The position numbers and the translations under genes were made by a program. From positions 48,784 to 112,783 of IMG/VR virus record IMGVR_UViG_3300037067_023527: a DNA stretch of 64,000 nt; one strand, 5' to 3'. The stretch's first letter is position 1; every line of letters begins with the position of its first letter. Below, one piece after another: positions 1 through 64,000 of the stretch. The DNA comes from a virus (taxonomy: Duplodnaviria > Caudoviricetes). The notes below the pieces were generated by a model that searched no databases, had not been told where the DNA came from, and saw nothing but the letters and a program-made list of their open reading frames with translations.

Positions 1-746
1 GTAACGTCATGGCGTTCCCTGATCGCATTCTACAGCCAAACCATTGGAAGAAACCATGCAGGGTAGCTGTTGGCCTGATGGGAGATATCTTCCACAAAAA
101 AATGTCATTCGGTTTACTTGATCATATCTGGGCAACAATGGGTTGTTGCGAGTTGCCCGATTTACGTCACTTGACCTTCCAGATTCTTACAAAACGTCCT
201 GATCGCATGCTTGAGTATGCAAAATATCGGGCAGAATCTGGAATGGTCTTTGGTTTGCCAAACCTTTGGGTGGGCGTCTCCGTGGAAGATCAGGAAACCG
301 CAAATATACGCATACCAATCCTTAACGATCATATTAAGGCGGTGGTCAAGTTTGTCAGTCTGGAACCATTGCTTGGTCCGGTAATATTTAGAAATGTCCC
401 TGGATTCAATCGAATAGACCTGAATCTGAGAAATTGGTGGATCATCGTCGGCGGTGAGTCAGGCCCAGGATCCCGGCCGATGAATCCCAATTGGGTTAGA
501 TCGATCCGAGATCAGTGCCAAGTGTCAGGTGTGCCGTTTCATTTTAAGGGTTGGGGAGATTGGGCTCAAAACCAATATGTGGCAGGAAATGCGTTTGGAT
601 ATGCCAAGGCTAAACGTACTTTGTTCGATAACTCATCGCATAAGTTCGCCTTTGACGATCAGACAATGATGGAACGCGTTGGCAAGAAAGCCGCCGGCCG
701 AATGCTGGATGGACATGAATGGTTGGAATTTCCGGAGGTAGCATAA
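1..746 (+). CDS. DUF5131 / phage Gp37-Gp68 family protein (probably 5'-truncated by window)
   Basis: Motifs FQILTKRP, WVGVSVEDQ, FVSLEPLLG, WIIVGGESG, VGKKAAGRMLDG. Confidence 0.9.
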   Translation, partial: NVMAFPDRILQPNHWKKPCRVAVGLMGDIFHKKMSFGLLDHIWATMGCCELPDLRHLTFQILTKRPDRMLEYAKYRAESGMVFGLPNLWVGVSVEDQETANIRIPILNDHIKAVVKFVSLEPLLGPVIFRNVPGFNRIDLNLRNWWIIVGGESGPGSRPMNPNWVRSIRDQCQVSGVPFHFKGWGDWAQNQYVAGNAFGYAKAKRTLFDNSSHKFAFDDQTMMERVGKKAAGRMLDGHEWLEFPEVA

Positions 747-973
747 TGGCCTGCAAGGTTACTTTAAAAGACGGTTCGACGATGATCGTCTGCGGCAAGT
801 TCCTTGGTAAACAACAGTATTGCGCTCATTGCGGCCGCCCGGCGAATCTGCTTTGCGATTGGCCTCTTACAAATGGAAAGACTTGCGATCTGCCGATCTG
901 CCCGAACTGCAGCACTCCGGATGGACCAGACAAGGATTATTGCAAGAGTCATATCGTGGAGTCAAAACGATAA
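746..973 (+). CDS. Cys-rich zinc-binding hypothetical protein
   Basis: ATG overlaps upstream TAA, GGAGG RBS; CAHC, LLCD, TCDLPICPNC, YCKSH. Confidence 0.7.
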   Translation: MACKVTLKDGSTMIVCGKFLGKQQYCAHCGRPANLLCDWPLTNGKTCDLPICPNCSTPDGPDKDYCKSHIVESKR

Positions 974-976
974 GAT

Positions 977-1192
977 ATGAAAAATAAATGGGTTAAGATA
1001 AAAGCCGGGGCACGTTGGAGATACATGAATGGAAGTAGGATTTTGGGCGTTGTTACCTGGGCCTTTGACGGATGGGATGCTTTTGTATTAACCCAGCGTA
1101 AATGGCCCAATGGAGTAAGGCAACTCAATACAACTCGAAGATTTTGGGATGCCAGAAGATCTGTTGAAGAGGAGGTCTCGAATGGGAAATAA
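977..1192 (+). CDS. hypothetical protein
   Basis: Tightly packed ORF in operon. Confidence 0.55.
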   Translation: MKNKWVKIKAGARWRYMNGSRILGVVTWAFDGWDAFVLTQRKWPNGVRQLNTTRRFWDARRSVEEEVSNGK

Positions 1193-1481
1193 AACTATAT
1201 TCGACATGGGGAAAAATCTTCACCCTGACCGTTTGGATATACCAATGTTCGAGCCGCCAAAACTTAGCCCAGAGGTTATAGTTGCGTTGGATTATGCAAA
1301 AGAAGGAATGGACTACACGGGTGTGTACGTTCAGCATATTAAGTGGGCTCCGAATCCGGGTCCCTGGTTCCACAATCGTCCATTTGATAGTGGCTACGGC
1401 CCAGTCATTGATCTTAAGCCAGAAGATTACAGTGTGAGCACCGCTCCGGCCGAATTGCCCGAGCACAAGCACAAGGATTGA
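1182..1481 (+). CDS. hypothetical protein
   Basis: GAGGAGG RBS before ATG 1182. Confidence 0.55.
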   Translation: MGNKTIFDMGKNLHPDRLDIPMFEPPKLSPEVIVALDYAKEGMDYTGVYVQHIKWAPNPGPWFHNRPFDSGYGPVIDLKPEDYSVSTAPAELPEHKHKD

Positions 1482-1486
1482 CGCGA

Positions 1487-1789
1487 ATGACTGTCTATGT
1501 CGACAATGCTTTCCTGAAATTTCGCAATATGCTGATGTGTCATCTCGTAGCGGACTCTACGGAAGAACTTTTGGACATGGCCAGGAAAATTGGTGTTAAG
1601 GTCAAATGGATCCAGCATGCCGGGCAGCCGGGAAGAGAGCATTTTGATATTTGCCAGACCAAAAGAAATCTTGCCCTTAAGGCAGGAGCTGTACCGGTAT
1701 CATGGCCAGAGTTGGCTGTTATGCTGAGAACCAGAAAAAATGGAATTTTAGTAACTCCCGCGAAGTCGAAAGACTTGCTGATGCGCTAG
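1487..1789 (+). CDS. DUF4031 family protein
   Basis: MTVYVD, MCHLVADSTEEL, EHFDI, RNLALKAGA signature. Confidence 0.85.
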   Translation: MTVYVDNAFLKFRNMLMCHLVADSTEELLDMARKIGVKVKWIQHAGQPGREHFDICQTKRNLALKAGAVPVSWPELAVMLRTRKNGILVTPAKSKDLLMR

Positions 1790-1921
1790 TGGCTAGTCTC
1801 GCAATACACGCGTGAGCCGGCGCTGGACCGACAAGTGGTAGTCGGAAAAGGCTAAAGGCAGATGGGCCCGCCGCCACCGGAGCCCGTCAATACGGCGAAG
1901 AAAGTGGCGAGACCGCGGGAG
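1755..1921 (+). ncRNA. candidate multi-branched structured RNA (unknown class)
   Basis: CTCCCGCG 1755-1762 pairs with CGCGGGAG 1914-1921; AAGTC-GAAA-GACTT hairpin; GTCTCGC 1796-1802 pairs with GCGAGAC 1907-1913; two internal hairpins. Confidence 0.35.
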
Positions 1922-1941
1922 ACCCAAAATAGGAGAGCAAA

Positions 1942-2415
1942 ATGTCTCTTTACATGGAAAGTACGAAAATCAGCGCAGAAAGAACCGCCCATGAGATTTC
2001 AAATATTCTTATCCAGGCTGGGGCCTCTGCTATCCGGCACGATGTAAAAGAAAAGAAGATTTGCGGTCTTTCATTTACCTTGGAGATCAAAGGGGATCAG
2101 GTTCCATTTACTCTTCCAGTGCGCATCGAACCTATTTTTAGATATCTGCAGAAGAGAATTTCTCCAAGAAATAGGGACAGGAACAAGCCGGCTCAACTTC
2201 TTCAGGCGGAGAGAGTTGCATGGCGCCAACTTCTTCGATGGATACAGGCGCAGGTGGCGCTTATTGATACCGGAATGGTGAAAGCCGATGAGGTTTTCCT
2301 GCCTTACATTCAGACCGGAGTGAACGAAACGCTTTATGAAAGGCTTTCGAGTTGTTCACTATCCAATCTTCATCGTCTTGCTCTTCCATCCGGAAATGAC
2401 AATAAAATAGGTTGA
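1942..2415 (+). CDS. phage hypothetical protein
   Basis: AGGAG RBS; QAERVAWRQLLRWIQAQ..EVFLPY resembles a recurrent phage family. Confidence 0.75.
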   Translation: MSLYMESTKISAERTAHEISNILIQAGASAIRHDVKEKKICGLSFTLEIKGDQVPFTLPVRIEPIFRYLQKRISPRNRDRNKPAQLLQAERVAWRQLLRWIQAQVALIDTGMVKADEVFLPYIQTGVNETLYERLSSCSLSNLHRLALPSGNDNKIG

Positions 2416-2445
2416 CAGTTAGACGTAGTTATACGATAAAGATTC
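2412..2445 (+). promoter_or_regulatory. putative promoter, TTGACAG-N11-TATRCGATARAKATTC class
   Basis: Same arrangement recurs at 61141-61174; upstream of an RBS and gene. Confidence 0.55.
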
Positions 2446-2470
2446 TTATACCACACACTCGGGAGGTTGC

Positions 2471-3034
2471 ATGGAAACAAAGAACGAAACAAGAACTCTG
2501 CCCGTAAAACTGGACGATGTTGAGCGCAAAGCAAAGGCTCTTGAATTGGCCAGGGTGATCAAAGAAAAATCAGACCTCGAAGAAAGTCTCAGCCGGCTTT
2601 CCAATAATATGAAGATTGAAATCAAAACGAGGTCATTGAAGATCAGCATGCTGGCAGAGATTGTTGACAGCGGCATCGAGCGGCGAGAAGTAGAATGTTT
2701 CGAACGCCAGGACCGAGAAAAACTTATTGTCGAGATCGTGCGTTGCGATACCCAGGAAGTCATCCAGACTCGGGAAATGACGCCCAATGAACGGCAACTG
2801 GTTTTATTTCCTAAGGACAAGATTCACCTGGTAGGCGATGATCGCAAAGAACTTAAGGATCTTGCGGACAAGGTTGCCAACAGCGTTGAAAAAGCCCTGA
2901 CGGGAACGGACGGCAACAATCAGAATGAGCACGTCCAGCCGGATAGTCCCGGGGATGACGATCAGACCAAAAAACAACCGCCAGATTCCTCTGGGTCGAA
3001 TAATACCATTGGCCCGGAGGGCGAGGATGAGTAG
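2471..3034 (+). CDS. hypothetical protein with coiled coil, QLVLF motif and acidic tail
   Basis: GGGAGG RBS; long ORF. Confidence 0.7.
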   Translation: METKNETRTLPVKLDDVERKAKALELARVIKEKSDLEESLSRLSNNMKIEIKTRSLKISMLAEIVDSGIERREVECFERQDREKLIVEIVRCDTQEVIQTREMTPNERQLVLFPKDKIHLVGDDRKELKDLADKVANSVEKALTGTDGNNQNEHVQPDSPGDDDQTKKQPPDSSGSNNTIGPEGEDE

Positions 3035-3257
3035 AAGACACAGGAAATGGAGACCGCCCCAAAAGGCTGCTCGCAAAGATCAGAATCGAGCCGATGGAGC
3101 ATGGGAAGTAACGTATGAGTGTGGAGAGATTGTTCCGTTTCCTCCTGCTTCTTCTCAGGATATAGAATCCATTGTGCGGGATCATAAGCATCTTTGCAGT
3201 CGACCTGGATGCCGGCCGTACCACTATATACAGCAGGAAGCAAAAAGATCTTCTTGA
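3027..3257 (+). CDS. hypothetical protein
   Basis: GGAGG RBS, overlapping start. Confidence 0.5.
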   Translation: MSRRHRKWRPPQKAARKDQNRADGAWEVTYECGEIVPFPPASSQDIESIVRDHKHLCSRPGCRPYHYIQQEAKRSS

Positions 3258-3268
3258 GGGGGTAAAAT

Positions 3269-3487
3269 ATGGCGGAATGGGTGCAAACTCCTGAGAGTTC
3301 CCATGTCGTTGCGATTAAATACGAACCCGAAACCCAGGATGTGCACGTTCAATTCAACGATGGATCAGAATATGTTTATTCGAACGTGCCCTCATCGGTG
3401 TGGGAAGAACTGTTGGACGCCGGCTCGAAAGGAAGATTCATAAACATAGTCCTGCGGCGCCGATTTCCGTATTCAAGGATTTCATAA
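3269..3487 (+). CDS. KTSC domain protein
   Basis: SSHVVAIKY..VQFNDGSEYVYSNVP..SKGRFIN pattern. Confidence 0.9.
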   Translation: MAEWVQTPESSHVVAIKYEPETQDVHVQFNDGSEYVYSNVPSSVWEELLDAGSKGRFINIVLRRRFPYSRIS

Positions 3488-3723
3488 TGTCCGGTAATTT
3501 TGGACCGCTTCCAGTGGGAGCGCAAATATTGTGGCAAACTCCCGGGGTTATGCTAATGTACGCCGATGCAAAGGGAGGAATTTGGCGATATCTGTACGAT
3601 TACCACGCAAGATGGCCGGTTGAATTCAACCCGCCGATCGACGTGAAACGACATATTCAGCAAGAACCGGCCGCCAATATCAAACATGGTCTGACCGAGA
3701 AGGAAATCGAGGATCTTATATGA
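3487..3723 (+). CDS. hypothetical protein
   Basis: TAATG coupling. Confidence 0.5.
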   Translation: MSGNFGPLPVGAQILWQTPGVMLMYADAKGGIWRYLYDYHARWPVEFNPPIDVKRHIQQEPAANIKHGLTEKEIEDLI

Positions 3724-4010
3724 CAAACGATGAGGCAATTTTCCTGGGAACGCAAAAATTCCTCGAGAGCAACAAGGAATGGGTTGGAAATCGCATTGAA
3801 AAGGGAGTCGAGTTGGCCACGGCGGAAATAGCAGCAAGCATTGGGCTGCAGATAGCCGCCCGCGTTGGCAAGTTCATGGAAAACAATAAAGCTGATCTTA
3901 TTCTTGCCTACAAGGAGATGAGCGGGAAGGCTTTGCTTGAACAGTTGCGCGAGAAATTACATGACATTCGTACCAGCGAAAAAGCCTTTGATGTCCCTAA
4001 AAAGGATTGA
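3720..4010 (+). CDS. hypothetical protein
   Basis: ATGA overlap, GAGGA RBS. Confidence 0.55.
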   Translation: MTNDEAIFLGTQKFLESNKEWVGNRIEKGVELATAEIAASIGLQIAARVGKFMENNKADLILAYKEMSGKALLEQLREKLHDIRTSEKAFDVPKKD

Positions 4011-4013
4011 GCG

Positions 4014-4367
4014 ATGAATATTGATTTCATAGACATTCTGATTGCAAGCCTCTGTGTGTGGCGCCTGGCGCACATGATAAAATACGAGGCCGGACCATGG
4101 GATATCTTCATCCGGATCAGGGAGAGGCTTGGAACTGGAATGCTGGGGAAATTGATGGACTGCATCTGGTGCAGCTCAGTCTGGCTGGCAATAATATATT
4201 TTGTACCCGGTACAAAATACCTCGTGATCCTGTTGGCAATTTCAGGCTTGGCGATATTACTGGAGGGATTGCATGTCTTGTTGTGGCGGTCAAAAGAGAA
4301 AACAATCACTAATTCTGGCATATCCCCAATTTACCGTGATTTATTTAGGATCAAACCCGACGTATAA
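4014..4367 (+). CDS. DUF1360-like membrane protein
   Basis: WRLAHMI..GPWDIF..LMDCIWCSSVW plus hydrophobic helices. Confidence 0.75.
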   Translation: MNIDFIDILIASLCVWRLAHMIKYEAGPWDIFIRIRERLGTGMLGKLMDCIWCSSVWLAIIYFVPGTKYLVILLAISGLAILLEGLHVLLWRSKEKTITNSGISPIYRDLFRIKPDV

Positions 4368-4485
4368 GGTACAGGGCTCCATGACTCGACAATGGTACCG
4401 ATTCCGTGGACAGAATTTCCAGGTGAAGATGGATAAACGAGATTGGGATTCCATGCAGGATCCAATGCTTAAACGGATATTATGA
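4273..4485 (+). CDS. hypothetical protein (MSCCGG start)
   Basis: GGAGGG RBS; 95-nt overlap with the upstream gene. Confidence 0.55.
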   Translation: MSCCGGQKRKQSLILAYPQFTVIYLGSNPTYKVQGSMTRQWYRFRGQNFQVKMDKRDWDSMQDPMLKRIL

Positions 4486-4676
4486 AAATACACTTAAAAA
4501 CGAAGATCATGCCGGCTCCATTATCGATTTATCGAGGAAGCCGGCGCGGTGGGCTGGGAGCGCCACAGGAGTACCTTCCCGGATGGTGCAACCCACATCG
4601 GAGTTGAATGCCGCAGATGATGGCGCCCGAGCCGGGCTCCGGGCGCAGCGGACAAAACTTAATTCTGGAGGAAAAT

Positions 4677-5021
4677 ATGAAACCAACGATCGGAAGAATA
4701 GTTATTTTCAAGTTGACTGAAGAAATGGCGCACCAGATTAACCGGAGACGGACAATAGGGAGTTCGATCTCTGAAAGGATACAGCGAAATACTCCCAATG
4801 TGACACATTGGCCGCTTGGCGCACAGGCTCACATAGGAAATAACGCCCATCCTGGAGAGGAATATCCTCTGGTGGTAACGCGCGTGTGGCCTGATGAATT
4901 CGGTCCGGACGTTCCCGGAGTGAACGGTCAGGTATTGCTGGATGGCAACGACTGTCTCTGGGTGACAAGCGTTGGCGAAGGGCCAAACGAAGGCCAATGG
5001 CATTGGCCGGAAAGAGTTTAA
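4677..5021 (+). CDS. phage hypothetical protein
   Basis: GGAGG RBS; MKPTIGRIV..VNGQVLLDGND..WHWPERV. Confidence 0.8.
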   Translation: MKPTIGRIVIFKLTEEMAHQINRRRTIGSSISERIQRNTPNVTHWPLGAQAHIGNNAHPGEEYPLVVTRVWPDEFGPDVPGVNGQVLLDGNDCLWVTSVGEGPNEGQWHWPERV

Positions 5022-5028
5022 AAACTAA

Positions 5029-5103
5029 GGCGGGGTGGAGCAGAGGTAGCTCGTTGGGCCCATAACCCAAAGGTCGCGAGTTCAAATCTCGCCCCCGCTC
5101 CCA
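5029..5103 (+). tRNA. tRNA-Met(CAT), initiator type, with C33, G1-U72 and C73
   Basis: Cloverleaf; three G-C pairs in anticodon stem, A11-U24, TTCAAAT T-loop, encoded CCA. Confidence 0.9.
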
Positions 5104-5104
5104 T

Positions 5105-5180
5105 GGGCTGATCGTCCAATTTGGCAAGACACCTGATTTGCATTCAGGAGATCGGGGTTCAAGTCCCCGTCGGTCCACCA
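5105..5180 (+). tRNA. tRNA-Ala(TGC)
   Basis: Cloverleaf, G3-U70 identity pair, anticodon loop TTTGCAT, CCA. Confidence 0.95.
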
Positions 5181-5199
5181 GCAATCATAGGAGCTAACT

Positions 5200-5469
5200 T
5201 TGGCCAAAAAATTCATTCTTAGGCGAATCTATCTATGGTTTCGCGCTCGGTGGATGCTGCACAAGACTCTCATGAATGACAAGACCGCGCTCGAGCTGGT
5301 AAAAGACAGGGAAAAGGCCCTCATGGATAGAGAAGTCCTTAGATTCATTTCGCAACGGCAGTGCAGCGCAGTGCGCCAGGAGCAATGCATTGTGGAGAAG
5401 CCGAAGGATCTAAAAGATTGGTGCCCGCGGTGCATAGCCTTGGATCACTTGGTCAATTATAGGGGATAA
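5200..5469 (+). CDS. hypothetical protein
   Basis: AGGAG RBS, TTG start, WCPRC. Confidence 0.55.
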   Translation: MAKKFILRRIYLWFRARWMLHKTLMNDKTALELVKDREKALMDREVLRFISQRQCSAVRQEQCIVEKPKDLKDWCPRCIALDHLVNYRG

Positions 5470-5470
5470 A

Positions 5471-5809
5471 ATGGAAAAGCTTCAGTCTCCAGACGTCACT
5501 GTCCCTGCCATTGTGCAAGATCCAACGGAGCCGTGTCCGGTATGTTGTTTTGTGCCCACCGGAGGGGATACGCCGATTCTTCTTCGATGGAGAAGGCTAA
5601 CTATAGGCCCGAGAGAAGAAACGGTTTATTGGCTTAGCGATGCCGGAGTATGGATATGCAAGGCTTGTCATCCTCCGGGGCATCCAGATTTGGTCAAAAG
5701 GGAAATAACTATTCGGGGCGTGGCCAAGCGGGAAGGCTCTCGGCCTGGGACTGAGGAATGCGCTGGTCCGAATCCAGCCGCTCCGACCATGGAAGAATTT
5801 ATTATATAG
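5471..5809 (+). CDS. zinc-ribbon hypothetical protein; 3' part reads through a tRNA-Pro-like sequence
   Basis: CPVC..WICKACHPP; GGGGA RBS. Confidence 0.55.
   Translation: MEKLQSPDVTVPAIVQDPTEPCPVCCFVPTGGDTPILLRWRRLTIGPREETVYWLSDAGVWICKACHPPGHPDLVKREITIRGVAKREGSRPGTEECAGPNPAAPTMEEFII
5714..5789 (+). tRNA. tRNA-Pro(TGG)-like, atypical or degenerate (C33, T-loop TCCGAAT)
   Basis: Acceptor CGGGGCG/CGCTCCG-A-CCA; anticodon arm CTCGG-CCTGGGA-CTGAG; T-stem GCTGG/CCAGC; 76 nt. Confidence 0.75.
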
Positions 5810-5818
5810 TGGTGAAGT

Positions 5819-5989
5819 ATGCCGAGAGTAGTAACGAAGCGGTGTAACAGGTGGGGGACTGGCAAAGAACTTGTTGGAAAAAACAAGACTATTGAAAGAT
5901 CCCTTCTTCGCATTGAACGCAGTGATCGTTGGCGCCGAGACAGAAATAAGCGCCGGCGGGAAAGGCAGAAGTTGAATGGAAGACCTTAA
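5819..5989 (+). CDS. small Arg-rich hypothetical protein (56 aa, not in ORF track)
   Basis: GGTGA RBS; fills the gap between neighbours. Confidence 0.4.
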   Translation: MPRVVTKRCNRWGTGKELVGKNKTIERSLLRIERSDRWRRDRNKRRRERQKLNGRP

Positions 5990-6161
5990 GACTGGAGATG
6001 TTGTCAGGTTGAATAGCGGTGGACCTAAAATGACGGTAGAAAAGGTTCTCCTGGACGATCATTCTAACCGTATCATCCGATGCGCTTGGATGGATGATCC
6101 TGGGGCAATGCAGGTTCAAAGGGGTGAGTTTTACGAAGCAGAGGTAAGTAAAATCGCGTAA
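5976..6161 (+). CDS. YodC / DUF2158 family protein
   Basis: GDVVRLNSGGPKMTV..CAW. Confidence 0.9.
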   Translation: MEDLKTGDVVRLNSGGPKMTVEKVLLDDHSNRIIRCAWMDDPGAMQVQRGEFYEAEVSKIA

Positions 6162-6162
6162 G

Positions 6163-6251
6163 GGAAGGGTCGCCTAACGGTATGGCACCCGGTTGCTAAC
6201 CGGACGCTGGGGAAACCCGGCATAGAGGTTCGAGTCCTCTTCCTTCCGCCA
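6163..6251 (+). tRNA. tRNA-Ser(GCT)
   Basis: Long variable arm, loop TTGCTAA, G73, CCA. Confidence 0.93.
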
Positions 6252-6267
6252 ATATCAGGATCAAATA

Positions 6268-6444
6268 ATGAAGAATCTACGTCAAGTATGGGTCATCGAA
6301 GTGAGAGTAAATAAAGGACCATGGATACCGGTTGAATCTAGGCTAACAAGATCTATGGCAAGGACAAGTTGCCATAATCTGCGTCCGCAATTCAACAAAA
6401 GGTTGAGCCGATTGCGGGTTAGTAAATATATTCCGGTTCCATAA
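6268..6444 (+). CDS. small hypothetical protein (58 aa, not in ORF track)
   Basis: AGGA RBS; MKNLRQVWVIEV.. Confidence 0.45.
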   Translation: MKNLRQVWVIEVRVNKGPWIPVESRLTRSMARTSCHNLRPQFNKRLSRLRVSKYIPVP

Positions 6445-6511
6445 TTCAGGGGCCCTGCGAATAGGGAGCGCGGGTAAGCGGAAACTACATCCCTTTAAAA
6501 CGGCCTCTTAA

Positions 6512-6587
6512 GGTTCCATCGTCTAGTGGCCCAGGATGTCTGACTGTCGATCAGAGGACACGGGTTCGAATCCCGTTGGGACCGCCA
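6512..6587 (+). tRNA. tRNA-Asp(GTC)
   Basis: Cloverleaf, loop CTGTCGA, G73, CCA. Confidence 0.95.
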
Positions 6588-6600
6588 AAGGGGAAGTAAA

Positions 6601-6855
6601 ATGGAATACGAAAGAGGCCCATTTTCAATTAAAAGCAGGCCAGTTCCGGATGATACCGTAGATAGATGGTCTGCTTATCCCATCGATAGTCAGATACACA
6701 GGGAACAGAAGCTTCCATGCCTTGTATCTAAGTCTCAGGAGAAGATAAACCAGATGGTCGATTTCGTTCTGGAACTACCGATCGAGGAACGTCCCGACGG
6801 ATCAGACGCGGCGGCTTGGAATAAACTACTCGAGGAGCGCGGAATCATACCGTAA
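6601..6855 (+). CDS. hypothetical protein
   Basis: GGGGA RBS. Confidence 0.55.
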   Translation: MEYERGPFSIKSRPVPDDTVDRWSAYPIDSQIHREQKLPCLVSKSQEKINQMVDFVLELPIEERPDGSDAAAWNKLLEERGIIP

Positions 6856-6861
6856 TGTACC

Positions 6862-7086
6862 ATGCAAAAATTGTTTCAAGTAGGGGTTTTCACGGAATTC
6901 CGCGACGGCCGCAAGCCACTTATCTCTGCCTATACCACTTGGTTCAATCCCGAGTGGGAAGGATGCTGCGTTCATGGAATAAGAGCCAATTCCGGTGCAG
7001 AGGCTAAAAAAATGGCAATCGAAGATCATAAGAAAAGATGCCTGGATAAAATGGAGGCAAAGCATGCCCGGCGCGAAGGGATCTAG
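6862..7086 (+). CDS. hypothetical protein
   Basis: Packed in operon. Confidence 0.5.
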   Translation: MQKLFQVGVFTEFRDGRKPLISAYTTWFNPEWEGCCVHGIRANSGAEAKKMAIEDHKKRCLDKMEAKHARREGI

Positions 7087-7258
7087 AGCGATTCTAACAA
7101 TTAAAGATGCCAGCCTGATGTCGCAAGATAGTCGCAGGGAACTGGCTGCATGGTTGAATCTGCGCGCTGCCAATCTGATTACCAATGGAGCTGGATACGA
7201 AACTATTCAAACATTCGAATATCTAGTGAGGAGAACTGATCGAAAATGTCAGTCCTGA
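7064..7258 (+). CDS. hypothetical protein
   Basis: GGAGG RBS before ATG 7064. Confidence 0.55.
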   Translation: MPGAKGSRAILTIKDASLMSQDSRRELAAWLNLRAANLITNGAGYETIQTFEYLVRRTDRKCQS

Positions 7259-7683
7259 TCGCCTATAAAAACAACCCCGACAAAAAACCCCTCATCGACC
7301 TTCTGGATGAACCAATTCATCTCGTACTGGCCAAAGACATGGCCGAAGCCCGTTTCATCTGTCAGGGAGATCTGAAAAACTGCGAAACCAATATCTTTGA
7401 GGGGAAAGAGGTTAAGAACTGGAGGGATCCTGTTTTTCCGTGGGATGTTACAGTTGATCTTATCACCTGCAGTGATCTTATCCAGAAATACGGCGGCCAA
7501 AGAGAGGCGACGATCGCCTATTTAGAAGATCGTATGACGCCATCGGAAGAGTTGGCGGTTGCCATGAAGTTCAGTCAGGCAATCGTGCTCACCTTTGCCG
7601 CGGAACACTTCTCCAGGAAGATAGCCGAATTTCTCCGGGTTATCCGGGAAGCCAAGGATAGATGCAAGGTTCCGATGGGCTAA
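7246..7683 (+). CDS. hypothetical protein
   Basis: GAGGAG RBS; 145 aa. Confidence 0.6.
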   Translation: MSVLIAYKNNPDKKPLIDLLDEPIHLVLAKDMAEARFICQGDLKNCETNIFEGKEVKNWRDPVFPWDVTVDLITCSDLIQKYGGQREATIAYLEDRMTPSEELAVAMKFSQAIVLTFAAEHFSRKIAEFLRVIREAKDRCKVPMG

Positions 7684-7696
7684 ACGAGACAAATCA

Positions 7697-8278
7697 TTGA
7701 GGTTATATCACCCGTGGTACAAGGATAAGAAAAGTGGATTTATCCATCGGTCAAGTCCATGGTGGATCACCTATTACGAGAATGGAATCAGGATTCGTCG
7801 ACGTGCGACCAAGGAAGAAATAGAGAGGGAATGCGAAATGAACCTTCAGCCGGCAATACAGGAAATAAAAACTTACAAACAGGCCCTTGAGAAGAAAATT
7901 CATGATATCGATGAAGCCTTGTCGGTGCTAGAGAGGTTGAACATCGAAATGCCCTCTCAGTTAACTATCCCAAAAGAAACCCCTTTTGAGGCTGAGGTTG
8001 CCGTAACCCCCAGGGTTAATGTGGAAAAGGACAAGCAGGCTCAGAAACCTTTTCCCATGCCTCCCGCTGCATCGAGTCGGGTATCATGCGCAATGTGCCA
8101 TTGCACATTCTCAAGTCAGTCCAGCCTTGAATCTCATAACAGTATTTGTCACCCGGCCGAGGGAGAGCCTAACCATAATCCCGTTGGCAAGCATAAATGC
8201 TCGTATTGCGCTAAGAAATTCAACACTTCGGTCGGACTCAATGAGCATATTGAGCTGAGGCACGAAAAGGAGAAGTAA
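7697..8278 (+). CDS. protein with coiled coil and two classical C2H2 zinc fingers (alternative start 7838)
   Basis: CAMCHCTFSSQSSLESHNSICH and CSYCAKKFNTSVGLNEHIELRH fit C-x2-C-x3-F-x5-L-x2-H-x4-H. Confidence 0.75.
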   Translation: MRLYHPWYKDKKSGFIHRSSPWWITYYENGIRIRRRATKEEIERECEMNLQPAIQEIKTYKQALEKKIHDIDEALSVLERLNIEMPSQLTIPKETPFEAEVAVTPRVNVEKDKQAQKPFPMPPAASSRVSCAMCHCTFSSQSSLESHNSICHPAEGEPNHNPVGKHKCSYCAKKFNTSVGLNEHIELRHEKEK

Positions 8279-8629
8279 ATGCCATCAAAAAAAGGTGAAA
8301 GCGATGTATTTATGAAGGGGATACACGGAATCCGCTGGACCGGGTACAAAGAATCGCAGGACAATGTTTGTCTTATAGGACAATGGGTTGCCATAACAAA
8401 GACTGGCAAGGTGGCTTGGGCCACAACTAATGGAGTGACCTCGATCGGGGTTATGGAACGGGCAGTTGAACGATTCTATATTCCAGACCCGGAATGGAAG
8501 CCAATCAACCTATTTTCCAGCGGAGCGGAAAAAGAGGAAAGAAAACAGCAGACATTGGCTTTGCTCATTAAATTCATCGAAAGTCTTGATCCTAAGGAGT
8601 GGCATGAGGAATCGCCCGAAACTGTGTAA
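8279..8629 (+). CDS. hypothetical protein, probable paralog of 12356..12892
   Basis: Shared WTG(Y/W)K and IGQWVA motifs. Confidence 0.65.
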   Translation: MPSKKGESDVFMKGIHGIRWTGYKESQDNVCLIGQWVAITKTGKVAWATTNGVTSIGVMERAVERFYIPDPEWKPINLFSSGAEKEERKQQTLALLIKFIESLDPKEWHEESPETV

Positions 8630-8915
8630 TCGGGGACACGCTTTGGTGCAGGGGAATATTGCTCCAGACGGGACCTGTCTTAAATGCCAAGGACAATTTA
8701 TCGGCACAGGGGGGGTGCCCAATAAGGACCGCACCCATTGCATATGGGGTCACTTGTTCACGTCGACAAACGTGCGCGTGTTTAAGGATGCAGACGGCCG
8801 GGAGCATCGGAGATGCATGCAATGCGAGGCTGAGCGCGCGATCGCGCGCTACTGGAACAAGATCAAAGACGTCAAACATCCTCGGAGCACTCCGGGTCGG
8901 CCGAGAAAATATTGA
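8604..8915 (+). CDS. tandem CxxGH/CxxC zinc-binding protein with C-terminal AT-hook-like motif
   Basis: CNRGH..CLKC, THCIWGH..RRCMQC, PGRPRK; AAGGAG RBS. Confidence 0.65.
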   Translation: MRNRPKLCNRGHALVQGNIAPDGTCLKCQGQFIGTGGVPNKDRTHCIWGHLFTSTNVRVFKDADGREHRRCMQCEAERAIARYWNKIKDVKHPRSTPGRPRKY

Positions 8916-8965
8916 CTATTTGCCCTAAATAGATGTAATTTCATTGCATCGGAGAAATATTCGTC

Positions 8966-9418
8966 ATGAGTGATCTGATAATTCAGATTTCCAACAACTC
9001 AGTGCAATTATCCCTATTTTTGTTTTTTTTCGCTTTGGCCATGGCTGGATTAGCATGGTCCATCGTGGCTTTTGCCCGTTTGTTTCAGCTTCAAATTGCA
9101 ACAAATGTCGCCATCACTCGGGAGATTTCAGCCATTCAACATGCCTTGGCAGCGCCAATTCAACCTGGCGTTCCTCAGGCTACTGCCTTTGTTCCTTCGT
9201 CAGAACAAAGCCCAGCCGCCGCTCCGGTAAAAAGGGGCAAGATACCCAAAATGCCGGAAGGTGAAATAATCCTCCCAACTGATTCTGATTTAGCTGATCA
9301 GGAAACTATCAGGAATATGCGTACTCAATCCATTGTTGAACAGGGGATGTCAGATGAGTCTCTTCAGCAACACATAGAAGAGCTTAGGCAGCAGGGCTTT
9401 CCAGACGAACGGGTTTAA
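8966..9418 (+). CDS. membrane-anchored hypothetical protein
   Basis: N-terminal hydrophobic helix; GGAGA RBS. Confidence 0.65.
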   Translation: MSDLIIQISNNSVQLSLFLFFFALAMAGLAWSIVAFARLFQLQIATNVAITREISAIQHALAAPIQPGVPQATAFVPSSEQSPAAAPVKRGKIPKMPEGEIILPTDSDLADQETIRNMRTQSIVEQGMSDESLQQHIEELRQQGFPDERV

Positions 9419-9464
9419 TCGGGAGCAGCTCAGTCAACTACAGGACAAGTAATTGACGTGACGA

Positions 9465-11447
9465 TTGGCTCTACATCGCGCAAATAGAGAGCTCATTGAG
9501 CCTATCCAAAAGCTCGAAGCTCGATACGCAGAAGCCGGGAAAGATTTTCGTGCAGCGTGGAATTCGCTGGATGGGGATGATGTCGCTTTCGCTGTCCGCG
9601 AAATCAATCGTTGCCTGAAAGATCCGACTTATTATTTAGAAAACTACCATTTCATCCGCAGGAAAAACCTCACCCTCGCAACGATTTTCCCTCTGTATGA
9701 CGCTCAGCAACTTCTTCTGAATGAATTCATGAGGCAGTTCAATCTGAATGAGGCTATTAGGATCATCGTCCTGAAGGCGAGACAGATGGGGATTACAACC
9801 ATCAGCGTTGCATTTATGTGCTGGCTCGTTTTCCTCCATCCGATGTGCCATGTCATTTCCATGAGCGACACAGAGGACAAGGTGGAGATGAATTTCGGCA
9901 TGGCCAGGACCGCCTATAAATTGTTGCCATGGTGGATGAAGCCGGAAAAGCGGTACGATCAAATGCCCATCCTGCTCGGGTTCGATCGCATCAAGTCTGA
10001 GGACCGCGAGGAATCTCCCGGACTGGAAGCAAAACTGTTCTTTGAATCTGCGAATAAACCCTCCGGAGCTGCATACTCCAAATCTCTCTATGGAGCTCAC
10101 CTGGCTGAGATCGGCCGGTACAACAACGCGAAACCGATCACTGAAGGGATTTTTGGTTCCCTGGTTGGATTCGCGCACTCGGTAGGCATTCTCGAGGGCA
10201 CCGCTCAAGGCCGGCACACGATTTTCCATAAACTCTGGAAAAAAGCTGAAGAGGGAAAGTTCTGGGCGCCCGTCTTCATGGAATGGTTTCGAGAGGCCGG
10301 ATATACAATGGCTGTGCCGGCGAACTTCCAGAGAACCTATGAAGAAAAAATGATTGTCCAAAAGGTCGAGGAAGAGTGCCAATACAAACTGAGCGATGGC
10401 CAATTGATGTGGCGCCGTGAAAAATATTCCGAATTTGAAGCGGCCGGAGAGGAAGAAGCCTTCCCCCAGGAATTCCCTCTCACTCCGGAAGAAGCGTTTG
10501 TTTCTAGCGGACTGACCGCATTTCCTAAAAAACGTCTCAAAGAGATGCTTTTGAACTTCGGCCGAAAGGCGAAATGGATCGGAGAAATAAAACTCGATCA
10601 GAAGGACAACAGAACTCCAATTCTTTGGCCGTATCTTGAAGGCAATTTCCAAATGTGGGAATTTCCTCAAGCCGGCATGAAGTATCAGGTTGGAGCTGAT
10701 TGCGCTCTGGGAATCGATGGAGCCGATTATTCCTGCGCTCAGGTTTACGCGATCCCGGACGATATTAAACAACCTCTTCGCCAGGTTGCGCGCTGGCGCG
10801 GGTACATGCCTCCGACAGAGTATGCCCGGGTGCTGTGCGCGATCGGGTATCTTTACAACGGCGCCGAACTCGCCCCGGAATGCAACAAGATCGATTCTGT
10901 GGCTTCGGATGCGTCCAAAGTCATCATGTATCCCAGCGTGTATCGATGGATACGCGAGGACAAAATCAAAAATCAGCAGTCGATGTTCATCGGCTGGCTC
11001 ACCACCAACAAAACCAAAAACGGCCTTATCGGCCGCATGCGCGATGCTCTTCTGGGTTGGACCGTCATTATCCGATGCCCGGAAGATATAGACGAAATGT
11101 TTGATTTTGTTGAGACTGATCCCGGATCCAACACATTTGGCGCCCGGGAAGGCGCCCATGATGATACCGTCATGGCCAACTTAATTGCATATTACACAGC
11201 CGTCCAGCTCCGGCCGAGATGGGCGATCGATGAAGATGCGGATCAAAAGGAACTCCACTGCAGCAAATGCCACAAAATCATTTTAGGCACCAAGCCCGGC
11301 ATCAGATGCACTGTACCCGGGTGCGATGGAATCCTCGAGGAAGGACCGAAAGCGGATTTCCAAAATACGGATTATTCGCCGATTTATGACAAGGAAGGTC
11401 AAGACAACGACCCAATGGCAGGAACGCCCAGCTTTATGGAGTTATAA
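9465..11447 (+). CDS. terL: terminase large subunit
   Basis: Walker A LKARQMGITT, Walker B-like AHLAE, coupling motif EGTAQG, nuclease GADCALG..DYS and HDDTVMA; upstream of portal. Confidence 0.93.
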   Translation: MALHRANRELIEPIQKLEARYAEAGKDFRAAWNSLDGDDVAFAVREINRCLKDPTYYLENYHFIRRKNLTLATIFPLYDAQQLLLNEFMRQFNLNEAIRIIVLKARQMGITTISVAFMCWLVFLHPMCHVISMSDTEDKVEMNFGMARTAYKLLPWWMKPEKRYDQMPILLGFDRIKSEDREESPGLEAKLFFESANKPSGAAYSKSLYGAHLAEIGRYNNAKPITEGIFGSLVGFAHSVGILEGTAQGRHTIFHKLWKKAEEGKFWAPVFMEWFREAGYTMAVPANFQRTYEEKMIVQKVEEECQYKLSDGQLMWRREKYSEFEAAGEEEAFPQEFPLTPEEAFVSSGLTAFPKKRLKEMLLNFGRKAKWIGEIKLDQKDNRTPILWPYLEGNFQMWEFPQAGMKYQVGADCALGIDGADYSCAQVYAIPDDIKQPLRQVARWRGYMPPTEYARVLCAIGYLYNGAELAPECNKIDSVASDASKVIMYPSVYRWIREDKIKNQQSMFIGWLTTNKTKNGLIGRMRDALLGWTVIIRCPEDIDEMFDFVETDPGSNTFGAREGAHDDTVMANLIAYYTAVQLRPRWAIDEDADQKELHCSKCHKIILGTKPGIRCTVPGCDGILEEGPKADFQNTDYSPIYDKEGQDNDPMAGTPSFMEL

Positions 11448-11449
11448 CC

Positions 11450-12070
11450 ATGCCTAAACCTTCAGCGCCCGGACCAACGCTTTGTCCGGATTGTTTTCTG
11501 TTCCAGGGTATCGATACGCCTATCATTTCTCGCGCCGGAGCCACGTTGCGATGCTCAGCCGGGCATACGTGGCCGGGCAATGATGTTGTGTCAGATATGG
11601 AGATTTTCCAGCAACGACAAGATCTCGCCCGTAAGAAACGGGCTGCAGTCGAAGCCCAGAGCAATCCGAATGCTGTCCAAGAACCAGTAGAAACCACAAA
11701 AATTGGGGTTGCTCCTGGGTTGGGCAGACAGATTGCAATCAACGAGGAAGACCACGATCGAATAGCCAAGTTGATTGGCGAGTTCGGCGACGGAGCCACC
11801 CTGTATGGCACGATCATGTCGCTCACAATGGACCTGAAAGGCGTTCAGGATGAACTCAATAAAGCGCGCAAAGCCGCGGCGCCCGGAGCAGCCGCTGCGC
11901 TCAATCCAAAACTTGAACTTCTGGCCACTGGGGATCTGCCGGTTACGATCATCGTTCCGGAAAGATACGTCCAGCCGCTGAAGGACATTGCAGAGGCCAA
12001 CAGTTGCGAGGTCCCCGACTATATGAATTCAGTCATTGCCAATGGGTTTGACGGGGGTTGGTTCTTCTGA
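11450..12070 (+). CDS. zinc-ribbon, coiled-coil and ribbon-helix-helix-like protein
   Basis: CPDC..CSAGH; C-terminal VTIIVPERYVQPLKDIAEANSCEVPDYM. Confidence 0.6.
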   Translation: MPKPSAPGPTLCPDCFLFQGIDTPIISRAGATLRCSAGHTWPGNDVVSDMEIFQQRQDLARKKRAAVEAQSNPNAVQEPVETTKIGVAPGLGRQIAINEEDHDRIAKLIGEFGDGATLYGTIMSLTMDLKGVQDELNKARKAAAPGAAAALNPKLELLATGDLPVTIIVPERYVQPLKDIAEANSCEVPDYMNSVIANGFDGGWFF

Positions 12071-12077
12071 GTTAAAT

Positions 12078-12359
12078 ATGTGCAAACACGGGACATATGG
12101 AACGGTCAAAATAGATGGCGTATCGCTTAATACAGTAGACGCTTGCATTGTTCCAATAGTGCAGGCGCTTAACGATTCCGGGTTTAAAACGATTGCTTCA
12201 TGCTGTGGTCACGGGAATATGCCTGGATCAATTGCTTTGAGAGACGGCCGGGAAATACTCATAGCCCGTAACTACGATGAAGCAAGAAAGATGGAGAGTG
12301 TTTGTCCGACCGATATTCATGGAGTTACCAGAAGGAAATTTATAGGAGAATCCAAATGA
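12078..12359 (+). CDS. phage hypothetical protein
   Basis: VDACIVPIVQALN..TIASCCGHG motif. Confidence 0.7.
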   Translation: MCKHGTYGTVKIDGVSLNTVDACIVPIVQALNDSGFKTIASCCGHGNMPGSIALRDGREILIARNYDEARKMESVCPTDIHGVTRRKFIGESK

Positions 12360-12892
12360 TAGATCCTAACAAAGAAGCAAATTTGCGTCCGCTCAGTCCC
12401 GGATGCACCCCTAATCCCAGCATGGATCATCCAATTATGCACCGTGGATGGAATATCTATAAATGGACAGGATGGAAAGGTAACACGTCGATCTTCGAAG
12501 ACGCCGATCATGTGACTAATAGATTCCCGGTCAAATGTTCAGAATGCGGCAAACCCTTTCAGGCTGGAGACCGGTTTATCGAAACCCAGGCGACCGACAA
12601 TATTTTCCACTTCGAATGCTCCAATAGCCAAATTAAGGGACAAATGATCGGGCAGTGGGTGGCTTTTAAATTGGGAGCCAACAAAGACCATAGCGATGAT
12701 CAATTTGCATACGCCGGCGTTCCTGGTAATCAAGGTCCCTTTAATAGGGGGGATGCATTTTTGGTTATTCCTCAAGGTTTGCAGGAGGCATTATATCCTG
12801 ACACGCCTCAGGAAAAATTAGAACAAGCGCGCGAAGAAGGCCTCGTCAGACTCAAAGCGGTGATCGATGAGATAGAAAACGCAGCCAATTGA
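12356..12892 (+). CDS. hypothetical protein with inserted C-x2-C-x20-H-x2-C finger
   Basis: AGGAG RBS; CSEC..HFEC; paralog motifs with 8279..8629. Confidence 0.65.
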   Translation: MIDPNKEANLRPLSPGCTPNPSMDHPIMHRGWNIYKWTGWKGNTSIFEDADHVTNRFPVKCSECGKPFQAGDRFIETQATDNIFHFECSNSQIKGQMIGQWVAFKLGANKDHSDDQFAYAGVPGNQGPFNRGDAFLVIPQGLQEALYPDTPQEKLEQAREEGLVRLKAVIDEIENAAN

Positions 12893-12939
12893 CGTAGGGA
12901 CTTGACATCAGTCGCGCACAATAATTGAGGAGGTTCGCC

Positions 12940-13323
12940 ATGCCTATGTATGAGGCGGAGTGCACCGTCTGCAAAAGCTATTTTGAGTATTATTCCGCTC
13001 ACATTACGGAATTCACCAATCCATGCCCTAAGTGCGGTGGAAAAGCAGATAGGCTTTTTAGCACCTACAGCCCAAAATTTTTCACCCCGTTTACGACCCG
13101 GAATATAGATCCGTCTGGAATGCCGATTCTCGTCAAATCTCAGAGGCAACTTTCCAGTCTGTGCAACGAACATAAACTCATTCACCACGACGATCCGAAG
13201 TGGCAGCCAAAACCGCGCCAGGCGCCCAATATCCATGATGCATTTGGGTCCAAGGATTTGGCTGAAGCACTCCGCGGCGTTGAAGGTGGAGCCTGCAGGC
13301 AGGAGGAACTTCTTGCCCCCTAA
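12940..13323 (+). CDS. FmdB-like zinc-ribbon protein
   Basis: MPMYEAECTVC..CPKCGG..RLFS; GAGGAGG RBS. Confidence 0.8.
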   Translation: MPMYEAECTVCKSYFEYYSAHITEFTNPCPKCGGKADRLFSTYSPKFFTPFTTRNIDPSGMPILVKSQRQLSSLCNEHKLIHHDDPKWQPKPRQAPNIHDAFGSKDLAEALRGVEGGACRQEELLAP

Positions 13324-13335
13324 GAGAAAGCTATT

Positions 13336-15204
13336 ATGACTCTTCCGGCTTGGTTTTCATTTGATTATGCTGGCAATCACACTGTCGACACCCTTAAAAA
13401 CCATCAGGTTTATACCCGTCGATGGTGCAACTCGGTTTACGATGAAGCCAAAGTTGAGCAGGAGCAATGCGAAGAGATCATCGAGATCGACAAGCACATT
13501 CGCTATCTGATGGGAAAACAATGGCCAGAGAAGAGGCCTACGTACAAAGCCAGCCCGGTTGCCAACCGAACATGGACGAACATGATCCAGTTGGTTTCCT
13601 ATCTGACCGATATCCGGCAGTCGTTCGAAGTCCAGGCCCGAGACCGTTCCTACAATAACACGGCCGAAAAGCTCAACAGAATGGCCAGGTCGTGGTTTGT
13701 CGATAATGACGTCGACGTGACTACCGCCATGGTAATCATCTATTCCGCACTGACAACAGGATATGCGCGTCAGGTGTGGAATCAGGATCTTAATTCCGGA
13801 GAGGGCGATATTGAATTAACCGCCTGTGGACCTCTGGATGTGATGCCGATCAAACCCAGCCAAAAACTCCAGGATGCATACGGGCTTATTTACGAAAAGC
13901 CGATGCCGCTTGCATGGTTTCAAGAAAAGTTTCCAATTTTCGGAGACCTTGTAAGACCGGATGAGCGGTATAGCCGGTACAAAGGACGAACGACCTCTTT
14001 CGCCAATCAAGCTTTCTGGTACCTTGGGGCGGCATATCGAAGATTATTTGGATTGACGGAAAACCCCACCGTTTCCTCTGTCATTCCAATGGGCAGATAT
14101 CGGGAGTTTTGGCTGAAGGACCATAGCATTAATACCTCCAACGTAGAAGTTTATGTCGGAGATATGACCAAGGGCACCGGGTATTTTGTTCAACCGCGCG
14201 GCCGGCTATATCCACGCGGCCGGCTGATCATCATGGGTGGAGATGTGGTGCTTTTTGATGGTCCCAACCCCTTTTGGCATGGACGGTTCCCGTTCTCAGC
14301 TCTGCGCATCAACCAAGTGCCCTGGCAATGGCCGGGCGTCTCTGAATTTAGAAACCAGATACCGATGCAGGATGTCATGAACAACATCCTGGCCGGCATT
14401 CTGGATATGGTGAAAAAGGCAGTCAATCCGCCGATGAGCGCCCCCCTGAATGCTTTCTCTGACGCAATGCGTAAAACCATGGATCCCAACATGCCGGGCG
14501 CCAGACTCTATTACAATCCAGGAGCTGGGCAACCGCCTACTTGGGCTCAGATCGCGCAGCTTCCATCGTTTGTGTTCGAAACCATGATGTATGCCCGCGA
14601 GGAACTGACCGCCCAAACCGGTTTCATTGACCCGTCCGCGGCAATGAACAAAAAGATCATTCCATCGGCAGATACGCTCGAGTCTCTTGGACAGAACCAA
14701 CAAACCCTGGTCCGTTTGAAGGTGAGATACATTGAAGCCTTCTTCCGCGAGGTTGGAGAACAGTGGGTGGCCAATTCGTTTCAGTATCTGCGAGTGAAAC
14801 GCAGGATTCTTTCCATGGGCCTCGATGGTCTCATATGGACTGATTGGACTTGGGATCCGAGAGAAATTACTCCAGAGCCTCTCAATCCATATGATCACTG
14901 GAGAAGTTATAAGTGGACCGTCATGCCAGGATCATTGTTGAAGAGCTCGAGAGAGCCCGATCAGGCAAAAGCAATGAGACTGCGCCAGCAAGGAGACATG
15001 GATCGCAAGAATCTCTACAAGATCCTCGACCTTGAATCTCTTACTGAGTCTGTGGAACGTAACCTTAAGGCTGAAGGCGCCGATATTTTGACCAATATGC
15101 TACGTCAAAAGATGTCCATGACGGCGGGCGGCGGCGGGTTGAGTCCCGAGGCGCTTGAACAGCTAAATCAGGCAACGACTGCACGTCCGGAGCCAATAAA
15201 TTAA
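13336..15204 (+). CDS. portal protein (P22-like podoviral type)
   Basis: 622 aa between terL and scaffold/capsid; NPFWHGRFPF..WPGVSE..QDVMN segment typical of these portals. Confidence 0.82.
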   Translation: MTLPAWFSFDYAGNHTVDTLKNHQVYTRRWCNSVYDEAKVEQEQCEEIIEIDKHIRYLMGKQWPEKRPTYKASPVANRTWTNMIQLVSYLTDIRQSFEVQARDRSYNNTAEKLNRMARSWFVDNDVDVTTAMVIIYSALTTGYARQVWNQDLNSGEGDIELTACGPLDVMPIKPSQKLQDAYGLIYEKPMPLAWFQEKFPIFGDLVRPDERYSRYKGRTTSFANQAFWYLGAAYRRLFGLTENPTVSSVIPMGRYREFWLKDHSINTSNVEVYVGDMTKGTGYFVQPRGRLYPRGRLIIMGGDVVLFDGPNPFWHGRFPFSALRINQVPWQWPGVSEFRNQIPMQDVMNNILAGILDMVKKAVNPPMSAPLNAFSDAMRKTMDPNMPGARLYYNPGAGQPPTWAQIAQLPSFVFETMMYAREELTAQTGFIDPSAAMNKKIIPSADTLESLGQNQQTLVRLKVRYIEAFFREVGEQWVANSFQYLRVKRRILSMGLDGLIWTDWTWDPREITPEPLNPYDHWRSYKWTVMPGSLLKSSREPDQAKAMRLRQQGDMDRKNLYKILDLESLTESVERNLKAEGADILTNMLRQKMSMTAGGGGLSPEALEQLNQATTARPEPIN

Positions 15205-15217
15205 TGCGGGGATAAAA

Positions 15218-15601
15218 ATGCCAGGAATTGTCTTGTCCGCTAATCCGATAGGAACGACTTCACGTCCGGCTCATTTTGAATATTACAACCATTATGACGA
15301 GGTAGATCTCGGCTTCGGAAAAAAGAAACGCGTCCGAACACGCATGCAACGTCACGTACCCGCCTGCGAGGCCGTTATCTTTATTTGCCCTGCTTCCAGA
15401 TGCGGCAAAAGAAACGAGCAATCGATTCTGCGCGCCAAGGCGTCTATCGGAGAAACTCTTAGTTTTACCTGTGCAAAATGCGGCCGTGAAATAGAAGTCT
15501 CGAAGCCCAAGCCAAAACTACAGGCGATCGTTGTACCCGGTATAGAAAAAGCGAAGCCATTCGGATTGGTCGATCCTTCTGGCCGGCCAATTCATTCATA
15601 G
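15218..15601 (+). CDS. zinc-ribbon hypothetical protein
   Basis: CPASRC..CAKC. Confidence 0.6.
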   Translation: MPGIVLSANPIGTTSRPAHFEYYNHYDEVDLGFGKKKRVRTRMQRHVPACEAVIFICPASRCGKRNEQSILRAKASIGETLSFTCAKCGREIEVSKPKPKLQAIVVPGIEKAKPFGLVDPSGRPIHS

Positions 15602-15609
15602 GAGAGTTT

Positions 15610-15816
15610 ATGGCCGAAAAATGGATCCAGGGCGCAATCAAGAAGCCTGGAAGCTTTACAGCTTCTGCAAAAAAAGCCGGTAAATCTGTGGCTGAATACG
15701 CGCAAGAAAAGAAGGGCGCCAAGGGAGCTATTGGTCGCCGCGCGCGTTTGGCCAATACACTGCGGAAGCTTGGTAGAAAGCGGTCGCGAAGCAAATCACG
15801 CGGCGGATCGAGATAA
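15610..15816 (+). CDS. small basic head-region protein
   Basis: KWIQGAIKKPG..RRARLANTLRKL; GGAG RBS. Confidence 0.8.
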   Translation: MAEKWIQGAIKKPGSFTASAKKAGKSVAEYAQEKKGAKGAIGRRARLANTLRKLGRKRSRSKSRGGSR

Positions 15817-15895
15817 TTTTAAAGAAATTTTCGAGGGGACTTGACAAGGCTTTGAGAGAATCAAATCTGACGAAAGATATTCTCCCGATAAGCAA

Positions 15896-15935
15896 TGCGG
15901 GAGGAAAACTTTTACTTGTCCGTTTTCCTCTCGCA
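15896..15935 (+). promoter_or_regulatory. 14-bp leader hairpin upstream of the DUF6496-like gene
   Basis: TGCGGGAGGAAAAC / GTTTTCCTCTCGCA. Confidence 0.5.
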
Positions 15936-15952
15936 AAGCTTTTGGAGGCCCA

Positions 15953-16183
15953 ATGCCGAAATTAACGCCAAGTGCATCGAAGTCAGCCAAAAAAGAACGG
16001 ATGCACGAGGAGATGAAGAAATTCTCCGAGGGTAAGATGCATAGCGGCTCCAAGACAGGCCCAACCGTAACCTCGCGGGCGCAGGCGATCGCGATTGGAC
16101 TCAACGAATCTGGTCAGTCAAAAAAAGATCGCGGCAAGAGACGGAAGAACAGAAGCAACAATAGATCTTCGGGGAGGAGATAA
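15953..16183 (+). CDS. DUF6496-like small basic protein
   Basis: GKMHSGS..VTSRAQAIAIGLNE. Confidence 0.8.
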   Translation: MPKLTPSASKSAKKERMHEEMKKFSEGKMHSGSKTGPTVTSRAQAIAIGLNESGQSKKDRGKRRKNRSNNRSSGRR

Positions 16184-16509
16184 TGCCGAAAACAGCCGAT
16201 GAATATATTGCTTCTGCCGATAAAAAATTGGAGCGAATCAGAGAACTCGGCGCCAAATCAGAACAGCGTTGGCTGGCCATTGGTCCCAAAAAGCGATTGA
16301 CCCCAGAGGACCGAATGGAGCAGAGACTTCTTTCTCAGAACGAACTTCTGGACCGTTCAAGAGGGATGCAGCTCAAACGCGCGGAGCGGGAAAAATCAGG
16401 AATGCGTAAGGGCGGACAGGTTCGCGCAACCGGGAAGCGCACTCTTCATAAGGGAGAGATGGTAGCCCGCAAGGCGCGCCGAACCAATTACAGGGGCGGC
16501 GGGCGATAA
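16183..16509 (+). CDS. basic head-region protein
   Basis: GGAGGAG RBS; KGGQVRATG..LHKGE. Confidence 0.7.
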   Translation: MPKTADEYIASADKKLERIRELGAKSEQRWLAIGPKKRLTPEDRMEQRLLSQNELLDRSRGMQLKRAEREKSGMRKGGQVRATGKRTLHKGEMVARKARRTNYRGGGR

Positions 16510-16558
16510 CGAATTTCGGGAGAATGCTTTTCAGGGTGTATTCACAAAGGAGAAAGCG

Positions 16559-16732
16559 ATGCCGGATAAAGTAGGATCTGCAAACGAGCCTTCCAGTGGA
16601 CAGGGAATCCAGGGTGACGGGACTGCCCTTAAGGGACAGTACGATAGCCCGGGAACTCATGTTCCGTTGGATAGGACTCCACACAATGTTGAATCGACTA
16701 TCCCTCCCAACAAAGGGGGCGGAAAGGACTAA
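16559..16732 (+). CDS. small hypothetical protein (57 aa, not in ORF track)
   Basis: AAGGAG RBS; MPDKVGSANEP..PPNKGGGKD. Confidence 0.65.
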   Translation: MPDKVGSANEPSSGQGIQGDGTALKGQYDSPGTHVPLDRTPHNVESTIPPNKGGGKD

Positions 16733-16735
16733 GCC

Positions 16736-17095
16736 ATGGCTTCTTTTCCGATGGCATTAGGGCAGGCGCCTCCTCAGCCTCCGGATGTAACGGGGCAGAT
16801 GGGCGCCGGCCCGGGTCCAGGTCCAATGGGGCCCATTGCCGCACGGCAGCAAGCGGCTTCAGAAGGCCAGGCCAACCCGCACGGGGCATTGATGTCCCAG
16901 GCGAGCGCCGTAAAAGCAGTTTTGGAGCAAATGGCTGAGCTGGAAGAGGGGTTCGCTCCTTTCGCCCGGCAGGCTATTCAAGTCATTACCAATGGAGTGT
17001 CAGCTGTCAGTGCGGCTCCACCGCCTTCGGCGTTGCCTCCGGAGATGAGTCAGGCTCCTCCTGGCATTCCGGGCGCTACTCCGCCCTTGGCGTAA
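16736..17095 (+). CDS. Pro/Ala/Gln-rich head-region protein
   Basis: AAGGA RBS; composition. Confidence 0.65.
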   Translation: MASFPMALGQAPPQPPDVTGQMGAGPGPGPMGPIAARQQAASEGQANPHGALMSQASAVKAVLEQMAELEEGFAPFARQAIQVITNGVSAVSAAPPPSALPPEMSQAPPGIPGATPPLA

Positions 17096-17155
17096 GACAA
17101 ACTGATGGCATCGGGAGAATGCCAAACAAAGGACGAGTAGAAAATATGGTTTAAA

Positions 17156-18094
17156 ATGCCGCTAACACCGGAACTCGAAGCGTTGCTCGGCAAAGTTGCC
17201 GATCCGACGAAACGAGAAGGGTTGCGCAAACAATTGGAAGATCCTACCTTGCTGGATTTCGGCAAGGAATTGTCGGCCGGTTATCTGCGTCAATCCGAAT
17301 TTTCTCGAAAGATGAATGAAATAACCGAAGCCGACAATGTTCGCAGAGCCGCCTATGATAAGGGATTGGGCTGGGTAGAACAGAATCGGGCCAACTACAC
17401 CCAGGCCGTAAAAGAGCGGGAAGCCGCCATTGAAAAGGCCAAAGCCGCAGAAGCCAGAGCCGCAGAACTGGCAAAGGGATCCAATCCATCGGCAACGAAT
17501 ACTACCATCGAAGACATTAACATGTCGGATGACAACGCCGTTGCGAGAGCCATCAAAGAGGCTCGCACGGATGCTGCCAATGCCCGTCTGGAAGCTCAAC
17601 GATTAGCCGGCGTGGTAACCAAAATCAATACGATGCTGGATAGCGGGGAATTGCTTACCACAAAGCAATTCCAGGATGAAGCCGGAAAACAGCTTGAAGC
17701 TTATTCCCGTGCAACCATGGACGTTATGGGAACGATGCAGAGGGCAAAGTCTGAATTTGGCCTCGACCTTGATCGCGATGCGTTGTTGAGAGAGTCGGCA
17801 AATTACAACGGAGACCTCTCGAAAGCTTACGAAAAGCTCACATCCGATGCCCGGATGGAAAAAATCAAAAATGATATTCGGGCTGAATTGCAGAAGGAAT
17901 TTGACGCCAAACAACAGGCGACCCAGGGAAACCCCCTCGCTGCCGGCGCGCCGCCCATTATGGGGCCACTGCAGCAAATGGTTTATCAGTCTAAGAATAC
18001 TGAATCGCAGATTGATCCGAATATTCCAGCGGATGGATCGCATCGGCTTGCTCATGCGATTGCCGCTGAGCTTCGCGCTGAAGGAAAGTATTAG
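17156..18094 (+). CDS. capsid scaffolding protein (putative)
   Basis: Helical coiled coil with GYLRQSEFSRKM motif, directly upstream of capsid gene. Confidence 0.75.
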   Translation: MPLTPELEALLGKVADPTKREGLRKQLEDPTLLDFGKELSAGYLRQSEFSRKMNEITEADNVRRAAYDKGLGWVEQNRANYTQAVKEREAAIEKAKAAEARAAELAKGSNPSATNTTIEDINMSDDNAVARAIKEARTDAANARLEAQRLAGVVTKINTMLDSGELLTTKQFQDEAGKQLEAYSRATMDVMGTMQRAKSEFGLDLDRDALLRESANYNGDLSKAYEKLTSDARMEKIKNDIRAELQKEFDAKQQATQGNPLAAGAPPIMGPLQQMVYQSKNTESQIDPNIPADGSHRLAHAIAAELRAEGKY

Positions 18095-18102
18095 CAGTCT
18101 CA

Positions 18103-18249
18103 ACCCGATCGGGGAAGGCTCCCCCGATCGGGGCACCGCCGGTCGACCGGAGCCACAATGGAAGCCCACGGGCGGAACCAGAGTGGAAGGTAGCGACAAA
18201 CAAGGTGAGTGCACAGTAAGAGCCAATTAAGTGCATTTACGGTGTTTGT
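18103..18249 (+). promoter_or_regulatory. structured 5' leader of the capsid gene
   Basis: CCGATCGGGG/CCCCGATCGG hairpin and a long ACAAACA..GTGCAC/GTGCAT..TGTTTGT hairpin. Confidence 0.45.
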
Positions 18250-18273
18250 TCAACTTAACTCAAGGAGAGTCAA

Positions 18274-18288
18274 ATGCTTACGTGGGAT
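18274..18288 (+). CDS. major capsid protein exon 1 (MLTWD)
   Basis: AAGGAG RBS; ends in U within the P1 helix; joins in frame to GAC at 18974. Confidence 0.85.
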
Positions 18289-18973
18289 TAAAATTGAGTA
18301 TGGTCCCACTCAAACTTCGCTATATGCTGGAACAGCCTAAAGCCAAGGATGCCAATGAGCGAAAATTCCGAGGATAAGACAATGGCCAATCAGCAGGAAA
18401 CAGATATAGCATGGCTTGCAGGTATCTTCGATGGAGAAGGTACGATATCGGTGACAAAGAACAATGGGACAAAAAATCCCGAATGGAATTGCCGGAAAAC
18501 AGATATGGCTATAGGGAACGGTGACGAGAGAATTATTTTGAGGGCAGTACAAATATTAGAATCTCTCGGAATCCGTCCATATTTGACATGTGCTGAGCCG
18601 GCAAGTCACCAGAGGCTAAAACGGTGGAGAATTGGCGTTACCAAAAGAGCTGATGTAAGAAGGCTCACAGAGTTGCTTATTCCCCAACTGACGGCCAAAA
18701 AAGAACAAGCCATTTTATTGAATCGGTATGTGACCTCAAGGATCGAACGTGAAGAGAAGTTAGGGATGACACGTAAGAATCCGGTTTCTTTGGATGAAGT
18801 ATCTTTGGGGAATCAAATACTAGACTTCAATAATCCACTATCTGGCCCCTCACAGACTGCACGCGAAGACGCAAGAAATAGCTTGCGGATGATACAGTCG
18901 GGCCTCATGTGAAAGCATGAGAGGTCAGCAGAAATGACTGGCCCCTTCGCTCGCGCGAAGAGTAACAAAAGCG
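18289..18973 (+). mobile_element. group I self-splicing intron (685 nt) in the major capsid gene
   Basis: P1 GTGGGAT/GTCCCAC with U-G at splice site; P3 CTTCGC/GCGAAG; P4 TGCTG/CAGCA; P7 GACTG/CAGTC; P8 CGCAAG/CTTGCG; P9 hairpins; terminal G. Confidence 0.92.
18382..18912 (+). CDS. intron-encoded single-motif LAGLIDADG homing endonuclease
   Basis: AWLAGIFDGEGTISV and LTAKKEQA; GAGGA RBS before ATG 18382 (ORF track start 18349). Confidence 0.88.
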   Translation: MANQQETDIAWLAGIFDGEGTISVTKNNGTKNPEWNCRKTDMAIGNGDERIILRAVQILESLGIRPYLTCAEPASHQRLKRWRIGVTKRADVRRLTELLIPQLTAKKEQAILLNRYVTSRIEREEKLGMTRKNPVSLDEVSLGNQILDFNNPLSGPSQTAREDARNSLRMIQSGLM

Positions 18974-19927
18974 GACATAACTGGAAAAGTCCAGCGGCAT
19001 ATTATCCCTCGGTTGATCGATGTCGTTTATAAATCGTCACCCGTCTTCACCCGTCTTCGGACACGGTGCGCGGAGCGATTTGAGGGCGGCACCAAGATCA
19101 GCCAACCGATCGGATATGCCGAGCTGAATGGAGACGCGTACAAACGCGGCGGTCAGTTCAAAACTGAGTACGTCCAAACCGATACCAACATTGAGGTCGC
19201 GCCAAAGTTTTACTATGTCACGATCTCTGCCTATGGACCGGACAATGTTCTGGCTCGTGGGCCCGAAGCCGCAATGTCTTACATCGAATCCAAATTTGTG
19301 AATGCTTCTGGAAAAATGGCCAAACTCCTGGCCCAGAACATGTATCGGGATGGAACTGGCGTTGTATCCGATACCATTCACGTCGATGGATTCCTGGCTG
19401 CACTGGACAATGGTTTGACCTACGGGTCCTATGCAGGAGTGGATCGTAGCGATCTCGGTATCGCGGACGGCACCAACAACCAGGGGATTAACGCGTATGT
19501 TAATACCCTGTCGACCTTCACCATGAAGGGCATGCAGACCGCCTATGGAGCTTCTTACATGGGCAACGAGCATGTGGATATGATCGCGACCACTCAGGAT
19601 TGCTGGAACCTGATTTACAACAAAATTCTCCCGCAGCAACGATTCGAGGCGACGGGCGAAGATGTTGCCAAAATCGGTTTTCAGGCTCTTCGGTGGAATG
19701 GAGTCACCATCGTGGTCGACCAGTATTGCCCGGCCGGCTACATCTGGGGGCTCAACACGAATTACATCCAGTTCTGGGTTTCCACTCTTCCGCGTTACCA
19801 GTTCGGCTGGACCGGTTGGAAAGAGGCGCAGGGCACAGATGACATGGTCGGACAGTATTTGTGGAGTGGCAACTATCTGGTTACCAACCCACGCATGATG
19901 TTCCAATTGAACGGAGTTACGGCCTAA
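18974..19927 (+). CDS. major capsid protein exon 2 (spliced product 322 aa)
   Basis: DITGKVQRHIIPRLIDVVYKSSPVFTRL..; follows scaffold; no good RBS/start of its own. Confidence 0.87.
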   Translation, partial: DITGKVQRHIIPRLIDVVYKSSPVFTRLRTRCAERFEGGTKISQPIGYAELNGDAYKRGGQFKTEYVQTDTNIEVAPKFYYVTISAYGPDNVLARGPEAAMSYIESKFVNASGKMAKLLAQNMYRDGTGVVSDTIHVDGFLAALDNGLTYGSYAGVDRSDLGIADGTNNQGINAYVNTLSTFTMKGMQTAYGASYMGNEHVDMIATTQDCWNLIYNKILPQQRFEATGEDVAKIGFQALRWNGVTIVVDQYCPAGYIWGLNTNYIQFWVSTLPRYQFGWTGWKEAQGTDDMVGQYLWSGNYLVTNPRMMFQLNGVTA

Positions 19928-19954
19928 ATTCAACAATCTGGAAGGAGTAATGTC

Positions 19955-20476
19955 ATGGGAGAGCAGTTGCTTTATGGTCCCAACCAGGTTGCTGAGTTTC
20001 CGCAATCTGGACCTGCTTATGCAAACGATGCGTCCGCTATTAACGTCCCGGGCCGCATCATCCAGTACAAGGGCAAGTTATACCGGTACGTCAAATTCGA
20101 TAACGGCGCTGGCGATGTAGATGCTGTCGCCGGCGGAGTTGCGCACTGGAAAACTTTGGATCCCGACACTGGGTCATTCGTTGTCACCAGCGATTATGAT
20201 GATTCCATTGGCGGAAAGAATTCCGTCGCTGGAGTTTTCGAAGTCGCGGGTGTAACGCATGGTTATTACACCTGGATCGTTGTCGGAGGAGTTCAGCACA
20301 CTAAGGTGGCTGCGGCTACAGTTGCAGGCGATCGCTTGATTGCCGGCACAACCGACATGCAATTCGAACGCATTGCCACTACCGTGGCGCCCACCGAGAA
20401 TGTTTACGGTGTCGCTCTGGATGCCTATGATACTTCAGGGTACGCTCGCGTTCTCTTGCAGAATCTTGACTGGTAA
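19955..20476 (+). CDS. capsid decoration/cement protein (putative)
   Basis: Follows capsid gene; GKLYRYVKF, YYTWIVVGG beta-rich pattern. Confidence 0.65.
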   Translation: MGEQLLYGPNQVAEFPQSGPAYANDASAINVPGRIIQYKGKLYRYVKFDNGAGDVDAVAGGVAHWKTLDPDTGSFVVTSDYDDSIGGKNSVAGVFEVAGVTHGYYTWIVVGGVQHTKVAAATVAGDRLIAGTTDMQFERIATTVAPTENVYGVALDAYDTSGYARVLLQNLDW

Positions 20477-20490
20477 TAAGGAGGCCAGAG

Positions 20491-20745
20491 ATGGGTGCTG
20501 TTACGATTACCAAAGATAACGAGGCTGTCGGCCAGGGCAATTCGCCCTGCAAACGCTGCACAGCCTCATCTATAACCGATGGCGATACCCTGGAATCTGG
20601 ATTCAGCAAGGTCAACCAGGTATTTGCCAGCGGTCTCGGAGAAACCCAGGCGATCGCCTGGACGCAGAGCGACGGCACGATCACCTTCACGGTCACCGCC
20701 GGGCCTGCAACCAATATCGACCTGTTGATCTTCGGGGAATTCTAA
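20491..20745 (+). CDS. small virion protein (putative)
   Basis: AAGGAGG RBS; beta-rich. Confidence 0.6.
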   Translation: MGAVTITKDNEAVGQGNSPCKRCTASSITDGDTLESGFSKVNQVFASGLGETQAIAWTQSDGTITFTVTAGPATNIDLLIFGEF

Positions 20746-20807
20746 TCTGCCGTTGCGTCCCGGGTTCGGCATCTGATTGACGCCGGCCCGGGATTGCAAG
20801 AACAAGG

Positions 20808-21989
20808 ATGACAATGAACGAATATATCGGCCCTATCCAGCCGTTTACCGGCGCGATGGCTCAGGAGAATTTTGGGCAGATGATCGATCATGTCATTTCC
20901 TGGAATAGTAAAATCCCTTCGCAACTCGTTAAGCGCCGAATAAACCTGCATCTTAGAGAAATCCAAGGCTTGCGCACATGGGCAGGTCTTTTTGTGCGTG
21001 GGGAGTTTAGAATCCACGCCGCTTACACGACAGGAACTATCGCAGCCACGCCTGGATCTGACATCATTACAGGAACAACAACCGCATGGCCATATCGAGA
21101 TTCAGTCAATACGACTCTCTCGGTGGACGTGACGGTGGCCAACGAACTGCAGGACGTGACTCCTGTCTTGATGACCAATATCGAAATGGGGGACTGGATT
21201 CTTATTGGCGAGGGAACGGCCAACGAGGAGTTTGTCCTGGTTCATTCGGTGACCTCTACGACATTCCAGGCGAGGCCGACCAAGGTCCATTCCGCTGGAG
21301 AAACCATTACAAAAAGCTCATATATCGGCCGGGCGATGCGCGTGGGATACCGGAAAAGCATGTATCCCATTATAGGGATTACTTCCGATCAGCGCATGAA
21401 AATAGACTGCCCTTACTCGCATGACGCCGAAACCGCCCAGACCTACCAGATCGTTGAGCCGTACATAACGATGCCTCCAGGACTGAAAGTCGTTTGGTCG
21501 ATCGTAAACATGAATCAGGGCTGGGCGATAAAGGCGTATCTCCCCCAGGAGGTTGTGCAACGCTATGACGCTTGGCGCGCCGCCCAGGGCTGGCCTTCTT
21601 TAATGCTAAATTTCACACCAGACCATATTGGCCGGATTAGATACGAACTATATCCCACCCCGACAGTCGATCAATCCATTCCATTCATAGCCTCCAGGAT
21701 AATTCCCAATTTGACTGATGATGAGGATTGCCCGCCTACCTGCATCCCCAGCGGAATTATCGTCAATCACACCCTGGCCGACGCATTGCTGCACGACCGC
21801 AAGAGCGAATATTACGACCCGACGGCATCCAGGGAATTCCGCAACCAGGCCCAGATCGCAATGAACGGCGCCATTCTCGATGATGACAATGTTTATATGC
21901 AGAACCTGGAATGGATAATTTCGCGCTATAATCTAGTTGCGCCAGGCAGCGATTTCTGGCAATCCCACGACGAAGGCTATTTTTTATGA
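20808..21989 (+). CDS. head-tail adaptor-like protein with internal beta-rich insertion
   Basis: Helical N-terminus; ELYPTP..LTDDEDCP; position. Confidence 0.6.
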   Translation: MTMNEYIGPIQPFTGAMAQENFGQMIDHVISWNSKIPSQLVKRRINLHLREIQGLRTWAGLFVRGEFRIHAAYTTGTIAATPGSDIITGTTTAWPYRDSVNTTLSVDVTVANELQDVTPVLMTNIEMGDWILIGEGTANEEFVLVHSVTSTTFQARPTKVHSAGETITKSSYIGRAMRVGYRKSMYPIIGITSDQRMKIDCPYSHDAETAQTYQIVEPYITMPPGLKVVWSIVNMNQGWAIKAYLPQEVVQRYDAWRAAQGWPSLMLNFTPDHIGRIRYELYPTPTVDQSIPFIASRIIPNLTDDEDCPPTCIPSGIIVNHTLADALLHDRKSEYYDPTASREFRNQAQIAMNGAILDDDNVYMQNLEWIISRYNLVAPGSDFWQSHDEGYFL

Positions 21990-22654
21990 TCTCCTGTCCC
22001 AAAGTCCTAGTTACCATTCCTGTTTATCAATCCGTAGAAGCCCTTCCCTACATGACGCATCTATTATTTTCTCAACAGACCGGGAAGGCTGAGGCGATGG
22101 GAAAATACAAGGTGCGCTTTAATGTGGGCGGCCCAGGGGTAAGATGCCCTCTTGTCCGGAATGGAGGCGTCGAAATCGCACTTACTGGTGGAGGGGATTT
22201 CCTGTTCTTTGTCGACGATGACATGCTTATCCAACCAGATATCCTGGAAAGACTTCTGGAAATAGACAAGCCAATCGCAACTCCAATCTTCTTTAGATCC
22301 GGGGGAAACAACGCCCCTCTCGTCTATGACATTGATTCATCGACCGGGGAACCGGTCAACATGACCAATTACCCTGTCGATCAGGTGTTCGAGGCGCCCG
22401 GAGGCTGTGGCACGGGAGTAATGCTTATTAAGAGAGAGGTCTTCGAAGCCCTCGACGCCCCATATTTTTATTATCCGCAGGATACCCGGTACGGCATGGA
22501 TCTATTGTTTTGCCGAAGAGCTCGAGAGAAAGGATTCGCTACTTATTGCGATAGCCGGATCCTGGTTGAGCAGATGGATAACCCGCAGCCGGTCGGCCGG
22601 CGGCAATGGACCGAAAGGAAGCTTAGAAATGAACAATCCAAAGGCTCAGTTTAA
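21986..22654 (+). CDS. glycosyltransferase, GT-A fold / family 2-like
   Basis: VLVTIPVY, DFLFFVDDDM (DxD), GTGVMLIKREVF, GMDLLFC. Confidence 0.85.
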   Translation: MISCPKVLVTIPVYQSVEALPYMTHLLFSQQTGKAEAMGKYKVRFNVGGPGVRCPLVRNGGVEIALTGGGDFLFFVDDDMLIQPDILERLLEIDKPIATPIFFRSGGNNAPLVYDIDSSTGEPVNMTNYPVDQVFEAPGGCGTGVMLIKREVFEALDAPYFYYPQDTRYGMDLLFCRRAREKGFATYCDSRILVEQMDNPQPVGRRQWTERKLRNEQSKGSV

Positions 22655-22805
22655 CATCCCGACTGACTCAGGACCTGTACCTCGTAAAGGCTCTCCGGCC
22701 GGAGAAGGGTTGCCGCCTTTCCCAAAGGACAATCAGCCCAAAGAACGCACAATTGAATTCGAATATCCTCCCTCGGTCAATTCTAAACCCGGGAAAAGTG
22801 AATAA
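22629..22805 (+). CDS. small Pro-rich hypothetical protein
   Basis: AAGGA RBS. Confidence 0.45.
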   Translation: MNNPKAQFNIPTDSGPVPRKGSPAGEGLPPFPKDNQPKERTIEFEYPPSVNSKPGKSE

Positions 22806-22859
22806 TCTCACTGTCGCTTGACATCCCTCCGTTAACATAGTTGTCGGGAGGGAATAGAA

Positions 22860-23174
22860 ATGTTTATTTTTCTTGAAAAGATTTTGGCAGGAGACACCGC
22901 GGAACCGCTCAGCGCAACATCATTAAAAGTCAGCCTAGCCCTTGTCCAGGTGAAGAGAACGAATTCCCACGCAATAGAAATCGCCCCCAAGGATGTTAAT
23001 GGAAATCTTCCCACAACGGGAAAGGCTCACGAATTGATTAAACCAGTGGCTGATGAGCAATTGGTAGATTACGAGATCAGTCCTACGGGAGATCAAAACG
23101 TCGAAGATCTTTCCGAGTGGTACATTCTTGGAACTGCAGGGGAAGGGGTGAACATAGTCTACGAGGTATTTTAA
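22860..23174 (+). CDS. virion-region hypothetical protein
   Basis: GGGAGG RBS. Confidence 0.6.
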   Translation: MFIFLEKILAGDTAEPLSATSLKVSLALVQVKRTNSHAIEIAPKDVNGNLPTTGKAHELIKPVADEQLVDYEISPTGDQNVEDLSEWYILGTAGEGVNIVYEVF

Positions 23175-23175
23175 A

Positions 23176-24876
23176 ATGGGACACCTTAGAATTGGCAAAA
23201 GACCAGGTCCTCAGGGACTATCCGCTTCCAGCAGTCCATCATTTGCCGGAATCACGATCGGGGGCATCCTAACCACTGGCGTCAGACAAAAACTTGCAGC
23301 CAATGCCAGTTATTATGTCCGGACAGATGGAAGTGATTCCAATGACGGAAGCGCAAATAATTCTGGCCATGCCTGGCTGACAATCCAGCACGGCATCGAT
23401 TATATTCGTGAATTCATAGACCCCGCTGGTCACGATGTCACGATTTATGTTGCTGATGGAACATACAGCGCCGATTATCCGATAATCCTCATGAATTCGA
23501 TTCCGCACATGGGGAAATTCTCCATTATCGGAAACTCAACCAATCCGGAAAATGTTGTCATTTCCGCGGTCTATGACTGCATTGCTGTGTTTGGATGGTG
23601 GAATGGCAAAATAGCCCTGGATGCCAAGGGACAACTTTATTTTGGCGGCATGAAACTGGTTGCCGGCATCGGGAACCGACCATGCATTTATGCCGAAAGC
23701 TCTTGGGTAACCTTCGGCAATATAGACTTTGGGGCGTCAAATTACACTCACATCCGATCGGTCAGGGGATCAGTCGTATATGCCGTTGAGGATTACAAAA
23801 TCTCAGCTGATGCTCCGATGCACATGGATGCAGAATATTTCGGCCAGATCATTCCTTTCAGTCCTCCCGTTACCGTAACCATAGTGGGAACCAGGAATTT
23901 CTCAAGCGGTTTTGCCTACGTTGCAACGAATGGAATTGTAGACACCACTGGCACGATTTGGTCAGGATCGGCCACGGGAGTTCGCTATGTGTCCGACAAA
24001 AATTCGACCATTTGGACCGGAGACGGAAGCGAACTGAGTCTTCCTGGTAACGCCGCTGGCATCAAGGCCGCGGGGGGGACCTACAACGGATATCCGGAAA
24101 GAGAAATCCTTAGGGCAGCGAGAACTTATTATGTTCGAACGGATGGGAACGACACCAATAATGGACTGGCGAACACCGCCGCCGGAGCGTTCCTGACAAT
24201 TCAAGCCGCTGTAAATAAAATATTGAGTAGCCTGGACTTTGATGGATACGACGTTACTATTCAAGTAGGGGATGGAACGTACACCGCTGGGGCTGTGGTC
24301 AGGGGATACACGACCAATATAGGACGTTTGACGATCAAAGGGAATACTGGGACGCCGGCGAACGTTCTGATAAATCTCACAAGCGCCGATGGTTTTCATG
24401 CAGTCGACAATTACGATTGCCCTGTTAACGTAAAAGACATGAAGATCGTCACAGGGACAAGTGGCACCGCTCTCAGAGCGACAAATGGCATATTGAGATT
24501 CGCAAATATAGAATTCGGCGCCGCGGCAACCTATCACTTGTATGCCTTAAATGGAGGAATCATTGAGGCTACTGGCAATTATGCTGTTAGCGGTGGGGCC
24601 TTGGCGCATGGCTATGCCAATAATTGCGGGAAAATATTCCTGAGTGGAAGAACGATCACTTTTAGCAATACTCCGGCATTTAGTTCCTGGACATTTGGAT
24701 CGCGGACGGGCTCAACAATCACTGCATCGTCAATGACATTCACGAATGGAAACACTGTAACGGGTACACGATATTACGTTGACAAAGTTTCCCTTATCGA
24801 CAGTGATGGCGGCGGAGATAATTATCTTCCAGGCAATGCAGGCGGATCGTTTGCAACTGGTGGCGTTTATTCATAG
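23176..24876 (+). CDS. tail fiber/spike-like protein with two tandem ~272-aa beta-rich repeats
   Basis: YYVRTDGxDxNxG..LTIQ..DVTIxVxDGTY at 23311 and 24127; both repeats end LPGNA.G..GG.Y. Confidence 0.75.
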   Translation: MGHLRIGKRPGPQGLSASSSPSFAGITIGGILTTGVRQKLAANASYYVRTDGSDSNDGSANNSGHAWLTIQHGIDYIREFIDPAGHDVTIYVADGTYSADYPIILMNSIPHMGKFSIIGNSTNPENVVISAVYDCIAVFGWWNGKIALDAKGQLYFGGMKLVAGIGNRPCIYAESSWVTFGNIDFGASNYTHIRSVRGSVVYAVEDYKISADAPMHMDAEYFGQIIPFSPPVTVTIVGTRNFSSGFAYVATNGIVDTTGTIWSGSATGVRYVSDKNSTIWTGDGSELSLPGNAAGIKAAGGTYNGYPEREILRAARTYYVRTDGNDTNNGLANTAAGAFLTIQAAVNKILSSLDFDGYDVTIQVGDGTYTAGAVVRGYTTNIGRLTIKGNTGTPANVLINLTSADGFHAVDNYDCPVNVKDMKIVTGTSGTALRATNGILRFANIEFGAAATYHLYALNGGIIEATGNYAVSGGALAHGYANNCGKIFLSGRTITFSNTPAFSSWTFGSRTGSTITASSMTFTNGNTVTGTRYYVDKVSLIDSDGGGDNYLPGNAGGSFATGGVYS

Positions 24877-24885
24877 GGGTGTGTA

Positions 24886-25272
24886 ATGGCGCGAATAGCC
24901 TATATCACCAATGCCGGGTTGTCCATTCTGGCCAATCGTCTTAAGGGAGTGGGGAACGAACCGGTCTATTTTGCATGGGGCACCGGAGCGGGGAATGCCT
25001 CTCCCACGAGTACGCAATTGTTTACAGAGGCCTCCGAGGCTCGTCCAGTCATGGTGAGCCAAATTGTCACCGTTACCGCAGTCGGGGATGGATACCAGCT
25101 CACGGGCGCCATTGTCGCGGATGCGAATAAAACCATTACGAATTGGGGCGTGTTTGATGCCGCAAGTGGCGGCAATCTTCTTATTCATGAATCGTCCAAT
25201 CCAGGAGAGGCGTACACGCTTGGACAAATTGGAGCGTTTTTGTTCCGCCTCCAATTCATCAGAGGAACATAA
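24886..25272 (+). CDS. tail-associated protein
   Basis: ITNAG..YFAWGTG..ITNWGVFDAASGGNL. Confidence 0.7.
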   Translation: MARIAYITNAGLSILANRLKGVGNEPVYFAWGTGAGNASPTSTQLFTEASEARPVMVSQIVTVTAVGDGYQLTGAIVADANKTITNWGVFDAASGGNLLIHESSNPGEAYTLGQIGAFLFRLQFIRGT

Positions 25273-25274
25273 AA

Positions 25275-26048
25275 ATGTCTATTCCGCAATTTCTTGCTGG
25301 AAGCTTCAGATATTTATCCACGGCGGCCGTTACGGACGTCCAAACTATCATAGATGATCTCTATACCGAGCTGATCGCCAATGGTTGGACATGCACCGTT
25401 GGAGGAAGCGGCCTATCCCCGAGCACGTTTCTTTCCCCTGTCAGAGCGGATCAGATCAGAATAACACTCACTCTGACGCGGGCCTCTGCGACCGCGCTCA
25501 CCATCGATATGCTCGATGATGCCGGATTGGCAATCACTGCGGCGTCTGTAACCTTGAACGTCGACGCAGGAGGGAACACTGTAAAGTATTCCACTGGTCC
25601 ATTGCATTGCTATATCCTCAGTGAAAAATCGACAGCGGTGCACTTTTTCAGGGGCGGAGTTCTGGATAATTATCCTGCAGCCTCTCTGGTTTCTCCACGT
25701 CCGATATATTTTGCCAGCAAAACCCTGAATAACTTCTATGAATATTATCTCTACGATCCAAGCACAGGAGCTTATGTCAATAACCAGGGGGGGATTCAGC
25801 GTTCACTGAATTGGTCGGATATCGCTGACTTCCAGGCTTTAAGCGGATCATATATGTTTGCTCCGCTGGAGGTCATGATTAAAGACACAAACCAATTATG
25901 CGGCAGACTTCCTCATTGTCTTGTGACTGGAGATATTACAGAAGGAACCGAGCTCACCGTACCAATCGATTCCGGCGTGACCGCAGTGTTTATTGTTGCC
26001 ATGACCTCTGACACATATGGGGTTAAACCTATGATGAGAAAGGCATAA
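25275..26048 (+). CDS. tail-associated protein, paralog A
   Basis: VTDVQTIIDD and GTELTVPIDSGVT shared with next gene. Confidence 0.65.
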   Translation: MSIPQFLAGSFRYLSTAAVTDVQTIIDDLYTELIANGWTCTVGGSGLSPSTFLSPVRADQIRITLTLTRASATALTIDMLDDAGLAITAASVTLNVDAGGNTVKYSTGPLHCYILSEKSTAVHFFRGGVLDNYPAASLVSPRPIYFASKTLNNFYEYYLYDPSTGAYVNNQGGIQRSLNWSDIADFQALSGSYMFAPLEVMIKDTNQLCGRLPHCLVTGDITEGTELTVPIDSGVTAVFIVAMTSDTYGVKPMMRKA

Positions 26049-26050
26049 GC

Positions 26051-26881
26051 ATGGCTATCGCTGATTTCTTAAATTCCAGCAAGTATTTTTTTGAACGAGC
26101 AGGGGTAACTGACGTTCAGACGATTATGGATGATTTTGCGACTCAGGTCCTTGCCAATGTTCCCGCCTGGACGAATCCAACTGGAGCCCGGTACGCCTCT
26201 CCCGTAGACGGGGCGGGAAGGTTTTTCGATGTTGAGTTCACCCGCACGACTCAGTATAAACTGACAATAGTTGTTCGCGACCAAAGCGGAACAACCATCA
26301 TGACCCGGCGCATCCAGATCCCTTCGGCAAATGGATCTATTGTTCGCATATTTACCGGACAATTCCACTGTTTCATCGATATCCAAACTCAAAGCACGGA
26401 TCCCGAATATTTTTGGGCGGGAATCTTAGACTTGTCCCCGGAAGTGCAAAACGTACATTCAAAATATGTTTTTGCATATTCAACCAGAACAACGGCCGAT
26501 GTTTATGGGGCGGGGTATTTTCAATATGCCTTTATGATTGACGATGCGGCCCCTGCGAGCATTCAGCGAATTTGCCATTATGCTTGTGAAGTTACCGGAC
26601 GCCCCAGACCGCAACGGGACTTGCTTGGCTTTTGGATATTCCACAATCTTATGTTTTACGTGCAGCCTGTTGGCGGAGGGGACCATCGGTATGCGGGCAG
26701 GGCCTATCAATGCCTTCTTGTACCAGAAGACGCAGGGGATCCCGGGACTGAACTTACCATCCCAATCGACGCTGGCGTGACCGGACAATTTATGATAGTT
26801 AGCGGACTGGTGGATCCTACTCCCAGAGCTACTGTAAATGATTATCGTGGATATCGTATGGCGATTCGAGTCCCGGACTAA
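26051..26881 (+). CDS. tail-associated protein, paralog B
   Basis: VTDVQTIMDD and GTELTIPIDAGVT. Confidence 0.65.
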   Translation: MAIADFLNSSKYFFERAGVTDVQTIMDDFATQVLANVPAWTNPTGARYASPVDGAGRFFDVEFTRTTQYKLTIVVRDQSGTTIMTRRIQIPSANGSIVRIFTGQFHCFIDIQTQSTDPEYFWAGILDLSPEVQNVHSKYVFAYSTRTTADVYGAGYFQYAFMIDDAAPASIQRICHYACEVTGRPRPQRDLLGFWIFHNLMFYVQPVGGGDHRYAGRAYQCLLVPEDAGDPGTELTIPIDAGVTGQFMIVSGLVDPTPRATVNDYRGYRMAIRVPD

Positions 26882-26884
26882 AAA

Positions 26885-27409
26885 ATGGCTGAAGATCCGA
26901 TCAGGGTAAACAAAGCAGGTCCGATCAATTTGGGCTTGTATGACGATTCGGTTGATCCAGGGATTACCTTGGATTGGGCTGGATTTGTCAACCCTGTGGC
27001 AAACCATTTTTCACTGGTTCAGTTTTGGCAAAATCAATATGGCAATCCTAATAATTTCTCTCTTTTAGCGACACAGCCCAATCCAAACACAATGTTGCTC
27101 CATTTCCAGGCGGCTGCTTTAAATGCGATGCCATTCTTCTCTCCGGTGCCGTTGGAATCCGCTCCTACGGTCAGTCATACCACATATCTTCAGGTAACAG
27201 TCGGACTGTGGAGCAATCAAATTCCGGTCGATCCTGGGGGCGCAAGCGGGGAGGAATGCAGTACTGTGCCGGCTGCATGCAAACCACTTGCAGAATTAGA
27301 GCTGAACGATGCTCCGATTGCGGTTCTCGTTCAATCCGCTGTTCCGGTCGCTGATTTAGAACAGAATGCGGCGCCTGTGGCAGATCTTGAGTGCCAAATT
27401 CTTTCATGA
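26885..27409 (+). CDS. virion-region hypothetical protein with short C-terminal repeats
   Basis: PLAELE, PVADLE, PVADLE. Confidence 0.55.
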   Translation: MAEDPIRVNKAGPINLGLYDDSVDPGITLDWAGFVNPVANHFSLVQFWQNQYGNPNNFSLLATQPNPNTMLLHFQAAALNAMPFFSPVPLESAPTVSHTTYLQVTVGLWSNQIPVDPGGASGEECSTVPAACKPLAELELNDAPIAVLVQSAVPVADLEQNAAPVADLECQILS

Positions 27410-27419
27410 GGAGAATGCT

Positions 27420-27770
27420 ATGAATTTTTCAATGACTCGAGGTGACAGCGTGTCGTGGGCTGGAACCGCAACTTTATCCTCAAGCCCATATGATCTTACC
27501 GGAATTCTTGGCATGTCGTTTACGGCCAAAAATAAAACTACTGATACCGACGCCAATGCGGTCTTTAAAAAAACCATTGGCGATGGGATTACCGTAACCA
27601 GCGCGGCTCAAGGATTGTTTACAGTCGCTATCTTGCCGGCCGATACGGCTTCAGTCTCAAAAGTAAAGACAATCTTGGTTTGGGATCTGGAAGTAGTCGA
27701 TTCAGGAGGGAATGTTTACACTCTGAATTCTGGCAATCTTGTTATCAATCCTGATGTTACGAGTTCTTAA
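27420..27770 (+). CDS. BppU-like Ig-fold virion protein (putative)
   Basis: RGDS..YDLTG..WDLEV..TLNSG; GAGGAG RBS. Confidence 0.6.
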   Translation: MNFSMTRGDSVSWAGTATLSSSPYDLTGILGMSFTAKNKTTDTDANAVFKKTIGDGITVTSAAQGLFTVAILPADTASVSKVKTILVWDLEVVDSGGNVYTLNSGNLVINPDVTSS

Positions 27771-28438
27771 TGAACGCAAACGATTTAATCAGTCAGATAC
27801 TCAGAAGGCTGGATGTGCTTGATCCGCTGGTTCCCATTCACTGGACTAGAGCGGAGATCCTTGTCTTCGTGAACGAAGCAATTGGAGAACTCAATCTCAT
27901 TGCGTGGGAATTCCAGCTTACGGCCTCACTGAGCGTCGACGCGACCCACAATGTTTATGACAATCCAGCGACAATTATCGCCCCTATTTCTGTCCGGGAT
28001 GGAAAGTATTTGCGGCGCCAAGCGGTATCGGACCTGGATTTTGAAGTCGATTGGGAAAAGACCGCAGAGCAGAAATCCACTTTAAAAAACTGGTCTCCAA
28101 TTGGATTGAATAAGATCCTTATTCATCCTCGTCCGCTGGGAGCCAAAACAATATACGTTGAAGGCCTGACGGACCATGCGCCCGTTACGGATGCCGCGGT
28201 TGCGTTGCCAGTCAAGGCTGAATACGAATCTGCGATCGAGGATTACTGTGTCGAGAGAGCTACGTTTAAGGAAGGCGGGCCCGAGCTGCAACAGGTAGGA
28301 TCTCTTTATCGTTCATTTCTGAGGAGTGTGCAGGATGCGGCCGGGCGCAATGTGATTCGAATGTACCCGGTATATTCGTTCGGCCAGGTCGACCCGAGTG
28401 AATCCCTGAGGCCTCAGGTTGAGGAAAAACAACAGTGA
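27770..28438 (+). CDS. head-tail adaptor / tail tubular A-like protein
   Basis: WTRAEILVFVNEA..LRRQ..IHPRP. Confidence 0.65.
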   Translation: MNANDLISQILRRLDVLDPLVPIHWTRAEILVFVNEAIGELNLIAWEFQLTASLSVDATHNVYDNPATIIAPISVRDGKYLRRQAVSDLDFEVDWEKTAEQKSTLKNWSPIGLNKILIHPRPLGAKTIYVEGLTDHAPVTDAAVALPVKAEYESAIEDYCVERATFKEGGPELQQVGSLYRSFLRSVQDAAGRNVIRMYPVYSFGQVDPSESLRPQVEEKQQ

Positions 28439-29061
28439 CCATAGCAATTACTGATTTTTTAACCCGAATCGCCACTGATCTCAATGAAGAGGACAACGAT
28501 TTTCCGTCTCTTGCCTGGACCAGAACGGAAATGCTCGCCTATCTGAATAATGCGGAAAGGGATTTTCTGAGGCTTACCGGCATGGTTCAGACAGATGTGA
28601 ATGTGTCGGCGGATGGATCGACAATCCTGTTTAATCGTCCAGACAATACGATGGATCTCAACAGGGTCAGTTTCAACGGTAAGAATCTGCGGCGGCAGAC
28701 TTCGAATGATTTTATGATGGAAGATCGCAATTGGAGAAACAACGCGGTTGGTAAGCCATCATATTGGCACGAAGATCATCTCGCCGTCACTCAGTTTGAA
28801 TTGAATAAAATCCCGGCTGCCGGCGGAACAATCAGAATATTTGCCGACTACCTATATGATGAGTACGCATCAGTGTTCGAGGACCTTCACTTAAGAGATA
28901 TCTGGGAACCCTATTTGCGCTGGAAAGTGTTGTCTCTTGCTTTGGCCAAAGACGGAGAAAACCAGGATCTGGGCAGGAGCAGTTACGCTCAGGAAAGATA
29001 TATGGTAGGCGTTAGGCTCGCGTTGCGTCTCATCAAAGAAGATTCTGCTATCCAAATTTGA
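28435..29061 (+). CDS. head-tail adaptor-like protein, paralog of previous gene
   Basis: WTRTEMLAYLNNA..LRRQ..ALAKDGE. Confidence 0.65.
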   Translation: MTIAITDFLTRIATDLNEEDNDFPSLAWTRTEMLAYLNNAERDFLRLTGMVQTDVNVSADGSTILFNRPDNTMDLNRVSFNGKNLRRQTSNDFMMEDRNWRNNAVGKPSYWHEDHLAVTQFELNKIPAAGGTIRIFADYLYDEYASVFEDLHLRDIWEPYLRWKVLSLALAKDGENQDLGRSSYAQERYMVGVRLALRLIKEDSAIQI

Positions 29062-29068
29062 GGTAAGA

Positions 29069-29737
29069 ATGCAGACCATTTATTTATTGCGAGATCCCAG
29101 GAATAGCGCCCCAAGGTATGTGGGAGTGACAGCCAATACTCTTAGGAAGCGGCTGCGCGATCATTGCAATGACAAACGGAGAACACATCGAACCGCTTGG
29201 ATTCAAAGTCTAAGAAAAATTGGGTTACGACCTATCGCCGAAATATTAGAAACCTGCGAAGACCACCAGCGCATAGATGCCGAAAAAGCGTGGATTCTTG
29301 GATTTAGGCAGTCTGGCGCTGACTTGGTTAATGTAACCGATGGAGGAGAGGGGACTGTCGGCATTAAGGTATCGGAAGAAACCCGATCGAAAATGAGGGC
29401 AGCAAAACGACGAATTCCTCCTGAAAGAAGATCGGAAATATCCTCTTTGGCTTCTAAGTCCCGTATTGGATATAAACATAAAGCAGAAACAATCGAAAAG
29501 ATAAAAAAGGCTAATACGGGACAGTCCCACCCAAAACATACGGAAGAATGGAAAAGACAAAAATCTCTTCTAGGTAAACGTCCTGAAAATATTGAGCATT
29601 GTCGGAAAATGGCAGAATCGCATAAGGGGATTCCACGTCCACCGCATGTAGTTGAAATGATGAGAGCTCGTCGGCATAGTCAAGAAACTAAAGAGAAGAT
29701 AAGAGCATCGGCCAAGAATAGGAAGGCTAGGGTATGA
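29069..29737 (+). CDS. free-standing GIY-YIG homing endonuclease with NUMOD3-like repeats
   Basis: IYLLRDPR..RYVG, RLRDH, LVNVTDGGEG, SEETRSKM and HSQETKEKI. Confidence 0.88.
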   Translation: MQTIYLLRDPRNSAPRYVGVTANTLRKRLRDHCNDKRRTHRTAWIQSLRKIGLRPIAEILETCEDHQRIDAEKAWILGFRQSGADLVNVTDGGEGTVGIKVSEETRSKMRAAKRRIPPERRSEISSLASKSRIGYKHKAETIEKIKKANTGQSHPKHTEEWKRQKSLLGKRPENIEHCRKMAESHKGIPRPPHVVEMMRARRHSQETKEKIRASAKNRKARV

Positions 29738-32700
29738 ATCGAGAAATCGTCTCTGTGCCGATTTCCTTCGCCAACAGTGGCATCATCATCAAGTCCAGTC
29801 CGGATGAAATTCCCATTACTGCCTATAAGATGCTTTCGAATGCCCAGACTGATCGCGAAAACTCGGTCTCAGTTCGGAAGGGATTTGGACGTTTGAATGC
29901 AGGATTGCCGGCGGCGCCATATTCTTCCTATTATCTGAAGGACTCCGATAATCGACAGTGGAGATATGCCATCACAAATGGCCAGCTTTACGTGGCTCCG
30001 ATTGTCGACCCAGAAGATGCTGCAGTGTGGCCGCTTGCCAGTCATAATTATTTCGGAGCCGTGATAGGAGGGGAAAATCTCTCCGTCGCGACCGATCCCA
30101 GGGCTCTTTGGGCAACATTCAGTTTGCGCGGCACAGAAACCAAACCATATGCCTTTATGGCCGACGGCACCAAATTCTTGAAGCATTGTGCCGGAATGGC
30201 TTCTGCGCGCCGGGTCGGGATTCCTAAACCGATGAGTCCGATCACCAATGTCGCCTTGTCGAGCGTCACCGATGTTTTGATTGATGCGTGTGAAGACTAT
30301 ACGACTTGGACCGGAGGAGACTCTTCAAAAACTTCCGCGGCGGATTATCCCTCGATTTGGTGGTACGGGGTTGGAACCTCTCTCGCGCGATGGATTTGGG
30401 CAAAATACACTTTTGTTCTTAATGACGGTACGGAAACCTTTAGCAGTGCAGCCAATTTGCCCAATTATATTCCCAGCGGAAAAACATCAAAGCTTTTCTG
30501 GAAAAAAGCCAAATATACCTATCACTCTGAATCCACCGCCGGGAACAATGATCCGAATATCACCATCGGAGTCCTCACCTATCCCAATCATTATTTTTCT
30601 GATGCCGAATACGCCTCCGTCCCAGACGGAGTGAGAGTCCGCGGAGTCAGGCTCCAGGCTGGGTCGATGATCGATCGTATTCAGGTATTGTGGGAGTCTA
30701 GCGATGGAACTGCTTCGGATGGTCCTTTTCATGGTGGAGGCGGCGGAGATTTATTCGAGTTCATGCTGGATTTTGATGAATATATTATTGAACTGAAGGG
30801 TCGTTACGATACCTACGTAAATTCGCTCACCATCGTCACAAACAAGCGCGAGTCTCAAAAATATGGCGGAGACGGCGGGACCGCAGATTACAGCGTGACC
30901 CTTCCCGCGGGAGATTCGCTTCAGTCTAAAATGCTGATCGGGTTCACTGGCCGCCATGCCGGAGTGACAGACTTCCAGAACAAATTGACGGCAATCGGAA
31001 TGGCCACCAGGTATGACACCTACGACAATACGTCTTCTGCTCCAGTCGCCGCAGTGGGCTACAATCTGTATGTCGGAGAAACTCCCAATAGTCTTTACAA
31101 AGTAAACGAAGATCCGATCGACTTGGCTGATCCTTATTTGGAGCCTCCGGGAGGCTGGGTCTATGGGATCGATCGTCCTCCGATGGCCAATGTTGGCGAT
31201 CTTTCGAACGATGCAGCGGGAGAAACAACCAATGCTGTAAAAATTAGTCTCACGGGCGCCGGCAAACTGGGCAGAGCCCTAAAGGCACTCGTTAATGACA
31301 TTGGATACCCGATCGTCTCTGATTTCGGGACTATGGACCCGGATGAATCTTTTAAGATTTCAATAAAATTTGCCGATGCCACAGCTTTATCTAACTGTGC
31401 TTCTATCCGTTTAAATTTCGTCTTGAGCGATATCCCGGGAGACACCGGTGACAAATACAATTATATTGCCACCGCGGAAGTGACCGATTTTTCCGGTCAT
31501 ACTCCTGGATCATGGCAGCAAATTCAAATCTATAAATCTTCCTTTGTTCTGAATAATTACAGTGGAAGCGCACTCATTAATTTGGGTTGGGATACGGTAA
31601 CAGCCGTTAGCGTCGAAGTGGTTACAAAAGATCCCGTTGTTGGCGCGGGAACCTGTGTTGTCAGTTTTGACAATATCTATTTTTCCCCGGTCGGAAAATT
31701 AAACGGCGCCGATCTTGAATGGACCTATACCTTTTACAACTCTAAGACCGATACCGAAAGCGATTACGCAGATTCATTTGCCAATACCCTGGGGACCTTG
31801 GTCGATAAGGCAGTGGAATTGAGTTTCCCTTCGACTCCGCTGACAAATGCCCCTATGGCAAATCCTGACAAAATCAGGATTTACAGAATGGGCGGTACGA
31901 TTACCCAATTCCAAAGAGTGGCTGAGATTGACTACGTGGCGGGATTCCCATTCAGTTACGTGGACAACATCGGGGATGAATCCCTTGGGGATGTGCTCGA
32001 GACCGACAATCAGCTCCCGCCGGAAAATGTCGAGGGTGTTGAAATTTTCGATGACCGACTTTGGACCTGGGGAGGCGTTTCCCTTGAAGGAATTGCCGAG
32101 CCTGGAAACTGGCTTAGATTCTCTAAGGGAGCCAGGATCGAGCACTTTCCGTCTGACAATTACGTTATTGTCGGGTCCGGCAATGAAAAAATCATGCGAG
32201 TGTTTGAGCATGATGGGGAATTGTTCATTTTCACTCTCACTAAGGTTTATCGAATTGTTGGGCAGAATGGAGACTATAAGGCCGTATCGACAGCCGTCAA
32301 CCAGGGAATCAAAAACAAATTTGCTGTTTGTCGGGGCGCTCGCGGCCTTTACATGCGCTCCTATGATGGGATTTGGGAATTTCCTAATGGACGAAAAATT
32401 TCCGAGCCAATCAACCAAGTGTTTTTTGGGGAGACCGTCAATGGAATTGAGCCAGTTGCGGCCGATCGGGAAGATGAAGAAGCAATGGCGTTTTGGAATT
32501 CCATGGTCTTTTTCTCCTATTGCGCCACAACCGATGCTTCCATCCGAAACGATCGTACTCTAATTTGGGACACCCAGCATGAGCGTTGGTTTTGGTACAT
32601 TTACGGAGCCCAAAATCTCTATCAGGAACCAGAGACAGATCTCCTGATTGGCGCCAACCTCACGCAATGGTACAGCGTTGTGCCCGGTGTACCCGTTACA

Positions 32701-34077
32701 GTGCGCCGCTCCGGAGCCTATCCGATCAGGATGGAATATGGGACCGCGGACGAATGCTCGGACGGCAGCGGGTACCTTGTCCGATATGGGATCCCGTGCA
32801 TAATTGACACAAAGGAATTCGATTTAGGATTCCCAGATCAGGAAAAGCAGTTTATCGATATCACGGTCGACGCTGACACTCAGGGATATCCAATCACATT
32901 GCAGGCCAGCTTCGATGATGGGGAATATGAGGTTATAGGAATCATCCAAACGGCCGCGCGCGGGCGCGTTGTCTTCCCATTCGTCATGGGAGACGAAAAC
33001 AGCAAGATGGCCACCAGGATGACGTTGCGCATTTCCTTCGAATCGGATCCCGACGCCGATTCGTCGACGCGCATATTCAAAGTAGTTCACCGCGTTCTCA
33101 TAGAGCCTCAGAAGCATCGTACCTTTGTGACAGATTGGGATTATTGTGGGCATCAGGGCCCGAAGTTTCTTACTAAATTCTGGGTCGAGATGGACACCTT
33201 TGGCGTCCCTCTTCTTGGCATTGAGGCCCAAGGAGATCACGAAGTCATCAAAACCATTGTCGACAATGTGACGGCCGACGGCCGGAAGAAATTCTATTAT
33301 GGGCTTGGATTGGACAAACGCTTCACCCTGGCTCGTCTTAAATTTCTCACAGACGGAGACAATGAGGTAAAAGTTTACGATTACGGATTCGAGATCATCC
33401 CAGAGCCGCCATTAATTAACAGTTTGCAAACTTCATACACTGATAACGGATTCCCATACCGCAAACTGTGGAAACACGTCGAGATGGACATTGACACCGA
33501 TGGTAAGCTGATTGAATTCAATTTCTGGCTGGACAATGAAATAAAGCAGACTTTTAACATCCTGACCTCCGGCCGGCAGAAAATAACTCAATCCTTGGAT
33601 CAAAATTTGTTTGGAAAGATTGGTCGCATTACGGTGGATGTCGATGGGGTTGGAACTGATGGCCTACCGCAGGGAATCAGGCTCTACGCAGATCCGATAT
33701 TCATCACTGAACAGCGTAATCCAGACGTCACCATTGCGGATTCATTCGAACAGGTTCTGTCCTATGAGAGAATTAAAGTTTTAAAGCAGCTCTTTTATGT
33801 GCTTGAGAATCCAAATGAATCTGTCACCATGCAGCTATACATTGATGGAAGCCTAAGGGTTACCTACACCCTTACCGCAAATACGAGCACTTATCCGGAT
33901 ATCTCAATCCGGCGCCAGGATTTCCCGACCGGGATGAAGGGGAAACTTTTCCGTTTTGTTTTTACCTCCAACCAGGCGTTCGAAATCGATTGGCCCAGAA
34001 GCCAGGTGGTTTTACGCGATGTGAATACGGAAGAAACTCATCGCCGGCCGCGGCTTGAACCGCCACAAACTTATTAA
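29734..34077 (+). CDS. large tail nozzle / tubular B-like protein with jacalin-like insertion
   Basis: 1447 aa beta-rich protein after adaptors; jacalin pattern at ~30631-31005. Confidence 0.7.
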   Translation: MNREIVSVPISFANSGIIIKSSPDEIPITAYKMLSNAQTDRENSVSVRKGFGRLNAGLPAAPYSSYYLKDSDNRQWRYAITNGQLYVAPIVDPEDAAVWPLASHNYFGAVIGGENLSVATDPRALWATFSLRGTETKPYAFMADGTKFLKHCAGMASARRVGIPKPMSPITNVALSSVTDVLIDACEDYTTWTGGDSSKTSAADYPSIWWYGVGTSLARWIWAKYTFVLNDGTETFSSAANLPNYIPSGKTSKLFWKKAKYTYHSESTAGNNDPNITIGVLTYPNHYFSDAEYASVPDGVRVRGVRLQAGSMIDRIQVLWESSDGTASDGPFHGGGGGDLFEFMLDFDEYIIELKGRYDTYVNSLTIVTNKRESQKYGGDGGTADYSVTLPAGDSLQSKMLIGFTGRHAGVTDFQNKLTAIGMATRYDTYDNTSSAPVAAVGYNLYVGETPNSLYKVNEDPIDLADPYLEPPGGWVYGIDRPPMANVGDLSNDAAGETTNAVKISLTGAGKLGRALKALVNDIGYPIVSDFGTMDPDESFKISIKFADATALSNCASIRLNFVLSDIPGDTGDKYNYIATAEVTDFSGHTPGSWQQIQIYKSSFVLNNYSGSALINLGWDTVTAVSVEVVTKDPVVGAGTCVVSFDNIYFSPVGKLNGADLEWTYTFYNSKTDTESDYADSFANTLGTLVDKAVELSFPSTPLTNAPMANPDKIRIYRMGGTITQFQRVAEIDYVAGFPFSYVDNIGDESLGDVLETDNQLPPENVEGVEIFDDRLWTWGGVSLEGIAEPGNWLRFSKGARIEHFPSDNYVIVGSGNEKIMRVFEHDGELFIFTLTKVYRIVGQNGDYKAVSTAVNQGIKNKFAVCRGARGLYMRSYDGIWEFPNGRKISEPINQVFFGETVNGIEPVAADREDEEAMAFWNSMVFFSYCATTDASIRNDRTLIWDTQHERWFWYIYGAQNLYQEPETDLLIGANLTQWYSVVPGVPVTVRRSGAYPIRMEYGTADECSDGSGYLVRYGIPCIIDTKEFDLGFPDQEKQFIDITVDADTQGYPITLQASFDDGEYEVIGIIQTAARGRVVFPFVMGDENSKMATRMTLRISFESDPDADSSTRIFKVVHRVLIEPQKHRTFVTDWDYCGHQGPKFLTKFWVEMDTFGVPLLGIEAQGDHEVIKTIVDNVTADGRKKFYYGLGLDKRFTLARLKFLTDGDNEVKVYDYGFEIIPEPPLINSLQTSYTDNGFPYRKLWKHVEMDIDTDGKLIEFNFWLDNEIKQTFNILTSGRQKITQSLDQNLFGKIGRITVDVDGVGTDGLPQGIRLYADPIFITEQRNPDVTIADSFEQVLSYERIKVLKQLFYVLENPNESVTMQLYIDGSLRVTYTLTANTSTYPDISIRRQDFPTGMKGKLFRFVFTSNQAFEIDWPRSQVVLRDVNTEETHRRPRLEPPQTY

Positions 34078-34085
34078 GGTGATTT

Positions 34086-35837
34086 ATGCCCGGAGAATCC
34101 CCTCAGATTGATTTCGACCGCAAAGGAACGCTCGCCAACCAGTTTGAAAGACTGAATCAAATACTGAGGAGAATATTCCAGAGATTGAATGAAGTGGAGG
34201 CATTGGCTGCCGCTGGGGGGTCCGGCGGGGGAGGCGGCGGCACAATGGATCATGCCCTGTTGACCAACTTGGGATATGCCCAGGCCGCTCATACTGGATT
34301 CACGCCGAGTTCGCGAGCAATCAATACGACAGCGCCTCTTCAAGGCGGCGGTAATTTAAGCGCAGATCGTACTCTAACCATCCTGCAGGGAGAAGGATCA
34401 GGACTGGATGCGGATAAAGTCGACGGCCATCACGCTTATGAGACGGCTCCGTATTGGGGATTTCCGAATAGAAGCGATTCTCTTATTTCATTCTCCTATC
34501 CAACATTTACGATCGCTCCGGCTGTAACCCAATACGTTTTTTATGTCAATGGGGTGAAGTACACCAAGACAACTTCGTTGACGGCCGACATAACGGATAC
34601 GGAGGGGATTTGGTTTTTTTATTTCAACTCCGCCGGCACGTTGGTGGCCAGCCAAACCCTTTGGGAAATAGATCAAATTGTCAGTCTGGCATATCTCTAT
34701 TGGGATTCAGCTAACAATGCCGTCCTGGTTTTTGCAGATGAGCGCCACGGTCCATCAATGGATCAAGTCACCCACAAATACCTGCACGAAACGATTGGTA
34801 CAAGATTCGAAACCGGAGTGCTTGTAAGTGGTAATACAGCCGGAGATGGCGATCAGGATGTTCATGCTGAGTTGGGGGTATCGAGCGGATTTATTCACGA
34901 TGAAGACGTGGAAATCAACATTATAGACGATGCTACTCCCACGCCGCCATATCAGCAGATCCTCACTGTCCCAGCTCAGATACCGGTGTTTTATCGTGAT
35001 GGGGCGGCCACATGGAGAAAAAAGACTGCCAATAATTTTCCCGTCCTGGAGGGATCATATTTCAGCCCGGCGCGTACCCGGTGCAGTTACAATCAATTCA
35101 CCGCAGGGGCGTGGACTCAGACAGAAGTGACCAATCTGGATTTCTTCGCGGTATGGATATTTGCGACCAACGATATCAATACTCCCATTATCGCAATCCT
35201 AGGACAAAGAACGGACACCACCTACGCAAACGCCCAGAACAATAATTCTTATAATTCTCTTAGCTTTGGCACGATGCCGTTTCAGGAGTTCAAGGTAATT
35301 GCCCGGGTCATTTTCCAGACTGCAAATGGTTATGCCAATGCGCCAAAAGCCAGAATCAGAGAGATTATTGATTACAGAAATTTCGGAACAGTGACAACGG
35401 CGGGATTCCCGGCCTCAACCTCTCACTCTTCTTTAACCGGTCTTGGGGTTGATGACCATCTGCAATATCTCATTCTTACCGGAGTTCGCCCTATGGCGGG
35501 AGCCCTCGGGCCCGCGATTATTGCTCTGACCGATGCCGCCACTATTGCGACGGATGCCTCCTTGGGAAATCACTTCAGGGTAACACTAGGAGACAATCGA
35601 ATATTTGACAACCCGACTGGGGCGCATGACGGTCAAATCCTGCGCATAGAATTCAAACAGGATGGGACCGGAGGAAGAACTCTTTCCTGGGGAGCCAATA
35701 TCATAAAACCATACAATGTTCCCGCTATTGTTCTTAGCATCGATCCAAACGTCACCGACATGATCCAGTTGGTTTACAATAGCTCAGAAGACAAATATGT
35801 TATAACTGGTTTCCTGAACAACATTTACGGGGTTTGA
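34086..35837 (+). CDS. tail fiber protein
   Basis: HALLTNL, LQGGGNLSADRTL, GSGLDADKVDGHH, HSSLTGLGVDDHLQY, KQDGTGGRTLSW fiber motifs. Confidence 0.78.
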   Translation: MPGESPQIDFDRKGTLANQFERLNQILRRIFQRLNEVEALAAAGGSGGGGGGTMDHALLTNLGYAQAAHTGFTPSSRAINTTAPLQGGGNLSADRTLTILQGEGSGLDADKVDGHHAYETAPYWGFPNRSDSLISFSYPTFTIAPAVTQYVFYVNGVKYTKTTSLTADITDTEGIWFFYFNSAGTLVASQTLWEIDQIVSLAYLYWDSANNAVLVFADERHGPSMDQVTHKYLHETIGTRFETGVLVSGNTAGDGDQDVHAELGVSSGFIHDEDVEINIIDDATPTPPYQQILTVPAQIPVFYRDGAATWRKKTANNFPVLEGSYFSPARTRCSYNQFTAGAWTQTEVTNLDFFAVWIFATNDINTPIIAILGQRTDTTYANAQNNNSYNSLSFGTMPFQEFKVIARVIFQTANGYANAPKARIREIIDYRNFGTVTTAGFPASTSHSSLTGLGVDDHLQYLILTGVRPMAGALGPAIIALTDAATIATDASLGNHFRVTLGDNRIFDNPTGAHDGQILRIEFKQDGTGGRTLSWGANIIKPYNVPAIVLSIDPNVTDMIQLVYNSSEDKYVITGFLNNIYGV

Positions 35838-35838
35838 T

Positions 35839-37044
35839 GTGACGCTGCACAAGACGGATTTTATTGAGTATCTTACGGGATCCCAACCCACTGGCTGGAC
35901 TAAAAGATATACCACGACCAACATCACGTATACCGTAGAAACTTCTGATTGGGCTTTAGCCCCGGGAAAATGCCTCCATGTAGTGAATAGCGCCACGGCA
36001 CGGAAAATGTTCTCGTGGGACGCACTGGATGGCACTCAGAATTTCAGTGCTTTAGTTTTGATAAAGATTAGCAATATAAATACTGCTACGGCAGCATGGG
36101 GTCTTTACTTTAGATCCTCTGGTGCTGCAGGGTCAGAAACAACCTATTGGTTTAACTCAACCGCCACCCCTGGTGATTTCCGTTTTGGCAGGGTGGTTTC
36201 TGGGTCTGGAACGATTGGATCAGGTAATTCAATAGGCATGCCGGGCGGCAGAGATGACATGTATTTGTGGATGCGCTGGAGCGCGTCCGGATCTGCCATG
36301 AAATTCAAAATGTGGAGGTTTGACAGCGTTGAGCCCAATGAGTGGCATATTGAAATAACCGACACCACTATATCCGCGGCCGGATGGTTTGGATTTGGCG
36401 CGAGGTACGCCACCGATTATAGGATTTATTGGATCGGTGTTGATGACGCCGCCACGGTGTCTGTCCCAGATGTATGGAGAGAAAGTACAAACTGGGGAAT
36501 GAACCAAGTTGATGCCGATACCTTAACCGGAGCAGGGGCGCTGATAAATTCTTTCGTTGTTCAGGGGGAACTTTATAACCTTTCCAATACGTTTCTAAAA
36601 TCTGTTTCAGTTAAATTCGGGACACACACGCTTGGAAAAGATATTAGATTGGGAGCATATAGCGGAGGCGCGGCTAATGATCCCGCCGGGGCCTCATTGC
36701 TGGCAGATTTTGGTTTAACCTCTGGCAGCGGGGCCGGATGGGTGACGCTGGTCGCCGGGAATCCCGTCCTAATTCCAGCAGGACAATATTTGTGGATCGC
36801 GGCTAAATCAAACGAAACAACTGGCGTAAATATAAATAGTACAACAACTAGGCACTATGCCAGTAATATCCAGTCATTACGTGGTCGTGGCATCAATACG
36901 ACAATGAGTGTCGACGAACAGGACCCCTATCCCGCAACATATACTGGGGGGGTTACCTTTTCTGGGGCTTGGTACGCAATGCGTTTGGGGTTATGGCTTC
37001 CCCCTCCCATGTCTGTATTCGGAGATTTGCATGGATATATTTGA
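35839..37044 (+). CDS. tail-associated beta-sandwich protein
   Basis: Follows fiber; S/T/G/W-rich. Confidence 0.6.
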   Translation: MTLHKTDFIEYLTGSQPTGWTKRYTTTNITYTVETSDWALAPGKCLHVVNSATARKMFSWDALDGTQNFSALVLIKISNINTATAAWGLYFRSSGAAGSETTYWFNSTATPGDFRFGRVVSGSGTIGSGNSIGMPGGRDDMYLWMRWSASGSAMKFKMWRFDSVEPNEWHIEITDTTISAAGWFGFGARYATDYRIYWIGVDDAATVSVPDVWRESTNWGMNQVDADTLTGAGALINSFVVQGELYNLSNTFLKSVSVKFGTHTLGKDIRLGAYSGGAANDPAGASLLADFGLTSGSGAGWVTLVAGNPVLIPAGQYLWIAAKSNETTGVNINSTTTRHYASNIQSLRGRGINTTMSVDEQDPYPATYTGGVTFSGAWYAMRLGLWLPPPMSVFGDLHGYI

Positions 37045-37089
37045 TCGGACTTGACTCGATTGTTTTAAGCTATCAGTCGGGAGAAACTT

Positions 37090-37674
37090 ATGGCAGAGAA
37101 AAAGGAATTTCAGTGGCTGCAGCCTCCATTCATGCTTATGCCCTACGTGGTGCAGGAGGGGATGTTCGCTCCGGAGGATCTCATATCTCTTCACAATCGA
37201 ATCAAAGAAGAAGGGCTTTGGGATACGGTTTTTCATGACAATCCTCAGATGAATTTGCTGGAATTCATGAACTTCTTCAGCGCGCGCGGCGTCATGCTCC
37301 AAATTATCCACACTGTAGAAGGCGATGTCATTCAGGACAAGGCTGCGATAGCGTGGCTTTCCGGAGTGGAGCAGTACGGAGACAGCCTGAGGGCCATTGC
37401 ATCATTCTGTGTTTTCAGGGATTACCAGAATCCGGTTATTGTCGACCGAATGGCCAAAATGGTTTTCTCCTACTGGTTTGATGAACTGGGGATGGAGATC
37501 GTCATAGGCATGACTCCGGAATCAAATTCACATGCAGTCAATTTCATAAAGCGGATTGGATTTATCGAAATAGGTCGGATCCCAAAATATTCATATTTGA
37601 AGGGGTCCAAGACTCCATGCGTGATCACCTACATGGACAATGAACAGTATAAAACTCTCTATGGGGGCAAATAA
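37090..37674 (+). CDS. GNAT-like acetyltransferase
   Basis: GMTPESNSHAVNFIKRIGFIEIGRIP; usual position before podoviral ejection genes. Confidence 0.7.
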   Translation: MAEKKEFQWLQPPFMLMPYVVQEGMFAPEDLISLHNRIKEEGLWDTVFHDNPQMNLLEFMNFFSARGVMLQIIHTVEGDVIQDKAAIAWLSGVEQYGDSLRAIASFCVFRDYQNPVIVDRMAKMVFSYWFDELGMEIVIGMTPESNSHAVNFIKRIGFIEIGRIPKYSYLKGSKTPCVITYMDNEQYKTLYGGK

Positions 37675-38249
37675 TGGGATCCGGGGAGCGCAAAAAGGCA
37701 TCATCTGCCCTGCAACAACAGGGATTGTTTGCTCAACGACAAGGCAATTTATCTCGACAATTGCTGGATGAATCAGCTCCATGGAGAGCAATCGCCGGGA
37801 AATATTACACGGATGTGGCAAAAGGCGGCGATGAACTGACTCGATCGGTTGCGCCCCAGATCAATGCGACCACCATGCAGTATCAAACCGCACTTAAAAG
37901 AGCGCGGGAGATGCCGGCGGGAGGATCCCGCGATCGCATGGTCCGAGAAATAAGATTGGGCGAGGCTGGAACAAAGGCCGGAATTTATTCTGGCGGCGTT
38001 CAGGATGCCGTAAACAAATTGACCTCCATGAGCCAGTTTAACACGGGCGCCGGAATGGAGGGGTACGGAGCTGCAGGATCAGGATATTCCAGCGTGGCTC
38101 GCAGTTATTCCGATATGGCCAGAGACAAAGGCCAACAGGTAGCGGGCATGGCAGGCGGTCTGGGAGGATTGACGGCCATGGTTGGAGGCGGGAAGGGCAG
38201 TGGCACGCCTGGACCCAGTGCAGCACCATCAACCGCCGGATTGGCGTAG
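37674..38249 (+). CDS. internal virion / ejection protein (putative)
   Basis: MG start, G/A/S/Q-rich, position. Confidence 0.65.
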   Translation: MGSGERKKASSALQQQGLFAQRQGNLSRQLLDESAPWRAIAGKYYTDVAKGGDELTRSVAPQINATTMQYQTALKRAREMPAGGSRDRMVREIRLGEAGTKAGIYSGGVQDAVNKLTSMSQFNTGAGMEGYGAAGSGYSSVARSYSDMARDKGQQVAGMAGGLGGLTAMVGGGKGSGTPGPSAAPSTAGLA

Positions 38250-38256
38250 GAGACTC

Positions 38257-38370
38257 ATGAAAAAGAAATATTCCAAACCTGTTTTTAAGAAACTTTCAAA
38301 GTTCGACTTCACGCCGAAAAAATTCAAGCTTTCCTGCAGGCAATGCGGCGGGTGCCATGGCTGCAGATAA
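38257..38370 (+). CDS. 37-aa peptide resembling a RiPP precursor
   Basis: AGGAG RBS; MKKKYSKPVFKKLSKFDFTPKKFKLSCRQCGGCHGCR. Confidence 0.6.
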   Translation: MKKKYSKPVFKKLSKFDFTPKKFKLSCRQCGGCHGCR

Positions 38371-38491
38371 AAAAGTCGGAGTAGTCGACAAGGCCAAGAA
38401 ATATTTTTTGCGAAAAGGCGAGTACGTCGTTCCAGCTCGTAAGGCGAAGCGAATTCGCCGGGCTGCATCTCGCCCCGGACGTAGGGGATAG
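38357..38491 (+). CDS. 44-aa basic peptide (not in ORF track)
   Basis: LRKGEYVVPARKAKR resembles LHKGEMVARKARR of 16183..16509. Confidence 0.55.
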   Translation: MAADKKVGVVDKAKKYFLRKGEYVVPARKAKRIRRAASRPGRRG

Positions 38492-38499
38492 GAGGCGTC

Positions 38500-39972
38500 A
38501 TGCCTGATGCTCAGGGAGTATCGTCTGTCGTTGGGGAATTCCTCAAAGGCTACATGGGTCAGACCGCCCAAGAAGAGCAGAAGAAGGTCGAGAAGGTGCG
38601 CGGCATCCTGGACATAGCCGATCGATACCGGCGCATTGCAGAGGATCCGGACGCTTCCGACGTGGAATATAACCACGCCCAGGAGCAATACCAGACCTTT
38701 CTCGGCATGGCCGATAAAGAGTTCAACCGCAGCACCAGCGGTCTCGGCTCCATCATGAAGATCTTCGGTTTCGGCAAAAAAGGCAAAAATGGGACAACTC
38801 CATCAATGCCGAGGCAATGGTTTCAAAAACCTCCTGAAAAGGGAGCCCCAACCGTCGCCGCGGCAATGCCTCGTCCGGGCTTTATGGGCCCGGAGCCAAC
38901 TATCCCGCGGGAAGAAGATATGCCGGCCGAATTCCGCGGCATTCCCCGTCAGATGTATGCCTCTGTACCCGGTACGGCCGCTCCCGCCCCCATTGCTCCT
39001 GTCGCAAATCCGGCGCCTCCAGACCAATATGCTGGTATGAGTCCAAGATTGGTGAGAAGAGCCCAATTTGCCGACATTCAAGCTGATAAAAACCAGCAGA
39101 GACAAATTGAAGCCGCAAAACAGACTGCGGAAATAAATAAACAAAACCAGCAGGATGTTTACAATTGGCAGCAACAACAGAGGCAGGCGCTGATCAAAGA
39201 TCAGCTCGATGCATATCGCGCCAGACCCGAATATGGAACGGATCCCGAAGCCGACAGGCGCATGGAGGATTATATCCAATTTGGCATACAGCCTCGGCAA
39301 GAATCATTGCGGACAAAAACAGAAATAGTGCGCAATGAGGCAAACCAATTAGTCAGACGAACGACAGATTTGAGGAACGGGGAAACTATAAGCGAAGATC
39401 CTTATGCCAATGCCAACGACGAACCTTTAATTCAGGCAATAATCGAAAACCATAGGGCAAAAGGAGAAACAGTAACGCCTGATCAGGCTTTGGCTGAATT
39501 AGGACAAGTTCGGTTAAGGGGATTGACCTTGACTAATACCGGGAAGGAAGCCGGCATTCAAGCCCAAGCCGCCCTTACTAAATCCAGGCAACAGAGAACG
39601 CAATTCCTTAAAGACAAGGAAAATAATGGAGGAACGCTTACTCCATCCCAGGCTGCCAGCCTGTATAAAGCGGCTAAGGCAAGTGCAATATCTAGATTTA
39701 AAGCAGAAGTTAGTGAAATGGATCAACTGCAAATGAATCAGGCCACAAAGAATGCCATGATAGCCCGATTTGAAAAAGAGTATGTCGAAGGCGGTAGTGG
39801 GCAGGAAGGCATTATGGCATGGGATGAAATGATAAAACTTGTCAATCCCAATGCCGCGCCTCCGAAAACACCAGAGGAAAAAGCAAAGGCTTTCATTCAA
39901 AGCATGGTTGGAGCGCAAAAGAATAATCCTTCCGCTCCTGCAACGATCAGGCCTGGCAATTTACCCAAGTGA
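38500..39972 (+). CDS. internal virion / ejection protein (putative)
   Basis: AGGAGG RBS; helical Q/A/P-rich; precedes giant protein. Confidence 0.65.
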   Translation: MPDAQGVSSVVGEFLKGYMGQTAQEEQKKVEKVRGILDIADRYRRIAEDPDASDVEYNHAQEQYQTFLGMADKEFNRSTSGLGSIMKIFGFGKKGKNGTTPSMPRQWFQKPPEKGAPTVAAAMPRPGFMGPEPTIPREEDMPAEFRGIPRQMYASVPGTAAPAPIAPVANPAPPDQYAGMSPRLVRRAQFADIQADKNQQRQIEAAKQTAEINKQNQQDVYNWQQQQRQALIKDQLDAYRARPEYGTDPEADRRMEDYIQFGIQPRQESLRTKTEIVRNEANQLVRRTTDLRNGETISEDPYANANDEPLIQAIIENHRAKGETVTPDQALAELGQVRLRGLTLTNTGKEAGIQAQAALTKSRQQRTQFLKDKENNGGTLTPSQAASLYKAAKASAISRFKAEVSEMDQLQMNQATKNAMIARFEKEYVEGGSGQEGIMAWDEMIKLVNPNAAPPKTPEEKAKAFIQSMVGAQKNNPSAPATIRPGNLPK

Positions 39973-42900
39973 GCGATTCTTCTATGGCAACAAATCCTGC
40001 TATTGCTCCGCAAGACGATCCGTGGGAAAAGATAAAGGCGAAAGACGTTTATCTCAATCCCGAGTTTTACAAATTAGACAGGGATACTCGGGCCTACATT
40101 ACGAGCAAGGTTGTTCCCGATTGGCAAAAATGGGATGAACCGACGCGCAACGCGACGATAGATGCACCGCTTACATATTGGCAGGAATATTACAAACCTG
40201 CTCCTCCACCCGAGGAACCCTCCTTTTTCAGTAAAGCCGCCGGCGCGGTAAAGAATGTTTTGAATGAATTCGCCCTCTCCCAGGGTGAGGCCGCAAAAGA
40301 GCGGTCGCTTGCTGCATTGCCGCAAGACTTTGGTCAGCCTCCAGACATTGATGAGGAAATCAAAAAGCAAAAAGAGGCCAGAAAGCCCAAAGCCAAATTC
40401 GACCCCGAGGGATCCGGGTACGACTATGAAGCCGCTCGATCAGCCGGATTGAATATGGACGAAACGGGCCATTGGCCTAGCCGTGATCCTAAAACAGGAT
40501 TAATTTTGAAGGGCCGCGCTCATGAAACATGGTCTAAAACCGAGGAGGGTGAGCGGCAAGCCGGGTATCAAATTTATAAGAAAAACGGGAGATATTATTC
40601 CAAACCGATAAATATTCCTGCGTACAACGACCAGATTATTGCCGAACAAGCCGAAAAACTGAATGACGAATTGGGAGAAATTTCATTTAATTTGAAAGAA
40701 AGAGGCAAGGAAATTGACTCTTTACTTCCTACCGTCGACCGGGCTAATCCCCAGAGCGTGGAATATTTCAATACCAAGGTTAATGAATATAATGGATTGA
40801 TCACCCAGGCGAAAGAACGCAAAAGTAAACTGGATCCGCTTCTGGCCACCGGCTATAAACTGAAACGCAGCGTTTGGGGCGCATCCGTAAATATCCCGGG
40901 AGGCGTTCCTGTCATCGATCGCAGAACGGAAACCGAGAAACTTCCGCTGGAAACTGCCGCTCCGAAAACCAAGACGGGATTGAAGCCCGGCGAGACCGCG
41001 GAAATTTCCGAAGACGTTATCGCCCCAGACTTGGCAAACTACCAAGCAATGCCGGACGGTACGTTTATAGACCGGCGCCCAAATTCTCAGGGCAAGCACG
41101 ACACCGTAAAGCTGATTGGCGGGCAACCCTATCGCGTAATAGAGCCTCCAGAAAAAACCGCTGAAGAACGCGTCATGCAGATCAATATCGATCGCATAAC
41201 GAATGGTCAGGCTCCTCTTCCTATCCCAACCAGTCGTTTCGGCAATGCCGTGATGTCTACGATGAAGGGATTCGCTGAAGGATTGCCGGCGAATTTTAAA
41301 TCTATCGCCGCAATGGGCCACCTGGCTCAATATGCGATGAATCCGCAAATTGACACGATCGCCGCAACAGGGATTGCTCCTGAACCTCCCAGATTGGAAG
41401 ATAGTTGGTTGTGGCAAGCAGCTCAGGCGATTCAGGATAAAATTGATGCAGGACTCCCTGTCAATCCAGCTTTCCAGAATGAATTTTGGGCCTCCATGGT
41501 TCCGCAGGGGTTGGGATCGACAGCATACTTCATGACAGTAGGAGCCCTCTCGAGCCGGCTTGGAATCAATCCACTCCTTTCAACGGCTGGTGGCGGCGCA
41601 CTCGTTCAAATGGGACCGATGTATGAGGAAGCTTATTTGTCTGGAGCTCCACCGCTGGAATTATTTGCGACCGCGCTCGCGGGAATCGGCCTTGGTGCAT
41701 CAGAAGCTATTCCGATAAACAAAGCCCTGAAAAGGTTTGATGACGTTACCGGAGGATTCGCCTCTCGATTTATCAAAAATCGCATGAGGAAGGCGCTCGA
41801 GGGCGGGATTCAGGGATTCGCAGAGGAATTCCTGCAGGAGTTTTCACAGAACATTGGGCAGGATTGGGTGTCGAGCGCCACTACCCGCCGCGGGATCCCA
41901 ACTGATTTAGACAAAACATACGGCCTGCCACAGAACCTTAATAGACCTCCCGCCAAAGAGATGAATATTAAGGAAGATTTCATGCAGGGATTGGCCGGCG
42001 GTGTGTCGGGCGCCGCAATGTCTGCCCTGATGGCAACTCTGGGCGTCTCCAATTTCAGGAATCGCATTCGGCAAGCTTACAAGCAATCTGTCGACAATCT
42101 GCAAATGGAGATGCGAGATCAGAGGGTCCCAGAAGAAGAAGTTAGATTGCGCATCGGATTGCTGAGAGCCCAGGAAAAGCAACTTATCCGGCGCCTGGAA
42201 AGACAGGCCGATGAGTTGGATAAAAAGGCAGATAACAAAGTTAAGGAATGGGAGAAACTTACAGGGACGAAGGCCGTAATGGTCCTCGATCCAGAAAGTG
42301 GCTCCGTCATTTCCATCAACAATAAGGCGGATTACGATCGCGCAAAAGAATCCCAGGAAAATGAAGCCCCTCCTGCTCCTCCAGCCGCGGCGGCTCCCGT
42401 TGTTCCGGAAGAGGCCGCGCCGCCGGCCCCGCCGGCGGTTACCCCAGAAACTCCTGCAATGACTGAAGAGCAAATTCAGCAACAGGTGTCGACCGGGGAA
42501 GAAAAGATTCGCCAGGAAGCCAAAAGAGTTGCGGATCAAAAAACGGATGAAGCCTTTGCCGCGGCCAGAGAAAAATGGAATAAACTCAAAGGGGAAATGG
42601 GACAGCTTTTTGAGGGCGCCGCGCCGGCCGTTCAGCCTGCTCAAAAAGAAGGACCCGCCGGCATGGAAACTCCACCGCTCTCCCCAGAGCAAGAGGCTTT
42701 CCATGGCTGGTTGAATACCGTCTCTCCTTCCGAAAAAGCGGAATCCGTTGGTCAATACCAGGATTGGGTGAAAGAGACCCTTCCAGAAGAACTCAGGCCG
42801 TATGCTCCGTCATACTTGCGAGCGCAAGCGCATTTTGCCGAGGGACTTATTGGAACTGAAGGTATGGCCGAATGGGCCGCAAAAGAAGCCCAAAGAATCC

Positions 42901-45900
42901 AAGTGGAGGCGGCTAAACCGATCGATGCCGAATCTTTGTTGCAGAAGATGCCTCCGGAAAACCTGGAGGCTCTTGTCCAGAACGGCACAACCGATGAAGA
43001 TCTCAAAGCCATCATTGGGAAAGCCTTTGGCATGCGCGGGGGATGGGGCAATGAAGATGAGGCATTGCCGATTGTTCGTTACAGCGGTGGCCCGCATCCG
43101 TTCTTCAATATCAAAAAGCCTCACACCAAAGAAGAAGTGAAACTCACCGGAAAAAATCTGGTTGAGGCATACCGGAAAACCTTCGGCATACCGCAAGTAC
43201 AGACTCCGGCCGTGGCGGAAACCACAGTAACCCCTGAAGCTACTCCGGTAAAACCAAATGGAACAGAAGATGATGGAACTAGTCCGTTTGGTTTTGGGGT
43301 CCAAAAGATTGCCGGAAAAATGCAATTGGCTCTCAGCAAAGAACAGATCGAATCGCTCAAGAAAATGCCTGTAGAAAGAGCGACCCAGATTGTTCAGAAT
43401 CGAATCGATCGCGCAATCGAGTTGGGATCGAACTATCAGGAAAAACTTTCTGATATCCTGCAATCTCTTGCTCCACCAGAAATTACTCCTGCCCAAGTTC
43501 CATTTATGATTACAAAATTGGATCGTCAGTCATTATTGGATCTCGGGTGGACCAATAAGCAAATTGACGGAATGACGCCCGCCGATGCGCAGACATATCT
43601 GGCTCAAAACCAGGGTCCAGAAGCGGCCACGCCGGCACAAAAAGAAGTAGTTCCAGAAGAATTCGGACAGGCTCCGGAGGCACCAGGGCCTTTGACGGAA
43701 ACGCCTGTCGTTGAGCCGGTCGCAACTCCGCCGGCAGAAGCTTCCGATGTTAGACTCGCCAGAAGGATAGCGGAGCATCTGAAATTGGGCGCTGGCATCG
43801 ATAAAAATGTCTTCTTTACCTTTGCCGATGAAGAGTATGGCGGCACCCGGGCTGAAGGCAAGTATGGACCCAGCGAAGCATACGACGCTCTGGAACTGGG
43901 CATCAATCTCTACATCCAGGGGATGGATGATTCTGGTTGGCTCAATGCGGATCTTGAAACTGCGCATAAGACGATCGGAATGCTGCAGGACCTGCAAGCT
44001 GATATCGTTTCCCAAACAAACCGATCTGGCAATAAGGAATTGCTGCAGCAATTCTCCACCCCTCCGGCCTATGCGTATGCGATCTCCTGGATAGCCAATG
44101 TCCAGCCAGGTGATATCGTCGCCGAGACTTCCGCGGGCACAGGCGATATCGCCCTGCAGGCGCAGAAAATGGGCGGAGAAGTTCATGCGAATGAAATCGA
44201 TCCTCGCCGGGCGGCGTTGCTCGAGCAGATCATTCCGAATGTTACGCAATATGATGCGGAACAGATCGGCAACATCCTCCGGAACAAATTAAAGCCGACC
44301 GTTGTTGTGATAAATCCGCCATTCAGCCACGCCGGAACGAGAATGGGCGGCAAGAAAGTCATCGGAATCGATCGGAATCATATCGACGCGGCTTTATCCC
44401 TTCTTCAGACGGCCGGCAGGCTTGTGGCGATTATTGGGGCGCCGTTGCAGGGCGGAGAAACCCTTGGCATGTCGGAATGGCTCGAAAAAACAAGATCAAA
44501 ATATAATATCAGGGCCAATGTCCAGGTTGGCAGGGATGTCTACAAGGGTTATGGCACCACATTCCCGACCCGAGTGCTGGTGATTGACAAAACGGGATCC
44601 ACGCCCGAGGGGTCGACAATAACGAGCAATGTGGAAAATCTCAGTCAGTTAATTGACAATTTAGAGGGAGTGCGCAATGAACGAAAGCCTGCGCCAAAGC
44701 CAAGTATTCAAGGCGAACCAGTCGCCGCTGGGGCAACTGACGTCCAAGTGCCTGGAACTGCTCCAGGCGGAGGACCCGGACCAATACGTACTGTACCCGT
44801 TACAACTGGTCCAGTCGATGTTGGAGAACCATCAGGACAGCCTGCCGTTGCTGGTGCGCAAGAACAGGGAATTTCTCCTGAGCCAGGCGGACGTAATGTC
44901 GGACTGGGACCCCAGCCTGGTGCTGGTGCAACTCCTGCAGCCGGAGCCGGGGGAATCGTTGGAGGAGAACGCGAAACAGGCGGCAAAGAGCCTGCAAAAC
45001 AAGAGCCCGGAGCAGGTAGGGGAAATATTAGCGGAGAACCTTCTGTTCAGCCTGGCGAAAGGGCGGCCGAGTCTGTTGGGACCGAGCCCAGAGCAGTAGC
45101 TCCCCAAAGAAAACTGGACGAAAATGTAATTTTCGATCCTTACACTCCCACCAATGTCACCCTAAAGGGAGCGCAGAAACATCCGGCCTCCGTCGTTGAG
45201 AGCAGCACGATGGCCGCAGTCAATTTTCCCAACACCAATTACGTTCCAGACATTCCTGAAAGCCTCATAGCCACAGGAGCACTCTCTGATATCCAATTGG
45301 AATTTATCGCCTCTGCCGGAGACAACCATTCCAGACTGATGCCCGATGGAAGCCGGTATGGAATCTTGCTGGGTGACGGCACCGGAATGGGGAAGGGACG
45401 CCAGCTTGCGGGAGTAATCCTGGATAATTGGCGCCGGGGAAGGCGCAAGGCCATCTGGATTTCCAAAAACAAAAAGCTTTTTGATGAGACTGTGCGCGAT
45501 TGGCGTGATCTGGGACAAAATGATAAACAGGTTTACAACATCAGCAAGTTCGGCGGTGACGCCGAGATCGACATTGATGAAGGGATATTGTATTCGACCT
45601 ATGACACCCTGAGATCCTCATCGAGAAATGGGAAAAGCCGGCTTCAACAATTGTCAGACTGGCTGAATAAAGGAGATAAAGAGTTTGACGGCGTGATCGT
45701 TTTCGATGAAGCGCATCTGATGGGAAGCCTTTCTTCTGAGCGCAGCGTAGCAGCTCGCGCGCTTCAGAATACATTTCCCAAAGCCCGCATTGTGTATGCT
45801 TCAGCCACTGCAGCAACGGAGATTGAGAGTTTGATTTTCGGGCAAAGATTGGGCCTGTGGGGCCCAGGAACTCCTTTCCCAACCGTGGAGGAGTTTGCTG

Positions 45901-48900
45901 CACAAATTGGCAGCTCTGGGGTGTCGGCTATGGAGGCAACCGCTCTTTCCTTGAAAGCCATGGGGCGCTACATGGCTCGTTCCATCAGTTTTGATGACGG
46001 CACAGATGAGGGGCGCGTCGAATATGAACGCTTAGAGCACAAACTCACCGGCGATCAAACATTGATGTACGACCGAATGGCGGAAGCATGGCAATCAGTT
46101 ATCGGAAGGATCGAATCGGTTCTTAAAGAGACCAAAGCACCCGGGCAGGCCCGCGGGCGGGCGCGGGCAAATTTCTGGTCAGCGCATCAACGCTTTTTTA
46201 ATATGATGCTGACCTCCATGCAGATGCCGGCCGTGCTGGAGCGCATAGAGCATGATCTTGCCTCAGGAAACTCCGTTGTGCTGCAGTTGACCAATACGGG
46301 TGAGGCTGATCAGGAGCGCGCCGTTGCCAACAGGGATCCAGAGGAAGATCTGGATGATTTCGCTATTGATCCTTTTGACACCCTCGTTAATTTGGTTAGC
46401 GATCATTTTCCAACGCAAGCATACGAGGATTATATAGGAGCCGACGGGAAAGTTAGAACCAGGGCAGCCTATACGGGGGGATACCTAGATGGAGTTCCTC
46501 AAGGAGAGCCGATTCAAGATGCGGCCGCGGTCGCCGCTAAAGAGGCTTTACTGGATGATCTGAATAGTATGAGCGCGCTCATGCCTGAGAGTCCGCTGGA
46601 CATGATCGTGAATACTTTTGGTTCAGATAGGGTGGCTGAAGTAACCGGGCGTAAACGGCGGTTCACCTGGGAGACGCAGCCGGATGGAAGCCGAAAGCGC
46701 GTCGAGCAACGCCGCACAAAGGAATTATCCAACAAAGCGGAAATAAACGCCTTCCAAAATGACAAGAAACAGATTCTTGTGTTTTCTGAAGCTGGGGGGA
46801 CCGGGGCAAGCTATCACGCCGATCGCAGGGCGGTGAACCAGAGGAAAAGAGTCCATTATCTGGTCCAAGCGGGATGGAGAGCAGACAATGCCATCCAAGG
46901 TCTCGGTAGAACGCATCGATCCAATCAGAGACAAGCCCCAGAATACGTCCTTGTTCACACTGATCTTTCTGGGCAAAAGAGATTCATCTCCACCATCGCG
47001 CGCCGCCTGGCTCAGTTGGGTGCGTTAACCAAAGGGCAACGCCAGGCCTCTGGTGGGGGAGTCTTTACTGCAGCGGATAATCTGGAAAGCCAGGAGTCGA
47101 CCGATGCATTGCGCCAATTCTTTATTGCGCTTAGAAATGGGGATGTTCCTGATATAACTATTGATGATTTTGAGGCCCAAACTGGACTGCAGCTTCGTAA
47201 CGAGCAAACCAGGAATCTTTTGCCCCCAGAACAATTGCCAGGAGTCACCCAATTCCTTAATCGTCTACTGTCTATGACAGTTTCCAATCAAAACAGGACT
47301 TTCGAAGCTTTTGATGAGTTCCTGAAAGAAATCGTAAATGCAAAAACAGCCGCCGGGACTCTGGATCAGGGCGTCGAAACTATTAAGGGCAGCAACATCG
47401 TTAAATTGCAGGACCGTTCCGTGTATCGCCATGAGACTGGCGCTGAAGCCCGGTATGTGTTGGTTGAGACTGATATGCCAGTCAAGAAAACAACATGGGA
47501 AAAGGCTCGCGGATATCCGGCGGTAGGCTTCGTCCAGAACAATAAAACCGGATACGTGTGGCAGGTAGAGGAATCCTCGGTCACCGACACCGATAAACAG
47601 GGCCAAGTTCACAGAATATACCGGCTGCGCGGTCCGGCGGGGATGCAATATGTGCGCGTCGAAAGCGTTGAGGGTGGGAATTATACGAGGATGGACGAGG
47701 AAGAGGCAAAAAAAGATTGGGAATTTCAGTACAACGCCGCGGCGGCAGTCAAAAAAGTAAGGCATCATATGATATCCGGAGCGGTTCTGCCGATCTGGGA
47801 CCGACTGCCGACCACGCACAATAAAATATTGCGAGCTCAGACCGTCGACGGTGAAATACTGATCGGGATTGACATTCCGCCAACGCATATTGATGAGACC
47901 CTGGGCAAATTGGGCGCCGAAGCAAGCGGCTCGGATGTTGACAGAATATTGCAGCAAATATTGGACGGCGCCGCCAAAGCCCAACTCACAAACGGTTGGA
48001 CAATCCAGCGAGCGCAGGTTCAAGGTGAAAAAAGAATTGAGATTTTAGGTCCGACTGCAACTCATCAGGGCCAATTGGAGAAAGCCGGCGTCATCGTTGA
48101 GAGGGTTGGCTTTAAATATCGCTATTTTATTCCGACTGGCGATAGCATGAGGACGGTATGGGATGCGGTCACCAAAAACAGACCGATAGCAAAAGTTGAT
48201 GAGTTCGCCGGCACTGCACCGACTCCCGATGCTGATCTCAGCCCAGTTCTCGGCCGTGCCGGCGGTCCAACCGAACTCACGATCGGCCGCGCAGAGACTC
48301 CCGAATCCATTCCTCAGGCCATAGAAGCCGCTGATTATTGGTTGCGCCAGGCTCAGGATTCCATCGATCGCATTGTCTCGGGAGAAGGAACACTCGAGGA
48401 CCAGGTGATCGTTCATCAGAATCCGATCATCGCAAAGCATTTACTGAATTGGATCAAGAGTCCTAATCCAGCTTCCTGGCTCAAAGAACGTCCACAGGTG
48501 GATCTTGCAGGCCGAGAGGTAAGGGATTACATCATTTCTGGTACCGGGTACAATGAAGAGCAAGCTACGGCCGAAGCTCTCCACTATGCTCCTTTTGTTG
48601 AACAAATGCTTCAGGATCTTTCTCTTCAAAAGGAAGGCATTGCCGTTCCTCCGGAAGAACTTTACATGGAGATGGCTGCGCCGCCGCAGACTACGAGCGT
48701 CCCCCCGATCTTGCCGGCTCCGCCGACTACTTCGGCCGGGGCTACATACGGGCCTCCTCCAATCGTCAATCCCAATGAACTTATCAGCAAAAACGACATC
48801 ATCATGGAGCTCTCCCGTAAACTTAAAATGCCTATCCGGTATGGGAGATTTCGCAGTAAGGCTCTTGGAATCTTCAAAGTGGATAAAGAAGTCATACGTT

Positions 48901-51900
48901 TGAAGGCAGCTCAGGATATTGCCACCGCTGCGCACGAAGTAGGTCACGCAATAAATAAATTGCTGTGGGGCGCCACCGGGCCAAATTCCTTGAACTGGAC
49001 TCCGTTTACTACTTTCCGGTCAGAGTTGGAAGCGATCGCCACCAAACCCCGCGGCAATCAATCTAAACTCCCGGAGGGATTTGCGGAATACATCCGTCTT
49101 TGGGTTACCGATCCAGCCGCCGCGGTGAATGCCGCGCCGAGATTTAACGCCTTCTTTGAATCGGAATTGAGCAGAATGCCGGCTCTTCGCGAAGTTTTGG
49201 AGACTGCCAGAAACGATTTCGCCCGCTGGCAGAATCAAAAGGGATCGGCCATGATCTTGTCCAATATTTCCACGGAAAGCCCAGTTTACAATCAGATGGA
49301 TTGGTTCAGCCGATTTTATACAGGAATGGTTGACAGGTTACATCCTCTGCAGATGGCCGTAAAAGCCATCATGAAAGGCAAACCGCTCTCAACAGAAGAT
49401 GATCCTTTCCAGCTTGCCCAAGCCTTGCAGGGATGGGTCGCCAAAGCAGATCATTTCCTTAATCGTGGCTCCGTTGGCATAAAGCTTGATACAGTTCTGG
49501 GTCCGGGACTGCGGCAGATACTGGAACCCGTAAAAGAGCGATTGGATGATTTGAGAATCACTGCTATCGCCCTGAGGGCCCTGGAAAAAGGCGGCATACA
49601 GGGAATAGAACTTGGAATCAGCGTCAATGACGCCCGGGATGCACTGAAAGAACAGGGATTCAATCCCGATGCTCTACAAACCATGTTCATCCCCTCCGTT
49701 GTACCCGGCAAACCGGATATTGAGATGTTTGACCCTAATTCCTTGACTGCCATGACGCCTCAGGCCCAGGAGATCAAGGATTCACTGATGAAGCTATATA
49801 AATACCAGGACGATCTCCTTATTTATTATCTGGACGCCGGCATGATGAGCAAGGAGACTTACGCCAAAGTTAAAACTCTCAACCAGTTTTTTGTTCCTTT
49901 CCATCGACTATATGAACCCGGAGTTGGAGAGGAAGGGGCAAAAAGTACGCCCAGCGGCGGGAAAAATGCCGTAAATCTCTGGATGCCGGTTCGAAAAATG
50001 AAAGGTTCCTGGCGTCCGGTTATTGATCCGCTGGAATCGATCGTTAAAAACACCTATACCCTGATAAATGTCGCCGAGAGGAATTTAGTTGGGCAGTCCC
50101 TGGCGAAGCTGGCAAAAGAAGAAGGCGCCGGGAAGTGGATCGAGGGACCGCTTCCGGCCAAAATGATTCCCAACAGTTTTGCTCTGGAGAGGATTAAGGA
50201 TACCTTGGAGCGCGCTGGCGTGGATATCGATACGGTCGACCTGGATATGCTGGCCACAGTCTTTGTGCCCGATGCGGCGCCGTCAATAAAGGAGAATGTT
50301 GCGACAGTCTTTTTTGACGGCAAGCCTCTTCTTTATCAACTTGAGCCCAATTTATATACGACGGTAGCCGGACTCAATCAGGAAACGGTCGACCCAATTA
50401 TTCGAATAGCCTCTGTCCCGGCGTCTATCCTCCGCGCCGGCGCTACTGGGTACAATCCCGAATTCGCTTCCCGCAATATCGGACGTGACAGCATGACCGC
50501 ATGGTTGCAAACCGAAATTGGATTCATTCCGGGTTGGGATACGGCCGCCGGATTGGCTCACGTTGTAAAAAAGGATGCCCAGTATTTGGAATGGCTGCGA
50601 TCTGGAGGACCTCATGCCGCTATGGTTTCCATGGATCGCGAAGAGGTTCGAAAAACTCTGCAAGACCTTCTGCATTCTCCCATGGCCTATGTCCTGCATC
50701 ATCCTCTGGATTCACTGAGGATTTTGAGTGAAGTTTCCGAGTCAATGACCAGGATGGGGGTTTATGCGAAGGCGCGCAAGCATGGGCAGACGATTCGCCA
50801 AGCCGGTCTGACCTCGAGAGAAGCCACTTTGGATTTCCAGCGCATCGGTTTGTGGCTAAAGGGCTACAATCTGATAACGCCATTCCTGAATGCATCGATC
50901 CAGGATGTCGACAAATTTGTCCGCGTCCACAAAAGCAACCCTAAGAAGGCATTATTGAAGGGCAGTACGCTCGCTCTGATTTCTTTAATTTTCTACTATT
51001 TGAATAAGGATGACGATCGATACAAAGAATTGCCATGGTGGCAACGAGACCTTTTCTGGATGATTCCGACAAAGGGGATCACCGGATTAAGCGAACTGAC
51101 TCCCTGGATCCCAATCCCCAAACCATTTATTTGGGGCATGGCCTACGGAACTGTGACGGAGCGCCTTGCGGAATATCTAGACAAAGGCGATTCTCATGCT
51201 TTTGATGATTTAATGAAGAATCTTGCCGAGAATGTTCTCCCAGGAGTCATCCCGACAGTGGTAAAAACTCCGATCGAGCTGGCGTTTAATATTGATATGT
51301 GGAGAGGCCGGAATATTGAAAGCCGCACCCAGCAACAGAAGTACGCCCCGGAATATCGAGCCAATTGGTACACGGGAGCCTTCTCCATTCAAATGGCTCA
51401 GCTTTTGGCAAAGACCGGCATCCATATAAGCCCGTTAAAAATTGAGCATGCGATATTCTCCACTACGGGGGGCACCGGACGTTTTGTGACGAAAACAGTT
51501 CTCGATCCGATCGCCCAGGCTATTGCTCCATCAAAAACAAAGATGCCGTCGCAAAAGCTGGTGGATGTTCCGATTTTCCGCGTAATTGCAGTCAGATATC
51601 CACATGCGAATCTGAAGAGCATTACCATGGTCGAAGACATGTGGAAAAACATTCAGAGTCGCTATACCAGCCGGCTTAATGCTTTGAAAGAATATAATCG
51701 CTTCGATGTGCCGCCGTTGACACCAGAAGAATTAAAACAGCATGGTATTCTTAAGGCGGCGACCGAGGAAGTTGAGACGATCAATCGGGAAATCAATGGG
51801 ATTATGATCAGTCCCACATTATCAGAGGAGGAAAAAAGAAAAGGGATCGAGCACAGATATTTTGAAATGCTGAATACGTGTCAAAAAGCTTTAAAGATGA

Positions 51901-51980
51901 TTGGAGTGAGAACGACAGAACCAATTCCAGTCCCCGTAGAGTTGCCGAGAGAATTTTCTAATCCACCAGAAATAGAATAA
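39969..51980 (+). CDS. giant polyvalent (DarB-like) virion protein: adenine MTase, Strawberry-notch-type SF2 helicase, HExxH peptidase-like motif, probable LPD38-like C-terminus
   Basis: FSTP 44052, ETSAGTG 44124, NPPF 44313; GDGTGMGKG 45372, DEAH 45705, QGLGRTHRSNQ 46896; HEVGH 48933, EGFAE 49074. Confidence 0.88.
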   Translation: MSDSSMATNPAIAPQDDPWEKIKAKDVYLNPEFYKLDRDTRAYITSKVVPDWQKWDEPTRNATIDAPLTYWQEYYKPAPPPEEPSFFSKAAGAVKNVLNEFALSQGEAAKERSLAALPQDFGQPPDIDEEIKKQKEARKPKAKFDPEGSGYDYEAARSAGLNMDETGHWPSRDPKTGLILKGRAHETWSKTEEGERQAGYQIYKKNGRYYSKPINIPAYNDQIIAEQAEKLNDELGEISFNLKERGKEIDSLLPTVDRANPQSVEYFNTKVNEYNGLITQAKERKSKLDPLLATGYKLKRSVWGASVNIPGGVPVIDRRTETEKLPLETAAPKTKTGLKPGETAEISEDVIAPDLANYQAMPDGTFIDRRPNSQGKHDTVKLIGGQPYRVIEPPEKTAEERVMQINIDRITNGQAPLPIPTSRFGNAVMSTMKGFAEGLPANFKSIAAMGHLAQYAMNPQIDTIAATGIAPEPPRLEDSWLWQAAQAIQDKIDAGLPVNPAFQNEFWASMVPQGLGSTAYFMTVGALSSRLGINPLLSTAGGGALVQMGPMYEEAYLSGAPPLELFATALAGIGLGASEAIPINKALKRFDDVTGGFASRFIKNRMRKALEGGIQGFAEEFLQEFSQNIGQDWVSSATTRRGIPTDLDKTYGLPQNLNRPPAKEMNIKEDFMQGLAGGVSGAAMSALMATLGVSNFRNRIRQAYKQSVDNLQMEMRDQRVPEEEVRLRIGLLRAQEKQLIRRLERQADELDKKADNKVKEWEKLTGTKAVMVLDPESGSVISINNKADYDRAKESQENEAPPAPPAAAAPVVPEEAAPPAPPAVTPETPAMTEEQIQQQVSTGEEKIRQEAKRVADQKTDEAFAAAREKWNKLKGEMGQLFEGAAPAVQPAQKEGPAGMETPPLSPEQEAFHGWLNTVSPSEKAESVGQYQDWVKETLPEELRPYAPSYLRAQAHFAEGLIGTEGMAEWAAKEAQRIQVEAAKPIDAESLLQKMPPENLEALVQNGTTDEDLKAIIGKAFGMRGGWGNEDEALPIVRYSGGPHPFFNIKKPHTKEEVKLTGKNLVEAYRKTFGIPQVQTPAVAETTVTPEATPVKPNGTEDDGTSPFGFGVQKIAGKMQLALSKEQIESLKKMPVERATQIVQNRIDRAIELGSNYQEKLSDILQSLAPPEITPAQVPFMITKLDRQSLLDLGWTNKQIDGMTPADAQTYLAQNQGPEAATPAQKEVVPEEFGQAPEAPGPLTETPVVEPVATPPAEASDVRLARRIAEHLKLGAGIDKNVFFTFADEEYGGTRAEGKYGPSEAYDALELGINLYIQGMDDSGWLNADLETAHKTIGMLQDLQADIVSQTNRSGNKELLQQFSTPPAYAYAISWIANVQPGDIVAETSAGTGDIALQAQKMGGEVHANEIDPRRAALLEQIIPNVTQYDAEQIGNILRNKLKPTVVVINPPFSHAGTRMGGKKVIGIDRNHIDAALSLLQTAGRLVAIIGAPLQGGETLGMSEWLEKTRSKYNIRANVQVGRDVYKGYGTTFPTRVLVIDKTGSTPEGSTITSNVENLSQLIDNLEGVRNERKPAPKPSIQGEPVAAGATDVQVPGTAPGGGPGPIRTVPVTTGPVDVGEPSGQPAVAGAQEQGISPEPGGRNVGLGPQPGAGATPAAGAGGIVGGERETGGKEPAKQEPGAGRGNISGEPSVQPGERAAESVGTEPRAVAPQRKLDENVIFDPYTPTNVTLKGAQKHPASVVESSTMAAVNFPNTNYVPDIPESLIATGALSDIQLEFIASAGDNHSRLMPDGSRYGILLGDGTGMGKGRQLAGVILDNWRRGRRKAIWISKNKKLFDETVRDWRDLGQNDKQVYNISKFGGDAEIDIDEGILYSTYDTLRSSSRNGKSRLQQLSDWLNKGDKEFDGVIVFDEAHLMGSLSSERSVAARALQNTFPKARIVYASATAATEIESLIFGQRLGLWGPGTPFPTVEEFAAQIGSSGVSAMEATALSLKAMGRYMARSISFDDGTDEGRVEYERLEHKLTGDQTLMYDRMAEAWQSVIGRIESVLKETKAPGQARGRARANFWSAHQRFFNMMLTSMQMPAVLERIEHDLASGNSVVLQLTNTGEADQERAVANRDPEEDLDDFAIDPFDTLVNLVSDHFPTQAYEDYIGADGKVRTRAAYTGGYLDGVPQGEPIQDAAAVAAKEALLDDLNSMSALMPESPLDMIVNTFGSDRVAEVTGRKRRFTWETQPDGSRKRVEQRRTKELSNKAEINAFQNDKKQILVFSEAGGTGASYHADRRAVNQRKRVHYLVQAGWRADNAIQGLGRTHRSNQRQAPEYVLVHTDLSGQKRFISTIARRLAQLGALTKGQRQASGGGVFTAADNLESQESTDALRQFFIALRNGDVPDITIDDFEAQTGLQLRNEQTRNLLPPEQLPGVTQFLNRLLSMTVSNQNRTFEAFDEFLKEIVNAKTAAGTLDQGVETIKGSNIVKLQDRSVYRHETGAEARYVLVETDMPVKKTTWEKARGYPAVGFVQNNKTGYVWQVEESSVTDTDKQGQVHRIYRLRGPAGMQYVRVESVEGGNYTRMDEEEAKKDWEFQYNAAAAVKKVRHHMISGAVLPIWDRLPTTHNKILRAQTVDGEILIGIDIPPTHIDETLGKLGAEASGSDVDRILQQILDGAAKAQLTNGWTIQRAQVQGEKRIEILGPTATHQGQLEKAGVIVERVGFKYRYFIPTGDSMRTVWDAVTKNRPIAKVDEFAGTAPTPDADLSPVLGRAGGPTELTIGRAETPESIPQAIEAADYWLRQAQDSIDRIVSGEGTLEDQVIVHQNPIIAKHLLNWIKSPNPASWLKERPQVDLAGREVRDYIISGTGYNEEQATAEALHYAPFVEQMLQDLSLQKEGIAVPPEELYMEMAAPPQTTSVPPILPAPPTTSAGATYGPPPIVNPNELISKNDIIMELSRKLKMPIRYGRFRSKALGIFKVDKEVIRLKAAQDIATAAHEVGHAINKLLWGATGPNSLNWTPFTTFRSELEAIATKPRGNQSKLPEGFAEYIRLWVTDPAAAVNAAPRFNAFFESELSRMPALREVLETARNDFARWQNQKGSAMILSNISTESPVYNQMDWFSRFYTGMVDRLHPLQMAVKAIMKGKPLSTEDDPFQLAQALQGWVAKADHFLNRGSVGIKLDTVLGPGLRQILEPVKERLDDLRITAIALRALEKGGIQGIELGISVNDARDALKEQGFNPDALQTMFIPSVVPGKPDIEMFDPNSLTAMTPQAQEIKDSLMKLYKYQDDLLIYYLDAGMMSKETYAKVKTLNQFFVPFHRLYEPGVGEEGAKSTPSGGKNAVNLWMPVRKMKGSWRPVIDPLESIVKNTYTLINVAERNLVGQSLAKLAKEEGAGKWIEGPLPAKMIPNSFALERIKDTLERAGVDIDTVDLDMLATVFVPDAAPSIKENVATVFFDGKPLLYQLEPNLYTTVAGLNQETVDPIIRIASVPASILRAGATGYNPEFASRNIGRDSMTAWLQTEIGFIPGWDTAAGLAHVVKKDAQYLEWLRSGGPHAAMVSMDREEVRKTLQDLLHSPMAYVLHHPLDSLRILSEVSESMTRMGVYAKARKHGQTIRQAGLTSREATLDFQRIGLWLKGYNLITPFLNASIQDVDKFVRVHKSNPKKALLKGSTLALISLIFYYLNKDDDRYKELPWWQRDLFWMIPTKGITGLSELTPWIPIPKPFIWGMAYGTVTERLAEYLDKGDSHAFDDLMKNLAENVLPGVIPTVVKTPIELAFNIDMWRGRNIESRTQQQKYAPEYRANWYTGAFSIQMAQLLAKTGIHISPLKIEHAIFSTTGGTGRFVTKTVLDPIAQAIAPSKTKMPSQKLVDVPIFRVIAVRYPHANLKSITMVEDMWKNIQSRYTSRLNALKEYNRFDVPPLTPEELKQHGILKAATEEVETINREINGIMISPTLSEEEKRKGIEHRYFEMLNTCQKALKMIGVRTTEPIPVPVELPREFSNPPEIE

Positions 51981-51993
51981 CGAGAGGTTTGTA

Positions 51994-52509
51994 ATGGAAG
52001 AAGAAGTCTTTACATTTCCCGAACAATATATCGGAAATCCCCAGGAACAGATAATTTCACGGTTGGCTGCACTGCAGGAAGGTCATAAGTACGTTATTTT
52101 GCGTGTGAATAAGATCAATGGATCGATCAAGGAACTTTACAACAGGACAGAAAACAACGAGAAGAACTTGATTCGGCATGAAGGAGAATGTGTTCTCAGG
52201 GGTAAAGTGGAAGATATTACTAATTTGTTAAGCACCACAAAGAACGATTCCCAGAAAATTGCCGATCTAAATGGGGAAATCTCGGGCCTGAACCAAAAGG
52301 TTGTAGGTCTAAATACTACGATCGCAGAGCAACTCGCCGAGAAGAAAGAGGCGACCCGATGGAAGCATATGCTTCAGCCTATTATCTTGGGATTTGGGAC
52401 CGCGATTCTAACAACAATACTCACTCTTGTGCTGCTTCATTCCAGTAGTTTCGTTAAAACTGAACCAACTCCGCTGCCGCCGCCGGCCGCGACAGGAGTG
52501 AAGCCGTGA
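51994..52509 (+). CDS. coiled-coil protein with C-terminal TM helix (holin-like, putative)
   Basis: IILGFGTAILTTILTLVLL; start of lysis region. Confidence 0.55.
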   Translation: MEEEVFTFPEQYIGNPQEQIISRLAALQEGHKYVILRVNKINGSIKELYNRTENNEKNLIRHEGECVLRGKVEDITNLLSTTKNDSQKIADLNGEISGLNQKVVGLNTTIAEQLAEKKEATRWKHMLQPIILGFGTAILTTILTLVLLHSSSFVKTEPTPLPPPAATGVKP

Positions 52510-52512
52510 TTA

Positions 52513-53136
52513 TTATTTCTTTTTCGATATCAGTTGAAGGAGGGCTTCGTGAGGATCTTGGCCATGATAGACGCGGGAATAAAGCGTAGGGTACGGAATC
52601 GAGAATTCCCTTGCAGCTTGAGCCAGGGTCATAACGCGTCCATGCATCTCAACAAGGATGTTGGATCTTGCATTGTTGGCCTGTTCGGAGTCGCTGGCCC
52701 AGCGGCAATTATCCGGTTCATAGCTGCCATTTACGTCTTTGCGATCAAGCGTCATCCCAATAGGGCATGGACCCATGGCAGAGAAAAATTTCTCAAAACT
52801 TTCTCTCCATTCGGCACACATGGTAATACCTCGGCCTCCATAATCGGAGAAACTCTTATCGGAAGGATCAAAGCAACGACGCTTAGCATGATGCCAACTT
52901 TGATATTCTCTCGAATTAGAAAGACCATGAGTAGTATTGCGGCTGGCAAGTTTTTCAGAATGGAGGCACCCGCAACTCGTCGACGTTCCGGACCTGAGAC
53001 TATCCTTGCTGATTGCTTTTTCTGTCCCACAGTCGCAACGACAAAGCCAATAGGGATTTCCATATCGGTTGCCTACTCTCTTTATCACAGTCAATCTTCC
53101 GTAACGATTTCCGGTTATATCAATAAGTTTTACCAT
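52513..53136 (-). CDS. HNH-type homing endonuclease
   Basis: DITGNRYGRLTV, WLCRCDCG, SCGC, YGGRGI, TLDRKDVNGSYEPDNCRWA. Confidence 0.88.
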   Translation of the reverse strand: MVKLIDITGNRYGRLTVIKRVGNRYGNPYWLCRCDCGTEKAISKDSLRSGTSTSCGCLHSEKLASRNTTHGLSNSREYQSWHHAKRRCFDPSDKSFSDYGGRGITMCAEWRESFEKFFSAMGPCPIGMTLDRKDVNGSYEPDNCRWASDSEQANNARSNILVEMHGRVMTLAQAAREFSIPYPTLYSRVYHGQDPHEALLQLISKKK

Positions 53137-53164
53137 AGGACAATAATAGCATGGAGCCAATGTT

Positions 53165-53662
53165 ATGCCAAATAGAAGTTTAGATGTTCTGTATCCTCCA
53201 TTCAGGGGTCAGGTGGAAATTCTTCTCGGAAAACTCGCGGAGGCCAAACTACCGTTCTTCCCGTTTATGACATTGCGCACATGGGAAGAACAAGATGCTT
53301 TATATGCTCAGGGGCGCACTACTACTGGGAAGATCGTTACCAACGCGCCGGGCGGTATGTCTTGGCACTGCTATGGGTTGGCACTAGACCTCGTTCTCGA
53401 TGGCATGCCAGAAAAGCCAGGCCTGCAATGGTCATGGGAAACCAAGCATGCGGACTTCAATAAGGACGGGCGCAATGACTGGCTGCAGATGGCTGAGATC
53501 GCCGTTTCCTGCGGTTTAGAGTCTGGATATTTCTGGAAAAAGTTCCCAGATCTTCCTCATGTTGAGAATCGATATGGCCTCAAGATCACTGAGGCCCGAG
53601 AGATTTATCGTCAAAACGATGGCGATATAAAGGCCGTCTGGGCTGAATGCAAGGCGGCATAG
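53165..53662 (+). CDS. endolysin, M15 family peptidase
   Basis: RTWEEQDALYAQGRT, VTNA, SWHCYGLALD, DLPHVE. Confidence 0.92.
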   Translation: MPNRSLDVLYPPFRGQVEILLGKLAEAKLPFFPFMTLRTWEEQDALYAQGRTTTGKIVTNAPGGMSWHCYGLALDLVLDGMPEKPGLQWSWETKHADFNKDGRNDWLQMAEIAVSCGLESGYFWKKFPDLPHVENRYGLKITEAREIYRQNDGDIKAVWAECKAA

Positions 53663-53672
53663 AGAGGCTGGT

Positions 53673-53936
53673 ATGGCTTTAGAAAAATTGCTTAGCGACA
53701 GGAGAAGGCTTCTTTTTATCATGTCCCTCTGCTTGACAATAGGAACATGGGCTATGGCCCTGGGAGACTGGAGCCGCGCTCTCACAACTGGAGGTATCGG
53801 AGCCCTCTTTATAGGGCTTGCTAATAACGTATTCGCCAATATGATTAAAAATGTGGGTTTAATGGGACGCGGGGTTACAAATGAATCTGACCCAGCTACT
53901 CAAAATCCTCCTAACCCACCGGATAAAGATGACTAA
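53673..53936 (+). CDS. holin (putative, 2 TM)
   Basis: Two hydrophobic helices, follows endolysin. Confidence 0.6.
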   Translation: MALEKLLSDRRRLLFIMSLCLTIGTWAMALGDWSRALTTGGIGALFIGLANNVFANMIKNVGLMGRGVTNESDPATQNPPNPPDKDD

Positions 53937-54001
53937 AAGTCTTACTTGTGATAGAGTCTGTAAATGAAGATTGCCAATCGAGAATCTGTAAAGGAGAAAT
54001 T

Positions 54002-54454
54002 ATGAAAAGGAATATTTCTGTTTTGTTTGTGATTTTGGCTATGAGTTTATGCATGACGGCCTGCAGCGACAACGACCTTGGCAAGGTGGCGAAATCCATG
54101 AGGATTTACGCTACCACCCTCACTGAGGTCCAAAAGAATATTATAGCTGCCCAGCAAGTCAATCTTCTTTCGGTGGAAAACGCGCGCAAGGCGTTAGATG
54201 TATGCGAACGGGCGAATGTCGCCGGCCAGCAGGTAAATGACGTGCTTGCTGCCATACAAAAACTAGATCCTGCGAGCCGCAATAAAATACTTAATCTTTT
54301 GAGTCCGATAAGCGATGCCCTTGATCCACAAAAGATAGAATTTGTGGCGGGAATCAAAGATCCGGCCGTGAAACAGAAGATTGAGGGCGGTTTCATTTTG
54401 CTGCGGTCGACAATATCATCCATCATGATTGTGGTTGAGGTTTCAGCGGGGTAA
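54002..54454 (+). CDS. lipoprotein
   Basis: AAGGAG RBS; signal peptide ending MTA-C. Confidence 0.75.
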   Translation: MKRNISVLFVILAMSLCMTACSDNDLGKVAKSMRIYATTLTEVQKNIIAAQQVNLLSVENARKALDVCERANVAGQQVNDVLAAIQKLDPASRNKILNLLSPISDALDPQKIEFVAGIKDPAVKQKIEGGFILLRSTISSIMIVVEVSAG

Positions 54455-54458
54455 TCCA

Positions 54459-54671
54459 ATGGCAGAACCGACAATTAAAAAGATACAAACGACCCTCGAC
54501 TTCATCAATCTTGCCAATTCCGCTATTCCAGGAGTGCTGAAGATTATCAACATGCTCCGCGATGCGGACCCGGGCATGACTGTTGGTGAGTTTCGCAAAC
54601 AGTCTGATGACGTCCTGGTTTCCAATCTCCAAATGATTCAGGAGTGGAAGAAAGACCACCCTGAATCATAG
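54459..54671 (+). CDS. hypothetical protein
   Basis: Packed after lipoprotein. Confidence 0.55.
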   Translation: MAEPTIKKIQTTLDFINLANSAIPGVLKIINMLRDADPGMTVGEFRKQSDDVLVSNLQMIQEWKKDHPES

Positions 54672-54701
54672 GAATAATCAACGCATTTTAAGGAGGATTT
54701 C

Positions 54702-55115
54702 ATGGTAAAACGATTGCTTTTGGTGGTTTCTCTCTTGCTTCTTGCCTTACCCCTCATGGCGGCAGATGTTACCTTCCAATGGGATTATGGCACCCCAATG
54801 CCTTCAGGGTTTGAAATGACTGTCACCCCCACAACGGGTTCGCCGGTCGTATTTGATTGTGGGCCTGCTCCAGAAAAAACCTGCACAGTACAGGGACTTA
54901 ACGCTGGAAGCTTTACGGCGTATGTGCGGGCATATAATGTCGGAGTGCCAGCTACATTGAAGAATTATAGCGAACAAAGCAATACGGTCTCGTTAACGGT
55001 ACCTGCTAAACCCAATGCTCCAACAAATAATCGTGTATTCGCGGCAATAATGGCTGGGGTCACAGCCATTGGGATTGTGCTTTGGGCTTTGGTGAAAAGG
55101 TTTAAGAAGAAATAG
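54702..55115 (+). CDS. exported FN3-like protein with C-terminal TM anchor
   Basis: Signal peptide LMA-AD, VTFQWD..YVRAYN..SEQSNTV, TM then KRFKKK; AAGGAGG RBS. Confidence 0.72.
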   Translation: MVKRLLLVVSLLLLALPLMAADVTFQWDYGTPMPSGFEMTVTPTTGSPVVFDCGPAPEKTCTVQGLNAGSFTAYVRAYNVGVPATLKNYSEQSNTVSLTVPAKPNAPTNNRVFAAIMAGVTAIGIVLWALVKRFKKK

Positions 55116-55119
55116 CGGC

Positions 55120-55467
55120 ATGTGTCGACGAGGACATCCGCATTCACTAAGAAACAAAGCCGGGGACTGCATGGAATGTCAACGGCTTTCTTCTTTTTAT
55201 AGGCGTCGTGGTACATGGCTTTCGGTAGAAGAAGGCCATATGAGCTACGGGAACCGCATCATCAAACCTGCCCTTAAAGCTGCACTAAAACGAAAACGCT
55301 GGACCCTCAGAACTCTGGCCATCGTTGCAGGAATCAGTGAGGATTTTATGGAGGATCTATCCTGTGGGAGATCCGGGGCCCGAGCCTATGCACAGAACAA
55401 AATCAACAAGGCTCTTGGAATGAAGCCTAAGGATTTATGGCATTTGCCATGGTGGGCAGAAAATTGA
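55120..55467 (+). CDS. XRE-type HTH protein with N-terminal CxxGH/CxxC motif
   Basis: WTLRTLAIVAGISEDFMEDLSCG..INKALG. Confidence 0.7.
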   Translation: MCRRGHPHSLRNKAGDCMECQRLSSFYRRRGTWLSVEEGHMSYGNRIIKPALKAALKRKRWTLRTLAIVAGISEDFMEDLSCGRSGARAYAQNKINKALGMKPKDLWHLPWWAEN

Positions 55468-55476
55468 GAAAGTTAA

Positions 55477-55504
55477 TTGCAAACTGAAATTATTGTGATA
55501 CATT
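55477..55504 (+). promoter_or_regulatory. putative sigma70 promoter
   Basis: TTGCAA-N16-TACATT with extended TG. Confidence 0.45.
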
Positions 55505-55553
55505 CGTTCCATCCATAAATTCCTCCTATAATTGGCGGGAACAGCGAAAAACA

Positions 55554-55598
55554 AGGCTCGGAGGGACCGCAGTATCCTTCCGAGCCTCCCCTTTTTCT
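55554..55598 (+). terminator. intrinsic terminator, possibly bidirectional
   Basis: AGGCTCGGAGGGA / TCCTTCCGAGCCT stem, T-tract after, A-tract before. Confidence 0.75.
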
Positions 55599-55609
55599 GT
55601 AAGAATCTA

Positions 55610-55638
55610 TTGACACCGATAGACTAAAAGTCTATACC
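55610..55638 (+). promoter_or_regulatory. putative sigma70 promoter of recombination operon
   Basis: TTGACA-N17-TATACC just after the terminator. Confidence 0.6.
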
Positions 55639-55669
55639 TATGGAATTCAATATTAACCGAGAGGCATCT

Positions 55670-56677
55670 ATGGAAGAAACGAAATCAACAGCACTTGTTT
55701 TGCGCAATATGTCTGATCTGAACAATGCCCTTGTCTCGAATAAGGACAAGGCTCATGTTTTAACCCCGTTTACGCAATTGATGTTCGAGGAGGATCTGTT
55801 CGCACCCGGATTCCGTCCTTCGCTTCGGACGATTACTTTAGACACGTCAGAAGATGCGGGAGAAGTTTACGAAAGCTGGGAGAAAAAAGGTGAATTCGCG
55901 CTGACCAAGAAAGCCCTGGATAAACTCGCTCAGGTTGCCGGCATTGAATGGGTGCACGTCTACAGGGTAGATAAAGGCACCGATCCGCTCATGGCAAGTT
56001 TTTACGCCGAAGGGAAAATGCGCCTTATAGACGGCACGTTTCATCACATGCCAGCGAGTAAGAGCATAAATCTAAATGACGGCAGCCCAGAAGCCAATGC
56101 AATGAAAGCCAAGCCCAGCCAGCTTGCCGGCGCCCGTAAGAATATCGTTGCCCTGGCCGAATCAAAGGCAAAGAATAGGGTCATCCGCGCACTCCTTGGG
56201 CTCAAACAGAGCTACAAGCCCGCAGAACTCAAAAAACCATTTATGGTGATGAAGATTGTTCCGGATATGAATGATCCAGAAGTCAAGCGGATGGTGCAGG
56301 CTCAAATGCTTGGCATGGAGAAATTCCTGTTCGCGCCCCAGGCCAATCCAGAACAAGAGGCGTTGCCGGTCGGCACGGATGGACTTGAACTCCCTCCCGT
56401 ACCGGGTACAACAAACCAGACTGGCTCCGGCCCAGTTATCGACATCCAGGCTGAAAACGTAAAAACGGAAGCGTCTGGTCCAACACCGGAAGAGCTCCGG
56501 AAGAAGATTGAACGCATCGAGGGACTTTACTATACCAAAACAAAAGATGGCATTCGGGATCCTAAAAAAGATCCGCTTTCAGGTCTGAGCAATGACGCTC
56601 TGGATAAAATCGAAAGCATACTTTCCGAAAAGCCAGACGTCAGGGCGCCTAAACCCAAAGAGGAGGATCTTGTCTAA
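55670..56677 (+). CDS. putative recombination / strand-annealing protein
   Basis: GAGG RBS; adjacent to SbcCD-like pair; AESKAKNRVIRALLGL; function inferred from context. Confidence 0.5.
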   Translation: MEETKSTALVLRNMSDLNNALVSNKDKAHVLTPFTQLMFEEDLFAPGFRPSLRTITLDTSEDAGEVYESWEKKGEFALTKKALDKLAQVAGIEWVHVYRVDKGTDPLMASFYAEGKMRLIDGTFHHMPASKSINLNDGSPEANAMKAKPSQLAGARKNIVALAESKAKNRVIRALLGLKQSYKPAELKKPFMVMKIVPDMNDPEVKRMVQAQMLGMEKFLFAPQANPEQEALPVGTDGLELPPVPGTTNQTGSGPVIDIQAENVKTEASGPTPEELRKKIERIEGLYYTKTKDGIRDPKKDPLSGLSNDALDKIESILSEKPDVRAPKPKEEDLV

Positions 56678-57822
56678 TGCGAATAGCATCTTTTGGAGAT
56701 ATCCATTTAGGAACAGAATGCGATGACGATGTGATGCAATCGGCGGATGAGATTATCGGCAAATGCAAAATCGCCAAGCCTGATCTGATCGTTATCACGG
56801 GAGACATTTACGATGGATCCAGCAACCCGGATTCTCGTGAATTGGCAAAGAATATAGTCATCCGTGCGGCAGACATTTCTCCTGTCGTTATCCTAAAAGG
56901 CAATCATGACATAAGGACAGATCTCCTCATTCTGGGGGATCTTCGTGCGCGCAACGGGATCAAGGTCTATGAATATCCTTCCTGCGCCACCTATCCCACT
57001 GATAGAGAACCGATCTTTATCCATTATTTGCCATGGTTTACGAAATCGGCTTGGATAGCGGCAATGGGGAATACTGATATCAAGGCTGGGGACGCGGCCG
57101 TAAGTCTATTGGCGTTGTCCTATTTAAGAGCCAAGATTGCAGAACGAGGCCCAGGAAAACATTTACTATATTCTCATCTCATGATTTCCGGGTCCAAGGC
57201 AGAAAACCATCAGCCACTTCTGGGCGAGGGGATCACCTTTGGATATCACGATCTGGTTGAGGCCGGATTCTGCGGCGGAGCGTTTGGCCACATTCACCTG
57301 GCGCAAGTGTTCGGCGATCAAGACCAGGGAAGCCCGGAATTCCGCTACAACGGAGCTATCGCAGCTCTGAATTATGGGGAGTCGGCAGCAGACAAAAGCT
57401 TCAGCATCCTGGACACGGACACCATGAATGTGGAGGTTTTCCCCATCCACGCAACCAAACGGGTGACGTTCGATGCTGAATGGAACGGGGTGATGAATTT
57501 TGGGGAATCACTTCCGGGCATTGGTTGCCAGGAAGTGCGGGTTAGAATTCGTCTCCTGGTAGCAGAGGGATACAATGCTGAGGATGGGCGCAAATTCCTT
57601 CGGGAATATTTCTGGCCTATCAAACCCTTGGAATTAAAGATTGAAACTCAGCGCCGGCCGATCGATCAGGTTCGCTCGGCCGCGATCGCCGCCGCGAAAA
57701 GTGCGCAGGACAAACTGATTGCATTTTGGACGGCAACAAATACCACCCCAGAGGAACCAATGCGTTCCGACATGCTCCGGATAGCTGGGGAATTAGAAGC
57801 TGAATGTCTTATTGACCAATAA
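56677..57822 (+). CDS. sbcD: SbcD/Mre11-like nuclease
   Basis: GDIH, TGDIYD, GNHD, GHIH motifs. Confidence 0.9.
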   Translation: MRIASFGDIHLGTECDDDVMQSADEIIGKCKIAKPDLIVITGDIYDGSSNPDSRELAKNIVIRAADISPVVILKGNHDIRTDLLILGDLRARNGIKVYEYPSCATYPTDREPIFIHYLPWFTKSAWIAAMGNTDIKAGDAAVSLLALSYLRAKIAERGPGKHLLYSHLMISGSKAENHQPLLGEGITFGYHDLVEAGFCGGAFGHIHLAQVFGDQDQGSPEFRYNGAIAALNYGESAADKSFSILDTDTMNVEVFPIHATKRVTFDAEWNGVMNFGESLPGIGCQEVRVRIRLLVAEGYNAEDGRKFLREYFWPIKPLELKIETQRRPIDQVRSAAIAAAKSAQDKLIAFWTATNTTPEEPMRSDMLRIAGELEAECLIDQ

Positions 57823-57837
57823 CAAAGGAGAAAGCTG

Positions 57838-58344
57838 ATGAAGATGAAGCGAATGGCATTTTCGAAGTTTGTCTCATATGTTTTGGATGAGCGGATAAAG
57901 ACACGCCGTCCAGATCCACAACTGGAAAAGCTGGAGATTTTCTATCACAACCCGGTCGATGTGAGAGGAAAACCCAGTTCTTTTGTTCTTGTCGTTTTGC
58001 TTGGCAGCAAGAAAGACGAAATTTATTGCGCCGCGACCAAACTCAATCCGATCGACGATAAATTCTCACTTGAAGAAGGGTTGAAGCAGGCATGCAACCG
58101 CGTTTGGCGTGAATATCACGGCGGCAAGTCTCTTTATGGGAAAGGCCATGGAAAGAATCGGACTCCAGGAGCCAGACTGGAGCGCCTTCACGCGCGGATA
58201 TCATCATCGCTTGGCTTAATGGCAAGTATGCCAGTTCATTCCTTCCCTTCTCCATTCCGTCTCATGTCTAAACCGCTGATGGAGGCCCGCAGGAAATTAA
58301 TCGCTGCAATCTCGGAGGAACGGAATGCAACCAAGAAATCTTAA
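57838..58344 (+). CDS. hypothetical protein
   Basis: AAGGAG RBS; between sbcD and sbcC. Confidence 0.6.
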   Translation: MKMKRMAFSKFVSYVLDERIKTRRPDPQLEKLEIFYHNPVDVRGKPSSFVLVVLLGSKKDEIYCAATKLNPIDDKFSLEEGLKQACNRVWREYHGGKSLYGKGHGKNRTPGARLERLHARISSSLGLMASMPVHSFPSPFRLMSKPLMEARRKLIAAISEERNATKKS

Positions 58345-60919
58345 AATAAAGAACATCGGACCCTATCGCGATGTTTCGATAGATCTGTCCTCCATACCCG
58401 GTACGCTCATCGCAGTCGCAGGCAAAAACGGCCAAGGCAAGACGATGTTTTTGGAAAGCATGTTCGCCGGCGCGTACCGGGAATTCCCGACCCGTCCTGA
58501 AGGCTTATATACCTATTGCACCGACCGCAACGCCGGCATTGAATTCGAGTTCGAAATGGCCGAAAGGATCTATCGTTCCATTCTCAACATCGATTCCAAG
58601 AATAGGAAGATGGAGGCCGTGCTCTCCCTCGATAAACAGGCATTGAATGACGGAAAAACTGGGTCGTTCGATGCGGAAATATTAAAAATACTGGGATCCA
58701 TGGATCAAATTCTTGCCAGTTCCTACGGCGCCCAGGACAAAAAGGGCAATTTTATCGAGTTGGTTAAAGGCAAGCGCAAGGATCTCTTCATCCAAATGAT
58801 CGGTCTCGGTCTTCTCCAGCGCATCTCAGACGCCGCGGCCAAACATGCCGCAGGATTCGATTCAACAAAGGCCGATTTTGAGGGCCAAATAGCCATACTA
58901 AAAGAGATCGCGCAGAAATCTCTTCCTGATCTGGAATCGATCAAAGTCAATCTTGCAGCGTCGATCGAAAAGAGAATTTCTCTCCAATCCAGGTCAGAAG
59001 AATTGGCCGCTCAGATCGCATCTGAAGGAATCCAGTTCGATCAATTGTCGGTCCTGGAGGCTGAATTCACAGAAAAGAATGGCCGACTGAAAATTGAAAA
59101 GACGGCCCTTGAGGCAACCAAGTTATCCCTGCAAAGCAATAAAACCCTATATGATCAACTGGGAGGGCTAAGATTAACTCTCCAGAATGCCCGTGAAACC
59201 CTTGCTCTTATGAAGGAAAATTTCATCATAAAGCGGGACCGGTGTTCTCAATTGCCAGGGCTTATGCAAAGGGAAATTGAACTGTTAGGGAAATATAAAA
59301 AACTGCAGCAAGAGTGTGTTTCTCTTACAGCCAGGATACAGAGCCAGGAATTGTTGGCGTCCCATCTTTCTGATTTGAGACAAAAGAACGAACTTCTGAC
59401 TGATGCGCGAATTGATATCGCCGAGATTTCCAGTCTCCACCGGCAAGTTAATGCGGATATCATTCGTGTCGGGCAGGAAAATCACCAGCTCGACGCCTCC
59501 CTTAGCCTGCACAAAAGTAAAATCGTTGAGGCCGAGAGAAATTCGTCTTCGGCTACGCTCTTACTTGAAAACGCCAAGAAGGCGGCGAAGCAATTGACGG
59601 AGGTTCCATGCGGAGGGGTGGGCGAATACGCTACGTGCCCTCTTATTTCCACAGCGGTGGAATCATCGGCCAAGATCGACGAATTAACGGCTAATGTCGA
59701 CAATTGCAAGATCGTCCTTCTCGGATTGCGACAGGAAGAGCTGGCCCTGCACAAACCGGATTCATCTCTTATTGCCAAGCTTACCACTCAATTGATTAGC
59801 CTGACTGAAAAGATACGTTCAGGAGAGGCTAATATAAAACTCCTCTCGGGCCTGGTATCCAGTCTGCCGGCGGCCGAGGCGGCCGAATCAAATCGAATGA
59901 TCCTTCAGGAAAGTTTTAATTCTAAACAACAGGAGCGCGATCTGGCATCTGTCGACCTGGAGGCCATCCAATCCAGTATCATAGAGCTAAACCAGGACCA
60001 ACAGTTCCTGGTTCAGCTTGAATCTGACATACCAATTATCGAGACGAATATTTCCGATCTTGAGAGACAAGTCATTTCGGCCGAAGGCGCTGGTGTGAAA
60101 ATAGAGCCTCTGACAACCGAAATACAGCGTTTGGAGGGAACCATTCAGGAATTGTTCGATCGAAGTTTGGTTCTTGCCAGCCAAATTGAGAGCATAAACA
60201 TAGCGAAAGCTGGATATCAGGACAAAGTATCCGAATTCGAAACTCTCAAAAGCGAAACAATCCCAAACCTTCAGGCTGAAATTGAAAACATCCAGTCCAG
60301 CGCAACTCGAGCTGAAGAGGAAATTTCCAGCATAACCCTTGCTCAGGGCAGGATGTCCCAGGTGCAGACAAAACTCGATGAAATCAATTACCAAATAGCA
60401 TGTTATTCTCGGGTTTCGAAATCGTTTGGACCAATGGAAATTCAATCCTTCGAGATCGATTGCGCGGGTCCGGAAGTTTCTCGCTTATCCAACGATCTTC
60501 TTTTTAAGTGTTTCAGTCCCCGATTTTCTATCCGTTTTGTCACCCAAGAACTCAAGGCTGATGGGAAGGGGTACAAAGACGAGTTTGATATTTTTGTTTA
60601 CGACCAGTTGAACCAGCGCGAAGGAAGCATTAGCGACCTATCCGGAGGAGAAAAAACGATAGTTAGCGAGGCTCTTTCCCTGGGGATTGCTCTTTACAAC
60701 AAGGAGAAAAACAGTATTGCCTGGGAGACTCTATTCCGGGATGAAGTATCCGGCGCCCTGGATGATGAAAACGCGCCGCGGTACATCAAAATGCTGCGCG
60801 CCGCCCAAGCCATGGGAAATTTCAAGAAGGTTTATTTCATTTGCCATCAACCTGAATTGAAAGCCATGGCTGACAGCCGCATCGTAGTTGAAAACGGAGC
60901 ATTGACCGTGGAGGCATAA
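58325..60919 (+). CDS. sbcC: SbcC/Rad50-like SMC ATPase
   Basis: GKNGQGKT, long coiled coil with central Cys pair, LSGGE, LFRDEVSGALD, FICH. Confidence 0.92.
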   Translation: MQPRNLKIKNIGPYRDVSIDLSSIPGTLIAVAGKNGQGKTMFLESMFAGAYREFPTRPEGLYTYCTDRNAGIEFEFEMAERIYRSILNIDSKNRKMEAVLSLDKQALNDGKTGSFDAEILKILGSMDQILASSYGAQDKKGNFIELVKGKRKDLFIQMIGLGLLQRISDAAAKHAAGFDSTKADFEGQIAILKEIAQKSLPDLESIKVNLAASIEKRISLQSRSEELAAQIASEGIQFDQLSVLEAEFTEKNGRLKIEKTALEATKLSLQSNKTLYDQLGGLRLTLQNARETLALMKENFIIKRDRCSQLPGLMQREIELLGKYKKLQQECVSLTARIQSQELLASHLSDLRQKNELLTDARIDIAEISSLHRQVNADIIRVGQENHQLDASLSLHKSKIVEAERNSSSATLLLENAKKAAKQLTEVPCGGVGEYATCPLISTAVESSAKIDELTANVDNCKIVLLGLRQEELALHKPDSSLIAKLTTQLISLTEKIRSGEANIKLLSGLVSSLPAAEAAESNRMILQESFNSKQQERDLASVDLEAIQSSIIELNQDQQFLVQLESDIPIIETNISDLERQVISAEGAGVKIEPLTTEIQRLEGTIQELFDRSLVLASQIESINIAKAGYQDKVSEFETLKSETIPNLQAEIENIQSSATRAEEEISSITLAQGRMSQVQTKLDEINYQIACYSRVSKSFGPMEIQSFEIDCAGPEVSRLSNDLLFKCFSPRFSIRFVTQELKADGKGYKDEFDIFVYDQLNQREGSISDLSGGEKTIVSEALSLGIALYNKEKNSIAWETLFRDEVSGALDDENAPRYIKMLRAAQAMGNFKKVYFICHQPELKAMADSRIVVENGALTVEA

Positions 60920-61155
60920 TGCTGGATCTTAAAGAGAGATACGAGCGGGACAATGTTTTTAGGGCGATCGTCGATCAATTCCGCGCATTAATGGAGCAAT
61001 CCGCCATACCGATCACGCCCACAGAAGTGCGCGAAGCAGCCATGCTGGCCACAATGATGTACGAATATACGCATATACGGCCAATAACAATTGATCGTAA
61101 CGAAATTCTATTCTTGAACCAGAAAATGACAGACAAACCATTGACAGGACCATAG
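60919..61155 (+). CDS. hypothetical protein
   Basis: GGAGG RBS, TAATG coupling. Confidence 0.6.
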   Translation: MLDLKERYERDNVFRAIVDQFRALMEQSAIPITPTEVREAAMLATMMYEYTHIRPITIDRNEILFLNQKMTDKPLTGP

Positions 61156-61174
61156 GCTTATGCGATAGATATTC
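61141..61174 (+). promoter_or_regulatory. putative promoter, same class as 2412-2445
   Basis: TTGACAG-N11-TATGCGATAGATATTC. Confidence 0.55.
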
Positions 61175-61216
61175 GTCATCCACTCAAAATGTGCGGTCAT
61201 CCCGGGAGAAAGTCAT

Positions 61217-61654
61217 ATGACTACACAAATGCAAAGTTCATTGTCTAAGCAGTTAGCTTTCAATTCTGGTTTGGTTCCTCTCCGTAAGCCCCAAGGCGTG
61301 GAAGAAATCAAATTATTCCGTATTTACATCAAGACGCTCAGGCAGGCGGAAGAGGATTATCTGTCTCCTGAGTCAACAGCACAGGAACGTGCAGAAGCAG
61401 AACAGACTCTTTTCGGTATTCACCTTTCCCCTCTTCCCGGGGTGTGTCGCACTCTTGGGATAGATCCACATGCAGCCAAACTGATGTTGATAGAATGGAA
61501 AGCCAAAGGCAGGATTGGCGATCCGATATTTGGTTTTTTGACTCAACCCGGCGCTGTCGATCGATACGAAATGGGGCAAGGAATCGATATTCCAAATCTT
61601 GAGGTAATTCATGGCCAAGACGAAATTTGTAAAAGCGTCGAAGATACACTTTGA
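61217..61654 (+). CDS. hypothetical protein
   Basis: GGGAG RBS. Confidence 0.6.
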   Translation: MTTQMQSSLSKQLAFNSGLVPLRKPQGVEEIKLFRIYIKTLRQAEEDYLSPESTAQERAEAEQTLFGIHLSPLPGVCRTLGIDPHAAKLMLIEWKAKGRIGDPIFGFLTQPGAVDRYEMGQGIDIPNLEVIHGQDEICKSVEDTL

Positions 61655-61838
61655 GGTTTACCCAACTATAGACACCAGGTTGTGCCGTAATCCTTTTTGG
61701 AAGTGGAGAGCTAAGCATGAAAACGGCACGATTATTGCCGAATCTGAGCAGTCTTATACGCGTAAACTTAGCTGCAAGCGCGCTATAAACAGATTCGTAA
61801 AAAGAATCCATCTTCTCGCTATCATTATCGAATCCTAA
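61611..61838 (+). CDS. DUF1508 / YegP-like protein
   Basis: WKWRAKHENGTIIAESEQSYTRK..CKRAI; GAGG RBS. Confidence 0.75.
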   Translation: MAKTKFVKASKIHFEVYPTIDTRLCRNPFWKWRAKHENGTIIAESEQSYTRKLSCKRAINRFVKRIHLLAIIIES

Positions 61839-61848
61839 GGCCAGCGGA

Positions 61849-62622
61849 ATGGAAAACCGGGTTGAAGTTCTACCGCCGGTTAATCCAGGTTTGGCCAACG
61901 GTGTTCTTACGCAGGTTGACAACCTAATTAATTGGCAGAATAACGCCTCAAAAAGCGCGGAGAAGGCCGGAATACGCCTGGCCAGATTCATTGGGGAAAT
62001 CTCTCTCAATCAATACTGGATTGTGCGTAGTTACGACTCTGAAGCCGATTACATTAAAGCCACGTTCCCGCAATCGCAATCTCAATATTTCATCATGCGC
62101 AGGGTTGGGATAACTCTGAAGGATTACCCAATTGAACTCCTCGAGGAGATCGGCATTTCAAAGTGCCAGGATCTTGTCAGACTGCACCGATATTGCAATG
62201 GGGTCATCGACCCGAATTGGTTTGTTTGGGCTAAGACCGAAAAGCGGGATGAATTCCGGCGCCGGGTACAGGCGTTTTTAGGAAAGGCTCTTCCCGCCGC
62301 ACACACTGAAGAGGATTGGATGCTGGTTCTTAAAATATGGCCTGATTCAATCCAGATGGTCCAGAGGGCATTCGAAATAGCCGCCCTATACGCCGGCACG
62401 GATAAATCAAACAGCCACTTATTCGTGAACTTCATGTGCCCAGACTGGCTCTCGGGAAACGACGAGGATGGGGCCAGTCGGGTAAACGATGTCGCCTTCA
62501 ATCTTATGATGATTCACCGGTTCATTTTAAATCTGAAACCTGCAATCAACAAAGATCCGTCTGTGATAGACCGTCTTATTGGAAAGTTTCGAGCTGCTAT
62601 GGAGGAACTTAAAAAGCCATGA
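61849..62622 (+). CDS. hypothetical protein
   Basis: 257-aa ORF coupled to the HNH gene. Confidence 0.6.
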   Translation: MENRVEVLPPVNPGLANGVLTQVDNLINWQNNASKSAEKAGIRLARFIGEISLNQYWIVRSYDSEADYIKATFPQSQSQYFIMRRVGITLKDYPIELLEEIGISKCQDLVRLHRYCNGVIDPNWFVWAKTEKRDEFRRRVQAFLGKALPAAHTEEDWMLVLKIWPDSIQMVQRAFEIAALYAGTDKSNSHLFVNFMCPDWLSGNDEDGASRVNDVAFNLMMIHRFILNLKPAINKDPSVIDRLIGKFRAAMEELKKP

Positions 62623-62930
62623 CAATGCTGCCCAAGCTTAAAAGAATCAAACTCGATCGGGAAGGTTGGGAGAATCTTAAAAAAATGGTGTTTGACCGAG
62701 ATGGATGGCGCTGCCGGCTATGCCCGTCTACGATCAATCTCACCGCTGATCACATCATCAAGAGAAGCCAGTCTGGAGATGACGCCCTGTCCAATTTATG
62801 GACCCTTTGCGCCAATTGCCACAGACGCAAGGATGAATACAAGCTCACCCCCAAAGAAATGTGCCTAGTTCCAATCGGCACTCGCAACGGAGGCCATCCG
62901 TGGGCCTTTTGGGCCCGCGCAACAAGGTAG
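62619..62930 (+). CDS. HNH endonuclease
   Basis: RDGWRCRLC, ADHIIKRSQSG, NLWTLCANCH. Confidence 0.9.
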   Translation: MTMLPKLKRIKLDREGWENLKKMVFDRDGWRCRLCPSTINLTADHIIKRSQSGDDALSNLWTLCANCHRRKDEYKLTPKEMCLVPIGTRNGGHPWAFWARATR

Positions 62931-62933
62931 GGT

Positions 62934-64000
62934 ATGGCTGATAGCTGGGATAGCTTGACGGGATCTCTGCGGCCGCGGGGCTCCTATGAAGTGGGCGATG
63001 GTCTGAAAAAGATCCTGAAAGCTAGAGCTATATATTACAACAAAAAGGAAGATCCAGGGATTAAGGAGCTATCGGCCGACATATGGGCTTCTTCCGGATA
63101 TGACGCAGAAAAAGTAGTCATCGCCTTTGATGCAACCATTGAAAAGCATAAAGGGGTTTCTTACCTGCTCGGCTGTCTCAGGGGGAAAGATTATTCAGTT
63201 CCCTCGGCGACATATGAGACAAAAAGCGAATCGCCAAAAGAGAAGAATAAGGCAATCGTTACCCCTCCGCAGCAAAGAACAAACTTCATCCGATTGTACC
63301 GTTCTTTGCGCAAGCATCCTTGGTTCAAGGGCAAACCGGCGTGGGTGAAATTGTTTTTCATAGAACTCTGTCTGGATGCGGCCTGGAAGGATCACGAAGT
63401 ATCCTGGAAAACCGATAAGATTCCGTTAAAACGCGGTCAGTACATCATCCTGGAAAGGACAGTTGCCAAAGAATATGAGCAATCCCCCAGAATGGTGCAT
63501 TATTGGCTGGAAAGGCTTGAAAATGAAGGGATGATAGCCACTGCGACAATTAATTTCAAAAACAAAAAGTATGTAGCAGCCAATGTAGCAGGCCGTGTAG
63601 CAGGCAATGTAGCAGAGGGCACCATTGTAACTATATGCAAATATGATAGTTATCAAGGGTCAATAAATGACGATGTAGCAGAGAATGTAGCAGACATTGT
63701 AGCAGGCAATGTAGTACAGACAGAAGAATGTATTACAGAAGAAGGGAACCCACAGAAGAAGGAACTACAGGCGGCGCACCCCGTTCAGAAGATAATATCT
63801 TCTACTATGATATTTGAAATTTGGGAAACGGAAAGGGGAGAACTTCCTACAGTGAGGGTTCGGCAGTATGAAAGGTTGAGAGATTTGGTTAGCCATTTAA
63901 ACTCGCTGGTGGGTCGCTTCCCAGTGGAAGCCTGGAAGGAGATTATTCATAGGGCTCGCCGCTGTCATCCGGATCATAGGGTTTTTATGAGTCCGTACTT
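62934..64000 (+). CDS. phage replication initiator (3'-truncated, absent from ORF track)
   Basis: Open to window end; FIRLYRSL..W..LKRGQ..GTIVTICKYDSYQ; internal iterons. Confidence 0.82.
   Translation, partial: MADSWDSLTGSLRPRGSYEVGDGLKKILKARAIYYNKKEDPGIKELSADIWASSGYDAEKVVIAFDATIEKHKGVSYLLGCLRGKDYSVPSATYETKSESPKEKNKAIVTPPQQRTNFIRLYRSLRKHPWFKGKPAWVKLFFIELCLDAAWKDHEVSWKTDKIPLKRGQYIILERTVAKEYEQSPRMVHYWLERLENEGMIATATINFKNKKYVAANVAGRVAGNVAEGTIVTICKYDSYQGSINDDVAENVADIVAGNVVQTEECITEEGNPQKKELQAAHPVQKIISSTMIFEIWETERGELPTVRVRQYERLRDLVSHLNSLVGRFPVEAWKEIIHRARRCHPDHRVFMSPY
63548..63717. repeat. iteron array / probable replication origin
   Basis: TGTAGCAG at 63572, 63584, 63596, 63608, 63674, 63686, 63698 and TGTAGTAC at 63710; AT-rich tract 63548-63571. 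Confidence 0.8.

Follow-up and report, generated by a model that had tools for sequence, protein, structure and literature searches.

A putative mobile group I intron interrupts a phage major capsid gene after its fifth codon

Results

Exon boundaries of the interrupted capsid gene

The major capsid gene studied here is very probably split between codons 5 and 6 by a mobile group I intron with an endonuclease of its own, and splicing would restore a 322-aa reading frame. The gene lies in a 64,000-nt stretch of viral DNA (the window) from an approximately 113-kb genome of an uncultured phage; the genome has terminal repeats and is complete according to CheckV. A group I intron at this position had been proposed in an earlier note on the same DNA, and support for it comes from intronless alleles, from purifying selection on both sides of the junction, from covariation in every helix and from family-level Rfam matches. 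The parts of the gene are as follows.

18262..18269, plus strand: strong capsid-gene Shine-Dalgarno sequence AAGGAGAG, read directly from the sequence and ending 4 nt before ATG 18274
18274..18288, plus strand: capsid exon 1, MLTWD (ATG CTT ACG TGG GAT), assigned from sequence, homologues and fold
18289..18973, plus strand: putative group I intron of 685 nt, with an in-frame TAA (18289-18291) first and omega-G 18973 last, assigned from the fold and from its lack of a counterpart in intronless alleles
18974..19927, plus strand: capsid exon 2, beginning DITGKVQRHIIPRL, assigned from the phrog_9953 profile and homologues; in the database call, TTG 19013 is taken as the start

Excision of 18289-18973 gives a joined product of 322 aa that begins MLTWDDITGKVQRHIIPRLIDVVYKSS. 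Its N-terminus is letter for letter that of an uninterrupted 322-aa homologue (P0002) and is also close to those of more than 90 further homologues of 318-327 aa. The boundaries are unambiguous because an intronless DNA allele (L001) reads ACCTGGGAT|GATATCACAGG, with zero bases at the junction point (TGGGAT|GAT). The intron limits and the 322-aa product given in the earlier note thus proved exact to the base, and the alignment to intronless capsid homologues that it had suggested showed the joined exons to equal the intronless alleles. Since the first codon of the intron is an in-frame UAA directly after GAT, the primary transcript would yield the pentapeptide MLTWD only, as had been anticipated.

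Comparison of codons 1-25 with L001 revealed 13 codon differences, of which 13 were synonymous and 0 non-synonymous. Exon 1 contributed two synonymous and no non-synonymous changes, and codons 6-18, upstream of the TTG chosen by the gene caller, seven and none. This pattern points to purifying selection across the junction in both exons. The truncated capsid ORF matched the major head protein profile phrog_9953 with E = 7.3e-25 (residues 3-293 against positions 26-320 of 329), and tblastn with the capsid matched the major capsid proteins of Mx8, Mx9 and BUCT555. The database entry for the gene (P0001) is a 304-aa ORF from TTG 19013 that excludes the N-terminal segment MLTWDDITGKVQRHIIPR, which bears out the expectation that ORF callers miss the true N-terminus; approximately 11 homologue clusters are likewise shortened to 299-304 aa.

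Ribozyme fold of the intron

The intron contains the conserved P3-P8 and P4-P6 domains with the P3/P7 pseudoknot (12 helices in the same-site alignment). P1, P3, P4, P7, P8, P9 and the terminal G, which the earlier note had listed, were all located, together with P5, P5a, P6/P6a, P9.1 and P9.2.

18282-18288, plus strand: P1 5' strand GUGGGAU, the last 7 nt of exon 1, pairing with 18303-09
18303..18309, plus strand: internal guide sequence GUCCCAC, the P1 3' strand, from helix alignment and MFE fold
18315..18320, plus strand: P3 5' strand CUUCGC, whose partner GCGAAG (18863-18868) lies across the ORF
18325..18395, plus strand: P4-P5-P5a domain, from covariation, alignment and MFE fold
18325-30/18390-95, plus strand: P4
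18335-37/18384-86, plus strand: P5
18343-44/18372-73 and 18347-49/18367-69, plus strand: P5a
18396..18409, plus strand: P6 and P6a 5' strands (P6 18396-97; P6a 18401-04, 18407-09)
18848-49, 18841-44 and 18838-40, plus strand: P6/P6a partner strands, with the ORF body in loop L6a
18838..18973, plus strand: 3' catalytic domain (P6a'/P6', J6/7 UCA, P7, P3', P8, P9, P9.1, P9.2, GUAACA tail, omega-G)
18855-59/18895-99, plus strand: P7
18863-68, plus strand: P3'
18870-75/18882-87, plus strand: P8
18904-10/18915-21, plus strand: P9
18923-28/18938-43, plus strand: P9.1
18945-50/18955-60, plus strand: P9.2

P1 is predicted to form between the guide sequence at 18303-09 and the final seven bases of the exon, placing a U.G wobble at the splice site, and the P3-P9 core would fold around an L6a loop of approximately 440 nt that holds the endonuclease ORF. 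Splicing would then follow standard group I chemistry, with guanosine attack and subsequent ligation after omega-G 18973, joining UGGGAU to GACAUA (predicted junction TGGGAT/GACATA, i.e. ACGTGGGAT/GACATAACTGG).

The fold was further assessed by a structure alignment of three same-site copies, namely the window and two independent contigs (L101 and L081) whose introns carry homologous endonucleases. The U.G wobble (U18288 with G18303 in the window) was kept in all three copies, and all three introns close with omega-G after a conserved GUAACA tail. Over 61 pairs, 94.5% of the cells were paired, compared with 34-41% in slid controls, and compensatory changes were found in 15 pairs as against 0-1 in the controls. 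Two of the 15 belong to P1, where the guide sequence follows synonymous or codon changes in the exon. MFE folds of the single sequence recovered P1, P4/P5/P5a and the 3' domain, the latter with z = -3.06. No P2 was found in the intron, and P10 was unconvincing (0-2 bp). A hairpin UUGAGU/ACUCAA overlapping the guide sequence was dismissed, as it is conserved in neither L101 nor L081.

The endonuclease ORF

18382..18912, plus strand: putative homing endonuclease ORF, single-motif LAGLIDADG, 176 aa, from PF14528, homologues and an AlphaFold model

The ORF matched PF14528 with 28.6 bits (cutoff 22.5). Its start was placed at the conserved ATG 18382, with further in-frame ATGs upstream at 18349 and 18355; 16 homologues begin MxNQQE and share an invariant WLAGIFDGEG motif. 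The AlphaFold model (pLDDT 83.4) adopts an I-CreI-like alpha-beta-beta-alpha-beta-beta-alpha fold, and its top Foldseek matches were I-CreI, I-CvuI and I-MsoI (probability 1.00, TM 0.55-0.70), at a sequence identity of 15-19%. These data indicate, at the level of the predicted structure, an I-CreI-like single-motif LAGLIDADG enzyme. By sequence, the only PDB match was a designed repeat protein (E = 0.005), which was set aside as spurious.

Among close capsid alleles the intron is either present or absent at one site. The presumed action of the endonuclease is to cut intronless alleles of the capsid gene where they encode the conserved LTWDDITGK, and repair would copy the intron in. A pseudo-palindrome in the target site was not consistently found: a symmetry centre 1.5 nt downstream of the junction occurs in several alleles (shuffle p 0.01-0.5) and is absent in others.

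The ORF is closely interleaved with the ribozyme. Its Shine-Dalgarno sequence GAGGA (18370-74) lies partly within P5a, its start codon and first codons form part of P5/P4, and its stop codon TGA (18910-12) straddles the GAAA loop of P9.

A widespread intron family in capsid genes

An exact 20-nt core motif (window 18380-18400) was found in 46 IMG/VR contigs, and none of 100 shuffles matched it even with 3 mismatches allowed. As the family was gathered by this exact motif, P4' and P5' are fixed by construction. Of the 44 distinct members, at least 31 are inserted in genes for major head proteins; these insertions span four PHROG families and many sites, sometimes with several introns per gene, and one related contig (L041) carries three or more insertions within the same capsid gene. 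The intron belongs to a family that is widespread among phages and in most cases targets capsid genes. Separately, two homologues from Logan/ENA (P0025 and P0128) apparently lie on one 94,914-bp contig.

The family also carries the structural signal. P3 pairs across the ORF in 6/6 positions in 27 of 28 usable members and in 5/6 in the remaining one, with 22 distinct 5' strands. RNAalifold on 19 members recovered P7, P8, P9 and P9.1, with compensatory changes in 16 of 21 pairs, and one P5 pair covaries as CG/UA/GC (18 members).

At the gathering threshold, an Rfam search of the window returned tRNAs only, and a search of the phage's own genome with RF00028 gave no match. A permissive local RF00028 search, for which the gathering score is 50, gave 22 bits (E = 0.0038) at 18706-18921. 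The model is unable to bridge the ORF, and this alignment squeezes all of it into the 3' half. An extra fragment over P4/P5 scored 11 bits. ORF-less relatives with the identical 20-nt core reached 71.9 bits (L146) and 70 bits (L151), and the Rfam alignment of L146 has the P6/P6a layout of the window. The low score of the window is thus attributable to the approximately 440 nt of endonuclease ORF that fills L6a, and standard scanning misses the intron because this ORF splits the core. In addition, blastn of the intron region against GenBank phages gave no match, and the endonuclease profile found only distant LAGLIDADG matches among genome contigs, in two MAGs.

Alternative explanations

We also considered that a free-standing endonuclease gene splits the capsid gene with no splicing at all, so that a 304-aa capsid is made from TTG 19013 and the upstream codons are decaying remnants. 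Phages often have free-standing homing endonuclease genes, and gene callers output exactly this ORF (P0001). However, no Shine-Dalgarno sequence comparable to AAGGAGAG was read upstream of TTG 19013, the first 18 residues are kept in all full-length homologues, and codons 1-18 differ from L001 by nine synonymous and no non-synonymous changes. The covarying fold, with a guide sequence that follows exon changes, argues against this reading as well, and we regard it as extremely improbable.

An intron that has degenerated and cannot splice by itself, being dependent on a maturase or host factor or belonging to a defective metagenome variant, is very unlikely. LAGLIDADG proteins are sometimes maturases, and the sub-threshold Rfam score, the weak P10 and the missing P2 would fit such a state. 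In contrast, every core helix is intact and compensatory changes occur among three diverged copies, the genome is complete with terminal repeats, and the ORF in L6a accounts for the Rfam score, as relatives without an ORF score above the threshold. An intein, translational bypass and an assembly artefact were ruled out by the in-frame stops, the 685-nt length and the layout shared by three independent contigs.

Discussion

Ribosome loading and ribozyme folding

The exon strand of P1 (18282-88) spans +9 to +15 from the capsid AUG (18274), followed by the UAA at 18289-91 and the guide at 18303-09, and the ribosome-binding site, start and first codons of the endonuclease lie in P5a, P5 and P4; translation at either start should therefore exclude the folded ribozyme. 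The earlier note had suggested that initiation and splicing may compete. We tentatively consider, without favouring it, the idea that loading at the capsid ribosome-binding site competes measurably with splicing, so that capsid yield would depend on a race in which either the 30S subunit binds or P1 docks first. The arrangement of start, P1 and stop is conserved in L101 and L081, which is compatible with such a race, and for T4 introns an interaction of translation with splicing is established and early in-frame stops are described as common in the Hausner review (PMC3984707). On the other hand, T4 ribosomes aid splicing rather than hinder it. Moreover, no virion protein is more abundant than the capsid, and diverged phages retain the arrangement at this site; any cost of competition must therefore be small.

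A broader proposal, which we consider possible but rather unlikely, is that the family represents a large undescribed group I lineage specialised in phage major capsid genes, in which the endonuclease start and first six codons form the P5'-J5/4-P4'-P6 strand. In that case the folded ribozyme and initiation on the endonuclease (in the studied copy also on the capsid) would exclude each other, which might act as a timer or throttle on late expression. The interplay of ribosome and ribozyme has so far been studied mainly with T4 introns, and this copy, in which start codon and splice site are 15 nt apart, would offer a compact natural test case for ribosome loading versus ribozyme folding.

Implications for annotation and phage biology

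If the intron splices as predicted, the most heavily expressed late phage gene can depend wholly on RNA self-splicing, and a single intron lineage would have spread among environmental phages into capsid genes that belong to several unrelated families of head proteins. For annotation, the capsid genes of this phage and of a dozen related entries are mis-called as 299-304-aa ORFs that lack at least the first 18 residues.

Comparison with known systems

Capsid-gene introns are already known. The intron in the capsid gene of mycobacteriophage LittleE (Cluster J) splices efficiently; splicing was demonstrated there with RT-PCR and with sequencing of the N-terminus (Pope et al., 2013; PMC3706429). 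A capsid-gene intron of lactococcal phage Tuc2009 is also cited in that paper. With these published cases and a family that is itself mostly capsid-borne, the statement in the earlier note that classic phage group I introns are found mainly in genes of nucleotide metabolism or replication is out of date. LittleE resembles the present case in having a probable group I intron in the major capsid subunit gene of an approximately 110-kb phage, with a LAGLIDADG-like endonuclease ORF (PMC3706429); compared by features, both have a U at the end of exon 1 and a G at the end of the intron. The LittleE intron differs in its length of 820 bp, its position further inside the gene and an ORF on the opposite strand, whereas the window intron follows codon 5 and has a sense-strand ORF that overlaps the ribozyme core.

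The T4 td intron with I-TevI is another phage intron of group I that interrupts a protein-coding gene, and its endonuclease ORF, too, loops out from the P6 region. An in-frame stop lies at the start of the intron or close to it. Unlike the window intron, which lacks P2 and P7.1/P7.2, encodes a LAGLIDADG enzyme and follows an exon of just 15 nt, td belongs to subgroup IA2, has P2 and P7.1/P7.2, encodes a GIY-YIG endonuclease and interrupts a nucleotide-metabolism gene after a long exon 1. For td, the interplay of translation with splicing and of endonuclease translation with ribozyme folding is cited in PMC3984707.

The Chlamydomonas chloroplast LSU rRNA intron with I-CreI, and likewise I-CvuI and I-MsoI, shares with the window a single-motif, homodimer-type LAGLIDADG endonuclease within a group I intron. 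It differs in its host gene, which is an rRNA and therefore involves no host-gene translation; the endonucleases share only the 15-19% identity noted above, and no target-site palindrome is evident in the window. Staphylococcus phage Twort, with three introns in the single gene orf142, and phage Jug resemble the present case in that essential and late phage genes are densely populated with introns, in other hosts and from other intron families. The mean length of the Jug introns is approximately 206 nt, and terL, nrdD and the DNA polymerase gene are reported to contain them (PMC12880540).

A group I intron interrupts the capsid gene after its fifth codon

The source IMG/VR record (112,783 bp, direct terminal repeats) is rated complete, and the window covers its right-hand 64 kb. 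The intron-split gene lies in a neighbourhood of late structural genes; five tRNA genes are clustered elsewhere in the window, at 5029-6584 on the + strand (Rfam tRNA scores 43-63 bits). A profile search matched the ORF at 19013-19927 to phrog_9953, 'major head protein' (E = 7e-25), and tblastn showed that it is akin to the major capsid proteins of Myxococcus phages Mx8 and Mx9 and Stenotrophomonas phage BUCT555 (24-27% identity). In phrog_9953 the match starts only at position 26 of the 329-position profile, a first hint that the called ORF lacks its N-terminus. In the capsid frame, which is open from about 18935 and reads ...KADITGKVQRHIIPRLIDVVY, TTG 19013 is the first ATG, GTG or TTG codon after the upstream stop. 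Direct reading further upstream revealed a Shine-Dalgarno sequence, AAGGAGAG (18262-69), followed by ATG CTT ACG TGG GAT (18274-88) and TAA (18289-91).

Joining 18288 to 18974 yields a 322-aa protein with the N-terminus MLTWDDITGKVQRHIIPRLIDVVYKSS. A search of 5.8 billion proteins found 270 capsid homologues, most of them 318-327 aa long and opening with M(A)LT[WYF]DD[IL][TS].K.... The closest uninterrupted homologue (P0002, 322 aa, 89% identical) shows the very N-terminus predicted for the joined gene, and an intronless DNA allele, L001 (IMGVR_UViG_3300037067_019213), reads ATGTTGACCTGGGAT directly followed by GATATCACAGG. Over the first 25 codons, 13 codons differ between the joined gene and L001, and 13/13 differences are synonymous; the synonymous/non-synonymous counts are 2/0 for exon 1 and 7/0 for codons 6-18, which gene callers leave out. 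Purifying selection thus acts on the protein encoded by exon 1 and by the beginning of exon 2, which requires that the 685 nt between them be removed from the RNA. The group I intron proposed in the earlier note is thus real and was correctly read, as boundaries, selection, fold and family all indicate; its remark that ORF callers miss the true N-terminus also holds, and its suggested comparison with intronless homologues agrees with the predicted product at both the protein and the DNA level.

Eleven other capsid homologues (P0007, P0025, P0027, P0030-32, P0035, P0040, P0078, P0106 and P0110) are called at only 299-304 aa, beginning near VDNVYKSS or MYKSSP. These clusters probably represent other genes split by an intron, whose public annotation is wrong. 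The longest contig measures 94,914 bp for capsid cluster P0025 and likewise for endonuclease cluster P0128.

Covariation supports the group I fold

At the gathering threshold, the Rfam group I intron model RF00028 gave no match for the window intron. A permissive local Rfam search of the window recognised the block J6/7-P7-P3'-P8-J8/7-P7'-P9 (22 bits, E = 0.0038) and a second fragment, P4/P5 (11 bits). The score is weak because about 440 nt of ORF fill the P6a loop, and ORF-less members of the same intron family reached 71.9 (L146) and 70 bits (L151) against a gathering score of 50, with the layout of P3, P4, P5, P6/P6a, P7, P8 and P9 as in the window intron. The Infernal check proposed earlier thus falls below gathering for the window copy and above it for these relatives.

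As Rfam alone was not decisive for the window intron, endonuclease relatives were searched. Among the homologues, two fetched loci carried an intron at the same position of the same capsid family: L101 (Ga0315284_10017947; endonuclease 73%; MALTWD/DITGK) and L081 (IMGVR_UViG_3300047314_000506; endonuclease 51%; MALTWG/DLNGK). The three same-site introns were aligned (A5) and a structure derived by hand (61 pairs, 12 helices) was scored.

Helices of the window intron (5' strand / 3' strand)
P1: 18282-88 / 18303-09
P3: 18315-20 / 18863-68
P4: 18325-30 / 18390-95
P5: 18335-37 / 18384-86
P6: 18396-97 / 18848-49
P6a: 18401-04 and 18407-09 / 18841-44 and 18838-40
P7: 18855-59 / 18895-99
P8: 18870-75 / 18882-87
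P9, GAAA loop: 18904-10 / 18915-21
P9.1, conserved CAGAAAUGA loop: 18923-28 / 18938-43
P9.2: 18945-50 / 18955-60

A conserved GUAACA tail and then omega-G 18973 follow P9.2. In A5, 94.5% of cells were paired and 15 pairs had changed on both sides, compared with 34-41% and 0-1 when partners were slid by 1-3 columns, and in 500 shuffles the observed values for paired cells, compensatory pairs and covariation score were never reached. Two of the 15 compensatory pairs lie in P1, where the guide tracks the exon: codon ACG accompanies a guide end ...CCCAC and codon ACC a guide end ...CCCAG, exon GAU to GGU is accompanied by guide U to C, and all three introns keep the splice-site U.G wobble. Moreover, single-sequence MFE folds recovered P1 (2 bp longer into the intron), P4/P5/P5a and the entire 3' domain (z = -3.06 for the latter). 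Every element named in the earlier note (P1, P3, P4, P7, P8, P9 and the terminal G) was located, the helices being supported by A5 covariation; no P2, P7.1/7.2 or convincing P10 was found in the window intron structure.

In the window, the P9.2 strands (CUUCGC/GCGAAG, 18945-18950/18955-18960) are identical to the P3 strands (18315-18320/18863-18868), so that in this copy strands of P3 and P9.2 could alternatively pair with one another; L101 shows the identity in part and L081 not at all. In addition, the 9-mer CUGGCCCCU occurs twice, at 18842-18850 (P6a'/P6') and 18938-18946 (P9.1').

The endonuclease start is built into the ribozyme core

The endonuclease ORF (18349-18912 in the ORF listing) matched PF14528 above cutoff and aligned with 16 homologues at 35-75% identity. 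Judged from these, the conserved start is ATG 18382 (MANQQETDIAWLAGIFDGEG...), with GAGGA (18370-74) 7 nt upstream and its GG 18372-73 paired in P5a. The G of this ATG and the next two bases form the P5 3' strand, codons 3-5 contribute to the P4 3' strand and codons 5-6 to P6, while the stop TGA (18910-12) spans the P9 stem end and GAAA loop. The start and first six codons (MxNQQE, 18382-18397) are thereby the ribozyme strand P5'-J5/4-P4'-P6, which explains why unrelated-looking LAGLIDADG ORFs of the family share the MxNQQE N-terminus.

The AlphaFold model (pLDDT 83.4, pTM 0.78) matched I-CreI, I-CvuI and I-MsoI in Foldseek (probability 1.00, TM 0.55-0.70, 15-19% identity), indicating a single-motif LAGLIDADG enzyme, and on this model it presumably acts as a homodimer. 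No convincing palindromic target was found at the insertion site.

Splicing, homing and the initiating ribosome

Following established group I chemistry, guanosine would attack at U18288 and the exons would be ligated after G18973; LAGLIDADG biology suggests that the intron may home into the conserved LTWDDITGK coding site. The geometry agrees with the competition between ribosome and P1 suggested earlier. The exon strand of P1 lies at +9 to +15 from the capsid AUG, roughly the downstream edge of the initiating-ribosome footprint, and a ribosome terminating at UAA 18289-91, right at the 5' splice site, would extend as far as the guide sequence 18303-09; P1 formation thus needs a leader free of ribosomes. 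Translation and splicing are coupled in T4 introns, where early in-frame stops are typical (PMC3984707). However, the same-site arrangement has been kept in three diverged phages, so any competition penalty is tolerated. Furthermore, ribosomes assist folding of T4 introns. That ribosome loading on the capsid start competes measurably with splicing is conceivable but somewhat doubtful.

The core motif defines an intron family

A 21-mer covering P5', J5/4, P4' and P6, CAATGGNCAATCAGCAGGAAA, occurred exactly in 46 IMG/VR contigs (L113-L158) and once in the window's own genome; in 100 shuffles of the window it was never found, even with 3 mismatches allowed. Because the motif fixes P4' and P5', the invariance of these strands in the family carries no weight. 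P3 strands, 60-550 nt apart in 28 usable members, were 6/6 paired in 27 and 5/6 in one, with 22 different sequences of the 5' strand; mean pairs were 5.72 with own partners (including one contig-truncated record scored 0) versus 3.80 with mismatched ones. RNAalifold independently predicted P7, P8, P9 and P9.1 from the 3' domain (A3, 19 sequences; 16/21 pairs compensatory). For the 5' domain (A4), P4 and P5 were predicted. There, the motif's one free position covaried perfectly with its P5 partner (columns 23/116; CG 9, UA 8, GC 1), switching endonuclease residue 2 among Ala, Gly and Asp. A further group I intron without an ORF (1621-1813; 71.7 bits to RF00028) lies on the contig of L149, where the motif copy is at 6611 and two tRNA genes are also present.

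Capsid genes are the main hosts

Exon-2 translations of eight family members all matched the major head protein families phrog_1357 or phrog_9953. With those exons, tblastn placed capsid homologues beside the intron in 22 of 44 distinct IMG/VR loci, and nine more came from scanning flanking ORFs against PHROG (phrog_1328, phrog_267, phrog_1357). Capsid genes thus host at least 31 of 44 members, in four head-protein families (9953, 1357, 1328, 267) and at many positions; the figure is a lower bound, the rest being five named exceptions and eight loci without host-gene assignment. Non-capsid hosts are the RNR large subunit (L118), a tape-measure protein (L137) and phrog_13678 ORFs of unknown function (L141, L147); at L152 a glycosyltransferase was the sole flanking ORF scanned. 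These sequence comparisons give evidence that the lineage is predominantly capsid-borne.

Capsid-gene introns are already known as a kind: that of mycobacteriophage LittleE (820 bp) was confirmed with RT-PCR and sequencing of the N-terminus, and the same paper cites the lactococcal phage Tuc2009 capsid gene as another host (PMC3706429). Jug phages carry dense intron loads in essential genes (PMC12880540). Given the published capsid-gene cases and the mostly capsid-borne lineage, the view in the earlier note that classic phage introns lie mostly in nucleotide-metabolism or replication genes is dated. In contrast to LittleE, whose LAGLIDADG-like ORF lies on the opposite strand, the window endonuclease is sense-strand and hard-wired into the ribozyme core. 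Specific to the window intron are its insertion after the first 15 nt of the capsid ORF, the core-embedded sense ORF and the apparently capsid-dominated lineage; the family-level capsid bias and the overlap of translation and folding are the parts worth following up.

Other insertions were found in the window's capsid family. L072 (2283-3000) and L077 (2261-3000) each have an insert of some 700-740 nt near residue 85, with a LAGLIDADG ORF (about 210 aa); against RF00028, the insert of L077 scores 44.6 bits. One capsid gene, L041 (281-2983; IMGVR_UViG_3300036761_003996), bears at least three insertions, after residues ~17, 48 and 70: the first (~332-1007) has a 193-aa LAGLIDADG ORF together with the CAGAAAUGA loop and GUAACAGAAUG tail of the intron family, the second (~1102-1283) is short and ORF-less, and the third encodes a 331-aa double-motif LAGLIDADG protein.
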